Part shown: positions 1-64,000 of the stretch, in pieces
Numbering within the stretch: position 1 is the first letter of the stretch
How the letters are laid out: each line of letters begins with the position of its first letter
Source of the DNA: Epithemia pelagica
Taxonomy: Eukaryota > Protista > Bacillariophyta
Assembly (NCBI GenBank): GCA_946965045.2
Contig: OX337238.1
Coordinates: 434,001-498,000 of the forward strand
DNA length: 64,000 nt
Direction of reading: 5' to 3'
The notes under the pieces: generated by a model
The model's input: the letters and a program-made list of their open reading frames with translations, nothing else
The model's database searches: none
What the model was told of the DNA's origin: nothing
Translations under genes and position numbers: made by a program

Positions 1-878
1 ACCACATATCTTTTTCGTTGAGTTCTTGTTTTGGTCCACCTTTGTACTCTGTTGTCCCGTGTCCTGATCCAACACTATGGATGTCGTAGGTTTTATTGAA
101 TCTTGAGGCCTGTTGTGCCGTGTTCTCAATGTGATGAGATGTCGTCTCCGTACTGTATTTCATCCGGTGGTCCTCCAATGTATTCCACAGCCATTTGAAA
201 TCCACTGCTCTCTCCATTTCTTGTCTGAGCCTCCAGAAAATATCTGGTCCATTCCCATGGAAGACCTCCGTAGTATTTCATGGCCCATAACACGTCTCCG
301 AATTCCAAATTTTTGTCGTTCTCCACCCGAGACTACCAAACACATCAACAGGGAGATTGCAAGCAACAAACAGCAGCAAGGCGAATCGCAAACTGCTACT
401 TCCATACACAACGAAAAGCATTACATTGTTCTATACATCGGGGAACCATAATCGTAGAGAGAGAGAGAACGCTCCTCTTGGTGAGGGACATTTATTTTGG
501 GGGTTCGCGAGTATACAAAACATCATGGATTCGAAAAAGTAGTAACTTTGAGATCCACCTTTTTGTTCAAAACTCTATGTATATTTCTAGGTACGAGGGA
601 GTTGTCGTTCCGACCATTGCACTGACATTCCAAACAGGCGGACCCGTGAAAAGCTCCTCCAATGCGTCCTGTTCGAGCGCTGCACCTCTCGTCAGTGAAG
701 AACGAAACAGCGCTCCGCCAACCAGACAAACACCAATGAGCCGAGAGCGACGGTTGAATTCGAAGCCATGCGACATGGATTCATCAGTCACAGTCCGTTT
801 TCACTCTGTGATACTTTTGCTGTTGCCGCGGCGGCGGCTGCAACAGCGGCTTTTGATCCAATCAAGTGGGGATCGGTT

Positions 879-2387
879 TCACTCGGTGCTACTTATTGTT
901 TCCGGTTGTGGTTCTTGTGATGGTTGCTGTTGCGTTTGATACTGCGCCTTGCTGATCCAGTATTGATGGAAGCGACTTTGGGCATACAAGAGGTAATCGT
1001 AGTCGGTACACCCTTCGGTGGCGGCTTGATTGACGGCCCACAATCCCCAATACAAGTGATTGACCAAGCAAAAGACTCGAATCTCCTCCAGCAATTCGGG
1101 CAGTGTGGGAATGGGTGGTGGAGTGTCGTTGTCCTTGCTGTCGTCATTGCTGCGGTTGGACCCACCACGGTCCACCACAAGGGTGTGCACCGTATCCAAA
1201 TAGGATTGCACAAAGCATTCTTGTTGCGCGGGCGTGGGAAACCAATCATAATTGGGTACGGCCGTCGTTGGTGGTCCATTGGCATATTCATTCCAATGAT
1301 TGGCAATGTCAAAACTGGGATAATTGCAACCACCATATTCAAAATCAATCAATTGTATTTGTTGCGTGTCGTCCTGATACAAAATGTTGGACGCCAAGAC
1401 ATCATTGTGACACAAGCGAATCGTTGCTGTACTACTATTACCATCCGAGTCGGTGGGGTCAATGATACTCTGGAGCCATGTCAGTTCGTCGGGAATGCTG
1501 GTGGACGACGACAAGACGTTGAGTTGGTTGGCCCGTTGTTGATCGTACGAGGTTGGAAATTTGAATTCCCTCACGGCCGTGACAGCTTGCTCGTGCCATT
1601 CGGACAATTGCGTCCACAAGACGGGTTGCAACACGGCCGAGGATGACTGGGTCGGTTCGTCGGACGAGGACGACAATTCCACTAAATGCGGTGGCACGTC
1701 CATGCCATAATGCAACTGGGCCATCGCCGCAGCAATGCCTCGTGCCATTTCGGGTTGTCCCAATTCCACAGTTTGCAAGGGTCGCATGCCGTCCATCCAT
1801 CCTTCGACACGGCCATTGCCAAAGGCGCCATAATAGGGCGGTGCCAGACCGGCCTGGGCCAAGGCCATGTACGTGCTGGTTTCGACATCTCGATCAATCA
1901 AGCCCGCCGCACCAAACAAGCGAATCAAGACCACATTGGGAACAATCGCGGACGACGACGTTGTCGTGTTGTCGTGGTGCTCGTTCCTATGGGTTTCCGT
2001 TTCCTTATTGCCCCATAACAAGGCGGCGTGAAGGCCCGACACCTTGAACAAGGTGTTGGTCGTTCCACCGACCACCGGCTCCACCACCAATTGGTCCAAG
2101 TATTGCTGGTGAAGTGCATGATGATGCTGAAACAGGAGCGTCACCACACGGCCCAAAATCGTGGCAGGAGACTTGGTGGTTGGAGGCGACGACGACGACG
2201 ACGAAGCCGCAGCATTCGCGACGACAAGGTCGTCATGCGATAACGTGACGACTGTCAAGGGCAAATAGGGATAGCCATTGACCCAATGAATCTCGGATGC
2301 GGCTGGATCCTGGTCACCCTCTGGATGTTGTTGTTGCTGCTGCTGTTGAGCTTTGGAACGGGCCTCTCGAAACTCTTGGGGCGACAT
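879..2387 (-). CDS. Choline/ethanolamine kinase
   Basis: ORF 879..2456; likely ATG at 2387 (MSPQEF). Brenner motif LCHNDVLASNILY, choline-kinase motif LIDFEYGGCNYPSFDIANHWNE, N-lobe VEPVVGGTTNTLFKV and VLIRLFG. Confidence 0.93.
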   Translation of the reverse strand: MSPQEFREARSKAQQQQQQQHPEGDQDPAASEIHWVNGYPYLPLTVVTLSHDDLVVANAAASSSSSSPPTTKSPATILGRVVTLLFQHHHALHQQYLDQLVVEPVVGGTTNTLFKVSGLHAALLWGNKETETHRNEHHDNTTTSSSAIVPNVVLIRLFGAAGLIDRDVETSTYMALAQAGLAPPYYGAFGNGRVEGWMDGMRPLQTVELGQPEMARGIAAAMAQLHYGMDVPPHLVELSSSSDEPTQSSSAVLQPVLWTQLSEWHEQAVTAVREFKFPTSYDQQRANQLNVLSSSTSIPDELTWLQSIIDPTDSDGNSSTATIRLCHNDVLASNILYQDDTQQIQLIDFEYGGCNYPSFDIANHWNEYANGPPTTAVPNYDWFPTPAQQECFVQSYLDTVHTLVVDRGGSNRSNDDSKDNDTPPPIPTLPELLEEIRVFCLVNHLYWGLWAVNQAATEGCTDYDYLLYAQSRFHQYWISKAQYQTQQQPSQEPQPETISSTE

Positions 2388-2784
2388 GGTGGCAACCACA
2401 CAAGAAAAACCGAAACACTTTTTTTTTCGACAAAAAATAATTGGACCAATGATCATGCGACCTACCAGCGATCCGTGTATTCACTTCTCAGCGTCCTTCT
2501 CAATAATTGTACAAAACTTTATACATTAGTATGACTTGACAAAGATGGGAATTTTGAACCTAAGTATCCTTGTGTCACATCGAGTACTACGACATTGCTT
2601 CTTCTATTGCCCTGCTTTCTGCGATGTTTCTTCTCTTTCCCGAAAAAAAATGAGCCTTTGGTCGTTTCCTTTTTTGTTTTGAACGCATTTTGAATCGACG
2701 ACAACAAAACACCACCAACACCCTCGCTCCTGGAGTGAAGAGAAGAAAGAGACAAAGACCATTCTTGGAACGTGTTTCACCAGG

Positions 2785-3741
2785 ATGACTACTAGACGAA
2801 CGATTTTGGCGCTACTTCTTTGTTGTTTTCCCTTCGACGCCGTGGCGAACCAGGCCCGAGGAGGAGGTGGTGGCTTCCTTGGCATGTTTTCCTCGGGCGT
2901 TACATCTTCCCATTCTCATCCTCACGACGACGACGACGACGACGACGACAGACGAATCCGATCGAATCGAACCAACCGATCCAAAGCCAGAGGATCCTCC
3001 TGGTTCCAAGATATTGAGTTTGAGGACGTTCCAGACACGGAGAAGAAACTCGGTGCACCACAAGACGCTCTCGATCACCCTCAAGAAGAAGGTGCGGCAG
3101 TCTTAGACGCCTTGCAACTCCATCCCTTGCTGCAAATCCCCCTGTCCTTCTCGTTGAATGGCATTTTGGACAGTCCTCTGACACCTGTGTGTGCCTTTTG
3201 TGATACGGCCGCCATGCGGACCGTCATGTCGTGGGATACCGCCAAACGGCTGGGATTGTTGCCCCATTTGGATCGTCGCTATGCCGGGGCCAAGGCCGTG
3301 GGAGTCGGTTCGTGTCGCGTCTTGGGTCGTTTGCCCGCCGGTCTGTGCGATTTGCATCTGAGTGGTACTAATGATGGGACGACGGTGACGGTCCCATCGC
3401 CACCCATTACCATTTTGGATACCACCGGTACACCGGGAGTCGAATTGCTCCTCGGTCTCGATTTCCTTCGCGAGCATCGGGCCATTCTCGATTTGAGACG
3501 AGAAGAGTTGAGAATAACCGTGGACCGAACCGAATTTTGCATTCCATTCCTACGACCACGGGGCTCGTCGTCCGTCCATGGTCTTTCGGGTGGTGGTGGA
3601 GGACGAGGAGGAGATGCCGCCGCATACTCCTTTTGGGGTGCCTGGGGAACCCCCAACAAACACACACGGCAAGTTCTCTCCTTTGGCGGCGACTATGAGG
3701 ACGACGAGGAGGACGAATTCATTGACATGTCGGGAGTCTAA
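2785..3741 (+). CDS. Signal-peptide-bearing DDI1-like retroviral-type aspartic protease domain protein
   Basis: AFCDTAAMRTVMSWDTAKRLGLLPHLDRRYAGAKAVGVGSCRVLGR and LLLGLDFLREHRAILDL match the DDI1 RVP pattern (FVDSGAQ...DRR..G.A.GVG...IIGR; LLGLDMLRRH...IDL). Hydrophobic N-terminus. Confidence 0.8.
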   Translation: MTTRRTILALLLCCFPFDAVANQARGGGGGFLGMFSSGVTSSHSHPHDDDDDDDDRRIRSNRTNRSKARGSSWFQDIEFEDVPDTEKKLGAPQDALDHPQEEGAAVLDALQLHPLLQIPLSFSLNGILDSPLTPVCAFCDTAAMRTVMSWDTAKRLGLLPHLDRRYAGAKAVGVGSCRVLGRLPAGLCDLHLSGTNDGTTVTVPSPPITILDTTGTPGVELLLGLDFLREHRAILDLRREELRITVDRTEFCIPFLRPRGSSSVHGLSGGGGGRGGDAAAYSFWGAWGTPNKHTRQVLSFGGDYEDDEEDEFIDMSGV

Positions 3742-4132
3742 ACGATGTTGAGTTTTGGATTTTGCGACGCGACACAATTCAACCCAGTGTGATGGGAGTG
3801 CTATCATCTATACCTCTCACACGTCGTTGGTGGATTCAACGAAAACTACCAACCAGGCAAACCTCATGTCCTGGAGTTCATGACACAATTTATGATTTAT
3901 AACATTCTCGTTTCAACCCCCCTATAGTAATCTTTTGCACCTCATGCTGGAGCAAGCATTTCTCTACCTAGGTTTACAATGTACGAAACATCAATGGGCG
4001 TAGCCATGCGACGTCCCTTTTCTACTCAAAATTCCTTCGGGCACGGAACAACTGGGGCAGGAGCTCGCCCATATGATGTTTGTTCCTGGTGTGACTCGAG
4101 CACTGCGACGACTGTGTGTGCAACGTTTTCGT

Positions 4133-5299
4133 TCATGGAGCTTTGGCCGCCGCTTGGACCATGGCATTGACGGCTTGCGGATAGGACGGTCGTGTCTCGG
4201 AGACCAAGGCCACCGTATCCTGAACGGTGATGCGTACCGGTTGGCCGTCTCGTCCCTCTTGTTGTTGTTGTACGGTTTGCAAAATGACTTGCCACGGTTC
4301 GGGATAGACGCGATACAACCATCCATACAATCCCTTGTCCACAATGGGTTTCAACCAAAAAACGGCTTCAAAGTCGTCGTAAAAGGATTTGGTTGCGGCC
4401 AAGGCGGGGAAAAACACACCTGGATAGTATCCATCGCGAACCTTGTCCAGAGCGCCATTGACGATACAGGTGGGAGCCTGTTGTTGTGGCAATGTGTTGG
4501 ACCGCTGGTGCAAGGTTTGCACATTGATCCAATCTTCGACCGGTCCACCATTGCCCGGTTGACACACGAGATGCAACCGAGGCGAAACGGTCGGATCCAA
4601 CTCATCCAAGGTACTGGAATCGGCCAAAATGCCATCGCCCCCCTGGAACCACTTGTTCATGGTGGACGCCAAGGTGGTTCCCCACGCCAACGTCATTTGG
4701 TCTTGATTGTCTTCTCCCAAGACACGGGACAAGGCCGCTCGAATCGAGGTGAACCGACAGGCGGAACGATAGCGTTGACCCGTCCATTCCTGTTTGGTCA
4801 ATTCACATTCCTTGTCGTCGGGCAAAATGAACCAGACATCCTTGACGGTTTTTTTGGTCAAGGTGGGTACCAGTTGCGCGCACCAATCTCGATTGGCATC
4901 CAGTTCGGACAAATTGTCAAAATCGTCAAATTGACTCTTGCTTTGATCGCCACCGGCCAGGGGTGGAAATTCCAGTTCCAATTGCGTTTGGCCGTCGCGC
5001 AACGCACGCTCCAAGGCCGTTTGGGCCAATTTGCGAAAGGTTCCTTGAATGTCCAAGGATTTGGACACGGACTTTTCAAAGGGGGAAAGTCCCTTGGGCA
5101 ATGGCGTGGCACCCATCTGGGTCGAATGCCGATGCTGGTTGTGGTTGTTGGTAGTAGTCGTAGTTCGTACGGCGTCATTGGCAGCCCGAAAGTTGTGGTG
5201 GTTGTGGATCACAGGGACAAAGCCGTCCACTTGCTGCAGGGCAATCCAAGCCACGAGAAGAACGGCACACTTCCTTGAGACACGATTGCAAAGGGTCAT
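4133..5299 (-). CDS. DUF1995-like protein, probably plastid-targeted
   Basis: LELEFPPL, IVNGALDKVRDGYYP and GWLYRVYPEPWQV motifs. Likely start MTLCNRV (ATG 5299), giving a signal peptide ending ...QQVDG-FVPV (diatom bipartite 'F' rule). Confidence 0.75.
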   Translation of the reverse strand: MTLCNRVSRKCAVLLVAWIALQQVDGFVPVIHNHHNFRAANDAVRTTTTTNNHNQHRHSTQMGATPLPKGLSPFEKSVSKSLDIQGTFRKLAQTALERALRDGQTQLELEFPPLAGGDQSKSQFDDFDNLSELDANRDWCAQLVPTLTKKTVKDVWFILPDDKECELTKQEWTGQRYRSACRFTSIRAALSRVLGEDNQDQMTLAWGTTLASTMNKWFQGGDGILADSSTLDELDPTVSPRLHLVCQPGNGGPVEDWINVQTLHQRSNTLPQQQAPTCIVNGALDKVRDGYYPGVFFPALAATKSFYDDFEAVFWLKPIVDKGLYGWLYRVYPEPWQVILQTVQQQQEGRDGQPVRITVQDTVALVSETRPSYPQAVNAMVQAAAKAP

Positions 5300-5605
5300 C
5301 TCAAATAAGGTGGTTTGTTGGAATGGCATGGATGATACCATTGTGGATTGTTGAACGAGAAAAAAATAACCCACAGACCAATACACGAGAAAAGATCGAC
5401 AAAACTTCAAATATGACGTCATCGACCTCCAACCAACGCGTAACAAAATATGGAGTCCCGAATCTCCAGAACTCGCGGTCGCAGTTCGCCATCCATTCTT
5501 TGCGCAATCGCAACCAGCAGAGTGTGTATTCGAACAACAGGCACTGGGATTCAGAGAGGAACAGAGAAAGCACCAAGGTAGAGAAGAAGGATTCGACAAG
5601 ACACA

Positions 5606-5920
5606 ATGACGGAACGAAAACGCGACAAGAAGGAAGCGGATGCGGATGATACGCATTCCTCGACAACCACCACTACCAATTTGCTCTTGTATCCAAACCA
5701 ACGCCAAAACGACGACGACGACGACGACAACGGCAGCTCCAACAAGAAGGCCAAACGGGAAACCGCCTATCTGCAGTTTCGAGGACGTCGAGGTCCACGC
5801 ATTGGTGACTCCTTTCAAGCCGACATACTGCCGGTCCCTCGAGTCTCGGGACCTTCCCAGAATCCAACCAAGCCACAAACCGTGGATGAGAAAGAGGAAG
5901 ATCCCGAGGGCACACAGTAA
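5606..5920 (+). CDS. Small 104-aa protein with ELM2-like motif
   Basis: ATG start, divergent from the DUF1995 gene; GPRIGDSFQADILP resembles the ELM2 R-[IV]-G-x-x-[YF]-Q-A-x-I-P motif; basic NLS-like KKAKR. Confidence 0.45.
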   Translation: MTERKRDKKEADADDTHSSTTTTTNLLLYPNQRQNDDDDDDNGSSNKKAKRETAYLQFRGRRGPRIGDSFQADILPVPRVSGPSQNPTKPQTVDEKEEDPEGTQ

Positions 5921-7007
5921 CTCGTAAAAAGTTCGTAACAACAAGCGTCAGATGGAGACGCATTCACAATGCAAAAACCTCTATTTCTCAAAATCAGCTC
6001 AACGGCCTTCCTGCTTTCGATTCTATTCCGAAAAGATGGTCTGTATCAGGGATTTGGATGAAGTTGAGTGGGTATACATGGAACGACTTGAAACTTCTGG
6101 ACTCGCTGAAAGTTTGTCCTGTATATATAAGGCATTCATAGATGATATGTACATGAGGAAGATTCTTTTCTCTTTTTCCAAAAGCAGAGCAATTTTCACT
6201 CCATTGCCGATGCTACTGCGAGATTCACTGTGCTGGACCAACGCTCCGACCCCACCGTACCGTCGTCCCTATTCCCAGATTTTGTCCGTAGTAAAGGAGC
6301 GTACCCAGGATTCTTGTTTCAGTAGCCGATGCACCAAGAGATGTCCCCACCCGAAAAAACCAAGCTACTCCTACAATGCAGCTGCGCTTACATCTTCGAT
6401 ACCCTTGTCCACAACGTCTCTACGGATATACCAATCCTCCGTCTCCTTGAAGATTCATACCCGACTGTTGCGTCTAGTTGCATCAGGGGTGGACTAAGTA
6501 CTCCGAAAGTCGTCGTTGTCATAGGAGTACGAAAACTTTGTAGGAGTAGGAGTAGCTATCCTAGCTTTCTCCCATTGTGGTTTTCTCGGCGAGTCCCAAC
6601 CAGTTGGGAAGTTTGTCGTGGCTGGCCGACGATCTCTTTTGGACCCCAACCGAAACTCCGACATTCTCCTCTACTGAAAAGTTGATAGAGCAGTCGACGA
6701 TCTCCATCCAAGACTTGCCAAAAAGTGACCGAAAACTGTACACTACCAAAATCCATCACCGAGAAAGATGTCTCCACCGAAAATATCAAAAAAAAATCGA
6801 GAACGGAGAGAACCAAACGAGAGTGTGATCTCTCATCTCTACATCGGAGGAACAAGGTTGCTCGGGTCACCCATTCCTGCTGTTGCATCTCTCAAGTGGA
6901 TCCTCTCGTCGTCTTGGGCAACAGCAACTTGACCACAGAGCGTATTACTGTGTATCCAACAACTTGACTGTTCAGAGCTCACCTCACTTGATACGTCAGA
7001 AAGCATC

Positions 7008-9644
7008 ATGTCGTCCCGGTATGATTTTGGGGACGATACGTCCGTCGATGACGAAGAAGAAGAAGAGGAGGAGGAGGAAGAGGAAGAAGAATTTGTCATT
7101 GGCACAGCGTCGGACAACTCGGAGGAACAAGACTATTCGGAAGAAGGCGGCGATGAGGGAAGCGAGGAGTTGCCGCATCCACCGCACATTGGAGGAGCGC
7201 CTCCACCACCACAACACCACGACGACGATGGAGAATACATGGAAGAAAGTATCTCCGAGAGTGGCATGATGATGCAAGAGGACCACAGTGGTGCCAGCTA
7301 TGAGGACGAAATATTGACGGAAAGCTTTAAAGAGCCCGAGGCCTATTCGATTGTCGACGCGATTGCCGGTCACAAGAGTTACAACAGTCACGATAGTCAT
7401 ACCGACCCAGTGTTTGGCACAAGTTTTATGGCGCTGGTGAATCGAAATCGTGATCAAATCAGTGACATTCAAGCCACACAAAAGTCCTTTTTCGACGACG
7501 ATCCGGAAGAGGAGGAGGAGGAAGAAGATCCATACGAGAAAGCGGGCCGAAAATACGACGATCCGCCAAAGGAGTATGAGGATGACGATGGCCGAGATGA
7601 CTATCAAGATAGCCCAGAGGAATACGACGACGGTCCAGAGGAATACGACGACGGTCCAGAGGAATACGATGATGGTCCAGAGGAATACGATAGTCGTGAA
7701 GAGGAATATGATAGTCGTGAAGAGGAATATGACGACGACGACGACCAGGAATATGAGGAAGAGGAGGAAGAGGAAGAGGACTATGACGAAGACACGGCGC
7801 GAAACCCTTCGTCGAACAATCATGCCAGCTTTCGCACCTCTCCTGAGATTTACGAATCTCCCGAAGTCATTTACGAGGAGGCCCAAGAGTCCACGACCGA
7901 GGCATCCGACGACGACGACGCGGACCAACCCAATAACGACCAACCAATGCAAGAAAAGAAACCCGAAGATATCTTTGATGATTTTGTGGTGCAGCAACAG
8001 CAGGAACTGATTGAGTTGGAAACCGAAGAAGAGGAGGAAGAAGAATATATTGTAGAAGACGGGATGGCTCCAAATCACACATGGCCCAACCACCAGGGAC
8101 AAACTGTTCCGAATCAGGGACCAACAACATCACACGAACGAGCGGATGGCATTGTTCCTCCCCAACCACAAACAGCAGCGCCCATTCAGTTTCAACCCAA
8201 TCCCTCGGCGGCACAACAACCAGCAGGCTCGGTGCCTCCTTCGCAATCGTATCCTGCGCCTCAGCAACAACCGTATCCACAAAATTTGGCCGACCAACAA
8301 CAATTTCTTCAAAGACAGTCACAGGAGCCATATCCACAGCAACATCCACAACAAACGACGCAACCGCAGCCAGGACAACAATCGTTTCCCTATCAAACGC
8401 CGCAGCAACAAAACGGAGTGGCAGATCCACGAGCAGATGGGACCGCCGCCGCAGGACCTCCAGCGGCATATGCCACCGATTCTTCGAATTCACCCGATTC
8501 GTTGAATGAGGTCTCCCGCACTCTCGAAGAGAACGATAAGAGTACAACGTCATCGTCAAAACCAAAAAAGAAGAAGAAATCGAGCAAAAAGTCCAAGTCG
8601 AAATCAAAAGATTCACGGTCCAAGAGCAGTTCCGACAAGAGCGACAAGAAGAAAAAGAAGAAAAAGAAATCCAAGAAATCGTCAAAGAGTTCCGGAGACG
8701 AAAAGGACGGATCCAAAAGAGAAACAAGAGATACTGTAGTACCAGTCCCTATTGGTGCTGCACCCGACGATTTGTTTGAAGATGAACATGAGCCACTGGA
8801 TGCCGATTCAAGTCAACCACCACAAAGCAGAGCTGGTAAAGAAAACGAGGAAGGAGATGGTGTGTATCGAGAGTCAGGACGAAGCCGTCGGGATTCTGCC
8901 GACCCACGACAACGAAAAGACAAGCTGTCGAAGCAAAACCCCGAACAGGCCGTTGCCGGAGACTACGACGAAGAACTTGGTATCCGTCGACAATCCTCAA
9001 GAAAAGAGGACGGGGAAAGCCGGAATTGGCAATTGATACTGATATGCTGTTGCTTGGGCATTATCATTGTTGGTTCAAGTTTCGCGGCGGGTTTCCTGGG
9101 TGCTCGCTTAGCCGACGACGATGATGACGAAGCTCCGGCTCCCTTTCGGAATGCGGACGAGGGGGGACCAACTCCAGCACCCACGCCGAATCCCATCTTT
9201 TTCCCCAACAATACCATTGGTTGCCCCAACGGCAATGTACCTCTGGAAGTAGTTATGGTGTTTGACACCAAGCCGGAACAGATTGGCATTCATTTTCGAG
9301 ACGCGACCATGGCGCCAATTTGGGAATTTGGCGCCGGAACGTTCAAGTCGTTTTCCCACATGCTTCGCGAAAACTATTTCATGGTATGCATTGCACCAGG
9401 ACTTTCGTACGAGTTGGATATCACGGACGAAGGAAATGATGGAATGGTCTCGAACTTGGTCAATCAAGCAGTGTATGGCAAATTCAGCATATTTTACCAA
9501 AATGAGGTTGTGACCACCTATGATGGTGACTGTGGTGTGACGGAAGCATCGGATTGCGGTTCGTTTTGTGCCTGCAAGTTCACTCTGGAATCGGATCAAT
9601 TTACCGGACAATGCGAAACAGATTGCGACACTTTTTCCACATGA
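7008..9644 (+). CDS. Acidic low-complexity single-pass (type II-like) membrane protein with Cys-containing C-terminal domain
   Basis: 878-aa ORF: D/E-rich N-terminus, P/Q-rich middle, K/S block, one hydrophobic span (WQLILICCCLGIIIVGSSFAAGFLGA), then a ~170-aa domain with several Cys. No N-terminal signal peptide. Confidence 0.8.
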   Translation: MSSRYDFGDDTSVDDEEEEEEEEEEEEEFVIGTASDNSEEQDYSEEGGDEGSEELPHPPHIGGAPPPPQHHDDDGEYMEESISESGMMMQEDHSGASYEDEILTESFKEPEAYSIVDAIAGHKSYNSHDSHTDPVFGTSFMALVNRNRDQISDIQATQKSFFDDDPEEEEEEEDPYEKAGRKYDDPPKEYEDDDGRDDYQDSPEEYDDGPEEYDDGPEEYDDGPEEYDSREEEYDSREEEYDDDDDQEYEEEEEEEEDYDEDTARNPSSNNHASFRTSPEIYESPEVIYEEAQESTTEASDDDDADQPNNDQPMQEKKPEDIFDDFVVQQQQELIELETEEEEEEEYIVEDGMAPNHTWPNHQGQTVPNQGPTTSHERADGIVPPQPQTAAPIQFQPNPSAAQQPAGSVPPSQSYPAPQQQPYPQNLADQQQFLQRQSQEPYPQQHPQQTTQPQPGQQSFPYQTPQQQNGVADPRADGTAAAGPPAAYATDSSNSPDSLNEVSRTLEENDKSTTSSSKPKKKKKSSKKSKSKSKDSRSKSSSDKSDKKKKKKKKSKKSSKSSGDEKDGSKRETRDTVVPVPIGAAPDDLFEDEHEPLDADSSQPPQSRAGKENEEGDGVYRESGRSRRDSADPRQRKDKLSKQNPEQAVAGDYDEELGIRRQSSRKEDGESRNWQLILICCCLGIIIVGSSFAAGFLGARLADDDDDEAPAPFRNADEGGPTPAPTPNPIFFPNNTIGCPNGNVPLEVVMVFDTKPEQIGIHFRDATMAPIWEFGAGTFKSFSHMLRENYFMVCIAPGLSYELDITDEGNDGMVSNLVNQAVYGKFSIFYQNEVVTTYDGDCGVTEASDCGSFCACKFTLESDQFTGQCETDCDTFST
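7614..7739 (+). repeat. Six in-frame 21-bp tandem repeats (PEEYDDG/EEEYDSR heptads)
   Basis: Units CCAGAGGAATACGACGACGGT x2, ...GATGATGGT, ...GATAGTCGT, GAAGAGGAATATGATAGTCGT, GAAGAGGAATATGACGACGAC. Confidence 0.95.
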
Positions 9645-10187
9645 GTTTTCTTGTGGAAACCGGAAATAGAGTTGTGTTGGGGCCATTGATCAGCTTTCGC
9701 GGGGAGAATTAAAGCTACTAGAGGGACTCTTCCGACCTAGACCTCAGTTGCATAGGCGTAAAGGATTCATTCTGAACCACCAAGAAACTCATAGCGCTTA
9801 ATAGTCCCTACTCATATTCGAGCGTACGATAAGGCCTGGTTGCTTTTCTCTTTCTAGGAGAATGAAGAAGAGGAGAGTAGGAGTACACTCCTAGGAGTAA
9901 ACAAAACATCCGTTCCCTAGACTTTGCCCGGACTCGATCCTAATCCTAAGTGGGGTAGCATAGTGGTTAGGGTTTGGGTTTTATGAAAGCGGCACGCGCG
10001 CGGCGCCACTTCTCCTCCCACCGCGCTGCCAGACATCACCCATCACCAACAATACGGATAAACACGTACGCTCATCAAACATGACTGACTTGTTCGCTTT
10101 GATGGCGATCCTCTTCTATTGTGTATTGTTCGTACGAAGACGAACAATGGGAATGTGAAAGGTTGATCTCTTTAAAAGGAAATCTCA

Positions 10188-12884
10188 TTGATCCTACGCG
10201 CTACAGCTCTGTGGCAGATACTTTTTCGTGCAATGGGCTGGATGCAAATGTCCGTCGACCAACGTTCCAGACATCTTCCATGTCCGATGCGAAGAATCTG
10301 GTCCAGTGTCGTCCGTATGCACGTACTGCTTGTTCTGCTGATGAGCTTTTATGGCAAGAAAGGGCTTATAAGCGGATTTTCCCCGGTAAAAGGGAACAAG
10401 GGCCCGTGGATCCATGGAGGACTGGTTTCCTCTCCGTCTGGCATGAGTTCCCAAACAAGAACGACGGAACACTGGTCTCGGCTGCATGTTGCGGTTGACC
10501 CGATGCGAGACCAGGAGAACAAGAGAGTGGACCTTACGAAGAATGGACGAATGAGGCAGGAGACTACTCTCAACTATAGACGACGTGTCAATCCACGTGG
10601 TCGTTCGTTGCCGCAAGCGTTTCCAACCCAGCCAGTTGTGGACAAATCCTTCAAACGCCGACACGGCAAAGAGACAGCCGAACGAAGTAGATCTGCCGTA
10701 TTCATTGAAGCTCAGTTGATAAGTGCATCCGATGCTCTTCGAACATGCATCTCTCGAACGCCCCCAACAGAGCTCCATCGTCTCCATCCAATCAGTTTCC
10801 CGTCGGTCCGTGAATGCAACGAAGCACTGGCCGCCTTTGGAGATGCGGGTGACTTGTTGCGGGCGCTTCGACTCTTTGGCAAAATGAGAAAACTCAAACA
10901 GCTCAAAGAACGACTGTCCAGTATCAGTACCTCCTCGACGCTGGGTTCGATCCATAAGATTCCGGTCCCATCGCTGGTGACCTACTCCACCTTGATGTCG
11001 CGCGCTGTCAAATTGAGCAAACCGCGTGTCGCTCTGCGCCTCTGGGATATCATGTGTCCGACCATAACACCGGACGTGAAAGCAGCCAACATTCTCATGA
11101 ACTGCTTTGCCAAATTGGCCAATGTCGAGCGAGCCAAGCAATTGCTGCAGGAAATCAAAACGGGAACGGGGCCAACCATTTCCACAGCCTTGACGCCCAA
11201 TCTGGTGACTATCAACACCTTGTTGGATGCCTGTCACAAGGCGGGAGATTTGGATTCGGCGCTCGAGGTTCAACTGGAACTCGATGCCCTCGGAATTCGG
11301 CCCGATGCTCGTACGTATACCACCCTGATTGCGACCGTGGCACGGGGAAAAAGTCAACATTCTGGAAAGAATGATCCGAGTCTTGCCTTTGCGCTGCTCG
11401 AAGAAATGCGGGAGAAACACATTCAACCGAATGGAATGACGTACTCGGCCTTGATTGACGTATGTGGTCGATGTCGACGGAGTGATTTGGCACTGCAGGG
11501 ATTGCGCATAATGATGCGACAAAAAGCACAGGAACAAGCTGCTTGGAAGAAACAGACGACTGGGAGCTTTCTATCCAACAACAATTACTATACTCTGCCA
11601 AATGAGGTCGGAGCCTGGACGGCTGCGATTGATGCTTGCGGCAAAGCGAAGCGAATTGAAACGGCCACGAAACTCTTTTATGCCATGCCGAATTTTGGTT
11701 GCGAACCAAATACCATCACGTGCGGTTGCTTGACGGATTCACTGCTTCGGGCAGGTCGCACGGCGGAAACTCTGAAGGTTCTCCGCTATATGAAGCGAAA
11801 CGACATTGAACCCAGTGAAGTCATGTATACTTCACTCATGACTCGGGCGGACCGATTGGTGCAAATGGAAAACAACTACACCACATGGGCCGTGGGCAGT
11901 ATGGAGCAGACAGATAGTGAGCAGGACGATCCCATGGGCTCCAACGAGACTAGCGGAACAAAAGCCATTGAGGTTTATACGGAGCTGATGCTCAGTCTCA
12001 TTGCAACGCAGTCTTTTCCAAATCAACGGCTTCGTCGAAGAATGCCGCGGGGAGGAACCGGCTCGGATAGTCATGGAGGTCGTCCCGAGAAGGACAACAA
12101 CTCGGCTGTACTGGTCAAGGTATTTTTGGTCTTTCAACAAATGAAAGCATCCGGCGCTGTTCCAGACATTGCTTGCTACAACGCTCTCCTCAAGGCGTGT
12201 GCACGCGCTGGTGAATTTAGCCACGGTATGAGAATTATGGAAGAACTAGAATCGCATCAGGAACTGGAACCAAACGACAAGTCGTGGAGGGAATTGCTCA
12301 AAGCTGCCTCTGTGGTTGGGCGCAGTGATCTCGCGCTACAGGTATGGAACCGAGGCCTCTTGTATCACCAAAAAGGAAAAAGCTCGAAACAAAGTGTCAA
12401 CAACACCAGCACTGCCAGCAACAAGGACGCAGCTGGATGGGTACCCAGCATTCCCGCATTTTCCGAATTCCTCTCTGCGTTTGTGGCAGAAGCCGAAAAG
12501 ACAACGAATCCCAGAAAGTGCAAGGATCTTCTTACGAACGTTGTTCAGTTCTACTGCAAAATTCTGCTGCACGACGACAATGCATTCGATGAAGATGGTA
12601 TGCATCTTATTGACCAGACTTTGTTGTTGGCGAATCGCCGGGCTATGTTGCTCATTTTGCGTGCTACTGTAAACTTGCGAGACATGTACGGTGCTTCGAC
12701 GGAACAAGGGAAGAGAATGGAGAAGTTATCAAAATCGATTATTCAACTGGAATCTTTTGAGGATATTAGATCACAACGTCTTTCTTGGAGGTCCTTTCAA
12801 GCTTTGGAGGAGGCTCAATCCTGGCTTTCGTTGCAAGACGCGCCACCTCTGTCGAAACACACATCAACCGGAAAGAGGGTATAA
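10188..12884 (+). CDS. Pentatricopeptide repeat (PPR) protein, probably organelle-targeted
   Basis: Repeated PPR motifs (PSLVTYSTLMSRAVK, PDVKAANILMNCFAK, PNLVTINTLLDACHKAG, PDARTYTTLI, PNGMTYSALIDVCGRC, PDIACYNALLKACARAG). True start is uncertain; MHVLLVLL...SG-FSPV looks like a plastid presequence. Confidence 0.93.
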   Translation: MILRATALWQILFRAMGWMQMSVDQRSRHLPCPMRRIWSSVVRMHVLLVLLMSFYGKKGLISGFSPVKGNKGPWIHGGLVSSPSGMSSQTRTTEHWSRLHVAVDPMRDQENKRVDLTKNGRMRQETTLNYRRRVNPRGRSLPQAFPTQPVVDKSFKRRHGKETAERSRSAVFIEAQLISASDALRTCISRTPPTELHRLHPISFPSVRECNEALAAFGDAGDLLRALRLFGKMRKLKQLKERLSSISTSSTLGSIHKIPVPSLVTYSTLMSRAVKLSKPRVALRLWDIMCPTITPDVKAANILMNCFAKLANVERAKQLLQEIKTGTGPTISTALTPNLVTINTLLDACHKAGDLDSALEVQLELDALGIRPDARTYTTLIATVARGKSQHSGKNDPSLAFALLEEMREKHIQPNGMTYSALIDVCGRCRRSDLALQGLRIMMRQKAQEQAAWKKQTTGSFLSNNNYYTLPNEVGAWTAAIDACGKAKRIETATKLFYAMPNFGCEPNTITCGCLTDSLLRAGRTAETLKVLRYMKRNDIEPSEVMYTSLMTRADRLVQMENNYTTWAVGSMEQTDSEQDDPMGSNETSGTKAIEVYTELMLSLIATQSFPNQRLRRRMPRGGTGSDSHGGRPEKDNNSAVLVKVFLVFQQMKASGAVPDIACYNALLKACARAGEFSHGMRIMEELESHQELEPNDKSWRELLKAASVVGRSDLALQVWNRGLLYHQKGKSSKQSVNNTSTASNKDAAGWVPSIPAFSEFLSAFVAEAEKTTNPRKCKDLLTNVVQFYCKILLHDDNAFDEDGMHLIDQTLLLANRRAMLLILRATVNLRDMYGASTEQGKRMEKLSKSIIQLESFEDIRSQRLSWRSFQALEEAQSWLSLQDAPPLSKHTSTGKRV

Positions 12885-13984
12885 AATGTCATAGTGCCCC
12901 GGGCGATACAAGAGAGTCAGATCCAGAGCAGAATTCTCAGCCCCTACCGTATGTTTTGTCAGGCGACCATTGGTCAAATCATGGCCATCCATGTATTCCA
13001 CGTTCACTTTTACACCGAACTTTGGTTTGGTGTATTACCAATCGCAGTTTGATGTAAATCGAGATGAATACACAAAGAAGGGGGAAAGGGAGATGGTGAA
13101 TTGTCCTGTTCTGGATATCAAATGTTTCGTCAATCCCATTATACTTACCGCTTCTGCCAATGCCAAGGCTTGGAGCATATCGCACTCTTTTCCCTGAAAA
13201 ATATTTTGAAGCAATCGGTGAGGTAGACTCATTGAGAAAAATAGAGCAACGGTATAACCTAAAGTGTTCTTCTCTCGAATGATTGAATACAACTTACCAT
13301 TGGTTCCACTTCACGTTGACAAAACTGCTGTACATCAAGACCTGGTGTTTCAATAAAGGGAAGGAACCTCTCTGGATCCGATTTGAGATGTGATGCCGTA
13401 ATAACTCTCATGTACCAAGTACAATAGTCGGAAGTGGCATTCTCTTCATTCATTTCCGTGTGCAATTCCTCCAATTTCGTCAATTGTCCCGTCGTCACAC
13501 GTTCTAGTAATTCCACAATGGCCTCGTGAAACATATCAATTGTCATTTCGTCGTATCCATTGGCAACTGCAATCTTTAGACTCTCATTTTTCAACCACGA
13601 AGCAATCCGTTCACCTTCCTTTTTGATTGCTTCTGACTCTGTCGATGACTGCTGATGTTGAAGAATCTTTTCGACGAGACTGTACAAGAAAGCGCGATAA
13701 TAACAGTTCCCGTCCCCACGAACCATTCGTATATGACCGCACTGTGTCTTGAGAGCCGTCACCCCCGCTCGAAAGTTGCTCGTCACTTCTTCGGTTTCAT
13801 ACTGCTTGTCCAATTCGGAAATGGGGCAAAGATCCGACGTTAACGGTTGTTCTCGAACACGACGTTCAATTTCTTCCATACGGGCATCATTCTGACGATT
13901 CAGCTCCGCTGTGTCGTCTGGAACTACCTTTGTGGTTCCTTCGTTCTCTGCCTCTTCGGACATGCTTTTGCGTTTCGTTGTCAT
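12864..13984 (-). CDS. OTUB1: Otubain (OTUB1-like) ubiquitin thioesterase, 3 exons
   Basis: IRMVRGDGNCYYRAFLYSL catalytic motif. Exons 13984(or 13963)-13298, 13193-13149 (GKECDMLQALALAEA) and 13019-12864 (FGVKVNVEYMD...LLYRPGHYDILYPLSG*), joined by in-frame GT-AG introns. Confidence 0.92.
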
Positions 13985-14306
13985 TGAGATCCCCAGTTGG
14001 TCGAGCTGTGTGGTGCCGCGAGATTCGAGATGGTGCTTTGGTCGCGTACAAACTTCGTGAAGCTGCTGAGATAGTGGTCGCACACATATTTCGTGCACTG
14101 AATCAATGGATGGAAAAGCCATCAGATCTGTATTGATGTCTGTGTCGGAAGCAACCATGGTGGCCAATGGCTGTGTGGAACCGTCACTCTATCATCCATC
14201 CACATGGACCACGAAAGATTCTACCTTTGTTGGATTGCCAAGTGGCGAGTCTTGCTATAACTATCCAAAACGGTCAAAGGAAAAGTCGAGTTATCCTCAC
14301 TGCTTC

Positions 14307-15128
14307 ATGATCGGTCGTATCTTTCTCCTCCTCCATGTTGGGATCATCGCTCTTTCGTGGCCCACTGGTACTCATGGTTTCATGACACGACCAATTCGGG
14401 AAGAGACGAGAATTCCGTCGGCTCTTCGTGCCGCAGCCAAGCGTAGTAAGAAAAAAGGGGCCTCCACAGCATCGAGTACACGAGGGTTTGGTACCAAACC
14501 ATTGTCCTTTGAACAAGTGGTGGCCCAGTTCCCCACACGATTACCTCCAAATGCCTTGGATTTACCATGTCCTTGCCAAAAGCATTCGAACCCACGACAA
14601 CCAGAAGCAGAAGGAACAGACTTGATCACATACCGAGAATGCTGTGCACCCTACCATGACGGAGAGAAACTCCCCGAATCGCCCGAACGGGTCCTTCGAT
14701 CACGGTATTCGGCCTTTCGCTATCGAAATATACCCTATATTTTGAAAACCACGCATCCAGACTGCTCAGACTACCAAAGCGACAAGATCAAATGGGCCAA
14801 GGATATGAATAAAGGCGGCATGTTTGATGGATATGACTTTGTGGGACTGGAGATTTTGAGCGACACGGTTTACAGCGATGAGAACAGCGCGGAGGCCTTT
14901 CTCGAGTTTCAAGTTCGACTCGCAAAACGCAACGACAGTCCTATTACCAAATCCACGGATGTGACGTCAGACGCAGAAGAGGTTATCGTTGCAGAGAAAT
15001 CGCGATTTCTCAAGGCATCGAAAGAAACAACAGAAACATCACCTACAAGGGCAAATGATAGTGAAGAAGGACCAGCTGTTCCTACGAGTGGATGGCTTTA
15101 CGTTAGTGGTGATATAGTGATGAAATGA
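14307..15128 (+). CDS. YchJ/SEC-C (UPF0225)-like protein, probably plastid-targeted
   Basis: CPCQ...YRECCAPYHDG...PERVLRSRYSAF, YILKTTHP, VEFQV..E.SRF motifs. Likely start MIGRIFLLLHVGIIALSWPTGTHG-FMTRP. Confidence 0.85.
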   Translation: MIGRIFLLLHVGIIALSWPTGTHGFMTRPIREETRIPSALRAAAKRSKKKGASTASSTRGFGTKPLSFEQVVAQFPTRLPPNALDLPCPCQKHSNPRQPEAEGTDLITYRECCAPYHDGEKLPESPERVLRSRYSAFRYRNIPYILKTTHPDCSDYQSDKIKWAKDMNKGGMFDGYDFVGLEILSDTVYSDENSAEAFLEFQVRLAKRNDSPITKSTDVTSDAEEVIVAEKSRFLKASKETTETSPTRANDSEEGPAVPTSGWLYVSGDIVMK

Positions 15129-15323
15129 CCTACTGGTACACATCAACGGGCTGCTAAGGAACGAGTACGTTGTAATCTTGGTAATGAACATTTATATATC
15201 TCTACAGTATACGTATTCAATGACAATGTGCCAGACCATAACTCCCGCTTGTTGCTGCATTGCATCAAAACCCATCCTCACGTCAATGGAGGTTCATGTA
15301 GCTCCAAAGGCCTTCCTTTCGTA

Positions 15324-16979
15324 CTATAGAAGCAGTTCTTTGGTGTTTTCTTCTCTTGGTCTCCCTGTTTGTAGTTGAGGATCGAATACACCCTCGGTAC
15401 TACCAAAATCCATTGTGTCCTCTTCCACTAATGAATCCCCTTCTTCGATATCCGGTCGAGCGGGAGGTCTGGACACTTCTGCTGCTGAGCTTGTGGGAAC
15501 TGGCCGACATACCAAGGATTCATCAAAGGGCTCTTCGTCGTCGTCTTCTTCGTCATCCTCATACAAGGCAGTATCTCTTTCTTGCGTCATGGCAAGCGCT
15601 CGCGCCGCCGATCGTTCCGACTGACCCACGGGGATCATTCTCACTTTGCCCAAATTTCGGGCATTGCAAATTTCGCAGGTGGCACTCGTGCATTTGTGCA
15701 CGTCCAACTTGCTGTGTTGCAAGGCGAGATTGTGCATATCGGCCGTCATGTACGACTCGCCACCTCCCGACATGCCGCCGGCGGTGGTGTTGCCATTGGA
15801 CCAGGTCGTTCTCAGGGATTTCAAGTCATCTTCTAGTTTGTCTTCCATTTCTTTTTCTTTGCGACGACACCGGCGGAGCAAGAGGAGGAGAAGAAGCAGG
15901 AGTAGCAAGAGCAGCCCCAGCAAGGCCCAGGCAGCCGGAGAAAGACCACTTTCCGTCTCGGAAAGAGCTTCCGGAGTGCCCAGAATACCATTTGCCCCAT
16001 TGGTGTTGGCCCCATTGCCATTTGCCCCATTGACAATCCGGACCACCGTCACGGCACTGTAGTCGTCGTCGGCATCATCATCGGGATCCGCCCCCTCTTG
16101 AGGGGGCGGAAAGCTGCCGGCCCAGTTGTTGACATAATCGATATACTCGTCCTCGCTCATTACACCACTTCGTGTGGGTGGTGTCGTAGTCGTGTCGGTG
16201 GAATCCAACGACCCCAACACGAGCGTTTCTACCGTATTCGCGTCGCATCCACCATTGACTTCCACCGAGTGCCACACGTTGAGACTTCCCGAGTACGGAA
16301 AACATGTTCCGGGAGTCACACCTATACAATACGAATTGGTATCATCCGCAATCAAGGAGTCGGGAATCGAGACGGAGAAACCAAGAATGCAGGTATTGCT
16401 ATCGCAAATCTCTTGTGCGAGGAGCTCAATATTGGCGGCATCGCAGGCTGTGGGAATCGTGTCGTTAATGTAGATTGGATTGACCGTCACATTCACGGTT
16501 TCCACTTCGTAGAAAAAATCAACGGGGGTTTGCGTGGTATTTTCCGAGTCATAGGTGCCATCTTCATTTTCGGTGGTACGTGGAACACGGCAAGTCACAG
16601 TGGCACCGGACCCTGGTTTGGAACCTCCCGTACTGGTAAATACATCATCATCATCATCATCCGAAGCAGCATCGTCTCCATGCGCCATGAGTTCAATCCA
16701 TTGCAAGTCTCTGTTGTGTCACCACCCAACCGAATGTGAGACATGGACTCGCCAAAAATACAGTGGCACTTGGATCGATACAAAAAAGGCACATAACGTG
16801 CTCTCCTTTGCACTACACACATGTTCGGGAACGTACCGTTTGGCATTCGGAATGATTTGTACGTATCCATGACGATGCAGATTGTTTCTTCCTTCCGGAA
16901 AGAGTTCTATACTTTCTGTTGCTTGTGTCGAAGCAATCGAAGCGATGAGGATCGCTAGACAAAATCTCAGGCGCTCCAT
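15324..16979 (-). CDS. Type I membrane protein: signal peptide, RXL-ending propeptide, Cys/acidic ectodomain, TM, cytosolic DVHxCxSATCxxC motif (2 exons)
   Basis: Exon 1 16979-16837 (MERLRFCLAILIASIASTQA...PNAK+CG); intron 16836-16711 (GTACGT...CAACAG); exon 2 16710-15324, giving ...NAKRDLQWIE.... TM AAWALLGLLLLLLLLLLLLL followed by RRCRRKEKE. Confidence 0.8.
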
Positions 16980-17798
16980 TGCCGCGATATATATTTGTAG
17001 AAACAACTTTCAATGGGTGCTCTAATGGCTTGAATGGCACCAATATACAATAGAATGAATGAAATAGAAAAAACAGCGCGCACCCTCGTTTGTATGTCCC
17101 TTTTAGCCTTCTTGGCCGTTGTTGATTGCAACAGAGAGGTTGAGACGGGTGGCCTTCGGAGCGATCCAGAAAAGGAGAGACGGTGGAGATGTTTGTGGTT
17201 TTTGGTGGGGTTTGTGTCTTGAGAAAGAAAAATTTGACTGCTTGGCACGAGAAGGCAACCCTGGCCTAACGCGGGCACGCTCGTGTCTAAGTATCGATGC
17301 CAGGCCAACGTATGAGCCGTTGGGTCTCTCGACTCGAAACAAGATTGGAAGGAGTAAGGAGTCGAACTTTTGTTAAGCCCAATGAACCCGTATACCCCGA
17401 CGATCGAAAAGTTCCCGTATTGTAGAAGCTACAAGCTCAATTACACTACTTAGGTCATAGTATGTGCAACGGTGTGACATGGTCTACTTATCCAACGGAT
17501 ATTCAACGGAAAAATGGATGAGATTGTGCCCTCAACGCGCATCGAAAGTCCTATAAGCACCTCATCCCTCCATATCCAACAATGTCGGTACCACAATTTG
17601 ACTTCCGTTGTTTGTTTGAACAATCGCCCCGGTCTCCCTCGCTTCCCTCCCTTCCCAATTCGTTCACAATATAATATGGGAACAAGTCCGATCGTCTTCT
17701 CCTGATCCCCTCATTTCTTCTCATTGCAATGGTCGTCGAATCGTCTTGTGCGTCCTCTGCTGTATGGGACAATCCATGGCCTGCACCAATCACCATCG

Positions 17799-18022
17799 TA
17801 CAAGTGCGGGAGAGGAAAACAACCGAAACAATGCATGTCTCTTTTGGTAGTCAGCGTTTGGAATCATCCTACTGTACACGACACTGTTTTGCGATTGCAG
17901 GTCAAACTTCTACAAGTACGGGAGAGGAACACAACCGAAACAATCCATGTTTCGTTTGGTAGTCAGCGTTAGGAACCATCCTACGGTACACATAACTGTT
18001 CTTGCCATTGCAGTTCAAACCT
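17799..18022. repeat. Diverged tandem duplication, ~112-bp unit x2
   Basis: TACAAGTGCGGGAGAGGAAAACAACCGAAACAATGCATG... at 17799 and TACAAGTACGGGAGAGGAACACAACCGAAACAATCCATG... at 17911. Confidence 0.9.
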
Positions 18023-18709
18023 CTTGTTGTCCATGGCGTTGCAATTATTTCCTGGCGTGGTGTCTGTGCAAAAAGAGTCAACCGCCGTTGCCATGCCGCA
18101 ACTTGTGTGTAGAGCTGTGTAGGATGGATCGTTTCTCTCATTGGCCAACCCAGTTCTCCGGGGACAGAATCACATTCGGATGAGCTGTCGTTTCCAGAAA
18201 CATGCCCCAATCGCTGGGAGAACGAAGCTCTCATCAGGAGTCTCCGCCAAACGATTGGTGGCGTTCCTATTACTCTTGGTGATCTTATTGGTGGAGTATT
18301 TTTTGAGATTTGTCCCTTGCACGTTCCATCTCAAGGCCTATTAGGGAACCGAGTACTCTAGGAAGAAGGAGTATTCTAGCATAGATCTATTGTAGGTAGC
18401 CCTTCGAGAGAGACGCTGCCATTGCCTTTGTTTGTTTGCCGAAGGGCTACCAAAGGAGACTACCTATGAGACTACCTATAGATACTCCTCTCCTTTTGCT
18501 ACCCATCGCAGGTTGCCCTCCTCATTTTTGGGGCCCCTCGGTCGGTCGCACGTCCACGCACATCTGTTCGCGATGACTCAACAGCCGTCTCCGACAGAAT
18601 TCTTCTTCCACAGAAAAACTTGAACATCTTGTAACGGAGAGAGCATTCATTCGTTGTGTTGCCTGTCCAAAGGTCATTGGAGTAGGATACTGGCTGTTGG
18701 AATCAAATA

Positions 18710-19885
18710 GTGGTATTCGTCATGGAGCTCGCGAGTCGAATTGCCGCCGTGCTTCTAGTGGTCACGTTGCATGGCTCGGTCCAGACGACGACCGGTTTCA
18801 CACCCTTGGCCTCCGTGGACCGACGGACAACCACAACCACAAGAGGGTCTTTGCCATTTCTGAATGTTGGCAAAGATTCGGCGAGGGGGAAATGGCAAGG
18901 AAACCGCTGGCCATGGACCGTCGTGATGGCGAGTCCTACCGTCCCCGAGTTGGTCGTATCCGACGAAGCCGGAGAATCGACGACGACGCACGCTCATGAC
19001 GACAAGTTGTGGAAGGATATGTTGGATCGTTTTCAAGGCGATTTTGACAATTATCATCAAGTGGTGAGGGATCGACAAGAGGGAAAGCTTCCTCGAGAAG
19101 GGGGAGGTCACGAACACATTCATTGTACATTAATACCCGTGACGAAAGATAGCCGATTGGCGGCATTTTATTTTGATGGTCAACCCCGAGCGATTTTCCG
19201 ATTTCGATACTACCATCTCCAGCCGAGTACCGTTTCTTCTTCCAGTAAAAGTGGTCCAACGGTGCCGGCGGTGGAAACTTATCTTTATACGCTGCATCCC
19301 GATTTGGAAGTGCAACTGCGACAGGCCTCGTGTCCCATGGAATGGCCCCAACTCTTTCGGCAATTTCAGTCGGACGACGATAAAGTTCGGCTTTTGGAGT
19401 CCTGTCAAGTTCGATGGACCTATGAACTAGATGCCAAACAACATTCGTACGTTCCCGACGAAAAGAAGAACAATGGTGGCATTCACGCTGTCATGGTACA
19501 TGGAGAAGCCTTGGTGGACTCTCAAATGATTCCGGGCCACAAAATTCTTATTCGTGACCAATTGTCGTTGTGGACGGATGAGTTGTGGATTCATGACCGG
19601 GGTCATGACCCCCAAACAATGGCCTTTATCTATGGGAATCAACGGGGAATACCCTATCGATTACGGCGTGTTTCCAACATTCGTGAAAAAGCTGTGGTCC
19701 CTTCCAAGGATAATGAAGCTCTTCCAAAGGAAGAATCTCTCACTCGTTCCGTGGTCGAGTCGGATGACTTGGCATGGACATTGGGGCCAGAGTTTCGAAC
19801 AGAATCTCTTTACGAGGAGAAGATCAATGCAATGGGAGGTCCCTCTCGAGGCGCGAATGGGCCTCCAGGTAGAAAGAACAAATAA
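18710..19885 (+). CDS. CpcT/CpeT (T-type bilin lyase / CRUMPLED LEAF)-like protein, probably plastid-targeted
   Basis: RFQGDFDNYHQV, HEHIH, FRFRYY and LWIHDRGHD...IYG...PYRLRRV resemble the CpcT/CpeT barrel. Signal-like N-terminus ending TTG-FTPL. Confidence 0.7.
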   Translation: MVFVMELASRIAAVLLVVTLHGSVQTTTGFTPLASVDRRTTTTTRGSLPFLNVGKDSARGKWQGNRWPWTVVMASPTVPELVVSDEAGESTTTHAHDDKLWKDMLDRFQGDFDNYHQVVRDRQEGKLPREGGGHEHIHCTLIPVTKDSRLAAFYFDGQPRAIFRFRYYHLQPSTVSSSSKSGPTVPAVETYLYTLHPDLEVQLRQASCPMEWPQLFRQFQSDDDKVRLLESCQVRWTYELDAKQHSYVPDEKKNNGGIHAVMVHGEALVDSQMIPGHKILIRDQLSLWTDELWIHDRGHDPQTMAFIYGNQRGIPYRLRRVSNIREKAVVPSKDNEALPKEESLTRSVVESDDLAWTLGPEFRTESLYEEKINAMGGPSRGANGPPGRKNK

Positions 19886-20055
19886 GCTGTTAATAGAAAT
19901 ACTATACCTGAGCTGTGCTATGCATGAAACTACCTTTAGTTCATCGCTGAGTACCGAAGTATGAAGAATCTTCGTTAGACTTTTCCTTTTTATCGTATCC
20001 ACGTTATCTGATTTTACATGCGCGAGATACCAGTCATCCAACGTGACGTTTCTCC

Positions 20056-21168
20056 TCACCACGGCAACCATTTTCGCCATTGAAGCCGTCGCAGTCGGCT
20101 CTTCCTCTCATCGATATCAGCCATTATCTGGTCCACGGATCGATGGCTGTTTCCTCTTCGAAGTTCATCTTCCAAGTAGGATATTTCATCCTGGAGTTCG
20201 GCTACTTTGAGTTCCATCTCTGACACATGAAAGGAAACCTTTTGCGTAGCTGCAGGATCTGCGACAGGATGGTAATGCCACAGAGAGTATGGATTCACCT
20301 TATTCAGCAAGGGATCTACCGTCTCAGATTCCAGACTGGGCGCGGATGTACTGTTTTCTTCGTCCTCCTCCTCAACTATTGGAAACTCCACGGTTACGCA
20401 ACTTTGAACAGGAAGCTGATTGGCTGTTTGAGGCAAGATGCTTTGGGGGGTTGCCGGTGTGTTGAGCGAGAGGGCCATGGTTTCATCCACAAGAGCAACA
20501 GCTTCGGACCCATCTGTGGATGTACCGCTCTCTTCATGAAAGACCCGTACGCGAATGGGAACTATTCTGTCCTTTGATTCCTCTTTCGCAATGCGCTCTT
20601 GATTCTCTCGTGCGTCCAGAGGCATTTCCCCTAATAGTGCGTGTGGTAAGGCTGATTCTTGGACTCCGATTTGTTCTGGATATGGAACAGAACTCCATTC
20701 CGGTGAACCAAAATGAATCCTGAGCTTTTTCTCCATATCGGAACTCAATAATGAGAGCAAGTAAGGCCTCGTACTGTCATTGGAAATTGCAAACCAAGTA
20801 CAAAAATAGGGAACCATTGTGGCGGCCAAAAAATAGCCCGTGTACACAACGGACTGAGGCCATGGTTTTTCCTCGGGAGGCTTTTTCGATGGATCGCCAG
20901 GAGGTGGTCCGTCGTACAGCGACTTATTTTTCTGCTTATAGTCTTGCCAGGATCTCCTCGAAATTACTCGCGGAGGTTGCGGTTTGGGAGTCACTTTTTT
21001 CGAAGACGAGGTAGTTGTTGTGGATGATGACGAGGAGGAGGAAGAAAAGGATCGCCTCTTTGTCGACCGTGCGCCAAGAGATCTTGGCGGACAGTACCTG
21101 CGACAGATACTATTCTGGTGGACTGTACAGAGCCCATTGAAGGGTCGACTGTGGATATAGAAAGTCAT
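20056..21168 (-). CDS. Uncharacterised, probably mitochondrial, single-TM protein with C-terminal coiled coil
   Basis: Likely ATG 21168; R/S-rich acid-free N-terminus; hydrophobic VVYTGYFLAATMVPYFCTWFAI; C-terminal heptads MELKVAELQDEISYLEDEL. Confidence 0.65.
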   Translation of the reverse strand: MTFYIHSRPFNGLCTVHQNSICRRYCPPRSLGARSTKRRSFSSSSSSSSTTTTSSSKKVTPKPQPPRVISRRSWQDYKQKNKSLYDGPPPGDPSKKPPEEKPWPQSVVYTGYFLAATMVPYFCTWFAISNDSTRPYLLSLLSSDMEKKLRIHFGSPEWSSVPYPEQIGVQESALPHALLGEMPLDARENQERIAKEESKDRIVPIRVRVFHEESGTSTDGSEAVALVDETMALSLNTPATPQSILPQTANQLPVQSCVTVEFPIVEEEDEENSTSAPSLESETVDPLLNKVNPYSLWHYHPVADPAATQKVSFHVSEMELKVAELQDEISYLEDELRRGNSHRSVDQIMADIDERKSRLRRLQWRKWLPW

Positions 21169-21486
21169 GGTGGTGGATCTTTCTCGCACAAAATGATTCT
21201 TGGGGTGGACTTGCTGGTGGTTGACGATTGACGATTGATGATGATGGTTGATTGATGTGATGTCTGTATGACGGCGGGGGAACGGCGAATGGAAGACGCA
21301 TCGACTGACGGACGGGAGGATCTTTTGTTTTACAACTGACAGAAGATATTTTGTCAGTGAAAGCAGCTTTTTTGTTGTCGTTGCATTGCAAAACACAGTG
21401 TGGTGGCAAGTTGCGAGGATTGTGTGCCATTGTTTCAAAAGAACGCTTCAGGTGAACCCAAAAGCAACGCCAGAAACGAGTGTGTC

Positions 21487-22116
21487 ATGGTGTTGTCCGT
21501 TACGAACGACATGAAAGTTTCGGAGCAAATGGTCGAGTTCCTCCTGTCCGAGTTGGTCTTGTACGCTAAGGATTCGTGCACCCCGAGCAGCAGCAAAGTT
21601 ACGAGCGGGACATCGGAAGGATCCCAACAAGACGGATCCGGTGGCGTCGTAGAGGATGAAGAGGCTCTGACCGTCGCAGCAGAGCAAGCTGCTGCGAAAT
21701 TGGAGAGAATTGGATTTGCCGTTGGATTTCGCCTCACCGAACGACTGGCACAAAACAAAACCTGGAATGCTGTACCGAACCAAGACATGGCCGCAGCGGT
21801 ATCTGCGCAACAGCTCGAAGCTGTCAAGTTTCTATGCAAGGAAGTATGGACAGATATTTTTGGGAAACAAATCGATAAACTTCAAACCAATCATCGAGGT
21901 GTGTTTGTACTCAAGGATCTCAATCTTAAGTGGCTATCACGCTTCCCATCGGGAACGGAACATGCACGTGTCACAGCGATTCGTCTGTTGGCCTTTCCAT
22001 GTGGACTGATTCGGGGGTGTTTGTCTAATCTTGGAATTCCTGCAGTTGTATCGTGCGATTTCTTAGCCGATGGCCAAAACATGGCAGCCTGCTCCTTCAA
22101 TATCAAAGTGAAGTAA
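21487..22116 (+). CDS. TRAPPC6: TRAPP complex subunit Trs33/TRAPPC6
   Basis: KLERIGFAVGFRLTERL, VKFLCKEVWTDIFGKQIDKLQTNHRGVFVLKD and LAFPCGLIRGCLSNLG are diagnostic. Confidence 0.95.
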   Translation: MVLSVTNDMKVSEQMVEFLLSELVLYAKDSCTPSSSKVTSGTSEGSQQDGSGGVVEDEEALTVAAEQAAAKLERIGFAVGFRLTERLAQNKTWNAVPNQDMAAAVSAQQLEAVKFLCKEVWTDIFGKQIDKLQTNHRGVFVLKDLNLKWLSRFPSGTEHARVTAIRLLAFPCGLIRGCLSNLGIPAVVSCDFLADGQNMAACSFNIKVK

Positions 22117-22184
22117 CGATTCAACGGCAAAACTTTCTAAACTACCCTTCGCAACAAACCGGAAATATGGTCAATCATTTAGGC

Positions 22185-22707
22185 TTATCCATTATTCTTG
22201 GAATTTGTCGAGTGTTCGACCTTTGGCGCTTCCAGACTCGCTTCCATTCTTGATACTGTCTCAGGAGTAATTGGCTCTACTTTCGCATGATCAATCCCTA
22301 CTGTATGTTCAGGCTTCACTTTCACAGCTGAGAACAAATCCAGAGAATAAAATTAGTCTCGTTCTCTTCGTGAACAGCGTGCACCTATGGAGAAAAATCG
22401 AATCAATACCACCGAGGCAACAAAAGTAAAACGTACCATAGTTCCCAGTTTTTCGATTCAATTCCCCTTGCATTATCCCAGTCTTCATCATATCAACAGC
22501 TTCGTCCACCATTCCAAGCAGACCTTCAAAATGGCTTCCTGAAGATGGAGCATCTCGGTTCTTGATGAATTCGGCCTTGATGGCCTTTCGAGACTCGGCC
22601 ATCGCATAGTTGTCGCCCACGAAGAGCATCTTTCTCGCCCGGAACAGGCGTCGATATCCAGCAAACACGCGAGCCTTATTCGATGTTGATGTTGCTATCG
22701 ACGACAT
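22185..22707 (-). CDS. LYR-motif protein, MZM1/LYRM7-like (complex III Rieske chaperone), 2 exons
   Basis: AGYRRLFRARKMLFVGD...AIKAEF..N...MMKTGIMQG. Intron 22436-22328 (GTACGT...TTCTCAG); exon 2 is AVKVKPEH...NNG*. Confidence 0.8.
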
Positions 22708-23023
22708 GATGTTGGCGATGAATGAACGCCCATCAAAACTCAAACGCGTCCGTGTTGGTTGGAATTTGGAATTCGGGTGTGTGTGGTGTCTGTGGTGCCG
22801 AAAGCCCCGCTGTCAGTAGACGTAAGGTAGGTGGAGTAGGTAGTGTCTGTTGTCGAATGGCAACATTTCTGTATTAGGGTTTAGGGTTCCTGGTGCTACA
22901 GTAGTGGGAGGAACTTTTGCCATCATCGCCGTTTTTTGTTTCGCATCAAAGCGGCTACGACAATGTGCTTTAGTTGATGGCTTCTTTGGAATCGACTGAA
23001 GTAAGAAAACAACTCTGAATCAA

Positions 23024-24750
23024 ATGTCTGCGAAGAACGGAACAGCGGATGAAGACGGTGCTGCAAGTGAAAATCACACTGTGAATAGCAGCAATAATCA
23101 TGAAATGTCGAGCGATTCTATTGTCCCGATATTACCCCCGATCGCCCCTGCCGATGGGTTAGGGCTTGATCGCGTAAACGATATCCTTGACTTTGAAATT
23201 GAGCATATTTTCAATGACAGGGCTACGAGGAACGAGCACTACCAATGCTTGTCGGTAAGTAGGACCATCTTGATGGGATATCCAACAACCGTAGTTCCCG
23301 CGTTTCTTTCAATCTCAATCTCACCTGCCTCTTGCCATACTAGTTCTTTTGGAATACACATCCTGCAAAATCCATTGGATTCGGGCGTCGCTTTGTTCTA
23401 CTGCTATTAGCTGAGATCATGGTAATCGCTTGTGGCCGTCCTCCTCTTGACAATGATGAAAACGACGGAATTCAAAAGCGTTTTCCCGCTCTATACAGCC
23501 TTGATCGCGAGGGTTGGTTGAACCTCGAAAGCGACCTTACAAAGGTTCGCTCCCTTCTACTCCGAAAGGATGCTACAGTGAATTACTCAAATGAGAGAGA
23601 CGGGCTTAATGACGCATCTCAGGTTGACCTCGAGATTAGCAAAAGTGAAGAGTTTGGGGTAAAGTTCGATAAGATAGTCCGACTTATCCAGATCAACAAA
23701 GCAATTGCACCTTTCCGAAAAGCGCTGGAAGATGGTATTATTGCAAACGTTGAAAACGTTTCATCTATCGTGACTCAGGAAAGCATAGCAGAGGTCATGT
23801 AAGTACCATTCCATCCGTTCCGATTTGTTTGCCGAAGTCAAGTTGTAGCTTGCCTCGGCTCACCGAGTTGTGGATTGGTGTGATGCAGAAGATACCTTGA
23901 ATCTGAGGGAAACGCGGAGGTCCAAGATTCGGTGCGCTCGTTGTTTGTCGAAACAAACCAAGGTAGTTTTTGCTTTGTTGATCATGAACTGCTTGTATCA
24001 AAAATAAGAGCACCTCCCTTTGATCTCGTCTACTTTCAAAACAAGTTTGAAATACTTCTTCACCGCATGACCGATACAGTTTTCCCGAAAGATCAATCTG
24101 TTCTCATGGCTTTGCGATACACAGTCACACCGAACAGTGCAATAGATGAGATATTGCGGACCCGACGGAAGAATAGGAAGCGCATTATTTCAACAACAGA
24201 CGTGCATCGCCGGAAGAGAACGCGTGGTAATTCACAAGCTTCGCATGTTCCTATGTCTGATGATGCAGTTCATTCTCCTTCACAGCAGTCTCAAACAGCA
24301 AACGATCAACGGAATGTAGGTTCGCACGCAATTGTTGAGGAGATGGATGAGACAGAGCAGCTTATGGAAGGAACCGGACTTGGAAGACCTATGAAACGAG
24401 CAAGAATTTCCCCACTGCGGAAAAGAGACAATGAGGTCGCCCCAGACCCGGGAATATTTCACGAAAATGGCCGAGTAGCACGACGGCAACGTTGGACCGA
24501 ACAAGAGAAAAACATCGTCAGAATCGGAGTCAAACGATTCGGTCCAGGTCATTGGAAAGAAATAAAGAATGCATATCCACAAATACTCCGAAACCGCACA
24601 GTTGTGCAAATAAAGGACTGTTGGAGAACGATGAGCAAATCGGGAGAACTAACCTTACATATCCTTGATGGAAGTGATGGTTCAGAACCGGAGACAAATG
24701 GAGATATGCCAGTAGCCACGAAGGGTGAGGTCGATGTCCACGAGACATAA
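23024..24750 (+). CDS. TRF-like (telobox) Myb-domain protein, 3 exons
   Basis: C-terminal RRQRWTEQEKNIVRIGVKRFGPGHWKEIKNAYPQILRNRTVVQIKDCWRTM. Exons 23024-23254, 23416-23798 and 23889-24750 join in frame through GTAAGT...AG introns. Confidence 0.8.
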
Positions 24751-25180
24751 TTGGGCACACAACGATGTGAAATGCTCGTTGGTATTCACATATGGGAGTC
24801 GGGAAATCGATTTAGTTCATGGTGAAAGGCGCATCCAAATAGGACTCAGAATGTGCGTGGTGAAATGGACTGTCGAGCCTGTATTTTGTTTGTCGACCAC
24901 TTAGTGTCTAGAAAGTGGACTTTTGTTGGATCGATAAAACATGACGAGGTCATGAACAAGAAGTATCGCATGCTGCAATCCCGTCCATCCATAACATTAG
25001 AGATAGTGCTACCTTCTTCCCTACTCACATCATATGTCGCAGCGCAGGTGATTCGTGATGATTCGTGATTCGCGTGGTATTCTAAATTCTAACCAAAAGA
25101 GTTTGAGCCAGAGGCCCGAGGCTAAGGTAGTCCCCATAGTCTTGGTACTTGGGAGGAGTAGCTAGAGCTTTAGTAGAGTA

Positions 25181-25764
25181 AGGGCTGGGGATACCGATCC
25201 ATGTACATCTAAGTAGGCTCAGTCCAAAAGCTACGTAGAGTACATAAAATCACATAGTACACGTCACGCCGGAAATGGCCGGAATTTCAAAAAACTCGAC
25301 AATGATGGCGAGATCCGGTGACGCCGTATGCGTTCACCCATGCATCGCATAAACATCCAACCACCGTAAGTCCTTTGCCTTTACCTTTGAAATGGTTGTC
25401 CGAAATTACAGAAGATTTGCCAAGTTGGCTGAAAAGGTACGCTCATTTTTCTGCAGTGATGAAATCGAACGACCGCCCTAACTCACTCATTTTTCAATGC
25501 TGACTCGACCGAATTGAAAGCATAGTCACTCTAGTAGTAAATAATCTTATTGTCAAAGCGGTCGAGTCAAGCTCTATTATTGAGGAAGTTATGGCCATGG
25601 GGGTAACGGCTTCCACCATTGTCGAGCGATGGCTTCCAATTTGCATTGTTTCTCGCGGCAGCAAGTTTTCAATTTGAGACCATCCGCCCCACTTGTTACA
25701 CTGATGAAAATAGTACTACGTAGATTAATGTACTGAGCCTACTTAGATGTACATGGATAGCCCA
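25181..25764. mobile_element. MITE copy 1 (~585 bp, ~31-bp TIRs)
   Basis: Left CGATCCATGTACATCTAAGTAGGCTCAGT(C)C at 25195 and right GTACTGAGCCTACTTAGATGTACATGGATAG ending 25760. The whole body is highly similar to 49850-50443; TA dinucleotides flank both ends; no long ORF. Confidence 0.9.
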
Positions 25765-26753
25765 TACAGATCTTACTCCATCTACTGCAAGGAGTCACAT
25801 ATGGGTAACTTGTACTGTTAATCCTATACAAAGATACAAAGATGAAGAAAGATGCATCCCAAAACCCCAATCCAAAAGAGCTGTCGGAAGTCGGAACTCT
25901 GAACTTACTCTCTAGCTTGTTCGAGAGTAATAGTAAGAGCCAAGCACCAAGCGCCTCTGCTCGATGCGCGTGTGATAAAAATAAGAGAGGTCTAAGTCTA
26001 ACCTGACTGTGATCTCGTATTCCTCTAGCTCGCTACAAGAGATCTAGGTAGGTAAAATCACGCCCAATTAGCTCGAGAGTAGCGGAATAGTCGGAGGTCA
26101 AAGGGACACAACGCAACTGCACACTGCACCCTATTTTGCCTATTTCGTATTATTTCGTAGAGGAACGAACAACCAACAAGGAAAGTTCGGTCTAGTACTG
26201 TCTACTCGTCTAAAACTTCTTGAAAGAGATTATGGACAATACGAGTATTCATAGTTCGCTTTATCCGCTCTCTATGTTCCTTCCTATTTTTTCCTTGGAG
26301 CGTTCCCATTTCCCATATTCCCCCCGTTTCCCTTGCTCAATTCTCAATACACCCAATACGAATACATCTATATACTTCTCAGCGCTCAGAGGGTTCAAAC
26401 TGATAGTTGGGATCGACTACCATAGTGCGTACTCCCTATCCCTCTTTCCCATACTCATTGCTCATTAGTCATCAATCATTAGCCCTAATTTTTTAAAGGA
26501 CAAACTTAGGGATATCGGAAAAAATTACCGGACAGAAGTCCTCGAAATCTTGATGATCAGTACCTAACCTAGCGCCACAGCACAGGATCGCTGTACCATA
26601 GCCTACGAGCACAACAAGTGACCAGTTTTACTCAATGGTTTGCTGGACACTTGTCCGGCTCACGATAGCGCTGTATGTAGCAGAAGGGAATTTCACAAAC
26701 CCTCGCATCACGCTTCACTGGACATACCCATGAGGGAGTACTTGTTGTCGGAG

Positions 26754-26866
26754 CAAGAAGCGCGACCGATATTGAGCGAATTTTAAGCGAATAGCTAACC
26801 CCATGAGGGGCAAACGGTCTAGGTCTCACTTGTAGAATTTTCCTCTATGAACGATGGCGTAATTTG
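26754..26866 (+). repeat. 5' LTR of copia 1 (113 bp, CAA...TTG)
   Basis: Identical to 32875-32987; identity stops at CAAGAAG on the left and TAATTTG(G) on the right. Confidence 0.85.
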
Positions 26867-27285
26867 GTTTATCAGACCCATCACGACTCTTTTATGAGCT
26901 TTACCTCAACCATGGCCTGGGAAGGTCGCGAAATATCTGGATCATTCGCTCCGAGAATGACCGCCCAAGGTTGGATACCTGTTCTCCCTTCCTCTACTAC
27001 ATATCTCACCTGCAACGGGGTTAGAGATAGAGGATGTGATATGCGGTCAGCTTTTGCGCGCATATCGGGCAATGACGGACGCGTCACACATCTTGCCGTT
27101 GAAAGATGACAGCCATACGGACACTTTCGTTGCTTAAATGCTTAATGAAGTGCGCCGTCCAGGCACCATGCGAGCTCTCGACTCCAATTCTACTTTTCCT
27201 CGCTCGCAAATGAAAGCGAGATTATCAGGTGAAGTATCTGCACACTTTCACCGGAAAGCCCAACTTCACCCGAATAAGAACTACC

Positions 27286-28731
27286 ATGGCAGCGATTCCT
27301 CCAGCAAGCCCTCTTGACATCTTGAATGCCTACATGGATGTAGTGCTCCAAATCACCGATCAGGCAGCTCGTGATGCCTTGAATGCTCAGGGACTACGAG
27401 CAATTAGTGACTTCGAAGCTCTGAGCGAAGATGATATCGCTGAAATTTGCTCAAATGCCAGGAAACCTGGTGGCATGATTCCCAATCCTAATCCTCTTGG
27501 ACCACCGTTGATTGCTAATCCTGGTATCATGATTGGTCATCTGGCTGAGAAACGCCTCAAGATGTTTCGTTACTTTGTTATCCATTTGAACAAGGTGAAT
27601 CGGACCTTTGTCGGTACTGTTCCCAACTTGGCCGATCTACAAACACTCTATCAATTCAAAGAGAGTGAGACGGAACATGACAACGAAGTTCCCATGCCGG
27701 AGAAACTCACATCGATTGAGAATATCCGTGTTGTTTTGGAGGACCTTGATCATTATCTTGAGTCCAAGCGAGGTGTCACTGGCATTCCTTTGGCTGCGTA
27801 CACTCGTAGCGATCCCAACGTTGCACCTGAAAATGAAGATCCGAATTTCGGTGCTCCAACTTTCCTGGCGGAGATGATCAGGCGGGCACCACATACAGGC
27901 CCTACCTATGCTGCCGACAATCTTGCCGTGTGGGATGTTATCAGACACATCACACATGATGGACCAGGATGGGGCTGGGTGCAACCATTTGCACGCGCAC
28001 GCAATGGACGTGCTGCCTATCAAGCCTTGCGTACCCATTATCTTGGAGACGCTTTCCAATCTCGTCTCCGTGCCAAAGCAGATCAAACACTCGAAAGTGT
28101 GTATTGCGACGGAGCAAAGCGCAATTTTACCTATGAACGATTCATAGAAACCCTGCAACGGGCATTTACTGACCTTGAGTCAACAGGCGAAGCTGTGAGT
28201 GAAGAGAGAAAAGTGCGCATTCTCCTCACAGGCATTGCAGATGCACGACTCGAGAGCGCAAAGAATCAAATTCTTGCAACCCCTACTCTCCGAGCAACAT
28301 TTGAAACCGCATCGAACTTCCTTGCAGAGGTGTTAGACAGCAAGGTCTCCTATAGCGCCTCCAATAGGAAGCAAGCCAGAATCTCCTCGATCCAATCCCA
28401 AAACAAAGGAAAGGGAAGGAACAATAATGGCCGAAACAATAAGAAGAATGAAGATAAAGAAAAGGAGGAATTAACGGACCGCTACTATACTCCAAAGGAA
28501 TGGTCAAAGTTGAGTGGGCCAGAACGCCAACGCGTTCGCGATGTGCGTGAAGAACGCGATAAAAGGAGAGGAGTGGCATCCGTTACGAGTCAATCCCGAA
28601 AGAAGGCAAAGAAGGATGCACAGAATAATGACACTCCCGATGTCTCCGAAGAGTCCTCTGACGAAGCTAGCAGAGGCATTGGCGCAATCATGAGCCAGCG
28701 CAAGAAGAAACGAAACTCTGAAAATTTGTGA
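27286..28731 (+). CDS. gag: Gag of copia 1
   Basis: Long ORF at the gag position; basic C-terminus (YYTPKEWSKLSGPERQRV); no CCHC knuckle seen; ends in TGA in frame with pol. Confidence 0.85.
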   Translation: MAAIPPASPLDILNAYMDVVLQITDQAARDALNAQGLRAISDFEALSEDDIAEICSNARKPGGMIPNPNPLGPPLIANPGIMIGHLAEKRLKMFRYFVIHLNKVNRTFVGTVPNLADLQTLYQFKESETEHDNEVPMPEKLTSIENIRVVLEDLDHYLESKRGVTGIPLAAYTRSDPNVAPENEDPNFGAPTFLAEMIRRAPHTGPTYAADNLAVWDVIRHITHDGPGWGWVQPFARARNGRAAYQALRTHYLGDAFQSRLRAKADQTLESVYCDGAKRNFTYERFIETLQRAFTDLESTGEAVSEERKVRILLTGIADARLESAKNQILATPTLRATFETASNFLAEVLDSKVSYSASNRKQARISSIQSQNKGKGRNNNGRNNKKNEDKEKEELTDRYYTPKEWSKLSGPERQRVRDVREERDKRRGVASVTSQSRKKAKKDAQNNDTPDVSEESSDEASRGIGAIMSQRKKKRNSENL

Positions 28732-31700
28732 CTATCGCTCCAGTCGATGTCAATGACCAAGCCCAACGAAATTACAGTTCCAACCTTCATGTGCGAGTTA
28801 GACTCACATGCCGACACATGTTGTCTTGGCCGAGGCTGTCACGTTCTGTATCAGACTGACACTGCCGATGTCAGTGGTTTCACGGAAACACTGGGAAAAT
28901 TGAATGAGACCCCAGTCATCACAGGTGTCCTTGCCTACGATGACCCTGAGAGCGGAGCAACCTTCTTGCTCTACTTCCACCAAGCGCTGTACCTCCCTCA
29001 AATCGATCGTTGTCTTTTAAATCCCAATCAGATGAGAGAGGCCGGTGTTTTGGTCAATGACGTCCCTTTGAAGTTTCTACCATCGACAGAACGAAATGAG
29101 AGGGCTCATGCGATCGTAGCTAAAGACTCTGAGGAAAAGGAACTTGTAATCCCAATGGACTTGCGTGGGATCATCAGTCAGTTCAAAGTAAGAAAGCCGA
29201 CCGCACACGAGATCGAGAATCTGGACTCGTGCTATGGGATCGATATGACAAACGCAACACCCGAATGGCGACCGAATGACTCAGCAGCAGAATATGATGC
29301 TGATGAAAGAAAGCTTCGGGATGCGATCGTTCACGACACTATCGTAGAGAAACCTTCAAGGGATCTGCAAGTTGACTCCCTTGTTTCTGTGAGAAGAATC
29401 AATGGGCGCACCATCACCATTGCCAAGACCACGCATACTCGAAAGGGGACAGTGCAGCCACAAGATTTAGCCACACGATGGAATATTGGACTCAAGACAG
29501 CGGAGCGCACCTTTGAAGAAACAACGCAGCTCGGAGTGCGTGACTTCAATGAACATGGTGGCTCTAAGCGTCTGAGACACACTGCCTACCAACTTCGGCA
29601 CCGCCGTCTGCAGGCGGACGTATATACCGATACCTTATTTGCCGAAACAAAATCATTGGACCAACATACATGCGGTCAAATCTTTGCTACCGACTTTGGA
29701 TGGGTGCATTTCGTCCCAATGCGCAAGCGAAGTGAAGCACCATCCACTCTGCCTCCTCTCTTTGACGAATATGGCATATTCAACCATATTGTCCCCGACA
29801 ATGCCCCAGAGCTCACCTCTTTGGAGTTCAAGCGCGTTGCATCAAAGTATGGGTGTCGTCTCAAGCCAGTGGAAGCTTGGACCCCCAATCAAAACCTCGC
29901 CGAGGCTAATATACGCGAGTTGAAACGAATCTATCGGCGAGAGATGCGTCAAAGCAATGCGCCAGCCGTGTTATGGGACCATTGCCTCATGCTAGTGGCA
30001 GAGAGAAGATCACATACATCGCAAGCAAATGGGAATCCGCCTCCAATTCAAATCCTTACGGGCGATACTCCCGATATATCACACTTGATCGAACACAAAT
30101 GGTACGATTTTGTATGGTACAGCAATCCCGGGTTTGAAGGACGAAAGCTTGGGAGATGGCTCGGCCCCAGCCATTCTGTCGGTGAGGCCATGTGTGCCAA
30201 AATACTGACGGAGAAGGGCAAGATCGTACATCGAACGTCTGTCTGGCCCATTACCAGGGCAATGCAAAACGACGAGGCCTTTCGAGAGCAACGTGAACAG
30301 TTCACATCGACTCTTGGAGAAGCACTTGGTGCGAGAATGGCAGGTATCCCTGCTGAAGACGACGATGAGCCCAAGGAGGCTGATACCCCCCTATATGAGC
30401 CATACGAAGACGATGAGCAAGCTGATGTCTCCATGCCAGAAGCTGATCATTATGCTCCGGATTCCTATGACAAATTGATAAGCGCGAAAGTCATGCTCCC
30501 CTTAGGAGATGATAAGCGAAAGGGGACTGTCAAACGTCGGAAACGAGATGCCGACGGCAAAGTGATTGGTACAGCGTCGAGCAATCCGTTGCTTGATACA
30601 AGCCTGTACGAAGTGGAATTCGACGACGGACATACGCAAGCATATGCCGCCAACATTATTGCTGAAAGTATTTTTGAGCAAATAGACGAGGAAGGGAATC
30701 GATATCGCATAATCGACGACATTCTCGACCACAAGAAAGACGCCAGCGCAATCCCAATCTCTGATGGAGAATTTGTGCTGAACGGACGAACGCATAAAAA
30801 GAAGACAACGAGAGGATGGTTCCTCTGTATCCAATGGAAGGATGGGTCCACCAGCTGGGAACGGCTAAAGGACTTGAAGGAATCCTATCCACTGGAATTG
30901 GCCCAATACGCTGTCGCAAATAAGCTGGACAAGGAACCAGCCTTCAACTGGTGGGTACCTTTCACCATCAAGCGCAGTAAACGACTGATCAAGGCCGTCT
31001 CCAGTAGCAAACGGTACATGCGTACATGGCAGAAGTACGGAGTAGAGGTACCGAAGACTGTGGAACGGGCTCTTGAGATCGACAGAGAGACCGGAACAGA
31101 TTATTGGAGGAAGGCCTTGCGACTGGAAATGTCAAAGATCTTTCCTTGTATGAAGATTCTTGAGGAAGGCTCTTCCACCCCCATTGGCTACCAAACTATC
31201 CCGTGCCATATCGTCTTTGACGTTAAAATGGACTTTACACGGAAAGCTCGGTATGTAGCTGGGGGACATAAGACGTCCGAACCAGAAGCTCCAACCTATG
31301 CAAGCGTTGTGAGCAGGGATAGTGTGCGTATTGGCTTCTTGATGGCAGCCTTGAATGGTCTTGACGTGCTAACCGCGGACATTGCCGGTGCCTACTTAAA
31401 TGCACCATGTCTCGAGAAGGTCTGCACGGTTTGCGGATTGGAATTTGGTCCAGAATACAAAGGTCGTATAGCCATCATTACCAGGGCTCTTTATGGCTTA
31501 AAGACAAGCGCTTATGCATGGCGCGAGCTGTTATCATCGACATTACAGACAGATCTCGGATACAAGCCTTGCAGAGCTGATCCAGACGTCTATATCCGAC
31601 CCTCCACCAAGGCTGATGGCATGCGATATTACGAAATGCTTTTTGTCTATACGGATGATATTTTGGTGGTGTCGCATAAACCGCAAGAGACGCTCACTAT

Positions 31701-32727
31701 GCTGGATCATCACTACCTATTGAAGCCTGATTCCATTGGAATACCGAAGATCTATCTCGGTAATCAAGTCGAACAATATGACATAAACAATGATGCGAGT
31801 CAACGGTGCTGGGCCCTTAGTTCGAACAAATATGCCAAGGCCGCCATCCAAAACGTATCAGACTGGTTGGAAGAACGCGGGCGAAAGTTGAAGACACGAG
31901 TATCAACCGTTTTGCCAAGTGGCTATCGCCCAGAAATGGACGTAAGTCCGTATTGTGACGATGAACTCCTGTCCTTTTATCAACAACAACTTGGAGTACT
32001 ACGCTGGTTGGTTGAATTGGGACGCATCGACATCACAACAGAAGTTTCGATGCTTGCTGCCTTTCTAGCAGGACCAAGAGAAGGACACGTGGAGGCCATG
32101 CTACACCTCTTCGCGTACCTAAAATTTCACGATCGTTCTCGATTGGTATTGGACCCGTCGTACATTGAGCACGGGGACGAACCCATGGGGGATTGGACAG
32201 CATTCTACCCCAATGCGAAGGAAGAAGTTCCATTAGACGCACCAGAGCCATTGGGCAACCCTCTACAAATGACTTGCTTCGTTGACTCCGATCACGCCGG
32301 CGACTTATTAACACGACGATCCAGAACTGGAGTTCTCATCTACCTAAATCGGTCACCCATATTGTGGTACAGCAAGAAGCAGACCAGTGTGGAGACTTCT
32401 ACCTTTGGTTCTGAGTTCATGGCCCTCAAAGTGGGCATCGAAATGTTACGCGGTCTACGTTATAAACTACGAATGATGGGAATACCACTTGATGGACACG
32501 CACATGTCCGTTGTGATAACATGTCAGTGGTTTCCAATAGCTCGAAGCCAGAATCAACGTTGAAGAAGAAGTCGAATGCAGTTGCATACCATTACGTTCG
32601 AGAAAATGTGGCAAATGGAGTGTGTCGTATTGCCTATGAGCCATCCACAACTAATTTGGCTGATCTCTTGACGAAGGTCCAAACAGGACCGGAACGAACA
32701 AGACTTGCTGGAATGATCTTGTTTTGA
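28732..32727 (+). CDS. pol: Pol of copia 1 (PR, IN, chromo-like segment, RT, RNase H)
   Basis: LDSHADTC (PR); VYTDTLF, IVPDNAPE, QNLAEANIRELK (IN DDE); CHIVFDVKMDFTRKARYVAGGH, TADIAGAYLNA, ALYGLK, VYTDDILV (RT); FVDSDHAGD, STFGSEF, CDNMSV, ADLLTK (RH). Confidence 0.96.
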   Translation, partial: LSLQSMSMTKPNEITVPTFMCELDSHADTCCLGRGCHVLYQTDTADVSGFTETLGKLNETPVITGVLAYDDPESGATFLLYFHQALYLPQIDRCLLNPNQMREAGVLVNDVPLKFLPSTERNERAHAIVAKDSEEKELVIPMDLRGIISQFKVRKPTAHEIENLDSCYGIDMTNATPEWRPNDSAAEYDADERKLRDAIVHDTIVEKPSRDLQVDSLVSVRRINGRTITIAKTTHTRKGTVQPQDLATRWNIGLKTAERTFEETTQLGVRDFNEHGGSKRLRHTAYQLRHRRLQADVYTDTLFAETKSLDQHTCGQIFATDFGWVHFVPMRKRSEAPSTLPPLFDEYGIFNHIVPDNAPELTSLEFKRVASKYGCRLKPVEAWTPNQNLAEANIRELKRIYRREMRQSNAPAVLWDHCLMLVAERRSHTSQANGNPPPIQILTGDTPDISHLIEHKWYDFVWYSNPGFEGRKLGRWLGPSHSVGEAMCAKILTEKGKIVHRTSVWPITRAMQNDEAFREQREQFTSTLGEALGARMAGIPAEDDDEPKEADTPLYEPYEDDEQADVSMPEADHYAPDSYDKLISAKVMLPLGDDKRKGTVKRRKRDADGKVIGTASSNPLLDTSLYEVEFDDGHTQAYAANIIAESIFEQIDEEGNRYRIIDDILDHKKDASAIPISDGEFVLNGRTHKKKTTRGWFLCIQWKDGSTSWERLKDLKESYPLELAQYAVANKLDKEPAFNWWVPFTIKRSKRLIKAVSSSKRYMRTWQKYGVEVPKTVERALEIDRETGTDYWRKALRLEMSKIFPCMKILEEGSSTPIGYQTIPCHIVFDVKMDFTRKARYVAGGHKTSEPEAPTYASVVSRDSVRIGFLMAALNGLDVLTADIAGAYLNAPCLEKVCTVCGLEFGPEYKGRIAIITRALYGLKTSAYAWRELLSSTLQTDLGYKPCRADPDVYIRPSTKADGMRYYEMLFVYTDDILVVSHKPQETLTMLDHHYLLKPDSIGIPKIYLGNQVEQYDINNDASQRCWALSSNKYAKAAIQNVSDWLEERGRKLKTRVSTVLPSGYRPEMDVSPYCDDELLSFYQQQLGVLRWLVELGRIDITTEVSMLAAFLAGPREGHVEAMLHLFAYLKFHDRSRLVLDPSYIEHGDEPMGDWTAFYPNAKEEVPLDAPEPLGNPLQMTCFVDSDHAGDLLTRRSRTGVLIYLNRSPILWYSKKQTSVETSTFGSEFMALKVGIEMLRGLRYKLRMMGIPLDGHAHVRCDNMSVVSNSSKPESTLKKKSNAVAYHYVRENVANGVCRIAYEPSTTNLADLLTKVQTGPERTRLAGMILF

Positions 32728-32874
32728 GTACGTTTCCCGCCGCCTGGAAGGGTCAGGGTACGTCCTGCACTCATATGAGTCTCTAAAAGCAGGTTTATGT
32801 TGCACGAAGAACTGAGTGATGGAGGATGCACAATTCACTCGACGACAATAGCGAACGAGAACTTGTGAGGGGAC

Positions 32875-32987
32875 CAAGAAGCGCGACCGATATTGAGCGA
32901 ATTTTAAGCGAATAGCTAACCCCATGAGGGGCAAACGGTCTAGGTCTCACTTGTAGAATTTTCCTCTATGAACGATGGCGTAATTTG
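32875..32987 (+). repeat. 3' LTR of copia 1
   Basis: Identical to 26754-26866; followed by GGAG. Confidence 0.85.
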
Positions 32988-33487
32988 GGAGGACAAGGTG
33001 CTTTTGCAAAAGCCTTCGCTCACATCAATGCCAGTACAGAGGAGAGTTCAATGAGGAGATGCTGGCCATCAAGTGGAGAAGAGAGGGCATGGCCACCGCT
33101 GGCATTAAGATTCCTTCTTTTCTATTCTACTTATACTTAGTACTACACCCTACATACGTGGCTTATGTACTAGTTCTACACGATGGACGTGCTGTCCTAT
33201 AAACTTTTGGGATGATACATCATTCGCTTCGTCCCGTGTCCCGTGTCCCGTGCGTGTGCATGGTGCATGGTACATGGTGCATGACGCATGACCGTGGACC
33301 GAAGCCCGAAGACGGAAGACCCTTTGCCTCTTTGAGTCAGAAGTCAGAATCTCGTGGCGCAAACAGATTCTGTGTTCTCGACGGCCTGTAGATAAGATTT
33401 ACTCTACTATAATCTTGTTGTACTTGCAGCTTGGAAAGACTCGGATTCGGGATTCGGGGGCTATACCATCTTCATGAGCTTCCGTAA

Positions 33488-33635
33488 ATTGCGTAACTTA
33501 AGAACCACCAAATGTCCTCCTTTTAGGCAAAATGGTGCTTATCTTCCGCACATTAACGTTAGGGTAGCCGTAGTACGATGTCCTACGAAATGGCCCAAAT
33601 GGTGCTTATAAGCGGCGGTTCTTAAGTTCCGCAAT
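33488..33635. repeat. 148-bp element with 22-bp terminal inverted repeats (possible mini-MITE remnant)
   Basis: ATTGCGTAACTTAAGAACCACC (33488-33509) vs the reverse complement of 33614-33635, ATTGCGGAACTTAAGAACCGCC (20/22). Internal direct repeat AAATGGTGCTTAT x2. Confidence 0.7.
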
Positions 33636-34137
33636 CTTCTACCATCTTCTTACTCTCTTGCTCTATAGTCGATAGGAAGTACGAATACGCATATCGCATA
33701 TGTTATTGCTAATTCTTTTTCCTATGCTTAGTTCTCTGGTTCCTTGGTCCAGCAACAGGTTTCCTTTCTTCTTGCATGACCGCGAAGTCATGCGGTCCGC
33801 TGGACTTCTTTTTTCTGATTTGTACATTTTATACCATTGTGGCGCATAACTACCTACGCTATGTTTTGCCTGGGACGTAGTCAAGCGCTGAATCTATCAT
33901 ATCTCTGTTTGACGCTGTTCCAATCCACCCGCAAGGCTCCTCAGTTCCATAATATTCCTCACACCTCAACCGTCAACCCTGCATAGGAAAACTCTACACG
34001 AGACAAGAGAAATCAGGCTGTTCCTCGAGCACGACAAAACCAATCTGAAAACGTGACACGTCATCAATTTACATCATCTTGACGTCATATTTCACTGCAC
34101 AGTTTTTGTTGGCCCTCCATTCCGACAAATCCAAAGC

Positions 34138-34165
34138 TCAGGATTTGTCGGCCGACAAATCCTGA
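34138..34165. repeat. Perfect 28-bp palindrome upstream of the HSF gene
   Basis: TCAGGATTTGTCGGCCGACAAATCCTGA is its own reverse complement; a partial arm, CCGACAAATCC, lies just upstream. Confidence 0.95.
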
Positions 34166-34655
34166 AATAGCATTAGGGATTGTGTTATCTTTATTCTAGT
34201 GTACATATGGGATAGAGAAACTTCCAGCGCGCGTTCTGGACTTCAGCGGCGCGCGTTCGACTCCAACGGTCCCCCAATCCCTAATGAAGTATTCCAACTT
34301 TCGAATAGTATTGGTATTCAATTCCACAGAGTACTTTTGGGGAGTGTTGGGGACGCGGGCTCTTGTTTTGGTTTTGGTTTTGGTTTTGCTCGAGGATGGA
34401 AAAACTGGCCAATGTGAAAATTCTCCACGTTCTCAAATTGGTTTTGTCGTGCTCGAGGAACGGCCTCAAGAAGGAAATCACCCCCACCACACCCAAAAGT
34501 TCCGTACGTGCTCGTTGCCCACACGGTAGTTCATAGGAGTACGCATTCTACAGCGGCAACGCGCGAGTTCGAGAAGTGGAAGGAAAGAACCAATCTTGAC
34601 AAAATTATAAAGCCATTTACTCCTACCTCGGAATAAAGACCCATCACCATTCACC

Positions 34656-35858
34656 ATGCCCCTTCGTAACTTGGGCCAGCTGAACTCGGCCGACATTTCA
34701 GCTCTGCTCTCGGCCGCATCCAATCCGCCGTCACAGCTAGGAGCATCCAATGTGTCACCCGCTGTGGCAAACCTTCTTTTGGCGCAACAGCAACAGCAAC
34801 AGGTTCACAATCGGGCGCATGTTGCCGCCCCACATACGCTGGCTTCTCTCGGTTTAAACTCACCTGCCTCCATGGCGTCCTCGCTTCCACATTCGGAATC
34901 ACTTCAAACATCCGGTTTGTTGTCAGCGCTGCTTCGTCAGCAGGAACGTGAAGAGCAGAAGAAAGCGGCCTTGCTCCATCAGCTCAATAGTGCACTGGTT
35001 CAGCCACCCGCTCCCAGCGCTTCGGACAAACTTGCCATGCTTCTTCAGCAAAAGCATCTTTCCGCAGGCCCCGGTAATTCGATGAACTCTCTTTCTCTTG
35101 TGGGTAGCAGTGTTCCAGTTTTGTCTCAGCAAAGCCCTGACCCATTTTGCGGTCTTCGTCAAGGAAACCAGCAGCACTTGGACTCCATTGCGATTGCCAA
35201 GCTTCTCCAATCTCAACAACAACAAGGCTCAGTTCCTGGACCACCACAAGTCGCTCCTCAAGCTCCCACGTCATCTGGAGATGTCGCTGCCGCCGCTGTT
35301 CTAGCCGCTCAATTGGGTGGTGATTCCGCGGCTGCGGTGGCTCTCTTGGATAACGCCGCTATTTCCTCTCTTCCAGCGGAACGAAGAAGGAAGGGTCGCA
35401 CCGGAACCTTCCCTCAGAAACTTCATCAGATGCTTTCGGATCTAGAACGTGAAGAAGGTGGAATCGAAATTGCGTCCTTTTTACCGCATGGTCGTGCTTT
35501 TGCTATCCACAAACCACGAGATTTTGTCAAGCATGTCATGCCCAAGTATTTCCGAATGAGCCGATTCAGCAGCTTTCAACGCCAGTTGAATCTATATGAT
35601 TTCCAGCGAATCACGGAAGGACCCGATAAGGGCTCCTATTATCACGAATTGTTTGTCCAAGGGCGTCCGATTCTCTCGACCATGATGAAGCGAAATAAGA
35701 TCAAGGGCGTCAAGAATATGAAACCGGCGAACGATGGTGAGAATCACGATGCCGCCGAAGAGGATGAAGATATGAATCATCCTACCGAAACTGATAACAA
35801 GGAACACGAAGAAGAAGAGGAAGTCCAAGGGAAAGCTGACGAGCTTGACGCAGAATAA
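34656..35858 (+). CDS. Heat shock factor (HSF)-type transcription factor, C-terminal DNA-binding domain
   Basis: TFPQKLHQML...SFLPHGRAFAIHKPRDFVKHVMPKYFRMSRFSSFQRQLNLYDFQRITEGPDKGSYYHELF; Q/A/S-rich N-terminus typical of the diatom HSF family. Confidence 0.95.
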   Translation: MPLRNLGQLNSADISALLSAASNPPSQLGASNVSPAVANLLLAQQQQQQVHNRAHVAAPHTLASLGLNSPASMASSLPHSESLQTSGLLSALLRQQEREEQKKAALLHQLNSALVQPPAPSASDKLAMLLQQKHLSAGPGNSMNSLSLVGSSVPVLSQQSPDPFCGLRQGNQQHLDSIAIAKLLQSQQQQGSVPGPPQVAPQAPTSSGDVAAAAVLAAQLGGDSAAAVALLDNAAISSLPAERRRKGRTGTFPQKLHQMLSDLEREEGGIEIASFLPHGRAFAIHKPRDFVKHVMPKYFRMSRFSSFQRQLNLYDFQRITEGPDKGSYYHELFVQGRPILSTMMKRNKIKGVKNMKPANDGENHDAAEEDEDMNHPTETDNKEHEEEEEVQGKADELDAE

Positions 35859-36205
35859 CTCAAGTCGTGAAGTGTTCTCTTTTGGGATTTTGGTTTAAAT
35901 CATTTTTGCTTCGGTGTGAAGATAAGCGAAGATCATATCTCATATTTTTTATTGCATTATTAATTCATTGAACCAACATTTTGTTGTCTTTATAGGAGTC
36001 GTTCATAGAGAAAAGATAGTACGAGAGAGGTGGATTGGACGGTCTTTATGGCCAAAGAAAAGGTAGCACACATAGTATGGATGAATCGTCCGCAGTCGCA
36101 CTTTTCGGTTGGAAGCGACGATGGGCGATTCATAGCCGCTCTGACTTTGTAAGAGAGATCAAGGACGAAAGGGACTTGGTACTTTGTACGGACCCTTGCT
36201 CACAC

Positions 36206-37750
36206 ATGGACGATGACAAAAAGCTGATGGAGTTGATCTCCATGGGATTTGATCCGACACAATGCTTCCTTGCTCTTCAAAATGTGAACGGAAATATGGA
36301 AAGTGCACTGAATCTCTTATTGTCGGGTGAAGAGTTACATGAGCACTCTCTCGATCATGGTTTTGGAGCGACTGCTCCGAGTGGTGGTGGTCCTCGCCGT
36401 AGACCTTCTCCTCCTACCATGGTTCATTGCTCCTTCAGTCAATACAGTTTGGAAAATGGACGCTCCGCTTGCACTTGTATTGCTCTCAAAGCGGCCGAAA
36501 TCATACTGGATCGAGCCAAGACCATACAGGACGACAATATGGGATCCATCGTTACGGATACTCTACTGCAGAACGCAATCGTTCAGGGAGTTGAGATCTA
36601 CAACAATTTGAAGCGGGCTGACTCGACAATGAGCGAACATAAGTCAGCTCAAGAAGTCCTTTTGACTGGTGGCTTTCCTTGTTTGAATCAACATGGTGAT
36701 GTGGAACAAGGTATGCTGTCTCGCAGTCACAAGAATGATGATCCGTTGGGATTGTACAATCTTCTCAAAGCCAGTCATGATGCTCAAGAGTGGACGTGCG
36801 TCTTGATCACCAAACCACCCGAAACTGTACTGGTGGTTCTTTCGCCCGAACACAATGGCAAGTCTTTCTTTATTTTGGTGGATTCACATCCACGCCCCAA
36901 TCAATTTGGTTCACAGGGGTCTTACGCAAGGATTCACTCAAACTTGAGTGATTTGGTGGAGGATTCCTTGGAGAGGATTTTTCCATTTACAGATCTTGGG
37001 CCAGATATACCACCTCTCATGGCTGCAATGTACAACCAATTTGACTTATATCGGTTTCGACAACTGCAACAGCAACCAAAAGAACATGAGAGACCCGATA
37101 TGCGACAGATGGATAGTCTGTCCCAAGCCAATGACCTGGAGCATCAAGATAATGGTAGCCAATCCGAAATGAATGACATGGGAACAGAACAGAGGAACAG
37201 AAATCAACAGATGCAGGACGGAAAACCGACGGCTGTCCAGACTAGCATTCCAGGAAATAATGCAGATCAATCCGCAACAAAAGATTCAGGACAGAAACGC
37301 AAGGATCCAGATGCTTCAATATCAGATCATGTGACGCAGGGCTCTAGATTGGTTGATGGATCAAGCAAGGTGCGTATGCTTCACGGCAGCGAAACAAAAG
37401 ACCATCATATTCTAGAGGAAAGTACCAAGTCAGATGCTCCGCTGTCGACGCCTGGAATAACAGGTCAAGCCAACGACAGTGACGGTCCCATTCCTATGGC
37501 AAGTGTTGCAAAAACTGAAGCAAGTTTATCGGACAACAACGGAGAAAAGTGTTTGGATGTTACCATGCGGCAAGATCACGTCGCGGCCGCAGAAAGCAGA
37601 TTGTTGGCACAGCCGAGAAACGAGTCGGAGGTCTCCGACATTTCAGACTGGCAATTAATCGACAGGACTGCGGCAACCGCTTCTGTTGATTCTGTAGACC
37701 GAGTGTCTGAAGGGGGTGACCCAACGCATGACGATGAAGTCTCACTCTAG
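36206..37750 (+). CDS. UBA-domain protein with putative herpes-tegument-like (VTD/C76) cysteine peptidase domain
   Basis: UBA: KLMELISMGFDPTQCFLALQNVNGNMESALNLLLSG. Then CSFSQ...GRSACTCIAL, LLQNAIVQGVEIY and FILVDSHP; disordered C-terminus. Confidence 0.7.
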   Translation: MDDDKKLMELISMGFDPTQCFLALQNVNGNMESALNLLLSGEELHEHSLDHGFGATAPSGGGPRRRPSPPTMVHCSFSQYSLENGRSACTCIALKAAEIILDRAKTIQDDNMGSIVTDTLLQNAIVQGVEIYNNLKRADSTMSEHKSAQEVLLTGGFPCLNQHGDVEQGMLSRSHKNDDPLGLYNLLKASHDAQEWTCVLITKPPETVLVVLSPEHNGKSFFILVDSHPRPNQFGSQGSYARIHSNLSDLVEDSLERIFPFTDLGPDIPPLMAAMYNQFDLYRFRQLQQQPKEHERPDMRQMDSLSQANDLEHQDNGSQSEMNDMGTEQRNRNQQMQDGKPTAVQTSIPGNNADQSATKDSGQKRKDPDASISDHVTQGSRLVDGSSKVRMLHGSETKDHHILEESTKSDAPLSTPGITGQANDSDGPIPMASVAKTEASLSDNNGEKCLDVTMRQDHVAAAESRLLAQPRNESEVSDISDWQLIDRTAATASVDSVDRVSEGGDPTHDDEVSL

Positions 37751-38121
37751 ATACAGTGTTGGAAGGACAAAAGGGTGTCTCCCTTGTTCTCTTTCTCCAC
37801 TGTACATATATCGTGGTGAAGTGGATCCAATCAAGCTTGAAAATTCTAAATCTACGTACACTGCACATCACCTGTGCCATTATGGATATGGTCAAAGCAA
37901 TACATCGGTTATGGTGCTGAGGGAAGTCTGGAACAGTCATCGACATCTTTGCATGAACAAGGATCAAATCAACCGCATTTCTCCACGATCTATTTTAGTT
38001 TCGACGTAAAAAGGAAAGATGGAATGAAGTCAAGCTACAAGTAATCTTCCCCGAGGAGTTCGTCCAACAATCTTAGTCTCTATGTCCCATAGAAGTGGGA
38101 TAAGCAAAGCGGCAGAGTTGC

Positions 38122-41100
38122 TCATACACTCTGAAAGTTGAACGAACAGTCTTCCCCGAACGAGTGCATTCCGAGGGGCTTGGTATGTCCGCCCCGTGGG
38201 CCTTTTTTGCGTCGCGGTTGCTTTGACGAAGCTTCGCTCATTGATGGCTCGGCGTTGCGTCTAACGCGTCTCTCTGGAATTGAATCGACGGCGGTTCCCT
38301 TCTGTGTTGATGTCTTGAGATCTGCACGCTTAGAAATCCGGGTACGGGTTTCTTTGTCGGGATGCGACGAGCTCGTTTTCGTTCTGCCAAGTGGGAGGAC
38401 ACCCTGGGATTTGGAACGAGTCGGGGAGTTCCCCTGACCGTAGCGGTTCGACTCTTTAGCACGTTGGTCGGAAGACATGTCTCGTTTCCGCTTCCGTGCA
38501 AGACTGTTCTCATTACCAACACGATCTACTTTTGCGGACTTGTGCCCAGTCACCTTCGCTTCGGCTGAAAGTTGCTGCTGAGTTGGACGCGACAAGCGGT
38601 GATCACATGAAACATCGTCTTTCTTCTTTGTCATATCTTTGCTTTTTGATACATGCAATGTCGTTTTCACTCGATCAGACGAGTCCGACTTTGAAACGGG
38701 GTCACTTTTCAAAGCGTTTGGCTTGACGATTCGTTTCCTTGAATCATCTCGCCTAGTACGGGAAGATTTTGTCTCGTTTATGACATTTTTGTGCTCTGAC
38801 GACTTCAGCGTGGGATTGTCAACGTTGTTTACGGATGAGGACGCTCTGCGATGCTCTCTGGAGGGCTTGTCATGCTTGCTGTGTCGCTTTGAATTTGATT
38901 GAACTTTACCCGGCCGCATCTCCTTTTCTCTGTGTTCACTTTCCTCCGATATGTACTTGTCCACAACTGGCTTCTTCACTGATCCGTCTTCGCTCCATCG
39001 GACTTTCTTCTTAGAACTCGGAATTTCTTTTTGTTCCATTGGATTATCATCGGATGCTTGAGAAAAATGATTCAACAAATTTCGTGGTTTCGCGGCGCTT
39101 GGTTCTTGATGTTTACGGGAAACCACCTCATCTCGCTGCTCCTTTTCTTCGCTTCGGCGCTCACGCTTTCGTTGATGTCGACGTGTATCTGCATCTTTAC
39201 GGTTAGATCTAAGGTTTGATTTTTGTTTGACCTTTTGGCGTTCCTCTTTCGAACCTTCCGGTTGCTTTCGCCGATCTCGATCCGTTTCGATGCGCTTCTC
39301 CGTTTTCTCCTTCCGACGAAGCGCACGCTCCTTTTCAACGTACAACTTCTGAGTTGATTCTTGTCGTTTCTTGCAGTCCTCCACAATACGTTTCAGGTCA
39401 ACTTGAGCTTGTTCTTCAACTGACATTTCAGGGGCGTAAGTTACAACGACGGACTGCAGAATGGGGTAATCTTTCAGAGAAGTCACAATGATGAGAGATA
39501 CTCAGAGACACATTACAACATTGAATAATTTCGCTCGTACCTCCAATAATACGTGAGATTTCGCTCTCGATTACACCATAATCCTCCGCTTCCCTTTCTC
39601 TCTGTTCGATGGCGTCGGCCTCATTCTTTGTCTTCGCAGTAAGTTCTTCTTCGAGAGCGATGGTCGATTCCAGTTCAGCTGATCGACGTTTCTTATCAGC
39701 CAAACTCAACTCAATCTGCTCTTCTAGGTCTTGAATTTGCTTGTCAAGATCAAGGTTTGCATTTTCCGCGGCGGTGTTTTCCGCTTCCAGTGTTGCAATG
39801 TCGTCCGCTAGTTTCATCGCTGTAGCGCTGTCGTCTGCTTTCTGAGTTTCTTGTAGAACCCGTACCTCCTCAACTTTTGCAACGATAGACTTGGTTTCTG
39901 CTCTGTCCGATTCGAGCTGTTCCAGCTGTTTGTTGAACTCTTCTTCGCGCAGAACCTCCCTTTCGCGAATATCTTTTTCCGCTTGCTGCTGTTGAGAGGC
40001 TTGTATCGTAAGTTCTTCCTCCTCTTTCTGGAGAGAACGAAGAGTGGTCTGCAACTCGTCGTACTCAAGTTTCAACGCATCAATGGCATCCTGCTCTTCC
40101 TTGATAGCCTTCTCCTCTACCTCTAGCAAGACGTTTGAGGCATTATCATCCCATGACGTTGGACCATTGTCGTTGCTTGTGACAGGGACTTCATTAGCCG
40201 TGCATAAGTCAAGATGGTTCTTGCGTGCGGTTTCAATGTCTTTCTCTTGTTTCACGATCGATTCCTCTAGTTTCGGAAGTGATTCCCGCATTTCACGTGA
40301 TTTCATGATTATGCTTTGAGTGTCTGCTTCAAGTTGAAGCACAGTCGTAGCGGTGGTGCTTAACAACTCTCCTTCTTCCTTCTTTACGTCATCAATCTCA
40401 AGTCTCAAGCTACTTTCCGACTTGAGATGCTTACCAAGCGTCTCCTCCATCTGCTGTAGAAGCTCGTTACATTCTGATATCTCTGACGACACCTTCTGCT
40501 GCTTTGCAGTTTCTTCGTGCAAGCTGTCAAGGAGTGACTGCTTGTGTGTTACAGCTTTATCGAGACGGTTTTGAACTTCCCTACTGAGAATGTCAGTCTC
40601 TTTCTTCCAACAATCGAACTTTTTGACCATCGTTTGAACGCGGTCTAGCTGCCGCTGCTGCTTCTTTGTGGAGAGTAGAATGAAGGCTTTTGTTTGAAGA
40701 GCCTCTTGCAGACCCCTTGTTACCGAAAATGGAGATAAGATACAGGAAGGTTAAACATACACGTAGTTCATGATGTATTTGTTGGGCTTACCGATTAAAC
40801 TTGTGAACATCGTCGCCTGCACCTTCAACCTTGCTTCGCATGGTCGCGACGGATTTGTGGCTCTCACCAAGAACTTCGTGCATTCTTTGTAAAAGAGCAC
40901 GACTTTGTCCGTTGGCGAACTTGAGTTCGCCTAATTTCGCTTCGAGTTTAGAGTGTTGCTGCTCTGTGCGATGCTTTGCCATACGAGCGGCTTGTAGCTT
41001 ACGCTGTGATTCATGCTGTTGCTCTTCCAAGATACGGAGATCCTTCATCACTGTCAAAAGGCAACGAATTGACCAGTACTCGTGAGTTGAGAGGGAAGGA

Positions 41101-41505
41101 GGTATTCTCCTATCAGGGAATAATTCTCTTACCTTCTTCCATGGAGAGGACACCTTCCATCTCTTCTCTTGACCGCGTTTCCACAGTCACATGCTTCGTT
41201 ACTTTCTGCGTAACCTTTGGATGTGCTTGTACTTGTTTGAATTTTGGTTGTGCTTGCACTTGTTTAGGTTTGGGATGTGGTTGCACTTGGCGGTGGATAA
41301 GAATTTGCCCACCAGATCGCTGATCTCGGTTGATGAAATGATGAACTTGTCCACCAGCTGGTGCCGTTACAGCTGTGTTGCGAGAATGCCCTGCAGTCCC
41401 GCCGCGGTTGTTCGAACTTCCTGATGATAGTCGTGGGCCATTTTGCTGTCTATCGCTAGAGGCGAGGGCGTTGCTGGGGAACTTCTTCAGAAACCGAAAT
41501 GCCAT
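38122..41505 (-). CDS. Large coiled-coil protein with basic disordered C-terminus, 4 exons
   Basis: Exons 41505-41133, 41050-40792, 40715-39541 and 39470-38122 join in frame through GT-AG introns; long E/K/L/Q heptad region. Confidence 0.7.
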
Positions 41506-42078
41506 GGTCGATTCCAATTTCCCTCTCTGAAACTGATCCGCTTCATGATCTTCCTTTTCTGGGGAGTTTGAATTTGGTGTCACTCTATCTCGTCCCGCGC
41601 ATGCTCTCCTTCTCGACGCGCGCGGTGGGACCACAGAAGGCGGGACTAAAAGGCATGCTGAAAAGAGGACGAGGAATGAATCGCTTCAACAATACCATCA
41701 GTGAAACAAAACTAGGTGGACCGTTAGACATTTCACGTCCACGACTTGTGGTTTTGTGCTTGTTTCGAAGGCTTGTTGATTGCCAGATTCGTATAAATCT
41801 GTTCTGTTTCTTATGCTTGCCGAGTCTTACTGAGTTGAACTTCTGGAACTTCACTTACGTTGCTTTCACGAATATGTAAAGACGGACATGGATGAGAACC
41901 ATTCAGAGATCGCCATCTATGGCTGGTGATCGAGAGACGTTGAGATGAAGCTGCGTAAGAACGCCCCAAACTGCAAATCACATGTCTCTCCGTCTATCAA
42001 CGTGATACTGAGCAATCTTCTTCTCACTATACTTGCTTAGCGATGACGTCCAAATGCAAACAAACGCGGACGATTACA

Positions 42079-43572
42079 CTACAACTCACTTCCAGCGGAG
42101 CGCCGTCTCTGTCGTTGAGTGGTTTTTGACAGCTGTTCAATCCAAGAAGACAAAGCATCGTGGGTGAGCGCTCCATCAGCAGGATAGCGAACCGTCAGAT
42201 AGTCTCCTTTGTACTCCGTGCTTCCTGGAATCTTGGCACCGCTCTTTGGTATGATTGCGACAAGAGTCGGATAACGCTTTACTTGAAATTCCTTGGCCAA
42301 ATTTAGGCTCTTCCCTCTACTTTCTCCAAAAAGAAATTTGGAGCGATGACGGTAGGCAAGGCTGAAGTATAGTGCGCTTGTTTCGTACTTGTCCGTTAGA
42401 AGAAGTATGGTCCCAATGAACCTTGCGTGTTGCTTCATGGGTTCCAGAAGCTTTGAGGAAACCTGTGTGGGTTGATTAATATTAACAATCAACTCTTTTG
42501 GCATGTTTTCCATGGCGAACTCGTACAATGGCTTCGCTGTTGGAACATATTCAGCGTCGCCTTCGTACCAAGAAAGTTCGCCATTCACGACGAATGCAAA
42601 GGCGGGAAGTTCTTCGTCGACATCCAAGCCGTGAGCCCTTTCACAGTAGCGGTATTCTTTGTCGTTCATCCCGCAATCCAACGCACCAACTTTGAAGTTT
42701 CCTTTCACCTTATCGACAAGCGTTTCTAGATGTGGTTTAAGGTCTTGTACAGTACGATCATCATTTCTGTAAAACATAACCAACCACAAGTATTTGCTGG
42801 AGTCATCGGGAAACTTTGGACTGCCTAGTTTCGTCACCTTGCCGCCTTTAGGAAATAGATCAGCTGGGGGCCGTCCTCCGCCATGCCCATGGGAAGACCG
42901 TCCTCTTCCGCCTCCAGCCCCGAATCCTTGCTGAAAGAACTGTTGGTGTGCCCCTGGTCCACCTCCCCCCTGAAAGAACTGATTAAATCCTCCTCCGCCA
43001 CCACCAGAAAACCCTCCTGGACCACCAAACCCTTGAAAGAATTGTGAAAACTCAGGACCACCAGAAAACCCACCACCATGGTGCTGGAACCCACCGCCGT
43101 GGTTACCGCCAAAATTTCCACCAAAAGAGCCTCCATATTCTCTTGGGTCTTGGCCACGTTCTAACATTTCCAAACCTTGCTTTCCATAGTCGTCGTAGAT
43201 CTTCCGTTTATCGTCGTCCGACAGTACATCATAGGCTTGTTGCACCTCCATAAACCTTTTCTGTGCCTCTTCCTTCTTATCAGGGTCCTGTACCTTATCG
43301 GGATGAAAGTCCAACGCCAGCTTGCGGTAGGCACTCTTGATTTCTTTGGAAGAGGCCGTCTTTCGAACTCCTAATACGCCATAATAATCATCCGGGTCTT
43401 TTCGACCTCCTTGCTGTCGTTGTTGTGTTCGAGAGCGTCGAGCATCACAAACCGGTGATACCAAGAGGAGCAAGAAGGCCGTAAACAACACAATTCTTTC
43501 CGGTGCCCCACATCGCCAACTCGTTTTCACTCCACTTCGTGGTCTTCGTCGAATGCGATCATTCAATTTCAT
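42079..43572 (-). CDS. ER DnaJ protein with G/F region and thioredoxin-like folds (ERdj3A-like)
   Basis: Signal-like segment; J domain DYYGVLGV...[13 protein letters not shown]; long G/F-rich linker; KYLWLVMFY...KVGALDC thioredoxin-like region without CxxC. Confidence 0.88.
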
Positions 43573-43953
43573 CCTTCGTTAAAGATTCAAAGCGATCAAA
43601 CTATACCGCTCAGACGTGGTTGTAAGGAACGCGCCAGGATCAATGCAACCGACTTGTCTGATTGCGTGAAGTTTCCGTTTGGTTGTCTTTTTTTACGAAT
43701 TTTTGCCATTGCGTGTTTAAAGACGTGATGTTCCGCCTAATTTTGCCACGCGGCAATTTTTGAGACACGCACCTACTCCTATCCCTCTCGTAGCAATACA
43801 AAGGAGACCATAGCTGACTCTAACTGCTATTCCATAGTCCCTCCCTAGTAGAGAAAGGGAGCCAGAAATCTTCATCCATTTCCTCATTTGTTTAGATGTC
43901 CTATTCATGCGCCATCACGTTAATTGGTTGACACACGATTCTGCTGGCTCGTC

Positions 43954-45585
43954 CTATCTCTTTTTCTTGCCTCCTGTGCCGACCTTCTTTCCTTTTTTGG
44001 CACTTGTGGCCGGTGACTTGCGTTTGTTCCCTGAGCTGCTCGATGGCTTGGCCGCAAAGAACTGGTCCATTCGCATTTGTGGTTTCAGGTTGGCCTTGTA
44101 GGCAGCCTGGAGCTTTTCAATGTTGGCATCGACTCGTTCCGGTGAAAAGCCCATTTCATCGACCAGAAAGGTCTTGAGAGCTTCCGGTTGGCAAGGTTTC
44201 CACTTGATCAATGACGCAACATCACTTTTCCCCAGAACCTCATGCTCGTCGAAGAGTTTCCGAGCCAAGACATATGCTGGAACAAATGGGCCACCTTCAT
44301 CATTTTCGTCATTCTCAGCTTTCACGGGGGTCTTGTCCGGAGATTTGTCACCAGCATTGTCATCGCCCCCTTCATCAATATTTTCGGTTTCGTCCTGTCT
44401 ACTGTCATTTTCGTCCCCCTCGTGGTCCTCTCCGTCTTTTTTCTCTCTTTCTTCGGGTTTCAACCAGGACGGTGGCACGACATACTTGTTGTTTTTTAGC
44501 ACAATGGGCAAAATGTGTTCAATATCACCATGGTCGCGAATGAGTTTGAGTGCGGTCTTGGGTCCTACTCCTTTGATCGTATCGCAATAATCGCATCCCA
44601 ACATGATGCACAAATCCACGAATTGTGGGTGCGTCAAGCCTAGACCTTGGATCGCCTTTTCATATGACATGGATTGGATGGTCACATTCTTACTGCCATT
44701 GGCAAAGGTCATTTTTCGCAACAAGACAGGCGTTTGAAAGGTCAAGGCATCCATATCTTCCGTCGCAGTCGCATAGACAACCCCCGCTTTGCACAGCGCC
44801 GACGCCTGGGCTTCGGCTTCGCAGGGTGCCAGTACGACAGGAACACCCATTAGCTCCAACAGACGCTGACAGTCCTGGTTCTCTTTGTGACCAGCTCGGA
44901 CTAATCGTTTCGATTGTTTGTCTTGTTCTTCAATGTTGCCTTCATCTGTGGCGGTTTTCAAAGCCGCTTCGGCCTGTTGTCGTTTGTCGCGTCGTTTCTG
45001 CAACTCTCCCGACTTGAGATTGGGAGGTTTGCCATCAAATACAAAGACAGGCTTAATACCTTCAGTAAGAAAGCGAATCGTCCGATTGAACATTCCCTGA
45101 ATATGCGATGTGGTTTCACCGTCCGAGTTGGTGAGCATGACGGCGGCTTGGTGACCACCACCCGATCGGACGGCAATCAGAAACTGGTAAATGGCCATGG
45201 AAGCGTCAATCGCAATTTTGCGACCTTGTAACGACTTTAGTTCCACCTCTCGAATACTCTGCGTGCATTGAAGGAAGAATGGGGAAGACGAAAGGGTAGT
45301 GAGCAAGACAATGATTCACGCTGTTGGAAGCAATTTTCCACATTGGAGCCACAGTTTGCACTGATGCTGCGAAAGCACTTGCTACGGAACGTACATCGGG
45401 GGCTTCATCAGAAAGCAATTTGGCCAATCCTTTGATACCTGTTAACAAGAAGTAACAATCACTGATACTCATGAGAAAGTATGTACAGACAAGGAAGGGG
45501 ACCAATGATAGACAAGGCGATAAAGATAGAGATCACTCTCCAAATCAGGATATTCACGGATTCCTTTCACAACACACGTACCCAT
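43954..45585 (-). CDS. FEN1: Flap endonuclease 1, 3 exons
   Basis: Exon 1 ATGG (45585-45582); exon 2 45438-45395 (GIKGLAKLLSDEAPD); exon 3 45258-43954 with IAIDASMAIYQFL, VFVFDGKPP, APCEAEAQ, ATEDMDAL, LGCDYC, GVGPKTA and the PIP-box QMRMDQFF. Confidence 0.97.
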
Positions 45586-45937
45586 TCTTCGACTTTTGTC
45601 TTCTCAACCAATCTCTTCTCTGATAGAACTGTTGCCCTTTCTTTCGAATGTCAAAGGTCGAACAGAAAGATCGACAAGCGACAAACAAGTCCAAAAAATG
45701 CATCCACCTCGATCTGTCATGGTGATGGCGGGAAAATGGGCCGTCCCCAGAAAGCGCCCGCATGGAGATCTCCCCGCGCGTTACGCGCCGTCCACTCTCC
45801 TTCCGGAGACGGACGGACCTTTACGACCGCTTCCGTCGTCCGCCATGCACAATGAAGATCGGTCCAACGACGGATCTTCCAACTCGACAGAATCCAACAA
45901 CTCCACATTGCGTTCTCTTCTCCTCGGACGTGCAAAG

Positions 45938-46399
45938 ATGGAATCTTCCACAAAAGTGACCTTGTTTGAAGATATCTTTGAGATCACCGCCTTGAACCCC
46001 GACGGATTCAAATTTGACCGCGTGAATCGGATTCAGGCCACGGGTACCACGTTTGAATGTGATTTGTTGTTGGACATTCACTGTGAAATTTATCACTTGG
46101 AAGAAACGGACAAGTTTACCTTGGTGTTGGCCAGTACTCTTCATTTGGATGGCAGTCCAGCGGATCATTTTTCCTACGTGCCCGCCCAATGTCAAGCGAC
46201 CGACTTGCAACCCACCTTGGCGGACAATTATGAATATGTCATGCACGGACGAGTGTTTGACATGAAGTATCAAAAAGATGGCACGGTTGTGATTGCCTTA
46301 AGCTACGGGGGACTGCTCATGAGATTAACGGGAGATCAACGACATTTAAGTTCCATCCGACCCGACCAACGACTCTATTTGCTCCTCAAGAAAGACTAA
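45938..46399 (+). CDS. RPB8: RNA polymerase I/II/III shared subunit RPB8
   Basis: LFEDIFEI...KFDRVNRI, LLLDIHCEIY, LADNYEYVMHGRVF, SYGGLLMRLTG. Confidence 0.96.
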   Translation: MESSTKVTLFEDIFEITALNPDGFKFDRVNRIQATGTTFECDLLLDIHCEIYHLEETDKFTLVLASTLHLDGSPADHFSYVPAQCQATDLQPTLADNYEYVMHGRVFDMKYQKDGTVVIALSYGGLLMRLTGDQRHLSSIRPDQRLYLLLKKD

Positions 46400-46880
46400 T
46401 CGTGGGGGATTTGTTCTGGTTCCATTGGATGGTGTACAGTACTGGCCCGTGATGTGTAAAGCTTTGACATGCAACGCCCGTATATGTGTCTGAGGGAAGC
46501 TCTAGGAATCACTGGGTCGTAAACCGTGACGGGTTGGACTGGGATAGTTGTCGACAATGTTGTGATTTGACGCGTGAGAGAAATGGAGATCCCAACTCGA
46601 ACATGAAAACAATTGTTTGATTCTCTTTACTTTTATTCTCACCAGATAGATGAGCAAGACCCAACCTAATGTCAACTCTCATTCATAGTATTTCTTGATC
46701 ATTTTCCCACAAGGTTACAAGTCACAATAAGCCATGTTAATATAGGAAGAACCCTTGTCCACTGGCTCATCGGTCCCAAAGAAAGACCTCTATGCTGGAC
46801 TGAGTGATTGTTTGCAATGCTTTGTCTTTTTGATTCATGACAACCAAGTGGAACGATGAACTATGGGCCTACTCGTAAGA

Positions 46881-46905
46881 GGAGAGGAGAGGAGAGGAGA
46901 GAAGC
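46881..46905 (+). repeat. (GAGAG)n microsatellite
   Basis: GAGAG repeated about five times. Confidence 0.85.
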
Positions 46906-47089
46906 ATCTTCGTTCGACGGAGGGTAGATAAGGTAAATCGAGATGCTCTTATAGTTCCACGTGTAACCACGAATATGATACCTTTTGAAAGACACCAGAC
47001 CATGACATCTCCAATCGGTTTCCCACGATGAGTGACGGTGTCTAACCCTTCGCATAAACTTGGAGAGGAGTAAAGATTGGCGAGGAAGA

Positions 47090-48661
47090 ATGTCAATTCT
47101 CATGGAGAAGAATGACAAGGGTAGGGAACAACGTCCCGTGTTGGTAATTCATGGTACCATTGTGGTACCTGTATCCAATCCCTTTCGAGATGATGGTGCA
47201 GCAGAAGGTCTTCATTCTCCCAACCTAGACGGCGAAACCCCAACGAGCGAGAATGGCCTGGAGGAGTGGCTCGGTCCGGGGCTGAAAATGCTGCAGAGGC
47301 ATATTGTGTATGTGGCATCCAACGGCATGATACAGAAACTCGAGCCGTATTCCGAAGGGTTGCATTCTTGGACCAAGACAGACCCTCACATTCATTTTAT
47401 GGAGCTGGGAAAGGAGGAATTTTTGTGTCCTGGAATGATTGATCTGCACATTCATGCGCCTCAGTATGCCTTTACGGGAACGGCCACAGATCGACCACTC
47501 ATGGGAGCCGACGGGTGGCTCGAAACCTATACATTCCCTGTCGAAGCCAGTATGCGTGAGGATCACCAGCAATGCCAAGCTGTCTACCAAGGTGTGGTGC
47601 AGCGCACGTTGAATTGTGGAACCACCACTGCCGTATACTTTGCCACCTTGCATTTGGAACCATGTCAAACCCTGGTCAATGTCGCCCAATCCGTCGGACA
47701 ACGCGCCTTGATTGGAAAGGTGTGCATGGACCGCAATTCTCCTGACAATTACATCCAGTCTACAGAACAAAACGTGGAGGAAGCAGAGGCATTGATCCAA
47801 TACATCCAAAAGACTAGTGGTGTGCGTGGTGACCGTTCTAGTAGACACCCCACAGACGATTCCGTCCAGCCACTGCCGCTGATTCTACCACTGGTCACAC
47901 CTCGATTCATTCCCACTTGTTCTCCCTTGCTCATGACAAGGCTTGGAGAGTTGGCGATCAAATACGATTGCCACATTACAAGTCACATTTCCGAGTCGGT
48001 GGACGAAGTGGCCTTCAGTCGACACTTGGATGGCAGTCAGGATTATCCAGATGGTGGGGGAAAGCGAACCGACGCCCAGATCTTTGATTCTCACAACTTG
48101 TTGACCGATCAATGCATCATGGCACACGGTGTCTATCTCAATGACAACGAAGGCGACTGGAACTTGATGATAAACCGTGGGGCTGCGGTTGCCCACTGTC
48201 CATTGTCCAACTTTAGCTTTTCCGGTAATTCCTTGCGGTGTCGTCGAATGATGGAGCGAGGAGTGAAAGTTGGACTGGGAACCGATGTCGCTGGTGGATA
48301 TGATCCATCCATGTTTCATTCACAACGTCTAGCCGTTGTGGCATCCATTGCCTGTGATCATCAAGAAAAGGAGGAAAGCCAAACGACGAAGAATGCGTTG
48401 GACTATCGTCATGCCTTTTATCTGGCCACTCTGGGCGGCGCCGAGGCCCTTGGTCTTGAGCATCGGATCGGAACACTGGCAGTGGGAATGGAGTTCGATG
48501 CCCTCGTTCTTTCGGCAAATACCCCGCAAGTAGGACCTGTACAAACATTTGATCGGGATTCCATGGCAGACATCTTTCAAAAGCTTTGTGTGCTGGGGGA
48601 CGACCGAAACGTGAAGCACGTCTTTGTCCAGGGGCGTCATGTCAAGAAGCCCCCTGCGTAA
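47090..48661 (+). CDS. GDA: Guanine deaminase (amidohydrolase)
   Basis: PGMIDLHIHAPQY, WLETYTFP, GTTTAVYF, VTPRF, SHISE, MAHGV, HCPLSN, GLGTDVAGG, ATLGGA. Start uncertain. Confidence 0.93.
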   Translation: MSILMEKNDKGREQRPVLVIHGTIVVPVSNPFRDDGAAEGLHSPNLDGETPTSENGLEEWLGPGLKMLQRHIVYVASNGMIQKLEPYSEGLHSWTKTDPHIHFMELGKEEFLCPGMIDLHIHAPQYAFTGTATDRPLMGADGWLETYTFPVEASMREDHQQCQAVYQGVVQRTLNCGTTTAVYFATLHLEPCQTLVNVAQSVGQRALIGKVCMDRNSPDNYIQSTEQNVEEAEALIQYIQKTSGVRGDRSSRHPTDDSVQPLPLILPLVTPRFIPTCSPLLMTRLGELAIKYDCHITSHISESVDEVAFSRHLDGSQDYPDGGGKRTDAQIFDSHNLLTDQCIMAHGVYLNDNEGDWNLMINRGAAVAHCPLSNFSFSGNSLRCRRMMERGVKVGLGTDVAGGYDPSMFHSQRLAVVASIACDHQEKEESQTTKNALDYRHAFYLATLGGAEALGLEHRIGTLAVGMEFDALVLSANTPQVGPVQTFDRDSMADIFQKLCVLGDDRNVKHVFVQGRHVKKPPA

Positions 48662-49849
48662 TGAATGTCATTTGGTTCTGACTACATTCTGTTGAGAATT
48701 GATTCACATGGAAATGCCGTGAGGAAAACGACCGGGTGAACGGTTTCAGAGTGATTGACTTGACGCAAGACTCTCACAGTTGCGTTTCCGTAGTTTCGAT
48801 CACCACAAGTGATCAATGCAAACATGTGGTGGCCAGAATGGTTGGGAAGAAGAACAGAAGCAAAATGTGTAGACCTTAGATCTTTCAGGTCCTCTCAGTT
48901 TCCATGCCCTTCTACTTGAGCAATAACAACAACGTAGCTCGCTATTTGATTTATCGTATCATATCGATCTTTTCCATTATCCATTATTTAGCTACGACTA
49001 GCAACGTCAAGACATTATGGTGGCTCGTATCAATGAGTCTGACTATATTTACCTAGAGCTCAAAGACGCCAGATGCCGAGTTATAGGTAGTCGTAGTTTG
49101 TCCTACGTCCTTCTTCACAAAACATAGGAGGAGTAACATCATAACAAAACCCATGTTATGTGCTGTGTGCTACTCCTATGTATCATATAGAAGCCACCGG
49201 TGATTCGCTAAAAGACAACCACAGACAACATACTCGACGCATCTTGTCCTGAAAGAGAGGAACTGCCGGTAGTTCGTCGTGTCGAACCCAAAACGATAGT
49301 AGATATGGCGAACGTAGACAATGTACAATCCAAACTATGACGAACATTTCACGTGGAATGGAAACTGCCGATCTCCAACACATGACACATGAGATTTATC
49401 TTGTTTGACAAAGCAGAAATTTTCACTAGTCTTTCGAATAGCAACGATTTCCCGTTCGTCGGCGTACATGATGGAGCGAGGTCGTCCATGCCTTGGCAGA
49501 TCCACACTCCACACGGCTAACATAGTGATCTACCTAGACGTCGCAGCAGTGCGTCCAATATGTGTGACTGTCGTCGATATGTTGCTTGATGACTTGGGCT
49601 CCATAGGCATGTTCTGAAGACATAGGGCTTTCCGATAGTCAAGCCTGACTAATGAATGTACAATATCCATCGGGCGATGGGTAGCGGGTAGCGTGTAGTG
49701 AAAGGACACAAAAGCAATGGACACTGATAAAAAGATTCGGTATTGGGGCATCGGCATGGGCAAGGGGTGGTTGTCGTAAATAATAGGCAATGGGCTATGG
49801 GCCTGTCGATTGTCCCGAAAATCGAAAAAATGTTGGCGTACAATAGTTA

Positions 49850-50443
49850 AGGGCTGGGGATACCGATCCATGTACATCTAAGTAGGCTCAGTACAAAAGC
49901 TACGTAGAGTACATAAAATCCCATAGTACACGTCACCCCAGAAATGGTCGGAAGTCCAAAAAAATGCAAAAACACTCCACGATGACGGCGAGATCAAGTG
50001 ATGCCGCATGCATTCACCCATGCATCGCATTAACATCCAACCACCGTAAGTCCATTGCCTTTACCTTTGAAATTGTTGTCTCAAATTACAGAAGATTTGC
50101 CAAGTTGGCTGAAAAGGTACGCTCATTTTTCTGCAGTGATGAAATCGAACGACCGCCCTAACTCACTCATTTTTCAATGCTGACTCGACCAAATTGAAAG
50201 CATAGTCACTCTAGTAGTAGATAATCTTATTGTCAAAGCGGTCGAGTCAAGCTCTATTATTGAGGAAGTTATGGCCATGGGGGTGACGGCTTCGACCATT
50301 GTCGAGCGATGGCTTCCAATTTGCATTGTTTCTCGTGGCAGCAAGTTTTCAATTTGAGACCATCCGCCCCACTTGTTACACTGATGAAAATAGTACTACG
50401 TAGGTTAATGTACTGAGCCTACTTAGATGTAAATGGATCGCCT
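49850..50443. mobile_element. MITE copy 2
   Basis: Left CGATCCATGTACATCTAAGTAGGCTCAGTAC at 49864 and right GTACTGAGCCTACTTAGATGTAAATGGATCG ending 50440; same family as 25181-25764. Confidence 0.9.
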
Positions 50444-50826
50444 TAGCTCAATGAGAAAATTAGTTGGGCTGCCATACTCGTAGCTCTTCGTCGTTCCTCC
50501 TGATTCACACATTGAAAGATTATGTGTAGGTCCTAATATATAAGGTAAGCCCTATTTGGAAAACGAGTACCAAACAGTCATGGGGGATACTCGCATGCCG
50601 TATTCAAAAAAAAAATTATCAAAGACCGTCGTCATTTTCCCCTAGGAGATGGGGTAATCCTGAGCAGGTCGCTACCTTACCAGTCAGATACTGACTGTGA
50701 CCTATAGGAGTTACCGAACGCTTTTTCTGAATAAAGAACACTCTAGCGACAAAAGATGATATACTGACTGCTAGTACTATTAAAACCCACCACCACCCGG
50801 TTCATAACCACTACATATTTGTACTG

Positions 50827-51723
50827 CTAGTCATCTTCCACTTCGATCTGAAACACTTTCGCCTCACCATTTTCAATCTTCATCTGAACCAGATTCACCA
50901 CTGCTCCAAACACCTTGTGATGCCCATCCAGATCTCCTCTGTATTTCTCCTTTAAGATATTGTAATGTTTCAGTAAATTGTTGACAGTTTCATGTCTCGC
51001 CCTGGCATCTGCCATCATCTTGTCTTGATAGTCATTTCTTCCAGTAGGTGTGACAAAGTAGCATCCAGAATCGTTGTAACCACCATCAGCAATCACTTTC
51101 TCATTCGGTAGTAGCTCTTGAACAAGCCAGTCTCTGGCAATCCGTAGGTCTGGCCAAGCGCCACAAGGGAATGCACCATTCCACCACACTATCCAGCCAG
51201 TTTTCAGGCAGATTCCCACCTCATACCTCACACCTGCTCCCTTAAACTTGTGTGAGTACCATTTTGGATCAAAAGGTGACGGCTCCAAAATCCTCAAGTC
51301 AGTACCATCCAAACTAATGAAACAGACCTGTCCAGGTACACAACAATCAAACCTATTGTCCCATACAATCTGTTATAAGAACAACAGCAATGGTCAGATA
51401 TGAGGAGGACGACTTCATGGCAAATTCATGTAGGGCCATGTACTTACATAATGAAGACCACTATACAACAAATCTACAAACACTTTGACCCACTTCCTGT
51501 AGGTCTTCCTCGTTGTTTTGGCTATTGAGACCATAACATCCTCTGTAGCATAGACTTTCAGAAAAGCCAGTGTCCACAACAAATGACGAGGCAATGCACC
51601 TTTGGGCAATGAACTGTCCAGTTCATCCCACACATGAACACAGAGCAAAGGAGACATTCCAAAGTAAGAGCGAAAAGCACGTGAGAAATCAAGTGAATGT
51701 GAGTGTCTTGCTCTACCAAGCAT
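50827..51723 (-). CDS. Harbinger/IS5-like DDE transposase (DDE_Tnp_4-like), 2 exons
   Basis: Exon 1 (HLLWTLAFLKVYATE); intron 51447-51370 (GTAAGT...TAACAG); exon 2 with SLDGTD, YSHKF, VIADGGY and RARHETVN. Start uncertain. Confidence 0.9.
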
Positions 51724-52521
51724 TGGCAGAGCCAAGTAAATGAATGTTCATTGTGTCACCAACATGGTGGGAGAAAATCGCTTTGGAAAATTTATGTTTG
51801 CTCAGTGTGTGTCGCGATGCTGACCACACCTTTACTCTGATCTCGGTCTGTCTCTGTGTAGTACTGTCAGTTCATTGGAACAGGTTTTTTGAAATTTCAT
51901 CACGTTCATTTGATTGGCTGGTCAGTTGAGCAGTGACACTAAACTTTGTACTGTTCTACATATAGTGACTCATTCGAATTCGTGTCCGGTCATTGGAACC
52001 GGCCTGGATCGGTGCAGAAATCGATTAAAAAAACGTTTTCATTCAAAAACTGGAATTTCTGAAGGGCCCTACCTCGCCAACATCCTATTCCTTTCTACAT
52101 CTTAAGCGACCCACATATTGCCCTTATCTTGGGTAAACTGTGGGTCGCTTGATTATATCATTTGAACCACTAGAAAGTGTCCTGGGTCGGTTTTGAAAAA
52201 ACGACCTGGCTCGAAAAAAACGGCCCAGCTCGTTTTTTTAAAACCGACCCAGGACACCTTATAAGTGCCCAATTCATTTGGACGAACGACCCACGGTTGA
52301 CCCAAGGCAAAGGCAATACGTGGGTCGCATTACTTTCAGAATTGGAGCCAAATTGGGCATGGCCTCCTCGATTGAAAAATGAAGTCCATGATGAAAACCG
52401 ACCCAGTTTGGATTTTGGTGAACTGTTTTGAGGGTCATAATTAGTTTTCGTGCGAACAGACCAGTCTGGTTTTGCACTCCCTCGCGCTATAGTTTTAGGT
52501 ACTAATAGTACCTATACTCCG

Positions 52522-53594
52522 ATGACCAGGTCTGGCCGCAACACTTTGGGCGAGGGTGCCCTACTTTCGTGGGATTCAAAGTCGAAAGATGCCGAATTCC
52601 TTGACAAAATCGTGTCAGAAGGCTTGATCCTGGAGAGCGCCACACCCAAATCTGTGTGGTTGGAACATGCTGTTTTCCAAAAATACAAATTGGAATCATT
52701 CAGGTCGGCCCTCAACAAAGCCAAAAAAAAATATCAAGTCCACTTGAAGGATCAACATGAGAGAGAGACTGGTCATGAGTTGTTGGGTGGTGGTGAGACG
52801 GCCCCATCTATGGGTGGAAAGGTAAGGAACCCCAATGATGGAGATCTCAAACCAGATCCTTCTTTGTTTGGGTCGTCCAAAGGACAAGGTAAGTGCCACT
52901 GTACACTGTTTGTTTGATTGTTGAGTCACTGTCCTTACCTGTGGTGGTTTATTGTCTTTTATGACCAGGTGTTGCTGCCAAGGTCGCTCCTGAGTCTGTT
53001 GTGAGTGATGATGCTATGGTGAAGAAAAGGGCGGCAGGATCCATGCCATTACAGGAGACACTACAGGTACAACTACAACAAAAGAGGAAAAAGACAAATG
53101 AAGAAGACAGTGGTAATGACATGATGAGGAATTGGGAGCCTCCTCATGTCTTGACACAGTGGGTCGACGACAAGAAACAGCGTCATTTGGTGATTTTGGT
53201 GGTGTTGCCTACAGGTATTGCACATGAAGACACAACAAATTGTTTGATTGAAGTGGATCCAAGCCAGCTACAGGTACATGTGAAGGTAATTTGGCCTGAC
53301 AACGCAACTCATATCCAGTATCTAACCCAACACATGCACAGAGAGTGGCATGTCGAGGAGAAAAACCTACGAATGAAACTTGCTTTGGAAGACGCCATGA
53401 ATCAGATGCGAAAAAGAGAAACAGACTTTGTCAGGTCAAAGTTTTCTCTTACTCTTCCTTTCATGGTCCAAAGCAGGTTCGACTACGAATTTATGTACGA
53501 CACAACAAACGGATTCAGAGCGTTGTTGATTTCCCTACATGAGCCGGACGCCAAGTTTGAAGGCGGCATGAAACACAAGATGGTGCGTCTGTAA
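52522..53594 (+). CDS. Harbinger accessory protein (ORF2), 2 exons
   Basis: ATG 52522; intron 52889-52968 (GTAAGT...GACCAG) joins the two track ORFs in frame; lies wholly inside the TIRs. Confidence 0.8.
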
Positions 53595-54183
53595 ATTAAT
53601 GTAGTATGATTTGGGGCGGTTGCAAAAACCGGGTGGTGGTGGGCCTAAATCTTTCTATTAGTTCTCTATTTGTCCATGTTCATAGTTTATGCCATAGTAC
53701 ATCGATTAAGCGTTCTGGTCGTGTTCCGCTTTGTAGTCAGACTTCGCCCGGCATGACAGCGAGCTGCTCAGGATTACCCCAGCTCCCTATCTTAGAGGGG
53801 AATAATAATGGTTTTATGGATATTGGCGAGACTCTCATTTGATATGACGGGAATAGCATCTTACATTGATCCAGACGCCAAGATCAATGAAACTGTCCCT
53901 CAATCAACGGTTGTCGTGTGATTGGGCGGCGGAGGGTATTCGTGTCTTTGCTGGTTTGGGTACAACAAGACATCCGATCGGTACTTGTATACCACCATAA
54001 GACGTGTGGCTACCCCTTATTGACTCCCCCTGAGACAACAAAAGTTTGCCATATTGATATATTTGCGGAAGTCGGGCATAGGGGTCATTCTTTCTCAGTC
54101 ACCACGCCGAGAGAGAGTGGGAGTGACACTCGACACAACATGGTCACAAAAACGCGAATCTAAATTCGACAACACTGCACATC

Positions 54184-54834
54184 ATGAGTTTCTTTGGGAG
54201 ACGACGAAACAAGAAGCAGGGTGCACCACAATCGAATGTGGCACCACCACAAGAAGAGGAAGAAGAAGAACGATATGATACGAGACGTCTATCCGACGAG
54301 GCCTTGGCAGACCCACAGATTGCCGCTTTTCTGGAAGCCATGAACCGAAATAACTGGGGCGGGAACAACAATTCCATTCAAGAGACGCCTGAAGACCACG
54401 AAGAGAGCAGCAGTTATGGTTTCCTACAAGATTTTGAGCCATCTCCATCGATTACGGAAAGTTTCCCTCCACCGGCGTCGGGCGATGCCATTGTCAATCT
54501 TCCCCATGCCTGTCTCTACTCTTTCGAATCGGACAAGTTAAAGTGTCTCGAAGGAAAGGAATGTGGTGTTTGTTTTGACTCGCTTTCGAGCGGAGTGGCC
54601 ATTACTCGACTCCCCTGTGGACACGTCTACCATGTCAATTGCATTGTGGGGTGGTTGGTAAAGCACTGCACCTGTCCAGAATGTCGGTACGAGCTCCCCA
54701 CCAACAACAAACACTACGAAATTGGCCGTAAAGAACGCATGAAGAATCGCAAGACTGTTTCCTGCTCCTGTGCTCTCCCTTATCATACATGCTTTCTTAC
54801 CAACGATACCTTTGAACAAAGCAGCTCAAGATAG
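54184..54834 (+). CDS. RING-H2 E3 ubiquitin ligase
   Basis: CGVCFDSL...RLPCGHVYHVNCIVGWLVKHCTCPECRYEL (C3H2C3). Confidence 0.92.
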   Translation: MSFFGRRRNKKQGAPQSNVAPPQEEEEEERYDTRRLSDEALADPQIAAFLEAMNRNNWGGNNNSIQETPEDHEESSSYGFLQDFEPSPSITESFPPPASGDAIVNLPHACLYSFESDKLKCLEGKECGVCFDSLSSGVAITRLPCGHVYHVNCIVGWLVKHCTCPECRYELPTNNKHYEIGRKERMKNRKTVSCSCALPYHTCFLTNDTFEQSSSR

Positions 54835-55035
54835 AAGAAGACGCTTTGGTCTATCAGTTCTTTTCACATCCCAAAGACGGTGCTTTCAGTGTAGACAGAT
54901 TAACAAATAATAGATCTCTGGGTGATGTGGAAAATTTTCGATCTAGAAATTGACCCAATACGAAGAATCAAATCCATGGTTCCCCTAGACTTCTAACTGT
55001 ATGCTGCACATGCTTTCTGTTGGTCTTATAGATGC

Positions 55036-55085
55036 CTGAGGCACCGCATCCATGACCATACTGAGGCACCGCATCCATGACCATA
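55036..55085. repeat. Perfect 25-bp tandem duplication
   Basis: CTGAGGCACCGCATCCATGACCATA x2. Confidence 0.95.
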
Positions 55086-55296
55086 GGTATAGTCCGTGAG
55101 TCTGCCCTGTGCCATCTCCATAACTAGTTAGGTAGGAGTACTCCCTCCACGCGCACGCGTACAATACACGCACGACTTACTACGCTATCCACGTCATGAC
55201 ACGTCATGACTCGTGTGATTTTATTGCGTCTTATATTTTTTTTTTAAAATAATGATAATATGGTGTCGACCTCAACGAAATTGTCGCATTGGTAAA

Positions 55297-55522
55297 TGTT
55301 GAGACAAGATAGCACGCCCAAGGAAACACAGGACCAAACCGCGACTCCCAAGAGAGTACAGAGGATGACGAACCCAAAGGAAGCCGAATGGCAAGTGGTG
55401 CAACCACGTAAGAGGTGCAGTCATTCCAAACCGGAGGAGGCGCAACTCATTCTTTTTAAAATAGAAGTAAATTGGTTTCCTTTTGTTGCCTGTACAGCAC
55501 GATCGGTTGACTGGTTTCAACA
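55297..55522 (+). repeat. 5' LTR of copia 2 (226 bp)
   Basis: Identical to the 3' LTR except that it lacks 7 bp (CAAAACG) after GGCGCAA. Confidence 0.97.
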
Positions 55523-55570
55523 TATTTTAAAAAGAAAATAACACTGTTGTTCACCTCAAAGCCTGAGTGC

Positions 55571-56230
55571 ATGTCGGATCAAAATCAAAACTCCCTACCT
55601 ACTGACGAAACGCCTGTACTCGTATTAATCCGTGAGTTCGTGCGGTTGAACCTTCAACACGAAGGGCAAGCCAGCCGACTCAACGAAGATCACGAAACCA
55701 GACTCAGAGCTATTGACCGACAGTATTGGGCCGATACAGCAGAACTGGAACAACGATATCGACGAGCACAAGGTGAAGAACACGAACGACATCAAAGGGC
55801 CCTGCAAGAACACTGTAATCAACGAGAAGCCGATCGCGATAGGGCATATCGGATTGCACAAGAGGCAGAAGTAACACAAGCACAGGGCGAAGGGAACCCT
55901 CAAGTTGTGGAACTGGAAGCGGTTGAAGAACCTCAAGTTGTGATCGAAGATCCTCGAAATCTCGAGATAGTGAACGAACCAAGAGCCATACAAGTGCAAG
56001 CCCGAGCCGTTGAGAATCAACAAGGCATTATCTTTCCACCTATTGGAGCACGAGTCCGAGTGGAAACCCCTGTTCGCCTCGCACGTCATCGACATCCTTT
56101 ACACAACGCAACAGGAACAGTGCTTCGACACACTGATACTTACACGTGGATCCAAGTCTGGAACCCTATCACCAGACGCAACGAAGAATTTAAGCGAAAG
56201 CCCGTCAATCTCATCATCCTACAAGAATGA
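55571..56230 (+). CDS. Extra ORF0 inside copia 2, upstream of gag
   Basis: 219-aa ATG ORF between the 5' LTR and gag-pol; helical E/R/Q-rich part, then IGARVRVETP...ATGTVLRHTDTYTWIQV...KRKPVNL; its TGA overlaps the gag ATG (ATGA, 56227-56230). Confidence 0.8.
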   Translation: MSDQNQNSLPTDETPVLVLIREFVRLNLQHEGQASRLNEDHETRLRAIDRQYWADTAELEQRYRRAQGEEHERHQRALQEHCNQREADRDRAYRIAQEAEVTQAQGEGNPQVVELEAVEEPQVVIEDPRNLEIVNEPRAIQVQARAVENQQGIIFPPIGARVRVETPVRLARHRHPLHNATGTVLRHTDTYTWIQVWNPITRRNEEFKRKPVNLIILQE

Positions 56231-59200
56231 GTCAGTCACCAGACAATGTTAATTCCGGTGGTGGCGGTGGCAGAGGAGGACGAGGCAATAACCGTGGTCG
56301 AGGTCGTGGGGGACGTGGAGGTAGAAACAACAATGGCCAGAGCAAGTTTGAAGGGCAGGAACCCTTGTTGAAGGGATGCGTGTTTGATTATACACAAGAC
56401 GCCCAAGCCAAAAAATACATTCGGAACGTGGAACTGCTGATTGGATATATCGGCATCAAGTTCCCGAAGTACAATATGGACTTCCAGCGTGCCGTTGAAA
56501 ATCTATCTTTGCCTACACCTCCTCGTCCACCACGTCCATCCGACACTGCTAGTCCTATTGAAATAAAAGAATGGGAGTTTCAGTACAAAGCAATTGACGA
56601 GAAGCGCGTGGCTACTGAAGGATTCCGCTCATCGCTCTATAGTGTTCTTCTTGGTCAATCAACGGACCTAATGAAGGACAAGCTCAAGGCCCATAGTTCC
56701 TTCCCTTCCATACAAGCTCATCGAGACGGCATCGAGTTGTTGAAGTTGATCAAGGCTACGACATTTACTTTTGATAGCGACAGGGTCTACACTGGAATGG
56801 CGATGGATAAGATCCGTGCCGATTTCTATGGGATGAAACGACACCCCGGACAGTCTGTCCATAGTTTCTATGAGGCATTTCGGGCGAAGGTCAAGGTAAT
56901 CAATGAGGTAGGAATTCTCCTCTTCGATCAGGCATATGTCCAAGAAATCGCCGCAAAGAATGGCCGACCAGGTGCACCGTCTATGGCTGATAACGAGGAA
57001 GCGCAGGACCGCATGATAGCGAATCGATTTATTCGTGCTTGCGGCCAAAAAGACTACGAAGTGCATCTACACAACAACTTCTTGGATGGGCACATCATCT
57101 ACCCATCAAATCTCGCTGATGCCCGTGCAATTATCGATGCACGCATGGGGCGTCGTGAGCTCAACAGCAACAACAACAACAACCAGAATGAATCAAACAG
57201 TGGCTCTCAAGCGCAAGGCTCAGACAATACAGGTCTTGCTTATCCAACTACTGGCGAAACAGCCAACGAGTCACAGCATAGTGATACCAACCGAGGTTCG
57301 AACTCCGCTGATTGTTGTGTATCTGAAAATGCCTCAGACTCACTTTGTCTTTCTATTGCCACGCTTTCACAGACTAACATTCCACCAACATGGGTCCTCC
57401 TGGATAACCAGGCCACCATTCACATCTTTTCCAACACATCATTACTCGTCAGTCCACCGAAGCCTAGCCAAGAAACCATGAGAATCAAGGGGCATGGTGG
57501 AACAATCACCACATCACAAACAGCCCAAGTCCGAGATTATGGAGCCGTATGGTTCTATGAGAGCGGCTGGGTCAACATACTATCATTCCATCAAGTAAAG
57601 CAACAGTACAGCATCTCATACCAAGCCAACAACGATGAATTTCATGTTCGATCCCGCACAGGCGCACTCATTGACATATTCCGCGCAAGTCCCCAAGGTC
57701 TCTATTACTCTGATTGGTCCTCCCGATCTGCCGCAACTGAATTTGGACTGGTCACTACGATAGCTACAAATAAAGCTAAGTACACAGCAAATGACGTCGC
57801 TAGAGCACAAGGAGTTAGATCATTGCAGATTAAAATAGGTCGACCAAGTGACAGAGAATTCAGCTCAATCCTGGACAAGCGGTTGCTACCCAATTGTCCT
57901 TTCACTAGCAAGGATGTCAAATTAGCCGCAAAGATGCTGGGACCCGACATAGGTACCTTGAAAGGCAAGACGGTTCGAAAGCGTCCCATGCAAGTTGATG
58001 CCTCTCTCATGATCGATGTCCCAATCCCAAAGAAATATCACGATGTTGTCCTTTGCATGGACGTACTTCATGTTAACGGGATCCCATTCCTAGCGACGAT
58101 CTCTCGCTTCATCAAGTTCGGGACGATTACCGCATTGAAGGCACTCAATGGACCAACACTTTTCACGGCAATCAAACAAGTAGTATCGATCTATCGTCGT
58201 GGCAACTTGCGCCCTCGAATTCTTCTCGCCGACGGGGCATTTGATAATGAACCCATGAATGAATTTCTCCATGGGATTGGCATGAGCCTGAACCCGACAT
58301 CCCGAGATGAACATGTCGGCGACATCGAACGGTACATTCGTACCATAAAGGAAAGAATGAGGTGTATGTATAATACACTCCCATTCAAACACATGCCAAA
58401 AGTGTTGGTGATTGAAATGGCAAAAGCCGCCGTCTATTGGCTGAATGCCTTCCCAGCTGCCAATGGAATATCGGACGAGCAGAGCCCAAAGACCCTCGTC
58501 ACCGGCCAACAACTGGATTATAACCGTCACTGCAAGTATGAGTTTGGACAATACGTCCAGACCCATGAGCCACACGACAATTCCATGGAGCCAAGAACCC
58601 AAGGAGCACTGGCCCTTCGCCCAACTGGCAACCAACAGGGTGGCCATTATTTCTTAAACTTGTTATCCGGTCGTGTCATCAATCGGAACCATGCCACGAT
58701 TGTTCCTATGCCTGATATTGCCCTCCAGCGAGTGTACCAATTGGCTGTTGCCCAGGAGGCATATCCGAATCTTGCTTTTGGGGATAGGGACAACCGCATC
58801 TTGGCTTTGGAATACGATGATTTTGACGAAGGAAATGATGAAGATTATGAGTATGATGTGGACGACGAGGATGATGTATTGAGGTATGATGAGGATATCG
58901 TCGATAATGAGTTGGCGACGGTGAACGAGGACCCGGTGGAGGAGTTGGTCATGGAAGAAGTGGGAAATGAGAACGATTACGATCTTAATGATCAAGCGAT
59001 AATGGATGGTCCCGAGGTAGGAGAGGATCAGGAGTTGGATGGTCCCGAGGATGGCCCCGAGGATGGAGATAACGTGGGCCTTGGTTTGGATCTTAATGGT
59101 CCAGTGGATGGAGTCGTAGAAGGAGGTGGAAACGATGATGGAGTACAGGAAGGAGTCGACATTGATGCTCATGAGGAACAACTACATGCTGACTATGTGG

Positions 59201-61299
59201 AACAGGCTGTTGCAGATCAAGACCTAATCGAGGCAAATCAAGGAGTGGAGGCAAATCAAGGAGTGGAACCCGTGCCAAATCAAGGAGTGGGCCCACAACC
59301 CGAGCAACCACCCATGCAACAACCCAACATCCATGGTGTTGGCGGTGGAATTGTTGGCGGCGGCGGTGATGCTGTGGCAGCACCCATTCACCCTAGATAT
59401 AATCTACGGACGAATCGAGAACGGAACTATGCCCATCGATACAACAATGACATTTATGTTACTGCCGAAGTGGCGCAAGACGTGTCAACACCCCAAATGG
59501 GGATGAAACAAGGAGTGCGATTGTTTGGTGATGCAGGCGTGGCCGCAGTGAAAAAGGAAGTCCTGCAGTTGCATGACCGGGAAGTAATGCGAGCCATTAT
59601 GAAAAGCTCATTGACCAAACAACAAATCCGACAAGCGCTTGGATACTTGATGTTCTTGAAGAGAAAGAGAACTGGCAAAATTAAAGGACGGGGCTGCGCA
59701 GATGGCCGTAAACAACGCGAATACATAAACAAAGAAGATGCATCTTCTCCCACAGTCGCAACAGAGGCCGTCTTCCTAAGTGCAATCATTGATGCAATGG
59801 AACGAAGGGCCGTGGCAGTAGTGGATATTCCAGGGGCCTTTATGCAGGCCATGATGGACCCTGGGGTGCACATGAGAATCACCGGGCTCATGGTTGAATT
59901 GTTGCTTGAAATTGATGAGAAAATGTACAGACCATTCGTTGTGGTCGAGAAAGGCGAACCCGTCATCTACGTTGAATTGCTTCGTGCCCTGTACGGCACC
60001 CTGCGAGCGGCAAGACTGTTTTGGGAGAAGTTAACTGCCGTCATCAAGGAGTGGGGTTTCATTGTGAACCCATATGACAGTTGTGTGGCTAACAAAACAA
60101 TCAATGGGTCGCAATGCACCATCACATGGCACATTGACGACCTCAAAATATCACACAAGGAAGAAAGCGTGGTCAGCAGTATCATAGAACAAATACAAGC
60201 CACATTCGGTCAACAAGGTGAGCTTTCGATCTCAAGAGGAAAACGCCATGACTATTTGGGCATGTACCTTGATTATAGCGAACCAGGGCAGTTGATTGTT
60301 GACATGAGGACCGCCATACAGAGTATCATCGATGATGTACCAAAGGAGTTCAAAGGGTTGGCACAAACCCCAGCAGCCTCTCATCTTTTCCATCTGCAAG
60401 ATGGAGCCGAGCAGTTGGATAGCGACCAGGCAGACCAGTTTCACAGCTTCACCATGAGGCTGATGTATATTGCCCAACGTGGACGACCTGACATCCGAGC
60501 GGCCGTAGCTTTCCTCAGTACACGAGTGAAAGAACCAACCAAGGATGATTGGCGTAAGTTGTCGCGTGTGATGAAATACCTCCAAACAACACCCGACTTG
60601 CTTCTTCGGTTAAATTGTGATGGGACCGGAATTCTTCGATGGTGGGTGGACGCATCCTATGCCGTCCATCCTAACATGCGTGGGCATACCGGGGGCGTAA
60701 TGATGATGGGAAAAGGAGCTGCGATGAGCATCTCATCAAAACAGAAGTTGGTAGCTCGTAGTTCCACCGAGAGCGAGCTCATCGGTGTCCATGATGCCAT
60801 GCCAAATATGCTTTGGTGTCGGCAATTCCTGATCGCACAAGGTTATCAAGTCAAGGAGATGAAATTATTCCAAGATAACATGAGTGCAATGTTGTTGGAG
60901 AAAAACGGACGAGCCTCCAGCAGCAAACGTACCAAACATATCGACATTCGATATTTCTTCATTAAAGATCGAGTCGATAACAAGGAACTGACAATTGAAC
61001 ATTGTCCCACGGAAGAAATGATCGCCGATTTCCATACGAAACCGCTTCAAGGTAACTTGTTTTACAAGTTCCGTGATCTTATCATGAATATCCCGAGCAC
61101 TGATATCTATCATTCCTCGCGAAGGAGTGTGTTGAGACAAGATAGCACGCCCAAGGAAACACAGGACCAAACCGCGACTCCCAAGAGAGTACAGAGGATG
61201 ACGAACCCAAAGGAAGCCGAATGGCAAGTGGTGCAACCACGTAAGAGGTGCAGTCATTCCAAACCGGAGGAGGCGCAACAAAACGCTCATTCTTTTTAA
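56227..61299 (+). CDS. Gag-Pol polyprotein of copia 2
   Basis: RGG-rich N-terminus; WVLLDNQAT (PR); LCMDVLHVNG, LLADGAF, EHVGDIERYIRTIKER (IN); KGRGCADG, VVDIPGAFMQA, ALYG, WHIDDLK (RT); WVDASYAVH, SSTESE, QDNMSA, ADFHTKPLQG (RH). The ORF ends inside the 3' LTR. Confidence 0.98.
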   Translation: MSQSPDNVNSGGGGGRGGRGNNRGRGRGGRGGRNNNGQSKFEGQEPLLKGCVFDYTQDAQAKKYIRNVELLIGYIGIKFPKYNMDFQRAVENLSLPTPPRPPRPSDTASPIEIKEWEFQYKAIDEKRVATEGFRSSLYSVLLGQSTDLMKDKLKAHSSFPSIQAHRDGIELLKLIKATTFTFDSDRVYTGMAMDKIRADFYGMKRHPGQSVHSFYEAFRAKVKVINEVGILLFDQAYVQEIAAKNGRPGAPSMADNEEAQDRMIANRFIRACGQKDYEVHLHNNFLDGHIIYPSNLADARAIIDARMGRRELNSNNNNNQNESNSGSQAQGSDNTGLAYPTTGETANESQHSDTNRGSNSADCCVSENASDSLCLSIATLSQTNIPPTWVLLDNQATIHIFSNTSLLVSPPKPSQETMRIKGHGGTITTSQTAQVRDYGAVWFYESGWVNILSFHQVKQQYSISYQANNDEFHVRSRTGALIDIFRASPQGLYYSDWSSRSAATEFGLVTTIATNKAKYTANDVARAQGVRSLQIKIGRPSDREFSSILDKRLLPNCPFTSKDVKLAAKMLGPDIGTLKGKTVRKRPMQVDASLMIDVPIPKKYHDVVLCMDVLHVNGIPFLATISRFIKFGTITALKALNGPTLFTAIKQVVSIYRRGNLRPRILLADGAFDNEPMNEFLHGIGMSLNPTSRDEHVGDIERYIRTIKERMRCMYNTLPFKHMPKVLVIEMAKAAVYWLNAFPAANGISDEQSPKTLVTGQQLDYNRHCKYEFGQYVQTHEPHDNSMEPRTQGALALRPTGNQQGGHYFLNLLSGRVINRNHATIVPMPDIALQRVYQLAVAQEAYPNLAFGDRDNRILALEYDDFDEGNDEDYEYDVDDEDDVLRYDEDIVDNELATVNEDPVEELVMEEVGNENDYDLNDQAIMDGPEVGEDQELDGPEDGPEDGDNVGLGLDLNGPVDGVVEGGGNDDGVQEGVDIDAHEEQLHADYVEQAVADQDLIEANQGVEANQGVEPVPNQGVGPQPEQPPMQQPNIHGVGGGIVGGGGDAVAAPIHPRYNLRTNRERNYAHRYNNDIYVTAEVAQDVSTPQMGMKQGVRLFGDAGVAAVKKEVLQLHDREVMRAIMKSSLTKQQIRQALGYLMFLKRKRTGKIKGRGCADGRKQREYINKEDASSPTVATEAVFLSAIIDAMERRAVAVVDIPGAFMQAMMDPGVHMRITGLMVELLLEIDEKMYRPFVVVEKGEPVIYVELLRALYGTLRAARLFWEKLTAVIKEWGFIVNPYDSCVANKTINGSQCTITWHIDDLKISHKEESVVSSIIEQIQATFGQQGELSISRGKRHDYLGMYLDYSEPGQLIVDMRTAIQSIIDDVPKEFKGLAQTPAASHLFHLQDGAEQLDSDQADQFHSFTMRLMYIAQRGRPDIRAAVAFLSTRVKEPTKDDWRKLSRVMKYLQTTPDLLLRLNCDGTGILRWWVDASYAVHPNMRGHTGGVMMMGKGAAMSISSKQKLVARSSTESELIGVHDAMPNMLWCRQFLIAQGYQVKEMKLFQDNMSAMLLEKNGRASSSKRTKHIDIRYFFIKDRVDNKELTIEHCPTEEMIADFHTKPLQGNLFYKFRDLIMNIPSTDIYHSSRRSVLRQDSTPKETQDQTATPKRVQRMTNPKEAEWQVVQPRKRCSHSKPEEAQQNAHSF

Positions 61300-61362
61300 A
61301 ATAGAAGTAAATTGGTTTCCTTTTGTTGCCTGTACAGCACGATCGGTTGACTGGTTTCAACA
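61130..61362 (+). repeat. 3' LTR of copia 2 (233 bp)
   Basis: TG...CA ends; preceded by the short purine run GAAGGAG; followed by TSD GTAAA. Confidence 0.97.
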
Positions 61363-61511
61363 GTAAACTCAACAGAAGAAAGAGAAAGGAGCTTCAATAA
61401 AACGGCAGCAACAAGAAAGAGGAAAGAGGAGACTATCCAGTTGAGAAAGAGAGGAAAAGACATCAAGTGAAGAGGTTGTGTGGAAGAGAGAAGAAGGCTT
61501 TCTCACCGAAT

Positions 61512-64000
61512 ATGATTTGGAAAGCTTCTAGCTATTGGGTGGTGCTTTTTCAATGGATATGCATCATCGTCGGAACTGACGTCGTCGCTGTGTTGGGTGA
61601 TGAGAAGGAGGAGTTTGATTCCTCGTCACCGTCCTTACAAGATGTCCTGGCTTGGATTCGAGAGAAACGAGGGGCCATGATCAATACCAAGATTGATGTG
61701 GAATCGTCAGGTTTGGACAATGGTCGAGACTATCTGGTCGCCATTGAAGATATCGAACCCGAGGAAACACTCCTGACTATTCCGGGCAGTGCAGCAATCA
61801 CTGCTGATTTGGACTCTCAATCCGAGGGAGATTACTGTGAAACTGTCTTGTTACTGGAGAATGAGTATAAAGAAGGAGAAGAGTCTGATTTCTTCCCCTA
61901 CACATCCTTCTTGATGGACAATGTCGCCCGCCACCTCGGCCAAGGAGGAGATGTTCCTGACTCATCCATGGCGTTGAGTCCGAGGCATTGGTCTCCTCGT
62001 GGAAAAGAGTGGATCCAGAAACTTGTCGGTCGTGAATTGGTCCCTCAAAACTTTGGACTCGACGGTACTTTCATGGATGAATGCGTCCTAGATGACGAGC
62101 AAAAGGAATATTATGAGGGACTCACAGAGAGGGAGAGAGAGGAAGTGCAAGCCGCCTTGACAATGGTATACACACGATCGTGGAGTGGTACCTTGGTCCC
62201 TCTCATTGATTCCATTCCATTCAATCGAACTTTGGCCAACGTCAAGCGTTCGGCTTCTTCCAAAAACCCCTTGTCCAAACGGAGGAGCGGTGCAAAACCA
62301 TTGGTTGATTTTAAAGTGGAAGCAACTCGTGCGATTCGGCGAGGAGAACGGTTGTATCTTGCTGCACGGACAACGTCCGATACTTTTAAACTCCATGGAT
62401 GGGTGGAACCCTATCCCCAACGGTGGGCGTTTGATACGGGCTACCGGGCCCGTGAACCTCCTACTCTAACCATGGACAGCGACATGAACGAAGCCGTATT
62501 CGACGATGATTCCACACTTCTTTCCTTTGACCTTTTACAGGAAGGGGATGGACGCTTTGGTGTGGATTGGCGATCGGGTGATCTCAAGCAACCCAGCTTT
62601 CGACATGTGAGCTGGCTCATCTCACACCGCAAACGACTGCACAAAATCAATGTGACAGAGGAGACCGCTGCTTTGGGCGACGATCCAAAAGAGCAACAAC
62701 TCGCTGCTCGCTACTACAATGCCTTGCGCACAGCATTGGATCAAGCCGTTATTGCGGCACATGCGGGCTACACAGGAACCAAATTAGAGGACGAAACGTG
62801 TGAAGCCTCCTCTTCTTCCATTGATAACCAAGAATGCGACAATTTATCTCAACGATACGACACTCTCGAATATCGAGTCGAACGTCTCGACTACAATCGT
62901 GTGTGGATTTCAGATGTTTGCGGAGTCGAATCGTTTGATACCCCCAACAAGGAATCGGTCAACACGGTGTATCAACGAATGCAATGGAGCCATTTCGACA
63001 GCCATTTTCGGGAAGACAGTCGGGAGACATGCTTGCATTTGGATAACACCCTGCATTCCTGTTCTGCCTTCCGTCCTCATGTACACGAAACCATCATTCA
63101 TTATCCGGCAGGCTATCTGGCCGAGGTCAAACGAGTTTTATATGTTGGTGGTGGAGATTTGATCATTCTACACGAGATTCTCAAATATCCTTCTCTAGAG
63201 ATGGTCATTGGTAAGTTTCTATTGCTCTTCGTGATAATGACGATTCATTGTGTTCTCTTGCTTCTCTTCGCTGACGTCACCTCACGTTCTATCACAGGCT
63301 TGGAACTTGATCAAGCCGTGGTTCGTAGCTCGTATAGGCATTACGGTGTCCAGCCCCACTTTGACAATGAGAAAGTGCATTGGTGGTTTGGGGATGCATC
63401 TAAAAGCTTGGCAATGTTGCCTCCAGAGGAATACCATGGAACATTTGATTTGGTTGTGATCGACCTCTTGGCATATATTTTCGATGCATTGCAAGTGGGC
63501 GATGAATCCCTGGTGGACTACATGATGAGGTTTGTAAAGCCGGATGGTATTTTAGTTCGCCAGGAAGACTTTCTGGAACGACATGTCGTAGACTTCGCCA
63601 GACATGTTGTAGAGTTTGAAGTCCACGATATGCCCTACAGCTGTGTACAGTCGTTCACAATGGGAAGCAATGGAATTGACTTCTCCAAGAAGGTGCCCAT
63701 TGATCACGAAATCGAAACGATCTACTATGGTCCAATGCTGAAGAACAATACATCAATATGGTCACATATTCATTCAAACCCACCTGCTACTGTCAGCACT
63801 TGTAAGAGAAGCGCCATATCCAATGTCTCTGCCGGGTCTCAGGAACAATCAGCTTCTAGTCCTCGATATGGTGTCCTTGTTGTGATTGAAGCCGAAGATG
63901 TTTCCATATCACTGGAGGATCAGAACGTCCTGGTGACCAAAATCAAGAATAGCTTGGAGCAGATTGGTTTCAGGATCATCCACGTGATCCAGCATCTATC
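61512..64000 (+). CDS. Signal peptide + SET-like + aminopropyltransferase (spermidine synthase-like) + start of AdoMetDC-like fusion protein (3' truncated by the window)
   Basis: Not in the track because there is no stop before the window edge. My translation from ATG 61512: MIWKASSYWVVLFQWICIIVG (signal); VLAWIREKRGAMINTKI...LVAIEDIEPEETLLTIP, VYTRSW...LVPLID, EATRAIRRGERLY (SET-like); TCLHLDN...HETIIHYPA...KRVLYVGGGD..ILHEILKYPSLEMVIG|LELDQAVV...WFGDA...FDLVVIDL (APT); YGVLVVIEAE (AdoMetDC-like). Intron 63211-63297. Confidence 0.85.
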   Translation, partial: MIWKASSYWVVLFQWICIIVGTDVVAVLGDEKEEFDSSSPSLQDVLAWIREKRGAMINTKIDVESSGLDNGRDYLVAIEDIEPEETLLTIPGSAAITADLDSQSEGDYCETVLLLENEYKEGEESDFFPYTSFLMDNVARHLGQGGDVPDSSMALSPRHWSPRGKEWIQKLVGRELVPQNFGLDGTFMDECVLDDEQKEYYEGLTEREREEVQAALTMVYTRSWSGTLVPLIDSIPFNRTLANVKRSASSKNPLSKRRSGAKPLVDFKVEATRAIRRGERLYLAARTTSDTFKLHGWVEPYPQRWAFDTGYRAREPPTLTMDSDMNEAVFDDDSTLLSFDLLQEGDGRFGVDWRSGDLKQPSFRHVSWLISHRKRLHKINVTEETAALGDDPKEQQLAARYYNALRTALDQAVIAAHAGYTGTKLEDETCEASSSSIDNQECDNLSQRYDTLEYRVERLDYNRVWISDVCGVESFDTPNKESVNTVYQRMQWSHFDSHFREDSRETCLHLDNTLHSCSAFRPHVHETIIHYPAGYLAEVKRVLYVGGGDLIILHEILKYPSLEMVIGKFLLLFVIMTIHCVLLLLFADVTSRSITGLELDQAVVRSSYRHYGVQPHFDNEKVHWWFGDASKSLAMLPPEEYHGTFDLVVIDLLAYIFDALQVGDESLVDYMMRFVKPDGILVRQEDFLERHVVDFARHVVEFEVHDMPYSCVQSFTMGSNGIDFSKKVPIDHEIETIYYGPMLKNNTSIWSHIHSNPPATVSTCKRSAISNVSAGSQEQSASSPRYGVLVVIEAEDVSISLEDQNVLVTKIKNSLEQIGFRIIHVIQHL

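Follow-up and report, generated by a model that had tools for sequence, protein, structure and literature searches.

The window analysed here is a stretch of 64,000 nucleotides of Epithemia pelagica DNA (contig OX337238.1, positions 434,001–498,000). Within it lies an LTR retrotransposon that is 6,066 bp long and intact; the genome as a whole (60.5 Mb in 23 contigs) contains six full copies of this element with 95–100% identity. The structural marks of Ty1/copia elements are all present: LTRs with TG...CA ends, a 5-bp target-site duplication and a polypurine tract before the 3' LTR (Table 1). The sequence (A/G)AGGAGTG before the 3' LTR is kept in all families of the element's own genome. Four public runs were found to contain the sequence, all of them as DNA contigs; these support the termini of the LTRs, since they join other flanks exactly at 61130, 61363 and 55522. 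The two LTRs are identical except for AAAACGC (7 bp, 61280–61286), which is extra in the 3' copy. This heptamer is missing from the window 5' LTR just upstream of the TCA motif (55440–55449 compared with 61273–61289) and is present in the 5' LTRs of other copies; the latter align over 411 bases, compared to 404 here, and have their TCA motif 7 bases further in. In copy L004 this place just before the TCA carries another small lesion.

Table 1. Features of the retrotransposon in the window, and arm 1 sequences of the seven families found in the same genome.
Feature	Positions	Strand	Basis or remark
Target-site duplication GTAAA, 5' copy	55292–55296	+	5 bp, repeated at 61363–61367
5' LTR, 226 bp, TGTTG...CAACA	55297–55522	+	Direct repeats, sequence
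Initiator-like TCATTCT	55447–55453	+	Fits YYANWYY and TCAH(+1)W; YTCA common to 7/7 families
Arm 1, predicted self-primer	55450–55463	+	Perfect complement of 55523–55536; covariation
Loop (rest of R plus U5), 59 nt	55464–55522	+	Alignment A1; fold
Arm 2, predicted primer-binding site (PBS), begins at base 1 past the LTR	55523–55536	+	
Extra upstream ORF, 219 aa from ATG	55571–56230	+	No Pfam match
Gag-Pol polyprotein ORF, 1690 aa	56227–61299	+	N-terminus RGG-rich, without CCHC
Integrase catalytic core and C-terminal domain (modelled), aa 590–845	57994–58761	+	AlphaFold model, Foldseek
Reverse transcriptase, Pfam RVT_2, aa 1147–1330	59665–60216	+	38.3 bits, cut-off 31.6
Polypurine tract GAAGGAGTG, adjoins the 3' LTR	61121–61129	+	Sequence
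3' LTR, 233 bp, TGTTG...CAACA	61130–61362	+	Direct repeats, sequence
Arm 1 copy in the 3' LTR	61290–61303	+	Contains the polyprotein stop TAA, 61297–61299
Target-site duplication GTAAA, 3' copy	61363–61367	+	Sequence
Arm 1, families A and C			TTCTTTTTAAAATA
Arm 1, family B			CTCTTTGTAATCTA
Arm 1, family D			TTCTATCAACAATA
Arm 1, family E			TTCTATTGGAAATA
Arm 1, family F			TTCGATGAGTAAAA
Arm 1, family G			TTCTAAGGAGATTA

The Pfam search of the polyprotein identified the reverse transcriptase as RVT_2 and gave no match for integrase (including rve), protease or RNase H; a PDB profile search of the same protein also returned no match. The integrase was recognised at the structural level. An AlphaFold model of aa 590–845, built with 25 homologues (mean pLDDT 85.2), resembles the retroviral integrase core and C-terminal domain (Foldseek E 6e-10, probability 1.00), with matching structures from maedi-visna virus, SIV, RSV, HIV and PFV. 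An integrase N-terminal to the reverse transcriptase gives the Ty1/copia domain order; with a copia-type RVT_2 and the modelled integrase upstream of it, the element is assigned to Ty1/copia, in agreement with the original prediction. Membership in the Tf1/sushi group of Ty3/gypsy is ruled out by the same order (aa 590–845 before aa 1147–1330). All relatives contain PF07727, and the named ones belong to two diatoms, Mayamaea pseudoterrestris and Nitzschia sp.

Gag is the N-terminus of the large ORF at 56227–61299, and the ORF at 55571–56230 is an additional frame upstream of it. The Gag part of the window polyprotein has no C-x2-C-x4-H-x4-C motif, and a CCHC knuckle is found in 10 of the 24 aligned relatives. 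The Gag of Tf1 is likewise without CCHC. An RGG/RG-rich tract occupies the Gag N-terminus of the window copy (56227–56350, polyprotein aa 10–36) and may provide nucleic-acid chaperone activity in copies without the knuckle. An upstream ORF of 166–279 aa between the PBS and the Gag-Pol ORF was observed in all seven own-genome families (loci L026, L029, L034, L037, L040 and L041 and the window). Six families have the stop of this ORF either overlapping the polyprotein ATG, as in the ATGA of the window, or at most 9 nt from it, an adjacency that suggests termination-reinitiation coupling between the two frames; the exception is L026, a broken copy with a gap of about 160 nt. The upstream ORF is missing from more distant relatives such as L050. 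At its other end, the polyprotein ORF runs through the polypurine tract, which encodes an invariant R-S-V-L, and the U3 of the 3' LTR (61130–61299 in the window, and the same region in L026–L041). The tail encoded by U3 is not conserved in sequence between families, and the stop codon falls within the 3' copy of arm 1 or at most 5 nt past it in 7/7 families.

The leader contains an inverted repeat between the 5' LTR and the sequence that follows it. Arm 1 (TTCTTTTTAAAATA) and arm 2 (TATTTTAAAAAGAA) are exact reverse complements over 14/14 bases. Arm 1 comes straight after the TCA of the initiator-like motif, beginning one base after A55449, and arm 2 has no TGG start. Since the LTR limits are exact, arm 2 is placed at the first base past the LTR, and the 3' end of arm 1 (55463) stands opposite this base. 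Both ends of the duplex are fixed, with A opposite A at 55449/55537 and G opposite A at 55464/55522. The complementarity, its position and the missing TGG, as given in the original prediction, are borne out by the sequence. Shuffling the LTR 20,000 times with its dinucleotides preserved gave complements of at most 11 nt anchored at the LTR end, versus the 14 nt observed; about 9,000 mock 20-mers taken from the rest of the window gave a longest complement of 12 nt, found once. The minimum-free-energy structure of the 97-nt leader includes the 14-bp stem (-23.5 kcal/mol, z = -3.65), and none of 200 shuffles does as well. The duplex is present in the minimum-free-energy fold of every leader examined. 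Inner stem-loops form within the loop in each family, and no covarying common inner helix analogous to the Tf1 U5-IR was found across families. Rfam has no family for the leader, the sole match having an E-value of 0.77.

A search of the E. pelagica genome with the reverse transcriptase region revealed more than 100 related elements with 42–100% identity. The set compared in detail comprises 20 loci, 18 of them with both LTRs, which together with the window copy constitute seven families whose reverse transcriptase region is 66–79% identical to that of the window; elements at 58%, 52% and 45% were left outside the set. In all seven families a perfect 14-nt duplex joins the bases directly after YTCA to those directly after CAACA; it is formed by six different arm sequences (Table 1) and encloses a loop of 46–60 nt. 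Single mismatches occur in only two individual copies, L032 and L042. The loop holds a conserved block (GTTGCCTGTACAGCAC-like) and an invariant GTTTCAACA end in alignment A1, which contains 15 sequences.

In this alignment 99.0% of the helix cells are paired, as opposed to 71% in shuffles and 40–51% when the partner is slid by 1–3 columns. Two-sided changes are seen in 11 of the 14 pairs and one-sided changes in none. Covariation in the helix scores 0.688; shuffles give 0.157, with 0/500 reaching the observed value, and sliding the partner by 1–3 columns gives 0.161 at most. RNAalifold recovers the same helix on A1 unprompted. Conserved complementarity with compensatory change in sister elements had been set beforehand as a test of the prediction, which passes it clearly. 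Past arm 2 the sequence differs from family to family, so it cannot conceal a tRNA site common to them all.

The arrangement extends beyond this genome. Twelve relatives were collected on contigs from other assemblies and runs, with 51–61% identity in the reverse transcriptase region, and 11 of them have it, with arms of 13–17 nt that are all different; the arm of L056 has 50% G+C, and that of L057 makes 13 perfect pairs followed by U-G. The exception is L046 from M. pseudoterrestris (GCA_027923505.1), where only the first 7 bases past the LTR are complementary. The copy at this locus (L046:2379-2620) is young: its LTRs are 100% identical and flanked by the 5-bp duplication ACCAG. The distal half of its PBS is replaced. 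Three relatives with the duplex, L048, L055 and L057, encode a CCHC knuckle. Its absence is thus irrelevant to the duplex: the original prediction was right that the window copy lacks a knuckle and mistaken in taking this as a sign of self-priming.

The metagenome scan covered 80 loci on 413 kb of contigs. On the coding strand we found 41 perfect inverted pairs of at least 13 nt with a loop of 27–151 nt, and 40 of them, from 37 loci, have the context of an arm followed at a distance by CAAC(A) and directly by the other arm. Arm 1 is preceded by tca in 22 of these 40 pairs and by cca or ctc in most others. Seven further loci (L059, L060, L078, L102, L106, L122 and L131) were recovered by relaxed and circular-permutation searches, which brings the positive loci to 44/80. 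Most of the other 36 lie on short contigs in which the LTR-leader junction is incomplete, and no clearly evaluable negative was seen among those inspected. The number of distinct arms is 16 in assemblies and 35 in metagenome contigs. Perfect arms are strictly Watson-Crick, and G-U pairs are confined to two diverged environmental copies, L057 and L059. In L047 (1-9184, minus strand) a self-complementary element is inserted in a more canonical copia element with gag_pre-integrs and RVT_2 on the opposite strand; L057 (56-8598), L063, L112 and L092 contain tandem elements that share LTRs (internal-LTR-internal).

The position of arm 1 can be compared with signals for transcription initiation. For diatoms, Kadono et al. 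(2015, PMC4686930) proposed the initiator-like consensus TCAH(+1)W, in which transcription starts one base past TCA. It places the predicted +1 at T55450, so that the arm would be exactly the first 14 nt of the RNA, comparable to the first 11 nt in Tf1. As the arm follows TCA in all seven families, the consensus lends this start indirect support. Under the YYANWYY reading, +1 would be A55449 and the arm would be nucleotides 2-15. The conserved first bases of the arms (TTCT, CTCT) are compatible with both readings, and for this reason the 5' part of the arm is probably under promoter constraint as well. TCAG in L049, L051 and L052 does not fit H(+1), and L050 pairs from the A of the motif.

Two Logan contigs of related elements touch on the extent of R. 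The first base of L054 (SRR29340323) is the one that follows arm 1, and its last base is the final base of arm 1; the end of L053 (SRR22746120) lies 7 nt past arm 1. Either a circular LTR-plus-internal graph was broken at arbitrary points, or these are real molecule ends at the predicted cleavage site or the poly(A) site. Together with the polyprotein stop at the 3' arm, the contig ends could point to an R that is very short and to some function of the arm in the 3' LTR.

Taken together, the conserved geometry, the covariation throughout the clade and the 14-mer census of the genome described below, which revealed no other primer source, support the self-priming of a Ty1/copia element that had originally been proposed. 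We consider it likely, with a probability of roughly 0.8, that this recently active diatom element primes its minus-strand DNA with a piece of its own RNA and not with a tRNA. That it does so by exactly the cis mechanism of Tf1 is a narrower claim, which we favour with less assurance. For the start site, the cleavage and its enzyme, the pairing in cis as opposed to trans and the extent of R, we infer the following scheme. The RNA would start near 55449-55450, where the 5' LTR has its TCA initiator. The first 14 nt or so (55450-55463) would then fold over the 59-nt loop and pair with 55523-55536. A cut past 55463 would free a 3'-OH; by analogy with Tf1, the RNase H of the element could be the cutter. 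Extension would copy A55522, then C55521, and continue through U5 to give a strong-stop DNA of about 59 nt. With the 3'-OH opposite the first base after U5, the terminal CA would be copied first and the LTR end would be defined. During plus-strand synthesis the PBS of the progeny would be re-copied from the primer in each cycle, and the arms would therefore be kept strictly Watson-Crick.

A variant of self-priming retains the self-derived primer and draws it from the copy of the arm in the 3' R, or from a co-packaged second RNA pairing in trans. The same 14 nt are indeed present in the 3' LTR at 61290-61303, and such a primer might need no RNase H cut of the template strand. Tf1-type first strand transfer needs an R that extends past the arm, and a Tf1-type cut would remove a 14-nt R from the template. 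A very short R would fit the polyprotein stop in or at most 5 nt past the 3' arm in seven families, and the contigs L054 and L053 end 0 and 7 nt past arm 1. Against this, the contig ends are possibly arbitrary breaks of a circularised LTR-plus-internal graph, a polyadenylated 3' end could prime only after trimming, and Tf1, the only studied case, uses its 5' end. We regard this variant as unlikely, although it is the strongest of the competing explanations.

Alternatively, the duplex could be a conserved leader structure that serves in packaging, dimerisation, translation control of the upstream ORF or a Ty1-like cyclisation, with another molecule acting as the primer. Covariation indicates that the pairing is selected or templated; it proves pairing only and does not imply priming by itself. 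Inner stem-loops also form in the loop, as they might in such a structure. However, arm 2 starts exactly past the LTR in all families, which is by definition the position opposite the primer 3' end, and there is no alternative conserved site past arm 2. The arms are also perfect, without G-U intermediates, as is predicted for a PBS re-copied from its primer. We consider a role of the duplex apart from priming quite improbable.

By default, Ty1/copia elements are primed by a whole or halved tRNA, as ordinary copia elements and hemiviruses are, and a matching tRNA or tRNA fragment was among the outcomes that the original prediction had named as able to overturn it. The PBS has no TGG start, and it differs between sister families in step with the LTR arm. 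Above all, the PBS exists in more than 50 versions, each matching the LTR of its own element, and these cannot all be tRNA sites. In the genome-wide census, the 14-mer complementary to the window PBS occurs 40 times and the reversed control 0 times; 26 occurrences are TCA-arm contexts, 13 are ACA-PBS contexts and one is the LTR of L004 with its mutated initiator. As every occurrence lies in an LTR or PBS context, a perfectly matched primer from another locus of the 60.5-Mb assembly, and with it a perfect tRNA source, is excluded. No tRNA genes are present in the 64-kb window, and ARAGORN returned nothing on the pooled loci. The census covers full 14-mer matches, and organellar tRNAs are perhaps missing from the assembly; even so, we consider a tRNA primer very improbable. 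Finally, a chance match of A+T-rich sequence, which the original prediction had named as another outcome that could overturn it and which the 13/14 A/T bases of the window arm might suggest, is refuted by the comparative data, as 0/20,000 shuffles match the observed length and the register is constant in all families while the arms differ and some are G+C-rich.

Returning to self-priming, we tentatively extend it to a broader proposal, which we hold at somewhat short of even odds. Self-priming could be ancestral and general in a whole radiation of diatom Ty1/copia elements, and this radiation could be independent of Tf1/sushi and of the plant TAR lineage; R may be very short, and the 3' arm could take part in priming or strand transfer. 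Because the PBS would be re-copied every cycle, primer and PBS would form a fast-drifting, family-specific lock and key, which would account for the strictly Watson-Crick covariation and also for the divergence of arms between families within a single genome. Such elements would be free of host tRNAs, and would go unseen by tRNA-based PBS annotation and by restriction based on tRNA fragments. If the whole clade self-primes, LTR annotation pipelines that require a tRNA PBS miss or mis-filter its members, and its replication is uncoupled from host tRNA pools and from defences directed at a tRNA PBS. A simple identification rule can be given: the 12-17 nt past CAACA pair with a segment that follows TCA and lies 27 to about 200 nt upstream. 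The natural covariation of the clade should also be useful for asking what an RNase H requires for generating its own primer. In diatom genomes, the dominant transposons are copia-like. In marine plankton, reverse transcriptase genes are described as abundant and transcribed (PMC5029228).

Known systems for comparison include the diatom Ty1/copia groups named CoDi. Maumus et al. (2009) described them without treating the PBS or priming (PMC2806351). They are copia-like diatom elements that also include groups with and without a Gag CCHC, the likeness to the present clade being drawn through the hosts Mayamaea and Nitzschia only. In the literature that we searched, which was not exhaustive, no description of self-priming in a diatom element was found. 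The hemivirus type (copia, Ty5, Osser) also has a Ty1/copia PBS without a TGG start, and priming by half tRNA-Met or tRNA-Ile is known for the Osser, Bryco and Bianca lineages (PMC6317226). In contrast to the diatom PBS, which varies and matches its own LTR only, the hemivirus PBS is conserved and matches an internal tRNA segment. Fungal GalEa copia elements have a 'conserved hairpin site' and neither a tRNA PBS nor a complementary segment in U5 or R (PMC5445492). Like the diatom elements, they lack a tRNA PBS and have conserved self-complementarity where the PBS would be. In GalEa, however, it takes the form of a local palindrome, with the last A of the LTR as part of it, whereas the partner of the diatom PBS lies 46-150 nt upstream, at the predicted RNA start.

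Self-priming in the Tf1/sushi group is cited as established (Lin and Levin 1997; Butler et al. 2001; Atwood-Moore et al. 2006; PMC6317226). In both systems the PBS adjoins the 5' LTR, complements the start of the element's own transcript (here the predicted start) and is not a tRNA site; the fold-back encloses U5 and puts the primer 3' end opposite the first base after U5; and CCHC is missing from Gag, in the diatom case from that of the window copy. The differences are equally clear. Tf1/sushi elements are Ty3/gypsy chromoviruses, whereas here the integrase is upstream of RVT_2; the arms of Tf1 are 11 nt, compared to 14 nt here and 12-17 nt in relatives; and many self-complementary relatives of the diatom element have kept CCHC. 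For the plant Ty1/copia TAR lineage (Houba, Osr-1), self-priming was predicted by Neumann et al. (2019), citing Capy (2005) (PMC6317226). Like the diatom elements, TAR belongs to Ty1/copia, has no tRNA PBS and owes its inferred self-priming to sequence; its hosts are green plants and not diatoms, and the two are set side by side by description only. The diatom element is accordingly not the first case of self-priming in copia, and the convergence with Tf1 that had been envisaged is a further case because TAR was predicted earlier. The mechanism itself is not new; the present clade is a new host lineage and a new clade for it, with unusually rich covariation. If it self-primes as a whole, it offers a second or third origin of self-priming, possibly an independent one.
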